Source: the human T2T-CHM13v2.0 reference genome, Homo sapiens | NCBI RefSeq assembly: GCF_009914755.1 | Contig: NC_060945.1 | DNA: 64,000 nt | Reading direction: 5' to 3' (one strand) | Part shown: positions 1 through 64,000 of the stretch, piece after piece | How the letters are laid out: each line of letters opens with the position of its first letter | Position numbering within the stretch: position 1 is the first letter of the stretch | Notes under the pieces: model-generated | The model's database searches: none | What the model was told of the DNA's origin: nothing | Seen by the model: the letters and a program-made list of their open reading frames with translations, nothing else | Program-made: the position numbers and the translations under genes

Positions 1-271
1 ATAGCTATCCTTGTTCTATCATTTTTGCTTTGTATATTTTTAAGCTCTTTTATTACTGTAAATTTAAAACAAATATATCTAATATGTACTAAAACTTTTT
101 GAGTCTGTATTGGTCTTGATCTTGAGTTACAGGTTTTGTTTTGGTTTGCACTCATAATTGTTTTGCCTTAAACTTATTTTACTTTTGACCATCTTTAAGC
201 ATTAGAAAGTTTTTTTTTAAAATAGTGTACATTTGGATTTTTTTTATTTAGTCCGATAATTTTTTTAATTT

Positions 272-355
272 AGAGACAGGGTCTTGCTAGATTGTCCAGG
301 TTGGGCATAACCTTCTGGGCTCAGGCAATTCTCTTACCTTAGCCTGTCTCATAGT
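272..355 (-). mobile_element. Diverged Alu monomer fragment (FLAM/AluJ-like)
   Basis: GAGACAGGGTCTTGCT..TTGTCCAGG...CTGGGCTCAGGCAATTCTC..CCTTAGCC resembles an antisense Alu monomer. Confidence 0.6.
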
Positions 356-632
356 CTTCAGCTGTGAAACTGTCTTTAGACATGAAACTCAATTGGCAAT
401 GTTTTTTTCTTAGAGGGAATTTTTAAGGCATTTTTACCATTAATATTTTTAAAATAGTTAATATTTTCATCTATTTCTATAATTTTATGTTTTGCTTTAT
501 TTTACATCAATTTTCATATTGTTTATTTTTTAAATTTTGGCTTATTTTAGAGTGATAGTTATAGGTTGGTTTTTAATTTATTTGGCCCCAGCCCCAAATC
601 TGAGGATTGGCGTTTTTAAACAATTCTGAGAA

Positions 633-895
633 ACAATCATTCTGATGTGGGCTTCGACTTCATTTACATAGAGTGTACACCAAGTAACCAATGGGAAACC
701 ACTAGAGGGTTTCCTCAGAAAACTCTGTAATCGGGCTCTTGAGCACCTTTTCTCAGGCCAGCTCCTACCCTGTAGAGTGTACTTTCATTTTCAGTAAATC
801 TCTGCTTTTGTTGCTTCATTCTTTCCTTGCTTTGTGCATTTTGTCCAGTTCTTTGTTCAAAACGCCAAGGAGCCGGACACGCTCCACCGGTAACA
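633..895 (+). mobile_element. ERV1 LTR 3' half, MER51-like
   Basis: CTTCATTTACAT..CACCAAGT..CCAATGGGAAACC, GAGTGTACTTTCATTTTCA.TAAATC, TTCTTTGTTCAAAACGCCAAG and terminal CCGGTAACA match the recalled MER51 LTR. Confidence 0.75.
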
Positions 896-3800
896 ATTAG
901 ATTGTGTCTCTAGAAACTTAGTGGAGACTTTTAGCTTTTATTTTTGATTTCTACTCAATATTATTGTCAATATGGGCAAATACATTATCTTTCGTTTTTG
1001 TTAACAAGTGGGCATTTTTGTGCACTCAGGAGATCATTCCCTGTGGGGTCTCGTCTCTAAACAACTAACCTTTCACCCTTTGTAGGTTCCAGGTTTGGTA
1101 GTTTATCTCTCAATTTGTGCAAAAAAAAAAAAAAAAGAAAAGGAAAAAAATATATATATACCCACTAAGATTCAGTTCTAGGCCAAAAGTATTCAACAGA
1201 TGTTCTCAGTGTTAATACCAGTTACAGTACTATCTTACTTCTCTGCATTTGTGTTTTTTATTGTTATTATGATTTATGGCCTTTATTTTTATCTATTCAG
1301 GTAAGCGTTTTGGTTTTCTTAAGCCATCCTATGTCTCTGTTTAGACTTTAAATATGTCGTAACTTTTTGCATATAGAAATTCAAAAACATGACAAGTTCT
1401 TTTTTTGTAAGCTAGATATTTACCATGTCTTTTTATATGTTTGTTTTGAATTTTCATGTTATCCTTCTCCTATGTATGCAATGCCTATATACACAAACAT
1501 AGGAGGGCCAATATAATAATGCATTGTTAACATTTTACCAAACCTCCCCCTAGAAATTATTTTTCCCATAATACTTATTGAGGTGAAAGCATAAAAACTA
1601 GTTTAAGATTAAACAGTTATTAAGTGGCAGAAACTGCATGCTGAACTCTTTGTACCTAAACAAATAGTGGACTCATCCAACTACACCATAAAAAGACATG
1701 TCAAAATATTATAAAATTATAAAGAGCTATATATTGGGAAATACTCTAAAGAAGGAGGTAATAAAATGCGAACTGGGTGTATTCAGATCTCATTTATAAT
1801 TTTGAGAAAATGGCTTCATATTACAGTGAAAAAATTTTGTTAATTACCCAATATAAATGTTGTCAAATAAACTGGATATTTGCTTTAAAATGTATCAATT
1901 TAGTTATAATTTATAATTATAATTTATCAATTATTATTTTAATTTACAGTTTAGGAACTAATTGTACTAAAAATAAATTATAAATTGTTTCCAGAATTTC
2001 AGGATTCAAAATTATGTTTTTATATTACAACCATTATATTTGTTTTTGGAAGCCAGTAGTTTGATATACATTTTATATGTACTTCATTTATATCAAGAGG
2101 CAATCTTCTTGAAACATTCTATGGATATCAAGCTTTATATATCAAACTATTAATCTAAGCATATATTTGAAAAAAGGAGATAACAAATTTTCTCTTATAA
2201 AGTAAAATTATTTCATTTATGTATCAAAAATTTCTGTAAATAAAGTGAAATCACACATACTAAAAAAAAAGTCTCTTTAGTGTTGAATAAAATCTAAACA
2301 TTAGATGTTTGATATATAATTTTAAGGAGTTTTCTCTTCTTGTACATCATCCATCTTTATAAAGTTGAAATACTGTTTTGACTTGAAAGTTATGGTATTA
2401 TTTTGTGTTTTTTATATAATCTGATCTCAGATTCAATGTGATAGAGTAAATTTAATGAGAAAGTTATACCTTGTTTTCAGATTCTGCCACTTAATAGCTT
2501 GAAGGCACTGAAATTTAAAATTCACTATATGTTTTTATTAATGATAAAATAATGTCACATCTAATTTACATAATTGTATAAAGCTTTGGAATATTTAAAC
2601 TTATGCAATCACACATTATATGTGGTGGCACAAAGTATTAAATATTATTGCATGAATCATTTTAATTATATTTATTAAAACTTTTCATCTCCCAATAATT
2701 TTTTATTTTGACACTTCAGTAAAAATATTAAAATGATAAAAGTGACATTTTGATGTTATAATTCAAAATTTCCATTGTCTTGAATACATCAGATTGACTA
2801 AAAGGAATATTTAGCACATCTACTACAATATAGAATTTACTGATTTTTAAATATATCAAAAATACCTAACTATTTGTCATTCATCATGTTTTATTCCTGA
2901 TTTAAAACTGAAAACATAATGTATGAAAATATATATTTTTAATTTTTGGGTCATGTACTAATGAAAGACATACAATCATAAGAAATTTCTTTATCCAACC
3001 TGCCTGAAATAATATTCACATGGTCTTGAGTTTCTCAAGGGTTTATTCACTTTTACATAATCATAAGTTTAATTTTTAATAAGATACTAGCATGTAATTA
3101 AAATTTTTAAGTGCATTATCAATTCCAATTAATTTTCAGATCATTTTATACATGATTGTGTCATTTTAAAAGACATTGCTTCCAAATGTAAATAAAGTGA
3201 GCATTCCAGATATATTGTAAAGATTATATTCATGATTGGATTATCTATCTTCAAGGATAAGGAAAAAGTTTTAAACACAAACATTAAATATAAGGTGAGG
3301 GTGTAATATTGACTTATTTGTAATTAGAAAACTAGATCTAAACATTCTCTTAGCAAAAATAGGTGAACCATTCTGGAGCAAATTACTAATATAAATTATT
3401 TGGAGGTAAACGTCAGTTTTGCACCTAATGCACAGTTATTCATATTTCTTTATAATAAATGATTACTAGAAATTCATATACTATGCATAAGTAAGCATTT
3501 CCATAGGCTGTCAACCTAAAATAAGCATATGCAAAATATTAGGACTGTATACACGTATTGTTTTAAAATAAGAGTTGACTTCCATGAATTTTGAGATTTT
3601 ATTACAGAAGATAAAAATGCTTTATTGTTTCTGGTTTTATACAAATAACATTTATCAGTTCACACCATTTATAACTGATAATCTATCTGTACTTAAAATT
3701 TTCAAGCTTCCTTGTTAATTTAAATATTGTTATTCTTCCATGAAGAAAATTATCATTATCATTTTAGAGATAATCTTGATAAACTCTCAAAAAGTTTGTA

Positions 3801-4479
3801 CTACAGAAGAATTTTCTTTAGGTTTTCACATCATCCACTGTAATAGGTAATAACTGGTGCCTGAATTTTTTTCTCAAGCATTGGGAAATGAACATAGTTA
3901 TTGACTCACATAAAATATTTATCCTGTATCTCATATTTTAAGTTGACCGTGTTGAATATGACAATTAATGTCAATATTTGAGTCTAATGTATTTGCAGAA
4001 AATGTGTAAGCTATATAAACACAACACTAAAAGATGATGAAGGAAGTTTCCTGTTATGTCAAAATTGAAACCTAATTCACTTTCAAGTCCACAATTTTTT
4101 TGCACTATATTTATTACTTTTTTAAAAAAAACAAACTCTTTTATTTAAAGGTGAATATTTAACTTCATTAAGATGTGCAAATGTGATTATCTGAGATAAA
4201 AGTTAAACAATTCATTGTCTCAAATCTATTTTACTTTTTTTCCATGTGAGTATATATCTATTTTTTAGCCAGTGTTTCCTTAACCTTAAATACAGTGCAT
4301 GTCCTCAGAGTAAAACACTCATGCGCAGTATTTCTCCGTATTTATTAAAAAGAATCATCTAAACATAAAATTTTACTACTAAATTGGAAAATGCATTTAC
4401 TTAGGAAAATGTGCCTTACTCTTCCTGTGAAGCTTGACATAATTTTCTTCTTTACCTTACCCATTTCTCGTTTCAAAAG

Positions 4480-4715
4480 ATCTCGGAGAGGTCCTTCCGG
4501 ATAATGCCATCTAAAATATCCCTGTCCCAACTCTACTTCCCTATCCCTAACACACATTATCTTTTACTCTTAGAAATTTGTTGTATACTTATTTGTTTCT
4601 AGATAAGTTATTTTTGTGCTGATAAGAATGCCAGCTCTGTAAGGACTCTGTCATTTCTGCACCTTATATTCCTACTAAGATAATTGTCTGGCACACAAAA
4701 AATCAATTAGCATAT
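4480..4715 (+). mobile_element. L2 3' end fragment
   Basis: Degenerate L2 tail motifs (AGCTCTGTAAGGAC, TGTCTGGCACACA); boundaries approximate. Confidence 0.45.
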
Positions 4716-6850
4716 GTACAGTTGTAATACATGGAGAAACCACAAAAATACTTCCTCATAAAATTCTCCTAATCCAATATCAGTAGTTTTAACTTTTCTT
4801 AGCATTTTTATTACAACTTTCTTAGAAGAAATTTATGAACTGAATTTTGGGCGTGTTAAATATCAGCGTCCTGTACAACATCTGATTGTCAAGATCTATT
4901 ATTGTTTGGTTGTGTACGAATAAAAAGATGCCATCTGTGCTAGTAAGGAAGATTTAGGAGTTACTATTAATATAATAGTGGGGTCAATTAAATTAAAGTT
5001 GATACAATTGCCCAGTGAAGTATAAAATATAGAAGAAAAGAGAATATAGCCAAACACTGAAGAATACTATTATTTATGGTGCGGACAGAGGAAAGGAAAT
5101 GGAAGCAGCTGGTCCAGGCTGTCCAACAGATTTTGTGTAGGGTGGGAGCTCATTACACTTTTTTCTACCAGCAATCAAGAAACCAAACAATTCAGGTACT
5201 CTGCCTTTTTTTTTTTTTTGGTCTCATCTACTGTCAAATCCAGAGTCTCAACGGCTCCTTCTGCCAATGAAAAGTAATAACAAAGGAGAAAAACTAGTGG
5301 AGATCAGTATTATGGAAATCAAGAAGAGAGCAATTTTCAAGAAGAATAGGTTATCAAATATCGAAGAGAAATCAGAAAAGTCAGAAAACGATCTATTAAT
5401 TTGTTCAATACTAATTTTTTAAAATCTTAAGGCACGGATCAATTTTCATTTACTTCAATTTTCCCCGAGTTTTGCTCTACTGAAAAGATTTTATCTGCTG
5501 TGTACTTCTTTTTTGCCTATCTTCTCTGAAGGACTCTCCTAACAATGAGCTTCCCGATATGTGTCCTGCTGATCACAATAAGACATCATGACTCTCTTGT
5601 GCTCTAATTTTTATGATAATTTCAGTCACTAAGATTTGAGAGATTTAGATATCTTACCAAAATTTTGAGGGATGCCAAGAAGTGTTACATTAAGTACAGG
5701 CCAGAGTATCTCTATTTTTCTAAGGCAGTTTGACTAAAACTTTTAAATTCATTCCTTTTTATATTCTCAATGTAACAAAGCCTGCAAGCCTGCCATCATA
5801 AGACTTTCTCCTTTGTAGATACAAAGTTCAAATCTCCTTCTGCCCTGGGAGTATATTCTTTCTATGAAATTCCAACTGCTTCACTGTTGCATACACTGAA
5901 CAGATCAACCCCTTTCCCCCACGCCCCTTTAGTTGATCCTGTTGAATAAAGAGTGTATTTTCATTTGATATTATCTAATGCTTCTTTGAGAGTATAACTT
6001 TGTCGGATTCTTGAAGGACATGATGTGGATACAACAGAAATGACTGAGTCTATACCATATTATCTAGAATACAGTGGCATTTAATTAATGTTTGTTGAGT
6101 TCTTAAAAACATATTTTTCCATATTTTTCTCTTAACAGTACTGGCACAATTTCGGTATTTAAAAAGTATGTGTGTATTTTACAGCAGATTTGTCCTGTTC
6201 ATTCTCTAAATAAAATATATAGTGTCTGTCAACTTCAGCATTTCCATATCTCCTCTTTTTCTTTCCCCGAGCCACCAGAAATGACTCTAATAGTTTTATA
6301 CACTTGAGCTTAAATACATCTAGAGCAAGGAGGTCTTTCTAAAATGAGTAACATGAAAATACATTATGTGGCAGACTACTGTGTGATGATACAACTCATT
6401 AATATATGTAACAGTAACTTCTGCGACACAAGTGAAATCCACAGGAAAAAAAAGATAAATAATTTTTATTTGGGTATCAATTGTAGAGTATCGTTGAGAA
6501 GAACAGAGGATGTTAAATGCTACTTCAGATGTCAGGTAGAATAGAGAGCTACTAATCATTGCAGTAGTACAAAATGCAAATAGTTGGTGAAAAGAGTGTC
6601 CCAATTGTCAGTCCTCAGAACATGTTTAGTCTTCTACGAGGGCCCACCAAAACAAACAAACATACATGTGGGGAATGTTCTTTGGGTACTCTTAGTGTTA
6701 TCAGTGTGGAATTTATGGAAGGCTGAATTTTCATAGTAATAGACTGGAGTCTAATAAATACTTTTTTTGTAATTGTTTTTAGTTACCTATATTTACTCCA
6801 AGAATGGTGTAGCCTAAAAACAAACAAACAAACAAACAACAACATAAAAC

Positions 6851-7166
6851 GCTGGGTGCCATGGCTCATGCCTGTAATCCTAGCACTTTGGGAGGCCGAG
6901 GCAGGCGGATCACGAGGTCAGGAGATCGAGACCATCCTGGCTAACACGGTGAAATCCCGTCTCTACTAAAAATATAAAAAATTAGCCAGGTGTGGTGGCA
7001 TGTGCCTGTAGTTCCAGCTACTGGGGAGGCTGAGGCAGGAGAATTGCTTGAACCCGGGAGGTGGAGGTTCAGTGAGCCGACATCATGCCACAGCACTCCA
7101 GCCTGGGTGAAAAACAAAAAACAAAAAACAAAAAACAAAAAGAAGAAAAAAACAAACCAAAAAAAA
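6851..7166 (+). mobile_element. Alu (AluS/Y-type, Sc8-like)
   Basis: Full dimer with GGATCACGAGGTCAGGAGATCGAGACCATCCTGGCTAACACGG and an A/AAAC-rich tail. Confidence 0.95.
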
Positions 7167-7466
7167 CCTATTTTACGTTTATCTCAACTAATTGCTAGAT
7201 GAGTTGGGATTAGGACCAGTTTAATTCAAAGGTGAAAACAATCATTTACATGAGCTGCTTACATACACACACACAGAAATTATCCTCTTTTTAAAGTTTA
7301 CTGCTGTCACAATATTATGAGTCTTCTGCTTGCCTTGGGAAAAACACTGTAAGCTGTTTTTGTTTTATTTCTGTTGCCCAAGTTATCATAAAGTCTTGTG
7401 TAAATAAAATATTTAGAGGTAAGAAAGAAATACTGTCTACCTACTTAAGTGAATATAGATGGAAGA

Positions 7467-7640
7467 ATATAAATATATATACATATATACATAATATACA
7501 TAAATATTCATAAATATATATACACATAATATATAAATATATATATACATAAATATGTATATAAATATATAAAATATGTACACAAAATCTATACATAAAT
7601 ATAAATATATATACATAAATATAAATATATATACACACAT
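7467..7640. repeat. AT-rich degenerate simple repeat (ATATAAATATATATACATAA-like units)
   Basis: Repeated TA/TACA units seen directly. Confidence 0.85.
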
Positions 7641-8339
7641 AAATGAAAGGTATTACCCTGGGGCAAAGGGAAGTAAATTTTGTGAGGTTCCCTGAGAGCA
7701 TCTGGACATACTGCGTACCTGAAGATAAGTAAGGGGTATATTATTGCATAATTTCCAGTTCTTAAGCAAGCTACCATGTTCACAACACTTGCAAATGTTA
7801 AATCTGAATGCTGAGCCAAACTAAAATATATTCCATTTATAACTGTTGCAGTTATATGTGCTTATTATAGTTGGTATTTTGGCCAATAAAATATTTTCAT
7901 AGGAACATAAATATTAATTGTATGTTCTGCCAGATGCATGCTTAACTTTGGTCAAAATATTTAACATTAGAGATGTTAGAATATTTTCCTATATTATAAA
8001 AAGTGAAGAATTGAAAAGCTTGTTTATTTTTTCTGATATAGAAAGAGCTAAGAACTGTGTTTGGCACCGTGGAAATATGAAAAAATAGTATCTACGATTA
8101 AAAGTTTTCCAAAAATATTAATTATTTTATGTGTTTTATTCATTCATATTGAGTAATGACCGTATGCAATTTCTCCACTAAGAATAAGCAATAAATTGGT
8201 AAATAAAGCTTTTATAGTGCACTTCCAAAGATACATATGTAACAATACAGTTGCAGGCTGGGAATATATATGCAAAGGAAGAAGTGGGTATTGCTATTAC
8301 ACTGTATAGAAAGGGCACCTAACATGATTTTGGAGCCAA

Positions 8340-9590
8340 GGGATTTATTCTCAGTGTAATTAATATCTACTTTGAAATGTGTATCATAATTTGCCAGGTG
8401 ATGATTGGGTGAAGTTTTGCAGGAACCAACTGCATACAAAAAGAAAAAAAACTGGCAGCAAAAGAGCATAATTAGTGGCTAGTAGGTGACACCAAAAAAA
8501 AAAAAATTCTTAATTTGCTATGGTTTCACAATGGCAATGTGGTAATCATAAAAACAAATCCTTCTTCAGAGATGATAAGTGAGCTATTTACAGTATTGCA
8601 GCATTGCAGTGATTTATGATGTTCAAAGTAAACATAAAAAACTACAGAGTAAAATGAAACACTATTGGCAAAATGTTGAGAACACTGCAAGTAAGGCATA
8701 GGCACATGAGTCTTAGTAAACCTCTAACTTGGTGTGTATGAAATATCTCCACAATAAAAATTTGAAGGAAAAATTAGAAGTAAAAATTAGAAGAAAAAAT
8801 CCCACAGAGAATGAAAGAGAATTCATAATCTGGGAAAGTTATTTGAATTCTAAAAACAAAAAAAAAACGCAATAATATATAGATAAGTGTTAATTATTCC
8901 TAAGAAAACTATAGACAACTTCAAAATTATAGGCAACAGGTTTTCATAGGAAAGTAATTAGGAATGACTTATATAAATATAATTAGTAATCATGAAAATG
9001 TAAATTAGGACCAAAATGAGATGTTTCATATCAAATAGACAACAATTAAGAAGCTTACTAATAAATATCAAGCATTAGTAAGAATTTTCATCAATAGATA
9101 GTTTTATTGCTCTTACTAGGCTTTTAAATTGATACAAGTACATTAACAACGTGACAGCCATATAAAGTTAAATACCCATAAACTCCAAAAAGCAGTAATT
9201 TCACTGTTAGAGTCATATATCTTTGGGAACTCTTGTACATCACCACCAGTGTTTCCATAAGAATGGGATTGTAGTTAAGTGGGAGAGAAAAAAACGGTTC
9301 AGAAGACTGACTGGCTGTATACAATGTAGTGTATTTGCCAATGAAATACTATAGATCAGAGAAAATATGGTTATAGAACACATCTCAGAAATAAAATATA
9401 TGAATGAAAAAGAATGCTGTAAGACTCTTTATAGCATAATTTTATTGTCAGCAAAATTATTAAAAAAACATAAGCACCTAAATATGTACACAAATAAATG
9501 CAGATGAATATACCCATATGCATATATATTATGCATTTTAGGAACTTTACATTTGTGATTAAACATTTTTAAATCTAAAAAATTTCTGCA

Positions 9591-9647
<57 letters not shown>

Positions 9648-10520
9648 TCAGGTTATTGGTTAACCTGGTATGGAGGAAAACCTTAGGATACAGTAACAAG
9701 AAACAAAAATCCATATAGCAATACAATTGGCCTTCTGCTTGATGGGTTGAGTAGTTGATTCCTGAAACTAATTTTTTTTAAATTATTGTGCTTTAAGGTT
9801 CACATGTGTGTTGCATAGATTTTTTCATGTATACATATTATGTAATAAAAGTCAAAATGGATTAGTATGAGGGCATTCATATAGAGCAAAGGTTATTAAT
9901 TACTAAAGCAAGGATGTATTATGTAATTATAAACAGAATAATTCATCCTTAATTTATAACAATATAAACTTAACATACCAAAGGATATTGTATTGAATTA
10001 ACTGAATACTCATAAAATAAGAACTTTAAAAGCATAAATCATATTTAAAATATTTGATGTGTCTACTTTCATATGTGACCGTATAAACAATTTGACAAAG
10101 ACAAAATATGTCAATTAGCAATGATGTAATGGATTTGAATAAAGTTATCAAAAGGATTAAAACTATGTATATACACATAAACCTTTGTATACTGCAGATA
10201 AATTATATGTTTTTAATACAAATAAAGAGCATTTAATAAAAACAGTTGCAAGGCATACAATTGTAAAGAATAATAATCCAATAATAAAGTATTGTGAAGT
10301 AAAATGTAAGGTGACTATTATTTCTATATACACTTATAAAAATCATGAAATATTAAAAAAAGTAATCAGTATCAAAAAACCTAAAATTAAATTGATCTAG
10401 AAATGTATTAATTTAAAAAATAAAATAGCACAAGTAAACCAAAATCATAAATATACTAGAAAAAATAAAGTTATCATTTACAATACTAATGAAAGAAAAA
10501 TCTTTTTCACACAAAATAAT
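8340..10520 (+). mobile_element. Old L1M fragments
   Basis: A-rich sequence with degenerate L1 3' and ORF2 motifs (TAATCATGAAAATGTAAATTAGGACCAAAATGAGAT; CAATGAAATACTAT); boundaries approximate. Confidence 0.45.
9590..9646. repeat. (TA)n microsatellite
   Basis: Interrupted TA run. Confidence 0.95.
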
Positions 10521-10865
10521 GAATGCTCTTATGGTAAAGAAAATGAGGAAGAATTTTGCTGTTTATTTCGAATAGATTATTGCAAAATAAAGGCTTCATA
10601 GCCATAACCTGTATTTTTCATTCATTATCTAGGTATTATTCTAATACAGCAACATTTCCACAAATTATAAAATTTTAATACTATCCCATTTTCTCTAAAC
10701 ATTTTTTGATGAATAAGAGTTACATGAATATGTAATCTGAGGATGTTAATCTTATCATTGCATCTGATAATCTTTTCAATTTTGCTGTACTTTTTACTAC
10801 AGCTTAGTCTTTGTCAAACTTGTTAACTTCAGGAAAGCTGGATTTGGTACTTGTTGGTTGGCTTC

Positions 10866-11235
10866 TGATATGGTTTGGCTCTGCATCCCCACCCAAATCT
10901 CATGGTGAATTGTAATCCTCTCATGTTGAAGGAGGGGGCTGGTGGAAGGTGATTGAATCATGGGGGAGGACTTGCCCTTGCTGTTCTCATGATGGAATTC
11001 TCAAGAGATCTGCTTGTTTAAAAGTGGTAGCACTTCCCCCTTCACTCTCTCTCCTGCTATGCCATGGTAAGATGTGCTTGCTTCCCCTTTGCCTTCCTCC
11101 CTGATTGTAAGTTTTCTGAGGTTCCCCAGCCTTCCTGTACAGCCTGTAGAAGTGTGAGTCAATTAAACCTCTTTTCTTCATAAGTTACTCAGTCTCAGGT
11201 AGTTCCTTACAGCAGTGTGATAACAGACTAACATA
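10866..11235 (+). mobile_element. MaLR solo LTR, MSTA-like
   Basis: Starts TGATATGGTTTGG..CCCCACCCAAATCTCATG, ends CAGACTAACATA; flanks GCTTC/GATTC form a near 5-bp TSD. Confidence 0.9.
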
Positions 11236-11649
11236 GATTCCCTATGAGTGAGTGTTCCTAGAAAGTTAGAACATGGAAAGTGCCAGTGGAAGGCCAGATG
11301 CCTGATACTGGCAAATGTCATTTTCATTGTATTTCATTCAAAGCAATAAAGAACTTACCTATGTTTAAAAGCCCTAAAATGAGATACTTGTAAAAACAGG
11401 GTTAAACATTATTGACATTTTTTAAAAGAGGTGCATAGTTGCCAGGTTGATGAGGCCACTGGAACCCTATTATATACATACACGTACACACACAAGCACA
11501 CACATATAATAATACATAATACATACATAATACATATTATATAATACATATTATATGTAACTTTTATACATAAACCATTATATCTATACATTCTATACAT
11601 TACACGTATAAAAGTCATACCTCAGAAAACACTCATAATGATGAGAATT

Positions 11650-12385
11650 CAGTGCATGAAAGAAAACAGTAACATTTCTAGAAGAAAAAAGAAAAAGATC
11701 TACATTCAAAACTCCCATAAAATTCTCTACAGTAGCTGTAGAATACAGAAGAAAAATTTAACACAACTACATTATAAATTAGAGAAGGTTAAGAGATAAA
11801 GAGAAGTAAGATTTTGGTATTTCAATTGATCCAGTAAAATGAATAGCAGTAGATTGTAATAACCTACATAAATATGACTAAAAGGAAAACCTATAGAAAT
11901 AAATACATACTCTCATAAACACTACAAATAAATCAAAATTAAAATTTAACAAATGTTGAAATAACCCAGAACTAGATAGGTAAATGAAATCAGAAGAAAA
12001 CTATGAAACAAACAGCAACACAAACAAAAAGGCAAAAGTAAGCCCTAAAATATTAATAACTAAATGTAAATGTTCTAAATACACCAATTAAAAGTGATTA
12101 GCAAAGTCAATTTAAACACATATCCCAACTACATGCCCCTGAGAAAAGCACTTCAAATATAGGAAGGTTGAAAGTGAAATGATGAAACATATATCACGCA
12201 AATAATAAGTTTTTAAAACAGGAGTGGATACATTCATATCAGAAAAAGTAGTCTTCATAGCAAATAAAATTACCAGAGGTATTGAGGGATATTATATTAA
12301 TATAAATGGGACAGTCCTTCAAAAAACATAGCTATCCTAAATGTTTATGCACCAAGCAATAGAGCTGCAAAATATGAAACAACTT
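11650..12385 (+). mobile_element. L1M fragment spanning the start of ORF2 (endonuclease region), decayed
   Basis: AATAACTAAATGTAAATGTTCTAAATACACCAATTAAAAG and CCTAAATGTTTATGCACCAAGCAATAGAGC resemble L1 ORF2 5' sequence. Confidence 0.65.
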
Positions 12386-13349
12386 GAAAGAGGGAGAGGT
12401 GGGTGGAGGGATTGATAGAGAGGTAGTGTAAACTAGCTGCTGAATATAAATATGTATATGTACATATATGTTATGTATTTTACATATTACTGATTATATC
12501 ATAAATATTCAAGTACTGACAGTCTTTTTCTGGTGCCTTCGCTACAATAGTGTTTTTATTTTGTTCTGTATACTTAAATTTTATGGAAAATGAAGTGAAG
12601 CAATGTTTTTAAAGCTCTTTACTGTTAAGCTGTCACCTGATGTATAGTAGTTGCAAAATTCATGGACATTGAGAAAACCTTTTCATTAAAGGTACCAACT
12701 TCAAAAAATGATGTAAAAGAAGTGCTTTTGAGAGCTGAAAGCTGTGGCCACATGGAACAAAAGAATAAATGGTAAGAGTTCTGTGTCATGTTCATATTGA
12801 AGTTTCATGCTTTTATAGCTCAACAGATCAAATGTGATGAACCACTTGGTCCATAAAAGGTTATGGGGCTTTCACTTTCACAAAACTAAAGAATCAAATT
12901 GCTCTTCTTTTAGAAATACCCTGAGAGATTAGAGATTTGGATTTAAAAAAAAAACAACGTCCTACCTTCTGCTACCAATTGTGAGTTGTGGGCTATTAGT
13001 GTCATGGATAGAATATACTTCTTTTAAAAACACCTAAAAGTGCTATATTATGGTAACATCTTATTTTGTCATTAAAAGCTATGAGATGAAGTTCTCTTAC
13101 ATAAAATGTGAATGAGAATACCTGAATTTTTCCATTTTCTTTTGGTTCTGAATTTGTCAACTGAACAAGACACACTGCACCTTCCATTATTATTATTGTG
13201 AAATTAATTTTTCTTAATTGTAATAATGTATTTTAGATTTGAATTACAAAATCTAGAGACTATAGTCTCTACATGATTCTTTGTGAAACATATGACAAAC
13301 ATGATCAAATATGAAATATCTTTGTTAAATATCAATATTTTTCTCTTCT

Positions 13350-13820
13350 AATCTACTCCTCTGTTCCTCCCTCACTGCCTTATACCCTCCCGGGCCTTCT
13401 TACTGATCCTTGAACATGTCAAATTAGCTGTGTCATGGGGCTTTGCACAGGTTTTTTTCCTTTGCTTAAATGCCCCTTACCAAGAGAACCATGTGACCAA
13501 AATCTTCTTCAATCTCTTAATAAACTATCTTCTTATGGTTAAAATGTCACTCTACCTCCCAATCCTCTTTATAATTTTAACTTTCCTATTATTTCTAAAC
13601 TCACTTTCCTTGTTTCATTTCCCCCAAAATACTTAGCATCCTCAGCATAATATGTAATTTATTATATCTATTTGATTATCATTTGTTGCATATTTTCCAT
13701 TAGCAGGAGTTAAGTTTCATGACGACAGTGATTTTTTATGCTTTGTTCACAGATACCATCCAAATTCCTTCTATGGTTAAAGACATGTAATGGGTACTCA
13801 CAATATTTTTTGAATGAATG
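13350..13820 (+). mobile_element. L2 3' end
   Basis: GGGCTTTGCACAGG, TTTGTTCACAGAT..ATCC and terminal TACTCACAATATTTTTTGAATGAATG. Confidence 0.7.
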
Positions 13821-13876
13821 CTGCTGTAAAATGTAATACATTTATTTGTATGTATTATAGGAAAAGGTTTCATATA

Positions 13877-15145
13877 TGAGGGGACTTCAAAAACTTCACC
13901 AAGAAATTAAACTTAAAAATAAAAATCTAAGTATGAACTTTGTCTCTTACTATGAGCTAAGACGCTTTTGTAAGCAATGACAGCAACGATTTAGTTCATC
14001 TCTAAATAAATGATGGTCCTAAGAATTTAACCATGTCAAGGTAGTCTTTTTTACATTATTAATTAAATAAAATTCACGCCCTTTACAGATGTTTTTCAAA
14101 TTAGGAAAGAAACGAAGTCAGAAGAAGCCAAATCAGAACCCTAAGGGGGATGCCTAATGATTTTCCATTAAAACTCTCACAAAATTGCCCTTGTTAATGA
14201 GAGTAATGAGCAGAAGCATTGTTATGGCAGAGAGGGACTCTCTGATGAAGTTTGGCTGGGTGTTTGTGTGTTAAAGCATTGACTAACTTTCTCAAACACT
14301 CATAATAAGCAGGATTTATAGTTTTTGAACTTCCAGAGAATAAGCAAAGAGCCACGAGCATCCCAAAAAATGATGCCATGCCTTTGCTCTTGATCAGTCC
14401 ACTTTTACTTTGACTGGACCACTTCCAACTCTTGATAGCCATTAGTTTATTTGTGCTTTGTCTTCAGGATAATATTGGTATAGCTATGTTTTATCTCCTG
14501 TTACAATTCTCTTAAGAAAGCCTTCAGGATCTTGATCTCACTTCTTTAAAATTTTCACTGAATGTTTTGCTCTTGTCTGCAGCTGACCCAGGAACAAGTT
14601 TTGGGATCTATTAAATGGAAAGTTGGCACAACTTTAATTTTTTAGTAGTCAGAATTGTGTAAGGTTAACCAGTTGAGATGTCTGTGGTGTTGTGCACTGT
14701 TTCTGCTGTTAATTGTTGTTTTTCTTCAATTAGGGCATGAACAAGGTATTTTATTTCTAACAAATTGATGTGGATGGTCTGACGCTGTGGGCTTCAACAT
14801 TGTCTTGTCCCTTCTTAAAACAAGTTAACCACTTGCACACTGCTCATTTCTCTAGGTTATTGTCCTCCTAAACTTTTCATAAAGCATCAATGATTCATTA
14901 TTTTTCTACACAACCTTCACCATAAATTTGATATTGGTTCTTCCTTCATTTGAATAGAATACATGTTACTTTTCTAGGGGCTCTTTTCAAACTGATACCT
15001 TTTTCTTCTTAATGCCTCAAACTAGATACTGTTCAAACATGTTATAAAAAGTTAGTACAAGTTTATTACTATGCAAAAGTTTTGAAATTCATGAGTATTT
15101 TTTCATAGTGTGTATTTTTTCCATTATCATTTTAAAGACCCTTCA
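13877..15145 (-). mobile_element. HSMAR2 mariner transposon, near full length, inactive
   Basis: TA-TGAGGGGACTTCAAAAA left end and TTTTAAAGACCCTTCA right end resemble the HSMAR2 TIRs; minus-strand ORF 14194-14442 gives AYYECLRKLVNALTHKHPAKLHQRVPLCHNNASAH (HHDNAPAH motif region); downstream IRHPP*GSDLASSD is a broken YSPDLAPSD motif. Confidence 0.9.
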
Positions 15146-17809
15146 CCAAACCTCAAATCTTATTTTGCTTAACTTGCATCTGTCAAGTGTATTTTTCTAT
15201 AAAATAATGTTAGTGTCTTTTCTCCATTTACTTGATTTAAATATTTTGCCACTTATCTTACCAGAAGACGATGCAAAGTAACTGAAGGCTAACATAGATT
15301 TCTTTAATGTAAGTAATATTAATATATATGACCAAGCCATTTACAATTTCTATCATGTCTACTGTAAAATATGTATGCAAATATGGTGATTTTGATTAAT
15401 GTATTTATTAAAAAATCTTCAACGGAAAGCTGTTTAACCTGTAACATGGATGAGTATTTGACAAAAAAATTAATAAGTATGCATCCTTTCAAAAACTCAG
15501 CATATGTGTTTTGAGTATGTAAAGAATGCCAAGTATTGGACGACGTTATGAGAATATATAAGAATACAAGACAATCAAGATGGCTGCTTTTAGGAAACTT
15601 ATATTTGGAGGGATTAAAATAATCAACATTTAGGAATAAATGGAAGTTTCATTACAATTAAATATAAAATAAATAAATAATCACTAGTTACAAAAGTCAT
15701 TTTTTAAACTAGAAAATAGCTAACATTTTATTTACACATACCCAAGGAAAAATGCTATTAATAGATACATTTCTGAAGAATAATATATATGTAAATGCAC
15801 ATTTTATCAGAAAGTGGCACAATATTTTAGATCTTTACAAATAGTCCAGTGGTTGTTCAATCATTCAGTTTAATATTTGTTCATCCATGGAGGGTTATTC
15901 CAGTACCAATTATTCTATCATGGCAATAAGTAGAAGTCTCCATGCTTCTTAAAATATAACAAAGTTTTATGTGATATTGCCTTTGTAAAATGAATACTTT
16001 CACTAGTTTTAAAACAACTGAGTAGATATGAGGAAACCATGTGATTCTGAAATACTAAAGTCACATAAAATAGATATTGTTTTCTAGGAAAGTCATCTGA
16101 CAAAGGACGGATTCCTAGTAATAGAAACCATTTGAGAAATTGTTGAAATTAGACAAGCAATGATTAGGACATGAAATGGAACAGTAGTTGTAGGAATGAA
16201 AATAGAATGTTTAATATTGTAATATGAAAATGTTATACAATTTTTTATTTCCAGTATATTTAAGCATTTCCAAATATACGAAACTACGGTGATTCTGAGA
16301 TGCCTAGAGCAGGAACTGTGTTGTCATAAGCCTATTTATTTTAATATAGACCGTTGAATTTTTAAACCCAACACATCATAGTGACAGTTCTAAAATGCCC
16401 TTGGGCTTCAAAACTGTTAAAAATGTTTCCCCTGTCCTGATTCTATTTCATGAATCTATATATTGCAGTTTCTTTTTACAGCCTAATTAGAGAATTAAGA
16501 TTTACAAAGGCCCGGAAGTCAAATCAATGCAAAGAGAACACTGTAATTTGTTTCCCTGGGTCATATGAGTGAGTTGTGATCAAGAGTCAAAAAATTATGG
16601 TTGAAACTGTTGCCAGTGAGAGATTAACACCCAGAGGATGAAACTTTAGATAAGACACTATACTAAAGTAAGCAAGCAAGCAGGTTATTGAACAGTACAT
16701 AATTAAGGTTGGAGACTACAGGTATTGACAAATGAGAACATAGGCCAAGTAGTTTCCTAGAAATTACAGATTAAGGCTCATGACATTTATTTTTCTCCAG
16801 ATAATATTATGATGCTTAATTTGTAGGAGGCATGCAATGTGTTGTTGCTGACTATAAAATTAATGCTCTTCCCTCTTCTGCAAAAATCCAAAACGTTCAA
16901 TGAGGTATGAGAGTCATATTATTTAAAAGTTCCACATTTTCCTAACAGATTTTTCACTCACCAAATTCTCATGTAACAAGTATTAAGTCAGGTGGATTAT
17001 ATTTGGGATCACTCAAAACTTGTTCCTATCACTGCCTCACACCCATTCTTACGTATGTGTACTATAAATGATGGTGTCTGGATAATGATTACTGACCCAT
17101 ATGCAGCTCCCAAACCACAGCAAACTTTGGAAATTCCACTACAAGGTCCAGATGCTGTATACTGTATATGTAAACTGTTTCAGGAAGGAAGATTGCATAT
17201 TAATAACATAGTCTATGTGGGTTATCTCTGCAGGCTAGTGAACATTTTGCAGAAGTAGTTCTTGGGGAAAGCAAATTGTATGCAGACAACTAGAGTGTTC
17301 CAAGTTTATTTCAACCTACGGCTACATTACATGTTTAGTCTTATCATAATTAGTATTTTTGTTTCAATTATTAAAATCTCTCCATTTTTATAAATTACTT
17401 ATTTTATTAATATCTTTCAAAGATAAAAATAAATCTGAAGTATCAAGCTGTGTATTCTAGATACTGCAGAATATTATGTCATTTTTATGTGCTCAAACTG
17501 AACTTCCTTCTGATTGTATAGAGTACAGAATAGCAATTGACATTTTTTGGAAAAGTGTAAAAATCAAAACGTTGGTAAATGAAGACCACCACCAACCAAA
17601 ATTTATATCTAGTAGTAGATATATACAACTTAAAAAAATACTAGCATTTATTAAGTTTTACTGCTTATTATAGTTATTAATTCAATTTAACTATTTACCA
17701 ATCATGTGTTTTCTAGGCACCTCCTATGAACCAGGATCTGTACTTGGTGTCCCAGTTATAAAGTAAAACAGCCTGTCCTTCCTGCACTCAAGGAGACAGC
17801 TCCATAAGC

Positions 17810-17950
17810 AGGGAGCTTGTTAAAAATGCAGAATTTGGGGAACTATTCACATGGATTTTTACTAAGTTACATTGAAAAAAGCCTGGGACTAGCTACGATC
17901 TCCTCTCTGGTGATTTGGATGTGATAGTCTCTTAAGCATATTTTGAAATA
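17810..17950. mobile_element. MER5-like hAT fragment
   Basis: GGGAGCTTGTTAAAAATGCAGAATT ... GGTGATTTGGATG. Confidence 0.5.
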
Positions 17951-18269
17951 TACTCGCCCAAAGAATGGAGAAAGACCCAGCCGGCCCTCCTCATGTGGCT
18001 GCTGAGGGAGCTATATGTATAATTAAAAAACTGCCGAAAACAAAGTCTCCTGTTCTGTTTTTTTTTCATTTACTTTTTTCTACCACTTCAGTTCACATCT
18101 TATTTTCTTCCATTTAATAGTTTTCTGCTGTTAGCCAAGGAAACAGGAAATTTGAATGCTCCATTCCACACCAAATGAATCAGGACCTCCAGGTGAAAAA
18201 AAAAAAAAGTGGAGATCTGCTTTTTCTTCTTTTTCTTTCTTCTTTTCATTAATCTCTATTTGGAGAAAC

Positions 18270-18400
18270 ACTGGTCTTGGAAATGAATTGACAAATAACA
18301 TGACCTTAGACAAATCAATTAAGTTTCTTGACCCCTGACTCTTTTTTCATCTGTATAATGCTATTTTTACTAAGGATTTATTAATGTTCTTCCAGCTCTG
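18270..18400 (+). mobile_element. MIR fragment
   Basis: TGACCTTAGACAAATCAATTAA...TTTTCATCTGTATAATG core. Confidence 0.6.
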
Positions 18401-21400
18401 ATATTTTCTTATTGATTCTAATTACATTTCAGATTTATTCATTTTCTTTTTGATACAAATTCCTTTGATGGGAATCTCTTTAAACAAAAGCTTTGAGATT
18501 TTAAAAAATTGTAATCTTTGATAACTTCTACATTTATAATCCTCATTTTAAATTTTCTCTTGTTTACCACTAGTTAATCTTCAAGTCTTGAAGACAGCTC
18601 AGATTGGAAAATATATGAAAGCCCATGAAAGCCCAGTTCTTGTTTCTTTCCTATTTGCATTTGCTTTTTATAGAAATCTGGAAAAATTAACAAATTTTAA
18701 AATGGTTTGTAATAATTATTTCATTTATCTTTTCTAGGGTTTCTAATTGCTTTTCATTCATTGGAGATGACAGTTCCAAATATATTCACCTTTTTAAATG
18801 AAGAGGATAGAATTTTAATCGGAAGAATGAGAAAATAAAAGTGCTATGATTAGAAAAACTTGAGGATTATTCTAACCAGCAAGAAAAGATCTTAAAAACT
18901 TCAGAGGAATTGCAGAATTAAAAAAAATATATGTGGCACGAACTCGATTGGATAGATAAATACAGGTAATAGATATCTTTGAGGTAAAATAGGACCTCAA
19001 TTTAAATAGATTAATGTAAGAATTTAAAAAATGCTGATGTAATATATCAATATTACATCAATATATCATAATTATACATCAATAATACATCAATATATCA
19101 ATATTACAATAATCCTTTCTGGGCTGAAGGAAATAGAAATAAATAGGAGCAAGCCACAGTGGAAAAAACATACAATCTGTTTCACTAGGTGAGAGGGTTG
19201 TCCTGAAAACATCTGACATCTGGAATGACCTTGTCTCCACGTATGCAAAGTCCTCCAAATATCCTAAGGTTAATATAATGCCATCAAGTAAATGGACTTT
19301 GTTTATATACACGGGAACTTTTTAAGAAATCAAAACAGATTAAAATTCTTGAAAGCAGTATGATTGATCAATAACTAAATCTATCCATAACTGACAATTT
19401 GCACAACCTGGGCAACAAGCATTTTCCAGGAATAAATTGCTATTCATCCATAGTGTGTAAATGACTCTTCCAAAATGATTTTAAGCGATATCACCATCTT
19501 ATTTTTTTCTTCCTGTTCCATCTTCCACTGTCTCAAACTCTCTTTACTTCGTTCTTCAGTAACAGCTTTCATCTGCTTTATTTCCTTTAAATATGTGATA
19601 ATCTCTGCTCATTGACTCTATTTTCCTAAGATACGGTTGTTCTAATTGATTTTACCTCAGCTAACATCAGGAGCATTGTAAAAATTAATAACAATCTTAC
19701 ACAAGAATCTTTCTTAATACTATGAAATATAATCAGGTTTAACATTTTTATAAATGTCTTTGTTTAGAGTAAAACAGGTGATGACATGGCTTTATCATCA
19801 AGGGGTTCACCTCAATGCTAACCTAAAAAGAGAGGAAATTAGTTCTGATATAGGATCCAAACACAATTAAGCATTTTAACTCATCATATAACAATCTCTT
19901 TGTCTCAATCAACTGCTAATCTTCTGTTATACAATGAATTTCCTTCTTTCAATTATTGTCTAAGAAGCATTCTATTTTTGGCATAAAATATTGATTTCCA
20001 TAAACAAAAATTCATGAAGGTACAGCGTAAGTGTGAAGACTTTAGATTTATATATGATTTCTGAGCATGGGCTATTAATTTTGGTTGACTTTGAGAGAAC
20101 ATTTGAATTGATTAGTATTAACTATTTTTAAATCAGTAGAGATAGAGTTATCATATACATATAGATGTGTATATGCATATGTATGTATGTATTTTTCTTC
20201 TTTTTTAAATAATAGGAGTAATGGGACAAGATAAACTCGTGTAGACTAAAGAAACTTGTATAGACTAAAGAAAATAAGTTGGTACATTTGAATTGTAGTA
20301 TACAAAGGTAGAACCTATTATAAATGTATGTATGTATTAAGTATGATGAGTAATAACTATGTCTCTGAAAATCCTTCCTGGAAAATTGTTTTCTCCTAAA
20401 TATGCTGCTGCAGTTAACTTGTATTTTCCTATTAAAACACTATTGCAATATGCTATGTTGCTTGCTTGCTTGAGTACACGTTACTTGAGTTAAACTTTGT
20501 GACAGCAGGGAGGGACCACACCTCTCTTTTTCTCATTTTTTTCTCCAACACCTTTTCTAATATATGAACAGAGTTTTGGCCTCATAAATACCCATTGCAA
20601 TAAATGGGAGGCATATTTTAGGCCCTGGTCATTCCTGCAAAGTCATGCTCAACCTCAACGCCAGTAATCTGGTATGTTATTTTTTGTTATCTTTTTTTCT
20701 AACAGTGGAATAAGTATTGCAGTGATTTTATTTTATTGTATCCTATGTTATGGACCTTGACACTTCCATTGGATACCTTAACACCATCTGTTCTATGCAT
20801 CACTGCAGAGAAAGGTTGATGAAAGATTGATACCTGTCATCTTAGGAAGTCATTTGTGCACTAGTTAAAGCAATTATAAGTGGGATGATAGTCTCTGAAA
20901 AATGTCCATTTTCCTTTTGTAAAGTAATTCTGTTGTTTATGTCATGTCTCCATTGATGAGCCCACTGTCTCTCAAACTATTCACTTGCCTCTTTCTAATT
21001 TTATAATCTCCACACCTTTGGAATTTGCCAACACAACAGAGCATTAGATGATTTTCTTGGACTTCATGCTTGATCTGCTTCAATCTATACTATTTGTTAT
21101 AAACCCTCATGACTGACAGATCAGACCTATCATCTTGGATCCTCTGTAGTAGCATATTTTGTCTTTGACAGATTATAACTTAAAATGGCTGAGAATACTT
21201 TGTCAACTTAAAAATGTATCTGTAATATTTACAAGTATATCATTTTTGTCTTAAGTACTACAAAATAAAGTTAACTATTTTTAACTAGTTGCATTAAAAA
21301 GTGAAAACTGTTTTTCATTTCTAAATATGCTATTCTCTTCTAAGTAAAATAGGATAAAGTACTTTTTATTGAAAATCAAAATTATAAATCTGTTATCTTC

Positions 21401-22230
21401 AAACTTACTATGTACTTGTGAGGTTTTTTATGTTAGGGAGTGCTTGAGTATAATGGGAGATCAATATAAAACCTCATTTAGGAAACATTTTTGCATCTAA
21501 AATCATGCCTAATAGAAAGCTCAGGCAGTAGAAGTGGTGAGCATTCCTGATAAAATTCTTCTTTATGAGCAAAAAAAATTCAAGACAAATGTGTTATGAA
21601 TCTGATTTTTTTCATATTTATACCAAAACAAAGAATGTTACATAATGAAGTCATGGGTGGTTTTTACTGAGAGTGTTAAATTGTGGAGAACTAGTTATTT
21701 TCTCATAAGGCTTTTTGTCTGTGATTACTGTTCAGTTACAATTGATGTCCTTAAAGGCAGCGGAAACATCCATATCCACCATATCAGTCACGTTCCAAGT
21801 AGCTGACTGTTGAATACTTGGGGCATTAAGTAAGAGGCATCAGCCAAGAATGTTGAGAAAATTAAAGGGTTGTTAGAATAGAAAGAAAAAAGTTGAAAAA
21901 ATATGGTGAGAAGTGCTGTACAGTACCATCCTTTAACTTTGACAGAAAAGTTGATTTCATCGAGAGTAGAAGAGCGGTTACAGTGTCATTTTTAACGTAA
22001 GTTGAATATGTACTTAATTTTTAGTAGGAATGGGATATCCTCTGAATTTGTAGATAAAGTTATTTTTATTTAATCAGTTTCTACAGCATTTCACCTTTCT
22101 TATGATCCACTTTATTATGACTATCTATAAATGTTTATCATTTATTATCTTTATATCTTCTTTTAAATTTTCTTATATGGATCTCTTGGAGTGAAGCGAC
22201 CAGATGGTAGCCACTTTTTATGAGTAGCTG

Positions 22231-22983
22231 TGACGTGGGAGTGCTGGGAAGGGAAGGTCGTGGTCCCTTTAAATGATGCAGAAGTGGGGAAGGGAAGTGC
22301 TGGGTAAAGGAGGGCATGGTCCCTGGCTAGGGCATCACCTGCCTTCTGCCCAAATGTTGCATTTCCTAAGACCACCCTCGGCCACTATGCCCCATCCTGT
22401 GTCTGTAAAAATCCCTGAGACCCTAGCAGGCAGACACACAAGCAGCTATACGTAAAGAGGATGTCAAGAGGAGCACGCAGGTGGAAGATACCAGCAGGTC
22501 AGCAGGCCATCGGCCAGCAGAATGATGCAAAATTTGGCCAGAGCAGTTGGAGAAGCTCCACAGCCCCACATCAGGGAAAAACCGTCTCCCTTCTGGCTAC
22601 CTCATCTGCTGAGAGAGACTGCCACTAAATAAAACCTTGTACTAATTCTCCAAGCTCAGGTGTGAGCCAATTCTTCCAGTACATCAAGGCAAGAACCTGG
22701 GGTACAGAAAGCCCTCTGTCCTTGCAACATGGTAGGGGGTGTAACTGAGGTGGTTAACACAAGCCCATAGATGGCAAAACTAAAAGAGCACCCTATATCA
22801 CTCACCCACTGGGGCTTCAGGAGCTGTAAACATTCACCCCCGGACACTGCCGTGGGGTCGGAGCCCCACAGCCTGCCCATCTGTATCCTCCCTGAGAGGT
22901 CTGAGCAGCAGGGCACTGAAGAAGCAAGCCACTTCCCCTGTCACATGCCCTGCAAGGTGGACAAGGAAACCTTTCCCCTTTCA
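22231..22983 (+). mobile_element. ERV1 solo LTR, LTR1 family
   Basis: TG...CA termini, GTGCTGGGAAGGGAAG..GTGGTCCCTTTAAATGAT start, AATAAA near 22629, CACTGGGGCTTCAGGAGCTGTAAACATTCACC; flanks GCTG/GGTG approximate a 4-bp TSD. Confidence 0.85.
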
Positions 22984-25900
22984 GGTGCTATCACATTACC
23001 TGTATAAGTAGTCATTCCATAAATATTTCTTGAACTAAATTTAATAGATTTATTACAGACATTAATTGGAATAAAAAAATGCCTCAAAAGTATGATCATT
23101 TCTTTTCATCTTTTATCTGGGACATAACCAAAATTTAGAAGTTTAATATTAAAAAGATGATTCTCACACAAACCTAGGATAAACATATTTTAAGACTATA
23201 TAGAACTCATTAACGAAGGAACCGAAAAGAAGGTAAAACTGGTTTAAAATACATTTTGTGGAACTGGCATATAATGTGGGAAGAAATGTTAAAATAAGAC
23301 TGCTAGATAAAATACAGCACTTGTTAATGGCCTATAAAACAATATATTAATCTTTCATGTTTTCTTTTCTACAAAGAGACATCTACAAATTGGCATGTAA
23401 ATTCATACAGTGAAAGTTACATATATATAATTGTTTTGTTGGTGTGTTTGAAAGCCAATGTTCATGCTTTAACATTCAAGTTTCAATGTTCAATGTTCAG
23501 CATTGAAAGTTCCTTCCACACTGTGTTTTTTTTTTTTTTGATGTTTTTAATGATTTTCTTAAACAGAATCAATAAACTCTTAAATAAGGCCTAATAAATA
23601 TATCTGCTTTTTCCCCAACTGTTTATATGGAAGAAATCTTAACTCCTTTATCCAAAAGAAAACAACTGCTATCATGTTTGTCTCTCTAGGCTGTGAATGG
23701 TATACTTGACTCCCAAAATCTAAGGGCCAACCATAAACTGCAACCAGAATGTAAGAAGACTTAATGAATTCATTTTCCCAAGAATTTTGCAGAAGAGTCT
23801 CGGTAGAGGAATAATAAGAAATTAGTCACTGCAATATACAGACATTGGTGAATAAAGAGTAATAGATTAGACCTATATAAGGAGTCTGGAGAACAAAAAC
23901 AAAAATGTCTTTACCAGAGCCTTGGGGTGGTGGGAGGGGAGAGGGACACAAGGAGAAGCATATGAATACACAGCCATACTTGGACTGTTTAAATCTCATT
24001 CCAGTAGAATTGAATGACTGATTTGCAAGAACATTGCTAAAAATCAAAAGTATAGGCTGCTCCAAAGTACCCTCTGAATATCTAAAAGATGCTGTGTAAA
24101 TCACGCCCTCCAACATGACTGTATTCATAAATATGTTTACATGCATATGCACAGGCAAAGACATGTCGTCTTATTTGTTAATTACTTCAAGGCGTTAGGT
24201 CTTGGGTTCACTAAATTTTAAAACTTGATATTTTTATATGTTACTGAATCTAAAAGCAAAAAATATGAAAAAGCAAAATCAAATATTTTATAATATAAAG
24301 TGAAAAAAGGGCATTATATCAAATTTGATGTATTGTGATACTAACATGGCACATCTAGTTTAGTCAGATGTCCTGTTAGGCTTCATTGCCTACATGCTAC
24401 CATAATTAGATGTGACAGTTTAGAACATTTTATGTGTTAAAAGACATAAATAGAAGTAAATTCTTTACAATATCAGGCAGGGAATTCTAAGTCAATTGGT
24501 CTGGGCTATCAAACACAAGTGAAAAAATTTCTAAGTGCACTAGAAAAAGGAAAAGCTTAGCTTCGAAAGTTGTGCTAGTGGGGTACTTTAATTATGCTAT
24601 CAAATCATATTTGAAAGACGACTGATTATTTCAATGCTGAAACACATGCACACAAGGGCAAAAGATGATTTTTAAATACAGCAGGCTTCTCTAATTCTTG
24701 TTACACTAACTGACTTAAAATGGCAAATGCAGATTTCATTGTGATGTTGATACTCTCTTCCTTTCCCCGAGGCTTCCTTTGCAACTTTTCTTGCTTGTAA
24801 ATTTTCATCCTATAGCGTTAAGTAAGCATTTAGAGGATTTCACCTGGCATAATTCATTCTTACAGTCAGACTCAGTTATGTGTGCAACAATGGCCTATCT
24901 ATTCTGACATTATCGGAAATGAAGAAATGATTTTTTTTCTTTCAGCAGAGGATAAGCCTCATAAAATCTTTGTTTCAAACACCTTAAGAGTCCCTGTACA
25001 TTTCCTAGCTACTTTTAGCTTAAAGTCTTGCACTGTTTGGTGACGTGTTCAGAGTAAAAAGTATTTTAGGTCCTACAGATTCAAATCAAAAATTGCTATA
25101 AGTCATAGGCAAAAATTAGTGTTTAGATCATCTGTTAGAATATCTGCCAATGACAAGGTTATTTCAATATCTAGATTGATTTTATATGTTGAAAATAAAA
25201 TGCTACAACCCCTTTCTCTGCAGGGCAAATTTAAAAATAAATTTAACCTGTTTATGGGGCATTAATTTAAAAACCAGTTACTTGTTTTACAAATGAGATG
25301 TGGAAGAACTACAGAATGTTAGAATTTAAGTTTTTTTCTTAAAGTATTGAGTCTACTACATCATTTTATTTGTGTATTTTATATTGGGATGAATATACAT
25401 TTAAACAGGAACAAGTAATTTTTCTAAAACATAAATTGAAAAGATAGAAGTGATAATCTCCAATAGGTAGACATAATTTGAGCACACTGATATCACAAGT
25501 TTTAATACCTAGCCTTGTAATTTCTAAAGAATATATTATTAAATGAAAGAAAATTATTATTTAAAAAATAGAGTAAACTTTGCTCCCCTAGACTGACTTC
25601 CGATGTCCTTGATTTTTTTATACTTCCGATTTTAGATAATTTCATCTTCTTCTTTTCTGTTCACAATGTCTTATGCTTCTATGTTGCTAGCCATATTTCA
25701 TCTGTTAATATGTATCTAAAGATATCCAGTGTCCTTTAGATTACATCATTTTCATTGATAACATCCTAATTCCCAGCCCCAAGTTCTTCCTTCAGACAAT
25801 ATTGGGTCTAATTTTAAGAATTTGAGGGAGTAGAAGAACCAGAAAAAGACTTCGTGTTCAGGACAAGGGATACATGTTGTAGTGACACGGTTGAGAGTAT

Positions 25901-26659
25901 CAGAAAGTGTATAGAACTAAATTGGCCCCACAATAGTGGAGGGCCCTAATGTTTAACAGCAATGACCCCTACATAGTAGAATTTCAGGAGACAATTTTAT
26001 TTTCAGATTAATTGATTAGTTGGCTTGCTTTTATTGGATAATTTTACTATTCTGGACTTGTATTACCTATAAAATATTGGCAAATTCATTTTTAAAAAAG
26101 ACACTAAGAGATGACTGGGATTCCATATGATATTTGGAGTAGCAGAAAAATCCCCAATTAAACAATGACTACAAACTGTTGGAAGCAAATCTAATGAAGT
26201 TCATTGTATCTACCTGGAATATATGGATTTGGGAAGAAAAGCTTAATCGAGCCATATAGACCTAAAATAAACAAAAATAAAGGCATTTGCAACTTTTCCT
26301 TCGGGAAGTTTTTTCTACTACTTTTTCATGTGTCCCCAGCTTCAGCTCATTACTTGCCACTCTAGTTTTCTCTTTTTTCATTATTCAAACTTAGTCAATC
26401 ACATGTTTCTGTCTGATCAACTATTTATTGATCTCCTAAAGAAGACATTCTTCCTACATTAGAACCATGTTCTACTGTTTTCATCCTAGATTGACAGTAC
26501 CTCCCACTTATTTTCATGTTCTAGGCAATGGGTAGCTTTGTTCTGCAGCTAAAATATTCTATGACACTATGATCGAAAGTGCCATGAACAAAAGTGAATG
26601 GACTTTTAATGATGAGAATGTGGGGTTCACTAGGAGTGCTGCATTCTATATGTAAAATG

Positions 26660-26960
26660 CAAGTTTTGGAGTCAAGATTGGAATACAGATTTTAACACGT
26701 TACAATCTACCGTTACAAGTAAAAGTAATCTGCCATTGCTTTTAGTGGCAAAACCGCAATTGCTTTTGCACCATGCTAATACTTTCCATACGTGATCTTA
26801 AATAGGAAGATATAACTAGAGACTTAATTATATTTAAAATGGAGATAAATAATATGAATGATAAAGTTGTATTATTTTATCTAATGAGATAATATGTAAA
26901 AGTTTTTAGCAGAGTGTTTGAAATATAGTAAATTTTCAATAAACATTCTCATTACTAGTT
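26660..26960 (+). mobile_element. MIR interrupted by MADE1
   Basis: TTTGGAGTCA, GTGATCTTAAATAGG, TAAAATGGAGATAAATAAT, AATGAGATAATATGTAAAAG. Confidence 0.6.
26721..26779. mobile_element. MADE1 (Hsmar1-derived MITE), partly deleted
   Basis: AAAAGTAAT..TGCCATTGCTTTTAGTGGCAAAACCGCAATTGCTTTTGCACCA..CTAA followed by TA. Confidence 0.85.
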
Positions 26961-28141
26961 AGTATTTTATACTGTAGGTATATATTTTTGGAAAGAGTAT
27001 GCAATAAATGTTTAGCAATTCTTTTCGCCAGTTTTCTTTGATGGAATAATGTTTTCAAGTTTGAATCAACGAGGTTTAGGTGCACCTAGTAAATCTGTAA
27101 ATTCTAGAATTTGTCCATGACCCAGTTCTGACCAGGGGATTCCAACTGGATGGTTGTAATTGATTTGTCCAGATATGAACATGTGACCCAATCTAGACAT
27201 AAAATTAAATCTTAGCTGTTCCCTAGATAAGAGAAATAAAATTCTGACCACATCATTTTATTTCCTGACTCTAAAATTAACTATAATTCTAGACTTTTTA
27301 GTTATACACAATTGTGTTTGAGAGCTATCTCATATCAACTTGTGAGATCCAACTATTAAATTTTTAGAAATTTTTTGAGGTCATTTTTAGACACAGAAAT
27401 TATTAAAATAAACATGTTAATTTATAATTAAATTATATTAAAAATAAGGAAAATAAATTACTTAAATTCATCACTTCCTAAGTATTTTGCTATATTTTGC
27501 TGTGATTTATGCTACCAAAAATACTTACATAGATGACGTTTGTATCATGGCAACATTATATAATGGCAAGCTAATGTGCATCTCTCCAGCTCCCTATTAG
27601 TGGCCTTAGGTTGTACCTTGTAATTCCGTCATGAAGAGAATATTTACAGCATGAAAATTAACACCGCATATCAGGGTTAGATTTAATATTTTGATTGTGT
27701 AGAATTAATAAAAGTAATTAATAAAAGTAAAAATGAAGAATGAATAAAAGTATTCTAATAATGCAAATTATTTTTTAAATTGTGTCTGTAACCATTACAT
27801 TGCGAACAGCCCCAACATACAAGGACATATCCTTGTATTAAATATTCATGATTCTCAGAAAAGTGATTCTATCATTGGTGAACAGGTAAAGGTTTTAATT
27901 AATTTTACTTCTATCTTACCACTAATGTACATAAAAATAGTAACCAATGTTCATATTGAAACTCTATTCATTTGCTGATTGCAGTCAGTTATCTATGGAT
28001 TTAAGAGTTTGGCAAAAATTAACAAAAACTCCCCCTGAAAAGGGAACTAATATTTTATTACTTGTGTGTTATATGCTCTGCGTCCTTATATTAGTAAAAC
28101 ATTTAAAAAGTTGCATATAAAACTTTTTTGAGAGATAATTC

Positions 28142-28448
28142 TTTTTTTTTTTTTTTTTTTTCTGAGATGGAGTCTCGCTCTGTCGCCCAGGCTGGAGTGC
28201 AGTGGCGCAGTCTCGGCTCATTGCAAGCTCCGCCTCCCGTGTTCACGCCATTCTCCTGCCCCAGCCTCCTGAGTAGCCGGGATTGCAGGCACCCGCCACC
28301 ATGCCCGACTAATTTTTTGTGTGTGTTTTTAGTAGAGATGGGGTTTCACCGTGTTAGCCAGGATGGTCTCGATCTCCTGACCTCGTTATCCACCCGCCTC
28401 AGCCTCCCAAAGTGCTGGGATTGCAGGTGTGAGCCACGGCGCCCGGTG
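28142..28448 (-). mobile_element. AluY-like
   Basis: Y-type diagnostics (GCAAGCTCCGCC, TTCACGCCATT, GTGTTAGCCAGGATGG); TSD GAGAGATAATTCT/GAGAGATGATTCT. Confidence 0.95.
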
Positions 28449-29322
28449 GAGAGATGATTCTCAAATATTTACTTGCTCACACTGGTTATAAGCTAATTAT
28501 TAAGAGAGTTAAGTAGTATTTTTACCATATGTTCCTGAGTCAGTTGTACTTGTTAAAGGAGTGTTGCAAGTAATAAACCTTAGCATGCACAATTAGATTT
28601 ATTAATTGAGATGAGATATGTAGCAGAAAAGTGTTTAATTTCCAAGTAGGAAGTGGATAATACCTGTTGAATGATATACATTAAATATTAAAGAGTTAAC
28701 TGCTAAAGCTCAGATATCAGATCATCTGCCTATCCATAAAGATATTTTAATGTGTCTTTTTATAAAATGCCAGACTATTTGTAAAAGAAAAAAATCAATA
28801 TGCTTGCCAAGAGAAGTTGTATCAAATAAAGACAAATGTGTTTATTATAGGATCAAGAAAGCTGAATTCTCCATTTTAAATGGAAAATTGTATGAGGAAA
28901 TTCAAAGAGGAGTGAGATATAGCAGAAAACAAAATTGGCATCTGGGGAAATCTTATATTAATGCTCCTTACTAGTTCTTTCTGGAAACTTTATAACCATG
29001 CCTGACAAAGTGACAGTTACTCAAACTTTAAAGAGCCAGCTTCTGTGACCAGCATGGGGTGCATGGGAAAAGATTATTTATCTCTCTCTTTCTGGCCTAA
29101 TACTTCACACATTGCTCTTGGACAGAGAAGAATGAAGATCATTTAAATGACGTCTAGCAACATGCACTGAGTTTTAACTTCTTTTATGAAGAGACGGAAA
29201 CCTCCAGATTGTGGTTTTGATTCAGGAACCATAGCTCAATAAAATATCTACCCCTTTTGTTATTAATTTATGATGCACATCGAAATAAATTGACTAGAAG
29301 AAAGTAAATTTTTAGGTGTTGA

Positions 29323-29622
29323 TTTTTTTTTTTCTTTTTGAGACGGAGTCTCACTCTATCACCCAGGCTGGAGTGCAGTGGCACAATCTTGGCTCACTGC
29401 AAGCTCCACCTCCCAAGTTCATGCCATTCTCCTGCCTCAGCCTCCTGAGTAGCTGGGACTACAGGTGCCCACCACCAAGCCCGGCTAATTTGTTGTATTT
29501 TTTTAGTAGAAACGAGGTTTCACTGTGTTAGCCAGGATGGTCTTAATCTCTTGACCTTATGATCCACCTGCCTCAGCCTCCCAAAATGCAGGGATTACAG
29601 GTGTGAGCCACCGCGCCCGGCC
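29323..29622 (-). mobile_element. AluY-like
   Basis: Full antisense dimer; no clear TSD. Confidence 0.95.
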
Positions 29623-29703
29623 CCTAAAATGGCTTTTAAGTATTTTCTTGAATGAAAACACCAGATATATTCAACAGCAATACTAACATTAAAAAGACTT
29701 GGC

Positions 29704-30000
29704 AGCTGGGCGCAGTGGCATACACCTGTAATCCCAGCGCTTTGGGAGGCTGAGGCAGATGGATTCATTGAGGTCAGGAGTTCAAGACTAGCCTGACCAA
29801 CATAGTGAAACACCATCTCTACTAAAAATACAAAATTAGCTGGGCATGATGGCGGTTGCCTGTAATCCCAGCTACTCAGGAGGCTGAGGCTGGAGAATTG
29901 CTTGAACCCAGGAGGTGGACGTTACAGTGAGCCGAGATCACGCCACTGCACTCAAGTCAGGGTGACAGATTCCGTCTCAAAAAACAAAACACAACAAAAC
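29704..30000 (+). mobile_element. AluS
   Basis: Full dimer; TSD AAAAAGACTTGGC at 29691 and 30001. Confidence 0.95.
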
Positions 30001-31334
30001 AAAAAGACTTGGCAAACAAACCATTGTCATTCTTTGGATAACAATTTTTTAACCATTTCCAATTTAAGGTCCAAGTGTCCAGACCCCCACGTCTGTAAGA
30101 GATCACTACAAGTCACAAACGTTCAGGAAAACAATAATCCTAGCTTGTACTTCCCAATAATTAATTAGAAGTGTCTCTTCTGCAATTTGATTGAATCATC
30201 TCCAAGGAAAAACACTGCTGTAAAACATAAATATATATATATATCATTATGTATATATGGGTACAATTTTAAATACATTTCATTACGTTGATGTACTCTC
30301 AAAAATAAAAAACATGCAAACTAAACTCCTGTTGCTTAGACAATACTATAGATACATGTAGTCAATAACTTTTCTCCTGAACTGTTATCTCAATGAAATA
30401 GACTGATCTTTAACCAAAAGAAATGTGAAGATAATCAGTATGGGATTACATTTCCTTTATAATGGCTTTAATCAAGTGTAACTATATTACTGAGTATAAC
30501 TACAATTGCATTAAATTGCAATTTACTTAAGAATATTCAAGAATCCTTAAATTTTCAAAATATAAATAAAACCAAACAATATTAAAACTGATTTTCAACA
30601 GAAAATGTTTTTACCTTGTATTAAAATTATTAGACACACTACAATTACCCAACTTAAATCTGTTCCAGTTATTTTTCTGAATCCAGAAGCTAGTAACATA
30701 TAATATCTCTGTAACATCTTTACAAGATAGTTTTATATATGACATATTTACAATCACTTAAATGTCGTTTTTGCTACCAATTGACTTGCGAAAATTCATA
30801 CAATATCCTCATTTTTCAAGTAATAAGCTATTTTATGTAGTTAACATTGAGATTGCTCCAACAATCCATTTTCCTCAAACTGTATTTTCTTCCTCTGAAA
30901 TCCAAATTAATCATAGATGGTAATAGCTTTTGTGGAAGTAGAACTAAGGAGGAGATTTAATGAGTGATTAGTGGACAATTATCTTAGTTCTTTTTACAAA
31001 ATTAGAAGACTTTTTAAAACAAATTCACAATCTTTTTTATATTTGAATATCTTATCCACAGCTTGGATATGAAAACTTGTATTTTTTATGTTTATACACT
31101 CTAGTTTTGAGTTACTTTGTACCATAATCTATTATGGACAAAAAATAAAAATGCTTATAGAGCACAGAATTTCACAAAGTATGAAACATAATCCTTACCC
31201 CTTCACCCTTTCTGAAAAAGATTATAATAGAAAGAATGATTATAAAAAATGCATATGTAGCATAAGAACTATTTTCAAATCCTGATTCTATTGCTGATAA
31301 TAAGGATATGGCATCTCTTTAAAAAGAAGATAAC

Positions 31335-31871
31335 TGTGGCTTTTTTAAAATATAGCCACGAATACTTTGAATGTCCTCACATCAAAGGGTAGACATCATG
31401 TTTCTTCCCCCTGAAGTCAGACAGGCTGTGATTGCTTAAACCAACTCAGCATTAAAGTAATTCTATGTGACTTCTGAGGCAAGATTATTAAAGGCAATAC
31501 ATTGACCCATTAACTGCAACACTCAGGCAAGCTACCTGTATGATTCCATGTTGTGAGGAAGCTCAAGTTACATGAAGAAGCAATATTCAGACACTCTGGT
31601 TAAGAGATTATTTTGAGCGCAGCCTTTAAGTCATACCAATGCAGGAGCCAAACGTAAAGAAGCTTTCAGAAAACTTCATTGTCCAACGTTTAATTCATTC
31701 CTAGATATCTAGGAATTCTCAGAGGCCCCAATTACTGTAGACCACAGAGATGTCACCCCACTTTGCATTTTTGACCCCCTGACCCCAGAATATATGAGGA
31801 TGACAAAATGGTTATTGCATCACACCACTGAATTTGAGTAGTTTGTTTTGCAGAAGTAACTAGCAGAAGCA
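31335..31871 (+). mobile_element. MLT1-family MaLR LTR
   Basis: TGTGG..TAAAATATAGCCAC start; AAAATGGTTATTG..CCACTGAATTTGAGTAGTTTGTTTTGCAG end. Confidence 0.7.
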
Positions 31872-32309
31872 ATCACAAATAGAATGTTTTCTTTCTCCAC
31901 AATTTGGAACACCATCACAAAAAGGAAAGAAGAGAAAACGTGGCATAGCATAAACCTGAGTCTTCCATTTGATAGCTGTAAATTTTGGTAATTGGTATTT
32001 AAATCTTGGATGATATTCTCATATTCTGGGCATTTATGAAAGGTTAAATTAGATAGTGTAATTAAAGTATCAGACACAATTGTGCTTTCAACAAAAAAAT
32101 GCATAGTTATTTTATTCCTCCCCTTATTATTAAATAAATTTTAATAGGTCTTTTTATAGGTGAAACATTATTGCCAGAAAAGAATTTCAAACTATATAAA
32201 TGAGAAAAAAACAATGTTTGGCTTTTTTGAAATTAAGGAAAATTTCATAGTGCAAGAGGTATTGGTAATGCAGTCTATAGACATAAAAATTTCTTTCATT
32301 TTAATAAAT

Positions 32310-32830
32310 ACATGACTATCTCACAGGAGGAATACAATGTTTGAGATACACAGGTAAATAAAGGGTTGCATTTCCAGTCCTCATGGAATTTAGAATCTAG
32401 CAGGTAAATAAATGGGAATCACAAACAATTTTTAGCCCGATGAGTTTTTAATAAAGAGAAGACTACAATACTATGGGAATATAGAGCAGCAAAATTTGCC
32501 CTTGTCTCCTCGAAAATAAACCATTAAACTGATTCAAAATAATAGACAGTAGCTAGCAAATACTAGAGAATATGCCTTGAAGAAGCAGCAATAGACATAA
32601 AAGCTGTGAGAAGAAAGAATGCAGAACATCTTAGCGAAATTGAGACACAACTAGTGTGTTTGGGTCATAGACACCAGTAAGGGCACGTGACTGGAGAAAG
32701 AAGTCAGGGTTATATGAAAAGGACCTTTAGTAGATTACTGAATTTCTCTTAAGGGCAATAGTATATTATTCAAAGGGGTTAAGCAAGTGATTTCAGATAT
32801 TTGCTTTAAAATGTTAGCTAAAGAACGCAC
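32310..32830 (-). mobile_element. L2 fragment
   Basis: CAGTCCTCATGGAATTTAGAATCTAG and TTTCTCTTAAGGGCAATAG..AGGGGTTAAGCAAG resemble antisense L2. Confidence 0.5.
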
Positions 32831-34899
32831 AATCTACATGACTCTCCAGAGTAAAACTCTTAGGGATTTTCATACTTTTTTTTCCCTTTTGATGCTCATG
32901 ACACACCCTCATTCAAAAAAGGTTTGGCATTATTCTTCTATAATTGTACAATGGACATAAGAATAATTGATTTATGATTCGTACTGTCATGCCCTGATTT
33001 AGGAATCAGAAATATAAAGCCTTTTTATCACATACATGATTCAACTGGCAAACTTATTTAAATTTATCGCTATTCTTTCATGATTCTTTAAAAAAAAATC
33101 CTACAAAATGAGTTCACACTGTAAACTGTTTCCCAAGTATAGCAGGAGATTTCATAGAAATATATTTAAAGAGGATTAGTTAAGTTTTGAAAAACTAGTA
33201 TGTACCTTTATATAATTACCAAACAGGAGAACAAAATATTATATTATATTATGATAAACCTTTCATTATTATTTTTTGTCATAGTATCAAATGTCTATAT
33301 ATTTGCTTCACATTTAACTATTGACACTGGTAGTTTGAAAGCCTCTTAGTCTTTCTTGCTGTCTAATGGATGCTTGCTTAACGGACCTTGATAATATTGT
33401 AGGCTTGAATTTATATAAATCTTACCTCCAGAACACACAATCCAATAACTACCTATCCTATACAGATGGTCCAGATATTCTACCTATGTCTTTCTGGTCT
33501 CATTCATAGAAGTTATTTCTACTACTAGTACACTCTTCTCATGAGAAAACAAATAAAAAACAAAAACAAAAAAAAAGTCTACTTCCTCTTCACTCTCTTG
33601 CTTCTGCTCCATCTCATGAATTCTATTTGCTGGTTCTTTGTTCATGGAAACATTGCTTGGATCCAGAATGTGACTTTGCTTTCTGTGGTGCTGGCTCTTC
33701 TGCTAGCTTCTTTCCTTTAATCTTTTTATTAAAAATCATTCTAACATATTTTATTTTCAGCGTATTTTCTAGCAACATTCATCAGAATTAATAAGGAATC
33801 TCTGCTTAAAGTTAAGCATTATGGCTATGTAAGTTAAATGAAAGCATATTCAACATGTATAAATATTGGCATACAGCATAGCATCCAAGGACATAGTCTT
33901 AAAAGATAATTAAAACACTTAACTTTTATATGTGAGAGCTTGTTTTGAAAATGAAACTCTACACCCATACACAAACATAACATTTAGCAGAAAATTTTCA
34001 AGTTTTTTCAAAGGAATGTCACCTACTATGATCACAAAAGTTGGATGTCAGGAGTAATTAATTATCTCATACTTTTAGCCACAATGCTTAGACAGTAGGA
34101 ATTAAAGTTTTAAATTGGGACATAAATCTGGAATAAAAAGTTAAATTGGCTCTGTGGGATCTTATGTATAACTAAGAATGCTTATATTTTTCACCAAACT
34201 ATTCTCTTTTAAAGGTTTGCTTTATAGCCAATTAATTTTGCTGTATTGCGAGTCATGTATTTAATAATGAGAAAAAAACATGTTTTCTATATGTTGTTTT
34301 AGAAGAGATGGAAAAGCACTTCAGAATTTTGTCAGAAAAAAAGAAATATGTATCAAAGTAATTTTTCACTTTGTTACAAATTTGAGTGTGTCAACATCTA
34401 CTCTATATATTAAAGTCTATTCGACACATGCATAAATAATGGAATTAATAATATAAAATATAAATGACTGTGCAAGTAAGTTGACAAATTGTTGGAAGTT
34501 ATTTGCTAGAACATGAAAGTCAAATAATAAAAGTTGGGGAATACCAAAATATCATGTGCTTTTTTATCTGTCTAGGGAGATTGATTACTTAATCCACTTC
34601 TTTTTAAAGCTTCATGAGCACTCAAATATATTGTAACTCTTTCTGAATGAAAACATAATATTCATACAATGAGCGTGAGGATTTCATGTTGATCTTCCTA
34701 TTGTCTTTTAACAACAAAACAACCTTTCAAACATAACAATGTAAAACAAAAATTATTTGAGTATCTAACAGACTTCTCTTGGAGAAAGAAATATACTGAG
34801 ACCCAATTTGCTGTAGAGAGTGAGATTCGAAAGCATATTTTAGAAGAAGGGAGAGAAATTAAAGAAAACCTTAATTTCCTTAAATAAGAAATGCTGAAG

Positions 34900-37800
34900 T
34901 TCCACCTCTAGAATGGCTATGTGAAGAGCTCCATGAATCTTTTATAAAATTGTTGAAAATTATACAACAACCATCACCTATGTCACTTGAAAAGTCTTAA
35001 TGGTACATAGAAAATGATGAAGTATTTATTCAAGAAAATCTACTGAAACTAAGAACAGTAAGAGTTTTTTTGCATTTTATCCACAACCCATTCTTACCTC
35101 TCTTTCTCACAGACTATCTTGATATAAATTCTACTCAAGGCAATGTAGCCAAGAACACAGAACTTTTACTAGACCCCACTGGGGGGCTATAGCATCTTTC
35201 TGGGAGTAATAGTACATCAGAATTTTTCATTTCAACCCCCACCTACTGCCACTACCTGTTCTTGAGATTAAGCTTTTGTGGAATGTGGCCAAGAAGTAGG
35301 ATGTCACTTCTTCCTACCAGCTCTAATTCATGGAATGAGGACTGTTTGGGTGCAACACACTGAGAACATTGAGCCCTGATTGCCTTCTTTCTGGTTTGTC
35401 TGTAAGGCAAAGTTCTCATTCCAGGAGTGGCAAGCTGAGATTACCAATGGCTACTTCTCATCCCAGTGACCCAGTCTCCAGGAAGGGCTGTCACTCCGAG
35501 AGGAGAATGCTGCTCTCTTTGCTGCAATCACCAGAGCCAAAGCTCAGAAGCTTTGCCCAAAGGAAGGGGCAGAACACAGAGCAGAGAGTGTAAAGCTTTT
35601 CCCAAAAGAAGAGTTTGGGGAAATTCAACCATAAGGGTACTTTGAAAAACAATGAAGTGATGGTAAAAAGCAAATAAGAGAGACTGGCACTTTATTAGAG
35701 ACATATGCTTTGAAACAAATATCAGCTAGTTTACCAGGAATAACCCAGGAAAAAGACAGCTAAGAAGAGCCCCTCTGGTGTCAGGAAGAAGTTTCAAATG
35801 CTGAACAAATGAAAAGACCTGAAATAATAAATAAGACTGTTAATATAACAAAAGCTGTAAATACATAGTACGTTTCTTTTTATCTCTTTTTTTAAGACAT
35901 AAAATTACGTCAAGTGTGTTAGTCTGTTCATGCTGATACATATATATACCAGAGACTGAGAAATTTTTAAAGAAGAAATTTATTTCTCATAGTTCTGCAG
36001 GCTGGAAGTTTAAGATCAATTTGTTGGCAGGTTTGGTGTCTGCTGAGGTGCCTTGAACACTGCATCTTCCAGAGGGGATGAATGCTGTATTTTCATATGG
36101 TGGAAAGAATGAAAAGGCAAAGGGTCCTAATTCCCTCCAGCCCTTCTATAACACACTCATACCATCCATGAGGACAGAGCCCTAATAGCCTAATCATACC
36201 CTCAAGGTTCCAGCTCTTAATGCTGTCACATTGAAATTAAGTTTCAACATGAATTTTGGAGAGGACAAAACAACAAACCATATCATCAAGTAACATAAAC
36301 AATAAATTATTGGGTATATAGCAAATATAGATGTAATGTGTACAGCAACAATAGCACAAAAAGGAGAGCCAAAGTACACAAAAGTGAACAAAAGTAAAAT
36401 TTATATATACATATGGCACTAGAATTGTTATGCATCTACAATTGATTGTGATAAGATGTCTACAGTAAACCCTAAAGTAGCAATTCAGGGAAACATTGAA
36501 AAAACATAGATAAAATATTATTAAATTCAATGTTTTATAAAAAATACCTAATTCAAAAGAAAGCAGTAAAGGAGGAATAGAGGAATGAAAAGACATAAGG
36601 TATACAGAAAACTGAAGTAAAATGATGGATGTAAATCTAACTGTACTAGTAACTTCATGTGAAAATGAATTTAAATATTCAAATAAAAGATTGTCAGACT
36701 GGAGGAAAAACAAATTAAATAAAGAAGATCCATCCACATGTTGTCTGCAGGAGACACACTTTAGATCCAAAGATGAAAATTCATAGAAAAAAAGGATGGA
36801 AAAGTTATATGATGCAGGCAGTAACCGCAAGAAAGCTGGAATTGTTATATTAACATCAGAAAAAAATAGACTTTAAAACAAAAGGGGTTACAGAGGTAAA
36901 GGGAGATATTTCATAAAAATAAAGGTCCAATATCTCAAAAATAAATAATAATTATAAGCATATATATGTGTGATGAAAAGCCTTCAAAATCCATTGACGT
37001 AGAAACCTCCAAAAATGGAGATTAATTAGACAATTTAACATACTTCTTGCAGCCTTTAATACTCACTTTCAAAAGTGGATAAAATGACTATGCAGAAGAT
37101 CGATAAAGAAATAGAACACTTGAACAATACTATAAAATAACTAGACTGATTAGATATTTAAAGAACACTGTAACAACAGTAGATTCTCAAGTGCACACGC
37201 AACATTACCCAGGAATACCATATCCCAGGCCATAAAATAGACCTCAATGAATTTAAACATTGGAATAATACAAAGTATATTTTCAGACATTAATTGAGTA
37301 AAATAATAAATCAGCAATAGGAAAATTTGGGAAACTCAGAATTATGTGGAAATTAAACAACATGCTATTAAATAAACAATGGGCCCAAGAAGAAGTAGTA
37401 AGATAAATTAGAAAATACTTTAAAAAAGATAAAATACTTTAAGAATGCATAATATCTCTTATGTGATGCAATCAATGTAGTTCTCATACTCAAAAATAAC
37501 ATTCTCTAACCTGCCACCATAAGGCATTGAAAAAAGAGCAGCAAATTAAAACTACAGCAACCACAAGAAAGTATTAGGGATATACAAATTAGTGAAATAG
37601 AAAATACAGAAACAATTGAGATCCTCAACAAAGCCAAAAATTGTTTCTTTGAACACATCAGCAGTGGCCACAATTTAGATAGACCGATCAACAAGAAAGA
37701 GAAACTATTCAAGTATTAATGAAATTTTTAAAAGGACACTAAACTTAAAGAAATAAAAAATTATTATAAAAGTACCTATGAAAAAATATATCTAAAATTT

Positions 37801-38245
37801 AGATATTTTTTAAGAACTGGACAAATTCTAAGAAAGATTCAAATTAGCAAAAATGAGTCAAGGAGAAATATAAAATCTTATCAAGTAAAGAGATTTAGTA
37901 ATCAAAACTACCACCTCAGGAAACAATGACAACAGCAACAAAATCTTCTAGCCAAGAATGCTTCTACCAAACCTTCAAAGTTGAATTAATACAATTATTT
38001 ACAAACTTGCAAAAAAAAAAAAAGAGAATACACTTCCCAGTTTATTCTATGAAGCTAGTATTACCCTAATAACAAAACCAGACAATAGCATCAAAAAAAA
38101 AAAGAAAACAAAAACACAGAACAATATCTTTAACAAAAATAGATGGAAAAAATCCTCAGCAAAATGCTAATGATCAAAATCCAGCAAAACATAAAACATA
38201 TAATATACTATAACCAGGCAGGACTTATCTCAGGAATGCAAGAAA
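34900..38245 (+). mobile_element. Old L1M element (5' region plus decayed ORF2), interrupted by an MST LTR
   Basis: ORF2-like motifs: GTTGTCTGCAGGAGACACACTTTAGATCCAAAGA, GGAAATTAAACAACATGCT, TTATTCTATGAAGCTAGTATTACCCTAATAACAAAACCAGACAA, AAAAATCCTCAGCAAAATGCTA; many stops and frameshifts. Confidence 0.8.
35915..36285 (-). mobile_element. MaLR solo LTR, MSTB/C/D-like
   Basis: TGTGTTAGTCTGTT ... AAACCATATCA termini; exact 5-bp TSD TCAAG at 35910 and 36286. Confidence 0.9.
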
Positions 38246-41200
38246 AATGTAAAATAAATGCATCATTACATTACCTAGAGTCAATTATATTGAGTTTCAT
38301 TTTCCCTATTGATTACCTATTAAGTTGCTTCCAGTTTTACAGTATTTCCTACTGCCATTCCTAGACTCATATCTGGACTGTTTCACAGTATCGACTTTAG
38401 AGAACATAGAGGGATAATCTTCGAAATAAAGAAATAATACTGTTCATTGATTTTAAAATCATATATATACACACACAAATAGTCAAAAAGTCATTTTAGC
38501 CAAAATGAATTCCATCTCAAAGAAAATAAAATAACGAAATGATACCATCAAAAAGAGATGAGAAAATGGAGGAAATGAATATTGGAAAATAGAGTCACTG
38601 ACTTAATTGTTGGATTTCTAGTGAAGCAGGTAAACAAATTAAATTCTCTTCTGTAGAGTTATCCTATCTAGGGCCACATGTCTTTAACCTGGCACCAACA
38701 AAGTACTAAAACCATATAACAAAGCATTCTTTTATTAATTCCATATTCATCAAATGATTTTCTGGTATACATTTGGGTCCTCATGTAACTTTGTCTATCT
38801 AGAAAGAACACTTTTGTTAATTTAAAAGGAATATTTCAGTTCCTACAGCATTTCTTTACATTAACTGGTTTAAGTACCGATCTCCGTTAGTTAATGTTAG
38901 TATACCCCTAACGAAAACTGGATTAATAATCAGGTATCTGGGCAGGAAATGCTGTGCCTCAGGGTCTACTAGCAGTGAGTGAGTAAGGAAATGATTCTTT
39001 GTGTCTTTCTGTAGTAAGGCATTCATAGCTTGTTTTACAAAGCATAATTATAGCTACCAATATTTTGGAGCCATAGATCATCAGTAAAAGGCTATATTTG
39101 TGTGCAGAACGTTTGATATAAAAAGTTAAGACTTCTAATCTTATTTTGTTATAACTTTTCTAATTATATGCTATTGTATTTTCAGATATGAATACACACA
39201 ATGAAAACAACTAAAAAGACAAAATTACCATTCACAGTTTGCCTTCTTTCCATCAAAAATTGGTCTCATGTCACATAAATGTAGTTTATTTTAGAGATGC
39301 AGTGTTCCTTTGTATTCATAGCATCATCACTCAAGATGGTAATTATTATGGTGAACATCTGGGTCATTACACTGGCTTATCCTTTTACAGATTGGTATGA
39401 AATTGGATCTTATCCTTAAGCTCCAATGTCTCTATGGCCCTGATAATGTTGAAAATGCAGTCCTCACTGTACCTAACCTTAGGAAATGAATAAATGGCTA
39501 TTTGGAGTCCTGGCTCCCTTTGTGCTTTTATATTCCTGAGGGCATGGCTTTATAATACTTCACAGAATAAGACTAATTGTGAAACATTTGGATGTAAGTT
39601 GATTTGGATGTCCTTGATTACACAACATCTGCATGTAAGACAATACATTATTTTCAATTATGATTTTGTCAAGTTCTCAAAATATAGGATTGACTTTTAA
39701 CTGCAAGTATTTCTGTGTGCTGGCATAATACCATTTGTGCTATTTTCTTATATTTATTCTATGTATTAAAAGAGGATATTAAAAGGATTTTTGTGCTTAC
39801 TTTAGACAATAATTTATTATGAAAGTTTACTCATAAATATGCTGGACAGTCATTTCATAATAAAGTATGACATTCTTTCCTTTATGTCTCCCCAAGGGTA
39901 AAGATCATTCAAGCACAACTATCTCCTGTATCGGTATTTATTCACCTAAATAGACTGTTTTGGTTAAAATTTTAATGAAAAGTCATGCTTATATTACTGT
40001 ATAATTTTGTATATGCATGAATATTTATCTGTTCAAAGTAGAAATGTAGTTGACATGAAGGGATGTCTGCCTAGTTCACAAAAGTATGACCATGGAAATA
40101 TCATTTCTATGATACTCCCTCATTAGGGAGCTATTCCTTTGTCACTCCAACCTTGAAACTGTCCCTGTGCAGTACTTTTTGATCCAAGTAATAGACCCAT
40201 GATCTGAGAATAGTCAAAGTGCATCTCAGATTTTTAAGAGTTGGAGACAGTGAAGGTTTCACTTCTGATGGTATATGTTGTAAGAATGAGTCTGTATCTG
40301 TCAGTGCCAAATTAAGTAAGATGGAATAAGAATAAAGCTGATGCTCAGAGAAGGGGGAGTGAGAGTTAGAGGTAGTATTGACTATTGAAAATCCGTCCTG
40401 AGGTCAGACCCACAAATGCATTTTGTTATTTTATTTCAATACTGATAAAACCTTTTTATGGTTATAGTTCAAATTAGTTTTTTTCAATTTCAACTGAAAT
40501 AACAGGTGTAAAAAACCACAAAAGTACCCCATTTCCCCTTGCAAATGTATTGCTCTGAAGCTAGAATGATGTTGAAATACTGGAGGTCAACCTAAAATGA
40601 TACTATTTTACTGATGCCTTCATTTTTAGTATATTTTCCTTAGATTTTACAAGAGGTAAAAGCATCTACTATAGATGTGTTACCTTTTGAGGTTGCTTGT
40701 AGTCTTCATATCTGGTGTGTAGCTGCGACAGTGGAACACGATGGAAAGACTGGAAATGATACAATTCCAAAAAGCTGTTTTTACAGTGTGAAGCCTAGCC
40801 TCAGAATAAAATTCCAATACTATCACGCAAAAAATTACTAGGTTTGCACCAAGTATGAATAGGTTGGAAAACTAAAAAGGCCTATGAGGCCCTATAAGAA
40901 CCACCTTATTAGTGTTTAATAAAGGTAAAGTACGACAGAAATAAAATGCAGGAAATCATTGAAAGTCTGTCTTTCGGGAACAGAGCCTTTCTCCCTAAAG
41001 ATCCTTTCTCAGTCTCACAGACACATTTTATCTGTATATTATAAACCTTCAAGATTTGAGCTTACTATAATAATTTAAGGGAAGTGCAGAAAAGTCTTTA
41101 TAGCAGGCTCCCTCATACATTGTTGGTCATATACTTAAGCCAAGTTGTGTAAACCATCAAACTAAACATTCTCAACGATGTAGACCAGTTGGCACTAAAC

Positions 41201-41539
41201 TTAAAGCAATATATTATGAATCACTAACTAGCACATGCCATTTTCATCTTGCTCACGGGTCAGTGTTATGCTTCCAATGCATTTCTAGATATAAATATTA
41301 AGCTATTCCAGTCCAACTGTAAGAGAGCCCTCCCTTATGTAGCCATACATTAACATATATGAGAATGTAAGATGTGTTGAAGAAAAAATATCAAAGGATT
41401 GAGAAACCTACATAAATTTTAAAAACAATTAAGAGAAGACCAGGCTATATTTAATGTCATCAAAGATAATTCTAGTGCATTTTCATTATTTTTTCACGTG
41501 GCTTTTCTTTCTTTTCCCCTTGACTGATTCTCTAACTAG

Positions 41540-41820
41540 TTTTAATCAATTTTATAGAATAATCTGCGTATAAGGCACACATTTTAGTCCAGTTCAGTTT
41601 TACAAATTTATGAAGCTAGTTAACCACCTACACAATCAAATATAGAATATTCCCTTCATCTACACATTTATTGTACGACCTTTACCAATGAATTCCCCAC
41701 TTCAACCCCAGAAAGGTTTAATGCATTCTGTCTTTATATAATTTCAAATTTTATTTACATGAAAGCATACAATATTTATTATTTAGTATCTGCCTTCTTT
41801 CCTCTAGTATATGACAAAAA
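41540..41820 (-). mobile_element. L1 3' UTR fragment (old)
   Basis: TAACCACC..CACAATCAAATATAGAATATTCC and CATACAATATTTATTATTTAGTATCTGCCTTCTTTC. Confidence 0.55.
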
Positions 41821-42015
41821 TTCACTTTTTTTTTTTTGTACAAAGGAATGACAATCCTTCAATTGTAAAAACTAAACATGCCACCCAACTAATCACATGC
41901 CTTAGGGTATATTTCTGAAAAATAAGATACATATTTTAAAAGCAACTTTATTAAAACTCAGGGCTATTAAAGTATATATACAAATACAACACTAAAAAAT
42001 AAAGTTACGTTTCCA

Positions 42016-42666
<651 letters not shown>

Positions 42667-42794
42667 AATGAAACAACCCAGATAATGGAAGCAAGTATTT
42701 GCAAACCATGCATCAGGCAAGGGGTTCATACACAAAATATATAAAGAACTCAAACTACTCAAAAGCAAACATACAAATGATCTTATTAAAGAAA

Positions 42795-44020
42795 TATACC
42801 CCAAACCTTTGTCCCCCACCATTATTTCCCTACCTTCTTTTCCTGGCGGCCTTTGGCCCCCTCCCTCTCACCACTCTTTTTCTTTCACCATCTGCCCCCA
42901 AACTACTTCATCATTTTTTGCCCACCCTCATTTCACAAAGCTGCCTCTACTCTCCTGCTCAACACCCTTTTCCCCATGCATCTACCCAAACCCTTTCCCC
43001 AGTTTCTTCCCACTGTCTTTTCCCCTTATCCCTGGCCAGCCTCTTTTTCCCCAACCCGCTCTCATCCATCTCTTTTGCTCTCTCAACCATCTCTTTTGCT
43101 CCTTTATCTAAGCAAAAACATTTTCCCCCGTCTTTTCCCAAAACCTTCTCTCCACTCCTGCTGCTCACTACCCTCTTTCCCCGCTTCATCCAACCAAAAA
43201 CTGTTTTCTTCATCGTCTTTCCCCCCGTTCCTCCTTGCCATTCTCTTTCCCTTCTCCATCTACCCAAAAACATTTCCCCCGTCTTTTCACAAAGCCTTCT
43301 CCCCACGCCTATTCACCTCTCTCTTTCCCCCTCCATCTACACACCAAAACTTTCCCCACCACCTTTTCAAAGTCTCCCCCCTTTACCACTAGTGCTGTTT
43401 TTTCTCCTACCCTGCTTGCCACCCTCTTTTTTCCCCTCCATCTACCCCAAACTATTTTTCTGTTGTTTTCCCAACCGCCATCCCTGCTACCTCTCGCCAC
43501 CCTCTTTCCTCCCTCCATCTATCGAAACACTTTTCACCCACCGTCTTTTCTTTCTTCACTGTCTTTCTTTTCTGCCACTGTCTTTTCACAAAACCTTGTC
43601 TTCCTCCTGCTGGCTACCCTCTTTTTCCTTCTCCCACTTGCTACCCTCTTTTGCTCAACCCAAAAACTTTTCTCCCCCACTGCATTTTCTCCACACTGTC
43701 TTTTCACAAAACCTTCTCTCCCTACTGCTCCACCCGTTTTCCCCCATCACCTCCCTCTCTTTCCTCCGCCCACTTGCCACCCTCTTTTCCCCCTCCATGT
43801 ACCCTTAAACTTTTTACCCACCGTCTTTCTGCAAAACCTTCCTTCCCTCCCACTCCCCACCCTGTTATTACACCTCCATCTACGCAAAAACCTTTTTCCC
43901 CACCATCTTTTCACCACCATCTTTTTTCAATTCCTTCTCTGGCTAAGCTATCCTTTTTTCCCTTTGGCCCTAACTACCCTCTTTGCTCCCCTCTATCTAT
44001 CCCAAAACTGTTTTCCTTCT
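42795..44020. repeat. Pyrimidine-rich degenerate tandem array (about 70-120 bp units)
   Basis: About 11 copies of CCATCTACCCAAAA-like anchors (e.g. 42888, 43256, 43438, 43876) with CCGTCTTTTCACAAAACCTTC and CTACCCTCTTTT sub-motifs; very few G on the + strand. Confidence 0.85.
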
Positions 44021-44192
44021 CCTACCTCTCCAGCCGCGATGCTATCTCTCCGTCACTGCCAACAACTGCAATGAGGCGAGCCGCGCTCCCGCGGCTCCAG
44101 CCTCCAGCATATAGCCACCGAATCCTGATTCCTAGTCCTCTACGTTGGGCAATGAGCAACTCGACATGAAGATACAGGAACCTGAAAAAAAG

Positions 44193-44483
44193 TGATCGCA
44201 CTTCAGCATCATTTATGTACTGCGGTAGTGCCCATGGAGGTTCCTGGACTGCATGTCTTGATTGGATGAGAAAAAAACCTCCAGGCTTACTCTGATTGGA
44301 CTTTATGATCATGTTCTGATTGGATGAGAGCAAGTCTTAACACAACCAATCACAGCATGAAAATAAAGTCCAATCAGAGTAGGCCTAGAGGTTTTTTTCT
44401 CATCCAATCAAGACATGCAGTCCAGGAACTGCATTTGCATAACCTCATATATAAAGGATGCTGAGGTGGCGTCAGGTCATTTC
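44193..44483. promoter_or_regulatory. Palindromic bidirectional promoter: 6 CCAAT boxes, octamer, TATA, Inr
   Basis: ATTGG at 44261, 44295, 44319 mirror CCAAT at 44404, 44370, 44346; ATTTGCAT 44433-44440; TATATAAA 44448-44455; Inr-like TCATTTC 44477-44483; minus-strand TACATAAA starting at 44219 and Inr-like TCACTTT with A at 44193. Confidence 0.8.
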
Positions 44484-44808
44484 AGACTCTTCTGTGTCGA
44501 GTGGAGGAGCAACTCTGTGCCCAGCTTAGAGGACTGGAAGAGGCCGCAATCTTCCGCCTGCTGGAGGGTGGAGGATGGATGGAGCCTGGAACCTGGGTCA
44601 CTACCTCGCTGCAGTTGGTGGTGGCGATAGAGCAGTAGGAGAGCATTCGGCAGCAGGAGCTTCTCCTGCTGGGCTGGAGGACTAGAAGGAAGAGGCACTG
44701 CCACATGCTGGAGGCTGGAACCTGTGCCACCATGGCTCGCCTCGCTGTGGTTGGTGGTGACATCGGAGACTGCAGCTCAGCCACAGTGGTAGAAATGTGA
44801 TGGTGTAG
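44479..44808 (+). ncRNA. Putative first exon (BAGE 5' leader-like) ending in a consensus donor AG/GTGAGT
   Basis: Predicted TSS about 30 nt after TATA; GAGCAACTCTGTGCCCAGCTTAGAGGAC resembles the recalled BAGE 5' UTR GAGCTGCTCTGTTCCCGGCTTAGAGGAC; donor GT at 44809. Confidence 0.55.
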
Positions 44809-44829
44809 GTGAGTTTTTCCGGGCCTGCC

Positions 44830-45400
44830 CTGTATGCCTCTGGGGTCAAGGGTTGGGTGTCCTATTGGGGTTCACTGCTAGAGGCTACCATGCCTGTGGC
44901 AGTGGTCTGGTTGGGGACACTCTCCGGGGTTGCATTGCTGGTGGTGGGGCAGGTTGCCTGGCTATCTGGGGCTATACTGCCTGTGGTGGCAGGGGTGGTG
45001 GGGGGAGGCAGATTGTGTACAATAGCTTGTATTGCTGGTGGCTGGGGAAGGATTAGGGGCGCTATTTTCTGCTGCACTGCCCGCAGCAGGGAGTGGGTTG
45101 GGTGGAGTTATCCAGGGCTACAATGCTGGCGGGGGGGTGGTTTAGGGGCGTTGTTGGGTGCTACACTGTGACTGGAGGGGTGCACCATTAGGAGCTGAAC
45201 TGCCTGTGGCTGGGTCAGATTGTGGGCACTATTGGGTGGTATGCTCCCTGAGGTGTGGGGGGAGTGTTTTTGTCAGGGGGTATTGGGGTTACATTGCCTG
45301 AAACTGTAGGGTGTGTTGGATGTGTTATCCAGGAGCTACACTGCTAGTGGCAGGGGGCAGATTAGGGGTGCCATGGGGACTACACTGCCAGTGGCATTGG
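44830..45400 (+). repeat. G-rich degenerate tandem array (about 45-50 bp units, GGGGCTACACTGCC..GTGG core)
   Basis: Recurring GCTACACTG/GCTATACTG/GTTACATTG anchors with G3-G7 runs. Confidence 0.8.
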
Positions 45401-45985
45401 CGAGCTGGTGAGGTGGCAGCAGCAGTGACAGCAGTGGCTTCCTTCTTCTCGTAGCTTCCAAGTAAGGTATCGTTTTCTTCTTCTCAGACTCCAGACTCTA
45501 GAAGGCGATTTTCTTCTGCTCGAGCTGGATTGCATGGTAGGGCCTCCACACCCACTGTGGTTTCCCAGCCTGCCCTCATGCTTTGTGTTGCGAAGATCAC
45601 GTGGGACTACCGGGCAGGGAGTAGTAGGCACCATGGGGGAAGTGGGAAACAGGGCACTGTTGGTGGAGGTGTCAGGAATGGGAACCAGCCCTTTGGTGGG
45701 GAGGGCTGGCTGGGTCTTAGTTTCTCCTACGCAGGCTCCCGGAGGAGGACAGCCTTGGTGGGCCCAGCAATTCCTGGCCAGGTGTACTTGGCCAAGGGCC
45801 TGTTTCAGTGAAGGCACTCACTCCCACCCCAGGCCCCAGTTCCTGGCCAGCTTTTGCCAGAAGGAGAGGTTGGACTTTGGAAGGTGGGTGTGAGTGCCTT
45901 CAATGAAACTGATCCCTGACACCCAGTCACCAGCCTAACGAGGTGAGGCTCTAATGGTTCCAATCCCTGAGTCCTGTTTTGGGCT

Positions 45986-46054
45986 TTTCTGGCTTTGCCT
46001 GCCCAGCTGCTCCAAGCCACTCTGAAGAAGGAGAAGGAGGAGTCGCCTGTGGTA
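45986..46054 (+). pseudogene. BAGE-like coding remnant without a start codon
   Basis: Translates [23 protein letters not shown] versus recalled BAGE1 [21 protein letters not shown]; in-frame TGA at 45968 and no ATG between it and the match. Confidence 0.75.
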
Positions 46055-46878
46055 TGGTTGAGCAGATGCCGTGGCTCTGCAGCTTGCCTCATGCAGTTGG
46101 TGGTGGAGATGGAGACCATAGCTAGAATGGAGCGGTAGGAGGGCACCCACGGGGGCTTGGTGGTAGGAGCCTGGTAGAGTGGGCTGGTACATTGAGGGTG
46201 ACTGGTTGTATTGGCATTGGTGCTAGTGGTGGTAGCAGTAGGAAGTCTGGGGGCCGGGAAGGGGGAGTAGGAGCACTGCAGGGCCCATCCCGTTCTGGGG
46301 TGGGGAGGAACCTGTGGGTGCTGTAACGAAGGTCTCGGTGGCAGTGGTGGTGGTACACCTAGGGCAAAGAGGAGTCCTCCCCCTTCTCCTGCAATCTCTG
46401 GAGTGTGCCCTCCTCCTGCCGGTGCCTGAGCTAGGCATGAGTGGCAGCATTATCTCATTCTTAACAAAATTTAGTGACTATTTGTGTATCCTTTTGCTTG
46501 TTTTTTGTTGTGATACTCTTGGAGTTACTCAAATTTTATGAATCGAGGAGGGGATAAAAAGTATTATATGATAGGCCTTCTAATTCCCACACCTGTTCTT
46601 TTTCCTTTCTTCCATTGTGTTTTCTTCTCATTTTCTTGTTCCTCTTCATTTTCTTTTGCTACTGCTTCTATTTCATGTTTCTATTCTTGTTTCTCCTCCT
46701 GTTTTTGTATTCTTATGCCAAGCAATGGCCTTAACCACCAAAACTGAGTTAAAAATAAAATACTTGTCACTGTTGTGTTTTTTAAATAACTGATCCCTTA
46801 CTATGTTTTAGAGATGAGGAAAAAAAATGAGTTGTATAATTAGTTACTTGAATAGTTATGCTTTCATAATTGTGTTAA

Positions 46879-47009
46879 CCCATTTATGCCTAGTGTTCCA
46901 TGCTAAGCATGTGGAAATTACTTATATCCTACTGTTAAATGTCATCGAAAAGGTCTGATTTTTCACTTATGCAAAAATTCAAAAAATTGCAACCTCTGGC
47001 ATAAATGGA
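46879..47009. mobile_element. MER85 piggyBac MITE
   Basis: TTAA-CCCATTTATGCC ... GGCATAAATGGA-CTAA termini; internal GCTAAGCATGTGG, TATATCCTACTG, GGTCTGATT, GCAAAAATTCAAAAAATTGCAACCTC. Confidence 0.9.
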
Positions 47010-47929
47010 CTAATGTGTTGTGTTATTCAAGGAATCAAAAAATGAAGCATCACATAAAATATTGGTAGCAAACAGTCATTTCATCTCTCTCACACTTTTT
47101 TCTGGAGCTATGCAAGAGTCACAGGGGTAATAAGTTCTAATTTATGAGATGATTAAGTGAACCATATTCCCTTAATTTTTTTTCTGCCACCATTTTCAAG
47201 AGTATTATCATCTGCATGAACAAAGGGTTCATCAACACATCTTTGCAAGAGGAAAAAGAAGAGGGGAGAATCATGTGTATAATGTTGTAAGGCAAACATT
47301 CACAACCAAAAACAAGGTTTTATTAACTTTCACCTTTAAGAACCTGCAGTGTTTAGCCCTCTTTGATTCCTAGTATTATTACCTTTGGTATGAACTCTTT
47401 TATTAAACTGATCACTCTAGAAGTTTATGCATTTTTTATCATTTTTCAAGCCAACAGAAATGTGTAATGCCTATAATTCTGACACTTCAGTTATTTTTAA
47501 GGCTATGAGCATGTAAGATACTGTTGGTATATGGAAGAATATGTATAAATACCACTAGGTAGCTTATTTTGAAGAGTTAGTATTTAAGTTTTTGTCCAGA
47601 GTAGATTGGTTGCAGTTTCTTAGGTGTGTTTCTTAATATGTTGCCTCAAAGTTTTAAAGCATGTAGAAATTTGAATACAGTTTAACTTCATATAGTCCTT
47701 TGTTGATAGATTTAATATTTCTAAAAACTAAAGACATCACAGCTCCCTTTAAGATTCAGTAATATTAATAAAATTTTAGAAATATAGGGTTAGAATCCAA
47801 CAAATTCAGAGGAAAATTGTTAAATTATATAGCTGTAGAGCAAGAATGAAACCCAGGTTCTAAGCTCTAAGGGGGCCATGAGGTACCGTACAAGTACTTC
47901 AGTGACTGGGCATAGATTCAGCAAAATTA

Positions 47930-48030
47930 CAGGATGGTTAAGAGAGTGAGCTGTGGAGCCCAACTCTATGTAACATGAATTTTTAAACTGCATGGTGCCT
48001 CAGTTTATCCATCTTTACAGTGGGGACTGC
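47930..48030 (+). mobile_element. MIR fragment
   Basis: ATGGTTAAGAG..TGAGCTGTGGAGCC and GTGCCTCAGTTT..CATCT. Confidence 0.55.
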
Positions 48031-48031
48031 A

Positions 48032-48735
48032 GTAAGTTTTTCTTTTTCTGCTCAGTTGTCTGTCATGTTGCGACTGTTCCCTAGTCTGTCTTGTTGCCAC
48101 TCAGTGCCCACATGACAAGACCTAAGGTAATTTCTGACAGCCTGGGACTCCTTAAAGAAAAACAGAAGGTGCTACAAAACCCATTTTAGGAGAAACCTCT
48201 GTTGTCCTCATGGAACCCCAAGAACTTCAGGCAGACGGGTCTCTCTCAAAATCTAAAGCTCTCCTCTGTTTTGCTTTGTGTTATCTGACCTTTTAGGTTT
48301 GGGTGGGCATCAGAAATCAGTCAGGGAGAGAGATCTAAAGAAAGTTGTGGATATGAAGATGTATTTATGGTAAGAAAAGTTGTGAAGGAAAGAAATGTTA
48401 TATGAGAGGATCTTGTATGGCAAATTTTTGTCCTAAAGTAGAATGACTAATTATGAAAGAGGGAAGTACAGGAAAAGTCAGAAAGTTCATGTCATAGATA
48501 GTCTGTGGAAGTTGTGTTAGGGTTCATAAAATGAGAAAGAAAAACTTAACAACTGCTAGATCTTTTCCTGTCTAGAAGTGTTGTGTATATGATGGATATA
48601 TAAAGGAGCCCTAACTACTTGGCTTAGAAGAAAAGGAAGTCTCTTAAATATTTTGTCAGAAAAATAGAATCTCTAATGCCTTTTATTTAACATGACTTCA
48701 GTGATCTTTGGGAAATAAAGACAGTGTTAAAATCA
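48032..48735 (+). mobile_element. ERV1 internal fragment (MER4-group-int-like), truncated
   Basis: CAGCCTGGGACTCCTT..AAAACAGAAGGTGC, AACCTCTGTT.TCCTCATGGAACCCCAAGAA, GGATCTTGTATGG.AAATT.TTGTCCTAAAGTA, ATCTTTGGGAAATAAAGACAG. Confidence 0.6.
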
Positions 48736-48861
48736 TTTTTTAGTAGAGACAGCGTTTCTCCGTATTGGTCAGGCTAATCTCGAACTCCTGTCCTCAGGTG
48801 ATCCTCCCGCCTTGGCCTCCCAGAGTGCTGGGATTACAAGCATGAGCCACTGCACCTGGCC
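48736..48861 (-). mobile_element. Alu left arm only (right arm and tail missing)
   Basis: Begins at the middle linker TTTTTAGTAGAGAC and ends CACCTGGCC. Confidence 0.9.
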
Positions 48862-48998
48862 TACAAATAGGTTAAATTATTTTATAAATTAGCTGTTGTT
48901 TGTTTTGCCTACTTTCAGACTTCTGGATTTTTTTTAAGTATGAAGGATTTCAATTGTTATATTAATATAAATGCTTAGATAAATAGCACAAACATGAA

Positions 48999-49283
48999 TT
49001 TTTTTTTGACAGAGTCTCACTCTGTTGCCCAGGCTGGAGTGCAGTGGCAGAATCTCAGCTCACTGCAACCTCCACTTCCCAGGTTCAAGCAATTCTCGTG
49101 CTCAGCCTCCCAAGTAGCTGGGATTACAGGCATATGCCACCATGCCTGGATAATTTTTGTATTTTTAGAGACGGAGTTTCGTCATGTTGTCCAGGCTGAT
49201 CTCGAGCTCCTGGCCTCAAGTGATCTGCCCGCCTTGGTCTCCCAAAGTGTTGGGATTACAGGTGTGAGCCATCACACTTGGCC
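48999..49283 (-). mobile_element. AluS
   Basis: Full antisense dimer. Confidence 0.93.
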
Positions 49284-49390
49284 AACTGTATTCTTTATGA
49301 ATTTTTTTACATCAAAAAGCTCATTTGTAATATTTTCTGTATGTATACATGCTATAAAATTTATTTTGTTTTATTTTAACTTTTTAAAAA

Positions 49391-49507
49391 TAGAGATGGG
49401 GTCTGATTGTTTTGCCCAGCCTGGTCTTGAATTCTGGGCTCAAGTAATCCTCCCACCATGACCTCCCAAAGTGCTGGGATTACAGGCATGAGCCACCATG
49501 CCCAGCC
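49391..49507 (-). mobile_element. FLAM/AluJ left monomer
   Basis: TAGAGATGGGGTCT...CTGGGCTCAAGTAATCCTCCC...CCCAGCC. Confidence 0.85.
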
Positions 49508-49649
49508 TGTAAAATTTATTGTAAAGGAAAAGGCATATTTTCATTAAGCTGATAATCTTTACATAAATACTGAAGCATGGCATATTTCTTTATTCTACTT
49601 GGGCTATTTTGTGTTGCATTAAGAAGAATTTTTTATTTGTTTTTTCTTC

Positions 49650-49950
49650 TTACTATGCTTGTTTCTGGAATACTCCTTTCCTCCCTTATCTTCCAAACTC
49701 TACTACATCTAAATTTATCCTATTTTTCAAGGGTTTGATCACATATTACGTCATCCAGGAAGTGTCTCTCCTATTCCCTCTTCTCCAAAATGTATATTTT
49801 CTTTTTCTGGAAACTCTTGATCCTTTGCCTCTAGACCATAAGCCCTTTGTAGGCATGTCTGTATCTGAGTTTTTAAATTTTTTTTTCCTCTTTTCTCACT
49901 CCCAGAATAACACCCTGTGCCAAGGAGTAGTAGATACTTGTTGAATGCAT
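49650..49950 (+). mobile_element. L2 3' end fragment
   Basis: TCTGGAATACTCC, CATCCAGGAAG..TCTCT, CTAGACCATAAGCCCTTTG, ATACTTGTTGAATG. Confidence 0.55.
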
Positions 49951-50109
49951 AAAAGAGCTTAGCAGCTAGAGTTAGTGTGGATGCTGTAGAAGATGTCTGA
50001 TACACATATGGCAGTTTGATGCTGAATAGTTTTTGGAAATTAAAAAACAGGTAGAAATTTCACCAACGTCAGTGACTAACATAGCTGTAATTAGTAAATT
50101 ATCAAAATG

Positions 50110-50396
50110 TTTCTTTTTTTTTCTTTTTTACAGAGAGGGTCTCTCTCTGTTGCCCGGGCTGGAGTGTGGCGGTGTGATCATGGTTCAGTGCAGCCTCCGA
50201 GTCCTGGGCTCACACGGTCCTCCTGAGTAGCTGGGACTACAGGTGTGTGCCACCACACCTGGTCAATTTCTTTTATTTTGTAGAAACAGAGTCTCATTAT
50301 GTTACCCAGGCTGACCTCAGATTGCTGGGCTCAAGAGATCCTCCCACCTTGGCCTCCTGAAGTGCTGGGATTATAGGTGCGGGCCACTGAGCCCAG
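50110..50396 (-). mobile_element. AluJ
   Basis: GATCATGGTTCAGTGCAGCCTC, CTGGGCTCAAGAGATCCTCCC (J-type). Confidence 0.9.
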
Positions 50397-50608
50397 TTAA
50401 AAGCATTTCTTTAAAAAAGAAAAAAAAGTTCTGTTTATTGGGATTTGGGGGAGGAAGAGAAAGTAAATATGGGATTGGTTCATCCTAGACAGCACTCATA
50501 GTTCTAGATAATATTAGAAAGCAATAATGTTTTAATTTATATATGCAGGGAATTTCGGAGTAATTTCAATCCTAGGAAAAAACTGGGAGTTAGAAATATG
50601 GGACGATT

Positions 50609-50981
<373 letters not shown>

Positions 50982-51182
50982 TCAACTAGTTTTATATTAA
51001 AAAAATTAAATTCTTAAGTAGATTCGTCAGGAGTAAAGGAAAAGTCAAGATTCCCAACTTATTTGGATTTCTTTCCCCCATTACAGTGTACTCGAGGAAC
51101 AAAATTTGGGCTGTTTGGCTGTCTTTTTTATTTGTTATACATAAATAAACTGATAATCAAAACCAAATATATTGAGGTTACA

Positions 51183-51497
<315 letters not shown>

Positions 51498-52255
51498 AAA
51501 GGTTACATTTTTCTAGCAAAATTTGATTCAGATTTATGATGAGAGTCACCTTTATGCTTATAGATTGCCCCTTTACCCCATACTTGGTTGAACTGACAGA
51601 CATTCTTCTTGCCATTATCACTGTCATACACTGTTCACATTCAGAGTAATTTGTTTTAGGCAATTCATTTCCCTTGGCAATAACATGGAGATTAATGTAA
51701 TTTTGAAAATGTTTAAGTAGTCATCATCAGGACTTTGAGTTTCTGTTCAAAGATGTTTAACTTTGCATTACTTTTAATATTTTTAAATTCATTTTTAACT
51801 ACAATAACTTTTATGTATTTGGAGGTATTTGGAATGAAATCAAAACGTGCTATCTAGGAGTTATAACCTAAAATATGCAGAACATTAATATACCTGATGT
51901 AGGAGTATATACATTCTGTTGAGGGGGGAGAAAGAAGTTACTTTATATTCACACAAAATCATTTTAATGCATGAAGGAGGATATGCTATTTTAAAATTTG
52001 ATCTTTCACTAATTGTAAGTAATACATTATTTTTTATATATACTGAAATTCCTGGATGTAATCTACTGAGTTTGCTGCATATTCTTCCAGTTTTTTTTTC
52101 TGTGTTTGTATAATTTTCTAAATTATGGGATCATAATATACTATTCTTTTATATACTACTGTTGCAAGTTTGTCTATTTATTTCAGAGTTACCTCTATCA
52201 ATCATTAACAGCAACTTAAATACCCCATTTCTAGTACATGAAAATACCATAATTT

Positions 52256-52545
52256 GCCAGTCACGATGACTCACACCTGTTGTCCCAGTACTTTGGGAGG
52301 CCGAGCTGGCTGGATCACCGGAGGTCAGGAGTTCAAGACCAGCCTGGCCAACATGGTGAAACCCCATCTCTACTAAAAATACAAAAAATAGCCAGGCATG
52401 GTGGCATGTGCCTGTAATCCCAGCTACTTGGGAGGCTGAGGCAGGAGAATCACTTGAAACTGGGAGGTGGAGGTTGCAGTGAGCCATGCCACTGGACTCC
52501 AGCCTGGGCGACAGAGTGAGACTCTGTTTCAAACAAACAAAAAAA
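52256..52545 (+). mobile_element. AluS
   Basis: Full dimer; TSD GAAAATACCATAATTT at 52240 and 52546. Confidence 0.95.
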
Positions 52546-52936
52546 GAAAATACCATAATTTGCTTAATCAACTTATGGTCACTGGATTTTTTTGTTGTTG
52601 CCAGAAAAAGAAAGCTGTAAACAATTGTGTGTGTGTATGACTATTTATGCACATGTACATATGTATATGTATTTTGTGTACTTTATACAAACAGCTTTGT
52701 AGGATAGATTCCTAGAAGTGGAGTTGCTGAAATCAAAAGATGTGAATAATGTAGATATGGATAGATATTTATACATTTTCCTTCCAAAAGGTTGTTGTAC
52801 CAATTTGTAAAGCTACCAATAGTATTCACATATGCCCCATACCCTGGCTAATACTAGATATTACAGTTTAAAATATTTTGACAATTTAGGAACTGAAAAA
52901 ATGTGATGGCCTTTTGTCAATCACTATTGAGGCTGA

Positions 52937-53798
<862 letters not shown>

Positions 53799-53879
53799 TT
53801 ATTCACTTTTTTCGTACGTGTGCACATATCCCCCTAGCTATTCTTTTGTAATGTTATGCAATCAGATAAATCCAAACCC

Positions 53880-54030
53880 AGCACTGTGCTGCTGTGGGAC
53901 CTTGGGCACATTATTTAACCTCTGTACACCTTAATTTCCTTATTTGTACAATGGAGATAATGTAAATAGCATTAGGCATAATGGCTGGCACAAAGTAAGT
54001 AAATAATAAATGTTAGTTGTGACTGTTATT
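53880..54030 (+). mobile_element. MIR
   Basis: GACCTTGGGCACATTATTTAACCTCTGT..CCTTAATTTCCTTATTTGTACAATGGAGATAAT. Confidence 0.8.
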
Positions 54031-54329
54031 AATTTATTTATGTGACTTTTGTGTTTTGTGCTCTACTTAAGACTTTCCTTGCTCCAAAATGTAAAATATT
54101 CACCTAGCTACTAAACTAGAAAAACAAAGTGAGGAACATTATATGCCTCTATGTGTCTTTGCTTTAAAGATGAAAAACAATGTATACATTTTTGCTTGTA
54201 TATCACAGGATATATGATACTTGGAAACATTGGTTGTCATAGTAGGAAGAATGAGTGAGAGGAAGACTTTTTAACTGCATGTGTTTTTGTATTTTTAAAA
54301 CAAAGAAGTCCCCAGATTGTATTTAATAC

Positions 54330-54990
54330 TTCAATGGTTTCTTTATTTTCCTTTTCCTTCTCTTTTTAAAACTTCTAATTCTTTGATCCGTCTGGAATTT
54401 ATTTCTGGTATAAGAAGTGAGACATATTTTGGGGGATAAAATTGTGTGTGAATTCTACCCCATCTAGCTAGTTGTGTCAGCACCATTTAGTGAATAATCT
54501 GTTTTTTGCCCCCCTATTAGAATTGCAGCTTTTGTCATTTACTAAATGTGTTTGGGACTATTTCTGATTGGTCTTGTTATTTTGGTCTCTTGTGTATTAC
54601 CATACACTTTAAATTACTATCATTTTATAATTTTAATACAGATGGGGTTAATTACCTGTTCATTTCTCTTTTTTTTTCAGACTTTGACAATTCTGGTCTA
54701 TGTGTTCTTCTAGATGAACTTTAGAATCATTCTGTGACATTCAAAAAGAAATCATAGAGATTTTTATTGAATACTGAATATTGATTGGGAATACTGAAAT
54801 TGGAGGTGAAGTTTGGGGAAATTGACATCTTTATGTACTTTCTGTCCTGTGTTCTAACAGATTTTTATGTGTCTCAGTAGATTTTCAAACTTTGCTTCAA
54901 ATAAGTCCTGTACAAATAAGTCTTGTATATTTCTTGTTTATTTATTTTAAAAAACATCAGACCCATGAATGGGAGTTTGTTTATTTTATC
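54330..54990 (-). mobile_element. Old L1 fragment
   Basis: TTTGATCCGTCTGGAATTTATTT, CAGCACCATTTAGTGAATAATC, TTTGGGGAAATTGACATCTTTA. Confidence 0.65.
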
Positions 54991-54999
54991 CAACAAATA

Positions 55000-55600
55000 T
55001 TATAGAGAATCAAACAGGTAGTTTTTATTCTAGTGAGAGAAGACAGAATATACTCAATAAAATGAAGTACGTAATCCATTTCAAATTATGATAAACCTAT
55101 AAATGAACCAAAAGGGTGATGCGATTGAGAGTAACTAGTGGGAGCTTACCTTATATGTAGGGTGGTTGGAAAGACTCTTCTGAGATGACATTTGAACTGA
55201 GACCTTAAGTTTGAGGAGGAGCTAGCCACCTGAATGAGCCAGGAACAGCGTTCCTGGAAGAGAGTAAAGAAGGACAAAGGCCCAGCTAGGAAGGACCTGG
55301 CAGAGAAGGGCTCCTGAAGAAACTGAAAGGAAACTCATGTTGCTGGGGCCTAATGAGCAATCTGGAAAGTAAGCAGGCCAAATCTAGTAGGGCCTTGGGT
55401 CATCGTAAGTAGTTTAGATATGCAGTGCGTAGGAAATCCTTGGGGAATCTGAAGCAGAAGAGTGGCGTGTTCTGATTTAAGGTTTAAAAAGAACACTTGG
55501 CTTTTTGAGTTGAGAAAGTATTGAAGTGGGAAGCCCAGTTAGGAGTTTTTGCAGCAAGAGGTAAGGATGGTGGTAGTTAGATGGAGAGGCCAGGGAAGCT
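55000..55600 (-). mobile_element. L2 fragment
   Basis: TCTGAGATGACATTTGAACTGAGACCT, GCGTTCCTGGAAGAG, GAAGCAGAAGAGTGGCGTG.TCTGATTTA. Confidence 0.7.
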
Positions 55601-55607
55601 TCAGAGT

Positions 55608-55646
55608 CTGTGTGTGTGTGAGTGTGCGTATGTGTGTGCGTGTGTA
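55608..55646. repeat. (TG)n microsatellite, interrupted
   Basis: Seen directly. Confidence 0.85.
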
Positions 55647-56280
55647 TAAGGAACAGCTAAACAACTTGCTGTTGGAGTGGGTGCTACTGAGAGCTAAGTA
55701 CTGCTAGCTGCTGCAGAGGCCGTGTAGAGCAGAACAGAGCTGATCTTTGCCTTCACAGGTGTTTGACAGTTCTGTTCGTTTCTGAGGTGTGTACCAAAAT
55801 AAAGTAGGCTAAGAGCATTTGACTTTAAGATTTGTGGAGCTCGGGGGTGTTGAGGGGGATGCAGCAAAAAACAGAGTCTGTTAATAACCCTTGTTTTATA
55901 TTGCTTAATAACCTGTAGTCTCTGTTAGTGGGTCAAAGGAGAGGCAGCAGCAGATGATCTTTAAGGTATCTGTCTTTGAGTTAGAAAAACATAGCTTGAG
56001 GAAGTTATGTAGCTTCCCTACAGACTTACAGCTAATAGTAGAACCAGACTTTTAGGTGAGCTCATGCACACAACAAGTCTTAGCACACTGCCTAGTATAT
56101 GTCTAGAGCTCAATAAATGGTAACTTTTAGTAATACCCACTTAGATATTGTTATATCTATTAATTCAGGCCAAATATCTACATTAAAATTTTTCTTATCT
56201 CAATTTCTTTGTTCTTTTGTGTTAATCAGGGAGGGAATTGGCATGTAGTCATCCATTTTGTTTGTGAAATATATTTGTTC

Positions 56281-56778
<498 letters not shown>

Positions 56779-57464
56779 TTCTTTCAATATCGTACTTTAT
56801 TAGAGGTAGGATAGGTTAACTAAAAAGCTTTTTCCTTAGCTTCCATTTGTTTCTCTGTCTTTAAGTAAGATGTCATGATGTCAAAAGAGGCTGCAAATAA
56901 AATACCTTGTCAGTGGCATTCCCCCAGGTTAGATCTTAACCAAAAGGCTGAGAAGCAGTAGCTTTTTTCCCCCCAAAGGGAAGAATGCTTAGGTTATTTT
57001 ACAGGAGAAAATCCATTCCAGTATAGCACCACTCTGGTCTTGTACAAATTACATAATTCACTTAGATAATTTCTAGTCTTTCCTCTCCTGGATGGTGGAC
57101 TCTGTAATAAGTTTAGGAGGTCGGCTTTCTTTAAATTATCCCCAGGTTGGAGGATTTTAGGTGTCGGGATGCCCAGGGTGGTTGTCCTTCTTAGCCTTGT
57201 CTTACCTAACATACTTTTAGAATTGGTCTAGAGCTGGACAACTTTGTGGGAACTGGAGTGACCTAATTTGCTTCAGTTTAATAACTAATATTTTAGCATT
57301 TAAATGTCATAGAGGCATTGCCCTATCCCATACTTTTGTATCAGGAGGTTTCATTATTTTATCAGTTAAAAATTGCATATTTTGTAGGATCCTTTTTCTG
57401 CTTTGGTGAAATGTAGGCTTCACCTCTATTGTGATGCTTGGTGGATTCATTCTTGCTCATCTGA

Positions 57465-57809
<345 letters not shown>

Positions 57810-59254
57810 ATTTTTAGCTTTTTTTCCAATGTAGCTTAGGCCACCTTGAACACCTTTGCATAACACATTTTGGTTATGCAAAGGTTGTGGGCCAAAAGCC
57901 AGGAGTTCCTGCTGAGAGGAAAAATTACTTGTTTTTTGGCAGGTTAGTATTTGAAATTTTGTTGCAAGATTTTCCTGTTGAGTAAATATGTGTGTGTTTA
58001 TTTAATATGAGAAGATTTAAAAAGGAACTTAAATAGATCAATTTCATTTTGCAATATTTTATTACCTGTTTGCAATATGTAAGAGGCTAGTTCTGGGTTT
58101 ATCTGTATAATTCAGTTAGAAGTGCTATTGTCTTTTATGACAGTGATGTATAATTATTACTATATTATTCTCATCCTAAAACATTATATGTTGATATGTA
58201 AGAGATGAGGAAGTTGCTCATAAAATCTTGATCGGATTTCTTAAACTATTCATAGAATTGTTTTAGTTCATGAGTCAACCATGTAACTACCCTGAGTTAA
58301 TGAGTTTTGGTGCTAAGAACTGAAATTATAATTTGATACTGCCACTTAAGGTGCTCCCTTCCCCTTCAGTCTGAACTTTAGATTCTTTCATTTCAGTGGG
58401 TTTCAAATGTAAAGTATTCTGCCGAGGTATCTTAGTGAACCAGGACTGGAGTGAAAGGTGGAGGGAGGGATGGGGAAAGGCAGGGGGAGCCTGAAAAAAT
58501 GAATCCTAGGTCTCCCATTCTCACTAGATCAGAATGTTTCTCCATTGTACCTTTTGTACATTTAGCTTTCATTTAAGACTTCTGAGGAAAACATTCTGGT
58601 TAAAAAACAAGATCTGAGCACTGTTGCTGTGTATCTCGTGGACAAGTTTTGAGGAAGGAGGTTGTGGTGGTCTCCAGGCTGCAGTTCATGTGACGACAGG
58701 AAGGGCTTGCTTTGACCTGTAAATTTGTATGCCGGTAGGGGCTAATTTCCTGACTTTGCTAGTTTTTTTTTTTTTTTCCTTCTGTATTGGGCGAATAGTA
58801 CTTTTAAATAAAACTAATTTTTTTTGTTTTTTTTGAGATAATAAAGTTGAACTTCATTAAAGTCATACCACAAAACTAGGACAACAGGAAGGATTACTGA
58901 AATGAGGGAAAAAATGGAGAAGTCACTTAACTTGTGACTTTGAGTGACATTGTTTGTAATTGTTGAACTCAGGACTCACCATAGCTGAAAGTTAAACAAT
59001 GTGCATTAAAAAATTGTACCTCATGGGTTTCTAATCATTTAGGCCACTGTTAGAAAAAAATGGGATGACCCTGGGTTAAAATCTTTTTTTTTTTTGCCTC
59101 TGCATTCCACTTATAGCTTTATTTATTTGGGATGTCTGAGTTGGGAGGAGAGCACAGAGATAGATCACTTAAAGCATGTTTTAGGACAGCAGATCAGAAT
59201 TAGTTGGAAAACTTTTACAAAATGCATGAACGTTCATATAGTGAAATACTCTGT

Positions 59255-59539
59255 TTTTGGACAGAGTTTCATTCTTGTTGCCCAGGCTGGAGTGCAATGG
59301 CACGACCTCAGCTCACCGCAACCTCTGCCCCTGGTTTCAAGCGATTCTCCTTCCTCAGCCTCTCGAGTAGCTGGGATTACAGGCATGTGCCACCATGCCT
59401 GGCTAATTTTTGTATTTTCAGTAGAGACGGGGTTTCAGCATGTTGGTGAGGCTGGTCTCGAACTCTTGACCTCAGGTGATCCACCCGCCTCAGCCTCCCA
59501 AAATGCTGGGATTACAGGCGTGAGCCACCACATCTGGCC
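59255..59539 (-). mobile_element. AluSq/Sp-like
   Basis: TCTTGTTGCCCAGGCTGGAGTGCAATGG; TSD CATATAGTGAAATACTCT/CATGTAGTGAAATTCTCT. Confidence 0.93.
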
Positions 59540-59606
59540 CATGTAGTGAAATTCTCTTTAGCAATAGAAAGAACCATAGATGCATGAGAATAATTGCCAA
59601 GATGTA

Positions 59607-59905
59607 TTTTTTTTGGGGGGGGGGGGCGGAGTCTCGCTCTGTCACCCAGGCTGGAGGTTGGTGATGTGATCTTGGCTTACTGAAAGCTCTGCCACCTGGG
59701 TTCATGCCTTTCTCCCCACCTCAGCGTCTTGAGTAGCTGGGACTACAGGCGCCCACCACCATGCCTGGCTAACTTTTTTGTATTTTTAATAGAGACGGTG
59801 TTTCACTGTGTTAGCCAGGATGATCTTGATCTCCTGACCTCATGATCCACCCTCCTCAGCCTCCCAAAGTGCTGGGATTACAGGCATGAGCCACTGCACC
59901 AGGCC
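59607..59905 (-). mobile_element. AluY-like with a G12 tract at the tail junction
   Basis: Full dimer; TSD CCAAGATGTATT/CCGAGATGTATT. Confidence 0.93.
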
Positions 59906-60550
59906 AACCGAGATGTATTAAGTAATAAAAGCAAGATACAGAACAGTGTGTTTCTAGTATGCCACCATTTACATAGGGGAAAAAGTGTGATTGTATGTAT
60001 GTGTGGGATATTTCTAAAGGACACTCTAGAAACTAGTAACTTTGGTTGCCTTCTGGGAGGGTAACTGGGTAGCAGCTGGAGGAGAAGGGCAAGGAGATTT
60101 TTCACTTTGTATTCTGTGGTACTTTTAAAAACTCTTAAGTCCTGCATATAATCTTTATTTCTAAAAAGATCAACCCTCCCCACAGTGCCACATGTTGGCT
60201 TTTCCCCTTCCACCTGGAGCAGTTGCAGATGTATAGATGAGGAGAAAGCTCCTCAGGTGGTTTTAATGTGTGGTCTCACGGAACATCTCACCTTCTCCTA
60301 GTTCACTACCTGCTGAGAAGGCCGCAAAGCATTGCAGAAAACATTAGTTTTTCCCATTTTGCCACAGACAATTTTGTGATATTGGAGGAATTATTGACTT
60401 TCTCTGATCTTCACATTTCTCACCTGTCAAATCAGTGTTAGTTGGGTAATCTCAACCTTCCAATCCTTAAGATTTGCTGACCTCCATGCCTCGGGCCTTG
60501 GAAGGGAACAGGGAGAAAACAGACTGAGGGACAGCTGGTCAGTCTTCTGA

Positions 60551-61606
<1,056 letters not shown>

Positions 61607-62411
61607 ATAAGTTTTGTTTTAAAGTTAGATTGAATGACAATTCCCTAGAAAATTTTATTTTCTAAACCTAACTAACTGGATAAAGAATATATTGATAAAA
61701 ACTGGGAAATTGATCAATTTGTCATACTGAATTATTTTTTGAATTTGCCCTCTTCCCAAATACCTTGAAATGATGGAAACAAAATTAAAACTTTACTAAT
61801 AAAGTATTAAATGGGTGAAGATTTTATATATATAAAATTATATCTGTTATATTTTTATGTATGCAATTATATAGTTTTCATCTTATATTTAAATTCTATT
61901 TTTTTAAAACCACCCAATTAGGTAATAATAGAACTCCGGTCTTAAAGTAAGAGTGTATGTACACACATGCACATGTGTATATGTGTATATAAAATTTTTG
62001 TCATGGGAGTTTTATATATAATTAAGATAGAAATTATATATTATTGCACACATTTTTACACATATGTAATATTCTCTACCATATGTATGTAAAATACACC
62101 CATATGAATTATGTATAACATAAATATTTGTGTTATCCTGAAACATAAACGTAGATAATCATGTTTTAGAATGGGAATACTCAGGAGTATAGGGGTACCT
62201 GTTCTCCCATTAGTCAGTCTGTGAATTCAATATTTATGTTTTCTCATCCAGAATTTCTCTGGGACCTGACAAGCTGACTCTCATGCTTGTGTGTAAGAGG
62301 AAATGTTCTAGAATAGCTGGGAAGGTGGTGAAAGTAGCAGCAACAACGAAGCACAGTGAGGTGAAACTTGCCCTGCTGGATATGAAACCTCGTAATACTA
62401 GAGTAATTTGA

Positions 62412-62868
<457 letters not shown>

Positions 62869-63364
62869 TAACAAATATCCATCTACCTACCATCTGTGAT
62901 TACAAAACTTAGTATTTTATCATCCTTGCTTCACAATTATTTAATAAAGACAATACTTCCTCTGCACAAATGCTTACCTTAAAACTACTCTTGAATTCTT
63001 TTCACAATTGACTTATCAACTCCCAAATTTAAAACCATGTATTTTTGTCTTTATATGCCTTAGACATTTATAGAAAGGTATTTACTGAGCAGTTACTATG
63101 TGCCAGATATTATGCTGTTTTTATATACTGTTTTTACTTTATATAGCTAATTATATTATTTGTCACATACTAACCTATTTTAAATATAAAAAGAAATGAT
63201 GCATTAATGTTTTCAAACCTTGGTAACTTTTATTAAGTAAATACCTGAGAGGAAGCTTTTCCTGGTAATTGTGGTTTTATTTATGTATCTATAGTTATAA
63301 TTTATTAGAAGTACACTTGGTGTTTTAGTTCTTATTAATTCTATTTTTTTCCCATCCTGTTTAG

Positions 63365-63542
63365 ATGGTTTCCTAGAAACATGATTGTTTATTGGCGTTG
63401 ATCTCGCAGTCTGGTGAGAACTTCTTTACTGATAATGTCAAGTTCAGTTTATCCTCCCAACCAAGGAGCATTCAGCACAGAACAAAGTCGTTCTCCTCCT
63501 CACTCTGTAAAGTATACGTTTCCCAGCACCCACCACCAGCAG
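63365..63542 (+). pseudogene. NCOR1P: Unprocessed NCOR1 paralog/pseudogene (NCOR1P family; copy not identifiable), first coding exon; ATG at 63435
   Basis: Polypyrimidine tract and TTTAG acceptor, 70-nt leader, 36 open codons MSSSVYPPNQGAFSTEQSRSPPHSVKYTFPSTHHQQ (31/36 identical to the recalled NCOR1 N-terminus MSSSGYPPNQGAFSTEQSRYPPHSVQYTFPNTRHQQ), donor CAG/GTAAGG. Confidence 0.93.
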
Positions 63543-64000
63543 GTAAGGAACAAATGCTATGCAAATTGCACGTTTTTTTGTTTTTCTTTACTTTTCCTAT
63601 TTAATACACATGTTGGTAGAAACCACCAAATTTGCCTTTTTTTTTAAGTGGCAAGAGCTATTTACAAAGACAAGGAACCAAAGGTTGGGAATTAATTATT
63701 TCTGTCTTCTTACTGTGGCTTTATGCCGATTTCAGGAGTTGAACTTGTCTTTGTTTTGATGACAGGAGTTGATGATAAATAGAAAACTTATCAATTCTCT
63801 AGAATTTCTAGGGTAAGACCTATATTTATACTCCCAAGTTGTGGTTGAGTTTTAAGCTGGCTAGATAACTTGGCATGTCTTGAGTGATGGCCAGGATAAA
63901 GACCTCTGTCTTCTTGAGAGATTGATGGTAGGAAGATTTGCATAGTAGGTAGGAAGGAAGGAAGGGATGGTAGATAGGAAGGAAGACTTTATTATAGGAA

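What the first reader, a model, noticed from the sequence alone, without database searches (positions are those of the whole stretch)
44193..44483. Palindromic bidirectional promoter with histone H2B-like CCAAT-octamer-TATA grammar and one decayed arm
Seen: 84-bp arms (44240-44323 and 44346-44429, 78/84 identical, no indels, 22-bp spacer), each with three CCAAT boxes. The right arm continues ATTTGCATAACCTCATATATAAA to an Inr; the mirror position on the left reads ATGGGCAC and TACATAAA, so the octamer is lost and the TATA weakened. Known: CCAAT binds NF-Y, ATTTGCAT binds POU factors (OCT1/OCT4), and an octamer just upstream of TATA in a divergent CCAAT-rich promoter is the hallmark of replication-dependent H2A/H2B pairs. 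I also recall REP522-overlapping promoters being reported as bidirectional and activated in cancers (needs verification). Inference: a portable NF-Y/OCT promoter biased rightward, possibly S-phase-, germline- or demethylation-responsive.
Basis: partly seen in the sequence, partly recalled or inferred. Interest (0 to 1): 0.8.

Follow-up and report, generated by a model that had tools for sequence, protein, structure and literature searches.

The report
REP522 repeat core: palindromic CCAAT promoter
The palindrome is real and is the centre of one copy of REP522, a known human repeat family already reported to switch on in cancers; its middle carries six CCAAT boxes that stay almost unchanged across dozens of copies.

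Summary
Observation confirmed. There is an 87-nt inverted repeat (44240-44326 / 44343-44429, 92%, 16-nt spacer). Each arm has three CCAATCA boxes. ATTTGCAT-7 nt-TATATAAA-Inr follows on the right only.

It is not a unique locus. It is the centre of a ~3.7-kb repeat unit (42835-46515) with at least 46 places in this genome, mostly pericentromeric or acrocentric. By description and by its link to miR-5701 this is REP522. REP522 is published as largely palindromic, enriched among cancer-activated CAGE promoters and up at the 8-cell stage.

Comparing 31 non-redundant copies gave four results:
- The CCAAT hexad and its spacing are the conserved heart. Parsimony changes are about 1.1 per site there, against 3.6 in the rest of the aligned core and 4.4-4.5 in the outermost zones.
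- The octamer and TATA are not specially conserved.
- The CCAAT-octamer-TATA geometry matches real H2B promoters in this genome, but there is no histone gene and no detectable homology.

Promoter activity of this copy is inferred, not shown. The family is known; the motif dissection and the conservation gradient were not found in the searchable literature.

The parts
42835..46515 (.). Extent of the repeat unit (REP522-type), defined by collinear homology with a 69-73% identical copy on chr18.
   Evidence: collinear pieces 42835-43851, 43567-44534, 44630-45125 and 45539-46515. Alu-like repeats flank it at 42023-42679 (hub mask list; Rfam SRP/Alu hit).
42835..44030 (+). Left wing: C/T-rich (C 0.42-0.43, G 0.06), made of degenerate repeats of roughly 63-82 nt.
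   Evidence: families D1-D6; composition; TRF finds only four short arrays.
44129..44326 (-). Left half of the extended palindrome.
   Evidence: 77.5% identity to 44343-44539 over 200 columns, E 6e-38. Also.
44343..44539 (+). Right half of the extended palindrome.
44240..44326 (-). Left high-identity arm (87 nt) with three CCAAT boxes at 44261-65, 44295-99 and 44319-23, read on the minus strand.
44327..44342 (.). 16-nt asymmetric spacer. The palindrome centre is at 44334/44335.
44343..44429 (+). Right high-identity arm (87 nt) with three CCAAT boxes at 44346-50, 44370-74 and 44404-08.
44286..44428 (.). Slowly evolving block. It has 1.12 parsimony changes per site against 3.60 in the rest of 44133-44543, and 51 of 143 columns are invariant in 31 copies.
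44433..44440 (+). Exact octamer ATTTGCAT, right side.
   Evidence: Exact in 11 of 31 representative right arms.
44448..44455 (+). TATATAAA, 7 nt after the octamer.
   Evidence: TATAAA is kept in 18 of 31 right arms.
44477..44483 (+). Initiator-like TCATTTC. Its A at 44479 lies 31 nt after the first T of TATATAAA.
   Evidence: The YYANWYY pattern is kept in 23 of 31 right arms.
44228..44235 (-). Decayed left octamer; reads ATGGGCAC on the minus strand.
   Evidence: An exact left octamer survives in 5 of 31 representatives, all outside the window's clade.
44212..44219 (-). Weakened left TATA; reads TACATAAA on the minus strand. The sister copies of the subfamily read TATATAAA.
44189..44195 (-). 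Initiator-like TCACTTT on the minus strand, with its A at 44193. It is not homologous to the right initiator; the homologous left position reads TTTTTTC.
44303..44321 (+). Position homologous to mature miR-5701. The window copy differs at 3 of 19 bases.
44411..44418 (+). Three right-arm changes (44411, 44412, 44418) private to the window trio, each matching the copy's own left arm. This looks like a short arm-to-arm conversion tract.
44540..46515 (+). Right wing: G/T-rich (G 0.31-0.40). It is not a detectable inverted copy of the left wing.

Best explanation
The finding is the central palindrome of one copy of the REP522 repeat family. The repeat unit is about 3.7 kb (42835-46515).

The core is a mirror-symmetric, CpG-free module of six NF-Y-type CCAATCA boxes at fixed spacing (33/34-24-27-24-33/34 bp). 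In the ancestral element each side continued outward into octamer, TATA and initiator, giving a divergent RNA polymerase II promoter that fires into both wings.

In this copy the right-hand core promoter is intact, with a predicted start at 44479 on the plus strand. The left side has lost its octamer (a subfamily-level change), weakened its TATA (private to the three identical chr13/14/21 copies) and lost the homologous initiator.

Proposed mechanism, inferred: several NF-Y trimers open the core, a POU factor with TBP sets the right-hand start, and heterochromatin keeps the copy silent in most somatic cells. It would be released in tumours and around embryonic genome activation, as published for the family.

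Shown here: anatomy, family membership, ancestral symmetry and the conservation gradient. Inferred: factor binding, transcription, and directionality in this copy.
For: Anatomy.

Family size and spread:
- The core has 40 distinct places in this genome at 75-100% identity, on chr2, 5, 7, 9, 10, 13, 14, 15, 17, 18, 20, 21 and 22 (65 candidates, 40 scored).
- A right-wing query finds 40 places, 6 of them new (113 candidates, 40 scored).

Name:
- REP522 is described as about 1.8 kb, largely palindromic, unclassified and interspersed, and as strongly enriched among the most cancer-activated CAGE promoters (abstract passage in PMC4896275).
- hsa-miR-5701 is stated to overlap the Rep522 repeat (passage).
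- A 13-nt primer part for miR-5701 has 22 exact sites in the genome. Two of these, both on chr15, lie inside palindromes 81-82% identical to this core and at the homologous arm position.

Ancestral symmetry: five copies that fall outside the window's clade on a midpoint-rooted tree (L024, L025, L027, L032, L034) have ATTTGCAT on both arms.

Retention among 31 representatives:
- The six CCAAT boxes: 23-30 of 31.
- Octamer: right 11, left 5.
- TATAAA: right 18, left 15.

Constraint:
- Parsimony changes per site are 1.03-1.91 in the arms, against 3.1-3.5 in the octamer/TATA zones and 4.4-4.5 further out.
- Counting transversions only, the values are 0.29-0.86 against 1.4-2.1.
- CCAAT columns show 0.83 changes against 1.60 for other arm columns (one-sided Mann-Whitney p = 0.002).
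- Five wing-ascertained copies keep the right arm at 84-95% identity while their wings are 70-81% identical.

Family expression in print:
- Up at the 8-cell stage (passages).
- Enriched more than 2-fold in lncRNA exons (passage).
- H3K9me3-covered at the BAGE locus in human liver but active in Tc1 mouse liver (passage).
- Detected in embryonic stem cell and tumour transcriptomes (passages).
Against: - No expression, CAGE or ChIP data were available for this or any copy. RefSeq lists no gene or functional element here (hub table).
- The three 100% identical copies make unique read assignment impossible.
- The octamer and TATA are not more conserved than their surroundings (3.38 and 2.50 changes per site against a zone mean of 3.1-3.5), so the H2B-like part of the grammar is dispensable in most copies.
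- The conservation gradient could partly reflect the absence of CpG in the core, poorer alignment of the flanks, or ascertainment through a core query. The wing-ascertained check rests on only 5 copies.
- The measured unit (3.7 kb) is longer than the published 1.8 kb. No RepeatMasker or Dfam call could be made.
- The tree root is a midpoint root only.
Confidence: 0.7

Rival explanations
1. Neutral relic. The promoter grammar belonged to the ancestral element, but this acrocentric copy is permanently heterochromatic and does nothing. On this reading the low divergence of the core comes from its lack of CpG, from better alignability and from how the copies were found, not from selection.
For: - The consensus core 44185-44429 has 0 CpG, whereas each outer zone has 3.
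- Copies were found with a core query.
- There is no annotation here (hub table).
- The left side is visibly decaying.
- Many copies carry deletions in the core (L023 and L042; L092, L094 and L097).
Against: - Counting transversions only still gives a 3- to 6-fold lower rate in the arms.
- Wing-ascertained copies show the same contrast: arm 84-95% against wing 70-81% identity.
- CCAAT spacing is preserved.
- The family is transcribed in tumours and embryos according to the literature.
Confidence: 0.15
2. Structural DNA palindrome. The arms would matter because they extrude as a cruciform or hairpin, for recombination, replication, or the element's own spread. The motifs would be incidental.
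For: - Very stable fold-back: -88.8 kcal/mol, z = -19.
- The window copy shows a short arm-to-arm conversion tract.
- Copies sit in duplication-rich pericentromeric and acrocentric DNA.
Against: - The mirror symmetry is not maintained. Over 29 copies and 87 mirrored columns, 388 cells have one arm changed and only 16 have both arms changed to the same base; 4 of those 16 are in the window copy.
- Arm-to-arm identity is 79-92%, no better than copy-to-copy identity.
- Eight arm differences are fixed across large clades.
- The best conserved stretch is the right arm (1.03) rather than both arms equally (left 1.91).
Confidence: 0.07
3. Hairpin RNA gene. The palindrome would be a precursor of a miR-5701-type small RNA when transcribed through.
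For: - The chr15 sites that match the miR-5701 primer part exactly lie in homologous palindromes.
- The arm position 44303-44321 aligns to the mature sequence.
- The hairpin is very stable.
- Experimental use of miR-5701 is reported in a 2026 preprint (passages).
Against: - The window copy differs at 3 of 19 bases, including the seed region.
- No Rfam family reaches its threshold. The best hit on the palindrome is a plant family at 45 bits against a 100-bit cut-off, equally on both strands.
- There are almost no compensatory changes.
- An 87-nt perfect-type stem is far longer than a typical animal precursor (general knowledge, recalled).
- The T2T microRNA preprint lists miR-5701 among repeat-overlapping putative microRNAs.
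Confidence: 0.05
4. Captured histone promoter. The core would descend from an H2A/H2B intergenic region that was duplicated in inverted orientation.
For: The geometry matches real H2B promoters. CCAAT-to-octamer spacing is 29 bp here against 29-33 bp in 7 of 7 octamer-bearing pairs. The octamer-to-TATA gap is 7 nt here against 8-9 nt. Both use CCAATCAG-type boxes and ATTTGCATAA.
Against: - None of the 80 rows lies in the chr6 or chr1 histone clusters.
- No histone-fold match lies within the window. The only chr21 match is at 41.9 Mb.
- The shared letters are just the binding-site consensus sequences.
- The octamer is the least stable part of the family core.
Confidence: 0.03

Closest known systems
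REP522 (Repbase/RepeatMasker entry; listed as Satellite/telo or unclassified interspersed repeat)
   Same: - A largely palindromic centre.
- Multi-copy, in pericentromeric, acrocentric and subtelomeric DNA.
- Hosts miR-5701.
- The family is reported as cancer-activated CAGE promoters, 8-cell-induced and enriched in lncRNA exons.
   Different: - The unit measured here is 3.7 kb rather than 1.8 kb.
- Only about 410 bp is detectably palindromic in this copy.
- I could not run RepeatMasker, so the name rests on the description and the miR-5701 link.
Replication-dependent H2A/H2B divergent promoters (12 pairs read from chr6 and chr1 of this genome)
   Same: - A compact, CCAAT-rich bidirectional region about 300 bp long.
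- The octamer lies 29-33 bp after a CCAAT box and a few nucleotides before the TATA.
   Different: - No histone genes and no detectable homology.
- The ancestral REP522 had the octamer on both sides, whereas histone pairs have it on the H2B side only.
- REP522 has six regularly spaced boxes in mirror symmetry.
NF-Y-driven repeat promoters such as LTR12
   Same: Repeat-borne clusters of CCAAT boxes that are silent in somatic cells and inducible in tumours or by epigenetic drugs.
   Different: REP522 is not an LTR. It has no detectable retroviral parts, is palindromic, and appears to have spread with duplications.
hsa-mir-5701 loci on chr15
   Same: They are homologous palindromes of the same family, 81-82% identical to the core.
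   Different: The window copy does not encode the mature sequence; it has 3 mismatches.

Membership tests
REP522 repeat family | Largely palindromic interspersed repeat of about 1.8 kb (as described in PMC4896275). | tested here: inconclusive
   The central palindrome 44129-44539 is present. However, the wings are not detectable mirror images, and the unit measured against the chr18 copy is 3.7 kb.
REP522 repeat family | Many dispersed copies, mostly near centromeres, telomeres and acrocentric short arms. | tested here: met
   There are 40 places by the core query and 6 further places by the wing query. Candidate counts of 65 and 113 show these are lower bounds.
REP522 repeat family | Overlaps the annotated hsa-miR-5701 hairpins (stated in bioRxiv 10.1101/2021.12.09.471935). 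| tested here: met
   A primer part is exact at two chr15 sites inside homologous palindromes. It has 1-4 mismatches at the same arm position in most other copies.
REP522 repeat family | RepeatMasker/Dfam match to the REP522 consensus. | not testable with these tools
   No repeat library is available. NCBI's mask list in the hub table does not cover 44193-44483.
H2A/H2B replication-dependent histone promoter | Lies between divergent H2A and H2B genes. | tested here: not met
   The PF00125 search of the genome gives 129 matches, none in the window; the only chr21 match is at 41.9 Mb. ORFs next to the core are short and not histone-like.
H2A/H2B replication-dependent histone promoter | CCAAT-octamer-TATA order and spacing on the H2B side. 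| tested here: met
   The window has 29 bp and a 7-nt gap. Real pairs have 29-33 bp in the 7 of 12 pairs with an exact octamer, and an 8-9 nt gap in the four pairs read.
H2A/H2B replication-dependent histone promoter | Sequence homology to histone intergenic regions. | tested here: not met
   None of the 80 rows falls in the chr6 or chr1 histone clusters. This was BLAST-level sensitivity only.
NF-Y-dependent promoter | CCAAT pentamers with favourable flanks, multiple and regularly spaced. | tested here: met
   There are six CCAATCA boxes. In the 13 representatives among the listed patterns that keep all six boxes, the spacing is 33/34-24-27-24-33..36.
NF-Y-dependent promoter | NF-Y occupancy, and loss of activity when the CCAAT boxes are mutated. 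| not testable with these tools
   No ChIP or reporter data are available.
microRNA precursor (mir-5701) | Encodes the mature sequence in a hairpin arm. | tested here: not met
   There are 3 mismatches in 19 bases at 44303-44321. No Rfam family reaches its threshold.

The most novel reading that the evidence does not exclude
The REP522 core may be a selectively maintained NF-Y hexad: a roughly 140-bp module kept nearly unchanged in about 50 or more dispersed copies whose flanks have diverged by 25-30%. On this reading the genome would hold a distributed set of bidirectional promoters in pericentromeric and acrocentric DNA. They would have an ancestral H2B-type octamer-TATA on both sides and would fire together at embryonic genome activation and in tumours. 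In that case the chr13/14/21 trio, including this copy, would be a rightward-biased member, and the short-arm heterochromatin would contain a functional, constrained regulatory element rather than junk.
Probability: 0.25. Interest if true: 0.6.

Novelty: new member of a known kind. Interest (0 to 1): 0.4.

Why it matters
REP522 is already flagged as the repeat most enriched among cancer-activated promoters. In the literature I could search, no paper mentions it together with NF-Y or CCAAT. The primary 2016 paper could not be read.

The dissection here offers a concrete, testable cause for that behaviour. The core is a CpG-free array of six regularly spaced NF-Y boxes that evolves several-fold more slowly than its flanks. 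In some copies, including this one, it also carries an H2B-type octamer-TATA.

The analysis also shows that the annotated miR-5701 hairpins are simply REP522 centres. For this particular locus the result is modest: it is one of three identical acrocentric copies of a known repeat.

Tried and rejected
- Rfam scan of 42500-46500 at E <= 1: 11 sub-threshold rows. The rows on the palindrome are hairpin look-alikes of plant microRNA families on both strands, which I treat as chance.
- The primary REP522 cancer paper (Cancer Res 2016;76:216): not held by DOI or PubMed id. Its PMC id was not found in a citing paper's reference list. 'Bidirectional' is therefore unverified, and any motif analysis in that paper was not seen. 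I saw no supplements of any paper.
- PMC8524813 was listed for REP522, but its main text has no occurrence.
- First fuzzy-regex search for the miR-5701 primer parts returned nothing because of a script fault. It was redone by direct scanning.
- First attempt to locate histone start codons by longest ORF failed for several pairs. It was redone by N-terminal pattern.
- Search for a conserved ORF next to the core: only short, variable ORFs. I saw nothing I could tie to BAGE, and I did not pursue the BAGE link beyond the passage.
Only the chr18 copy was extended, so the boundaries rest on one comparison.
- L093, one of six wing-ascertained places: no core in the 1.2 kb fetched. It may lie outside that stretch.

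Full report
**1. The observation**

One search finds an inverted repeat with arms 44240-44326 and 44343-44429: 87 nt, 92% complementary, 16 nt between the arms.

All six CCAAT boxes are the heptamer CCAATCA. They make up 6 of the 11 copies in the 64-kb window, packed into 152 bp. The window total is not enriched (13.1 expected).

The right arm runs on into ATTTGCAT, then 7 nt, then TATATAAA (44433-44455). This is the only octamer-N(4-12)-TATAWA in the window (0.07 expected; 6 of 100 shuffles had at least one). TCATTTC follows, with its A at 44479, 31 nt after the first T of the TATA.

The mirror positions on the left read ATGGGCAC and TACATAAA.

The palindrome continues at lower identity to 44129-44326 / 44343-44539 (77.5% over 200 columns, E 6e-38). 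As single-stranded DNA it folds at -88.8 kcal/mol, against -24.0 +/- 3.4 for 200 shuffles, none of which folds as well.

**2. What it belongs to**

The 291-bp finding has 80 matching rows in the window's own genome, which is 40 places each hit on both strands. Identity is 75-100%, on chr2, 5, 7, 9, 10, 13, 14, 15, 17, 18, 20, 21 and 22 (65 candidates, 40 scored). Copies on chr14 and chr13 are 100% identical to the window over the 3.3 kb held.

Against a 69-73% identical chr18 copy, collinear homology runs from 42835 to 46515. Alu-like repeats lie just outside at 42023-42679 (hub mask list).

The left wing is C/T-rich with degenerate repeats of roughly 63-82 nt. The right wing is G/T-rich and is not a detectable mirror image of the left.

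A query from the right wing (45539-46515) finds 40 places. Of these, 34 coincide with the core places and 6 are new (113 candidates, 40 scored). The family therefore has at least 46 members.

**3. The name**

I could not run RepeatMasker. The name REP522 rests on two lines of evidence.

[quoted passage not shown] It says REP522 is strongly enriched among the most cancer-activated CAGE promoters (passage in PMC4896275).
- A preprint states that hsa-miR-5701 overlaps the Rep522 repeat (passage).

To test the second line, I used the 13-nt gene-specific end of a miR-5701 primer printed in another preprint. It has 22 exact sites in the genome. Only the two chr15 sites show similarity to this core, at 81-82%. 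In both, the primer sequence sits in the left arm between the second and the innermost CCAAT box.

At the same position the window reads a 19-mer with 3 mismatches (44303-44321). Most other copies have 1-4 mismatches.

The measured unit of 3.7 kb is longer than the published 1.8 kb. I leave that discrepancy open.

**4. Comparison of copies**

The 40 core places collapse to 31 representatives at 98.5% identity. I split each copy at the palindrome centre and aligned all 80 arms in one register.

Retention among the 31 representatives:

| Element | Left arm | Right arm |
|---|---|---|
| CCAAT boxes (inner, middle, outer) | 26, 27, 28 | 23, 30, 29 |
| Exact ATTTGCAT | 5 | 11 (a twelfth, L013, has it with an extra T) |
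| TATAAA | 15 | 18 |
| Initiator pattern | 7 | 23 |

On a FastTree tree with midpoint root, the five copies with the octamer on the left arm (L024, L025, L027, L032, L034) all lie outside the clade that holds the window. Three of them (L027, L032, L034) carry it on the right arm as well.

The simplest reading is that the ancestral element had octamer and TATA on both sides. In the window's subfamily (L001, L004-L013) the left octamer reads GTGGGCAT or a close variant. Its left TATA is TATATAAA, except in the window trio, which has TACATAAA.

The caveat is that the root is a midpoint root only.

**5. A conservation gradient**

Fitch parsimony on that tree gives these changes per site:

| Zone | All changes | Transversions only |
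|---|---|---|
| Spacer | 1.06 | 0.38 |
| Right arm | 1.03 | 0.29 |
| Left arm | 1.91 | 0.86 |
| Octamer/TATA zones | 3.1-3.5 | 1.4-1.5 |
| 50 bp further out | 4.4-4.5 | 1.7-2.1 |

- A 20-nt sliding mean is lowest at 44363-44382 (0.55) and rises on both sides.
- The block 44286-44428 has 1.12 changes per site against 3.60 for the rest of 44133-44543. In it, 51 of 143 columns are invariant.
- Inside the arms, CCAAT columns have 0.83 changes against 1.60 for the other columns (n = 30 and 144, one-sided Mann-Whitney p = 0.002).
- Octamer columns (3.38) and TATA columns (2.50) are no better conserved than their zones.
- Box spacing is 33/34-24-27-24-33..36 in the 13 representatives among the listed patterns that keep all six boxes. 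The summed spacing is kept where one box is mutated.

Three caveats apply:
- The consensus core has no CpG, while each outer zone has three.
- The flanks align less well.
- The copies were found with a core query.

As a partial control I fetched the expected core position of the six places found only through the wing. Five of the six have a core. These have 4-7 CCAAT boxes and no exact octamer, and one has a right TATAAA. Their right arms are 84-95% identical to the window, while their wings are 70-81% identical. The sixth, L093, showed no core in the 1.2 kb fetched.

**6. Is the hairpin itself maintained?**

No. I scored 29 copies over 87 mirrored columns; L023 and L042 were left out because their left arms are rearranged.

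- 2092 cells are ancestral on both arms.
- 388 have one arm changed.
- 16 have both arms changed to the same base.
- 2 have both arms changed differently.
- 25 are gaps.

Arm-to-arm identity is 79-92% across the family, with the window highest at 92%. Four of the 16 mirror-kept cells are in the window copy. Three of these (44411, 44412, 44418) are private right-arm changes toward its own left-arm state. I read this as a short arm-to-arm conversion.

**7. The histone comparison**

A Pfam histone search of the genome gave 129 matches, none in the window. From them I took 12 divergent H2A/H2B pairs and read their intergenic regions.

- Start-codon-to-start-codon distance is 303-340 bp.
- Each region has 2-7 CCAAT boxes, in both orientations.
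- An exact ATTTGCAT in the H2B orientation is present in 7 of 12 pairs.
- A CCAAT box lies 29-33 bp upstream of the octamer in all 7.
- The gap to the TATA is 8-9 nt in the four pairs where I read it (L058, L060, L061, L065).

The window has 29 bp and 7 nt. The grammar resemblance is therefore real and was tested against this genome's own histone promoters.

Membership fails, however. There are no histone genes and no BLAST-level similarity to the histone clusters. The ancestral REP522 also had the octamer on both sides, unlike histone pairs.

**8. How it most likely works**

Recalled background, not from any call:
- NF-Y binds CCAAT and favours the CCAATCA/G context.
- POU factors such as OCT1 and OCT4 bind ATTTGCAT.
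- OCT1 with a co-activator couples H2B transcription to S phase.
- Two NF-Y trimers need roughly 24 bp or more between boxes.

With that background, I read the core as an array that can hold several NF-Y trimers. It is flanked by outward-facing TATA/initiator promoters. In this copy only the right one is complete.

Published family behaviour fits a normally silenced promoter that is released in permissive chromatin:
- Cancer-activated CAGE promoters.
- Expression in embryonic stem cells and lung tumour epithelium.
- A peak at the 8-cell stage without matching demethylation.
- More than 2-fold enrichment in lncRNA exons.
- H3K9me3 in human liver, but activity when the chromosome sits in mouse liver.

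None of this was measured for this copy, and RefSeq annotates nothing here. The core has no CpG, so any methylation control must act through the flanks. One example is the CpG-richer patch at 44030-44240, with observed/expected CpG of 0.86.

**9. Novelty**

REP522 and its activation in cancer are known, and this locus is one more copy. In the searchable library, 14 papers mention REP522. None of them also mentions NF-Y or CCAAT. The primary 2016 paper and the 2017 follow-up cited were not readable, so they may contain motif analysis I did not see.

I did not find the following in print:
- The six-box array with fixed spacing.
- The ancestral two-sided octamer-TATA.
- The several-fold slower evolution of the core.
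- The identity of the miR-5701 hairpins with REP522 centres at base level.

**10. Verdict**

It is a new member of a known kind. Interest is 0.4.

Noticed in passing
L080 (chr15:18856824) and L081 (chr15:19727913); window 44303-44321: The sites that match the miR-5701 primer part exactly are the left arms of REP522-type palindromes. The annotated microRNA hairpin therefore appears to be simply the centre of this repeat. The window copy has 3 mismatches.
   Followed up: partly
L002 (chr14:7267253-7270543) and L003 (chr13:12020336-12023626), against window 42693-45983: The 3.3 kb around the core is 100% identical on three acrocentric short arms (chr21, chr14, chr13). The 977-bp right-wing query is also 100% identical. 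This indicates very recent exchange or duplication between these arms.
   Followed up: no
window 44411-44418: There are three private right-arm changes, all matching the copy's own left-arm state, within 8 bp. This looks like a short arm-to-arm conversion or template switch.
   Followed up: partly
Octamer position in right arms of L014-L022 (chr2/14/22/13) and L035-L043 (chr5/13/15/18/21): Two groups that are not sisters on the tree share ATGTGCGT/ATGCGCGT-type variants in place of ATTTGCAT. The window's clade, nested between them, has the exact octamer. This needs either parallel changes, a reversal, conversion between copies or a wrong tree. It is unexplained.
   Followed up: no
window 44357-44392: About 36 nt around the middle right CCAAT box (from GCATGAAAATAAAG through TAGGCCTAGAGG) is almost invariant in all copies. 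That is well beyond the pentamer, so something other than NF-Y, or in addition to it, may read this stretch.
   Followed up: no
window 44733-44798 and homologous places in L008, L019, L036, L039: A short ORF behind a Kozak-like ATG recurs downstream of the right promoter in several copies; it ends in a motif like ...ARLAVVGGD.GDCSSATVVEM. A mirror-image relative lies on the left side of L017 and L019. Its length and sequence vary, and it was not searched further.
   Followed up: no
window 45793-45828 / 45883-45918: A second, smaller inverted repeat (36 nt, 83%) lies in the right wing. There is only a sub-threshold Rfam hairpin hit there.
   Followed up: no
L023 (chr17:22756520), L042 (chr21:11860252), L092, L094, L097: Several copies have lost or replaced part of the left arm or the outer right side while keeping the right-arm CCAAT block.
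   Followed up: partly
window 42023-42679: Two Alu-like repeats (Rfam SRP, mir-1268 and mir-3135 sub-threshold hits) lie directly left of the repeat unit. An Alu also lies left of the chr18 copy.
   Followed up: no
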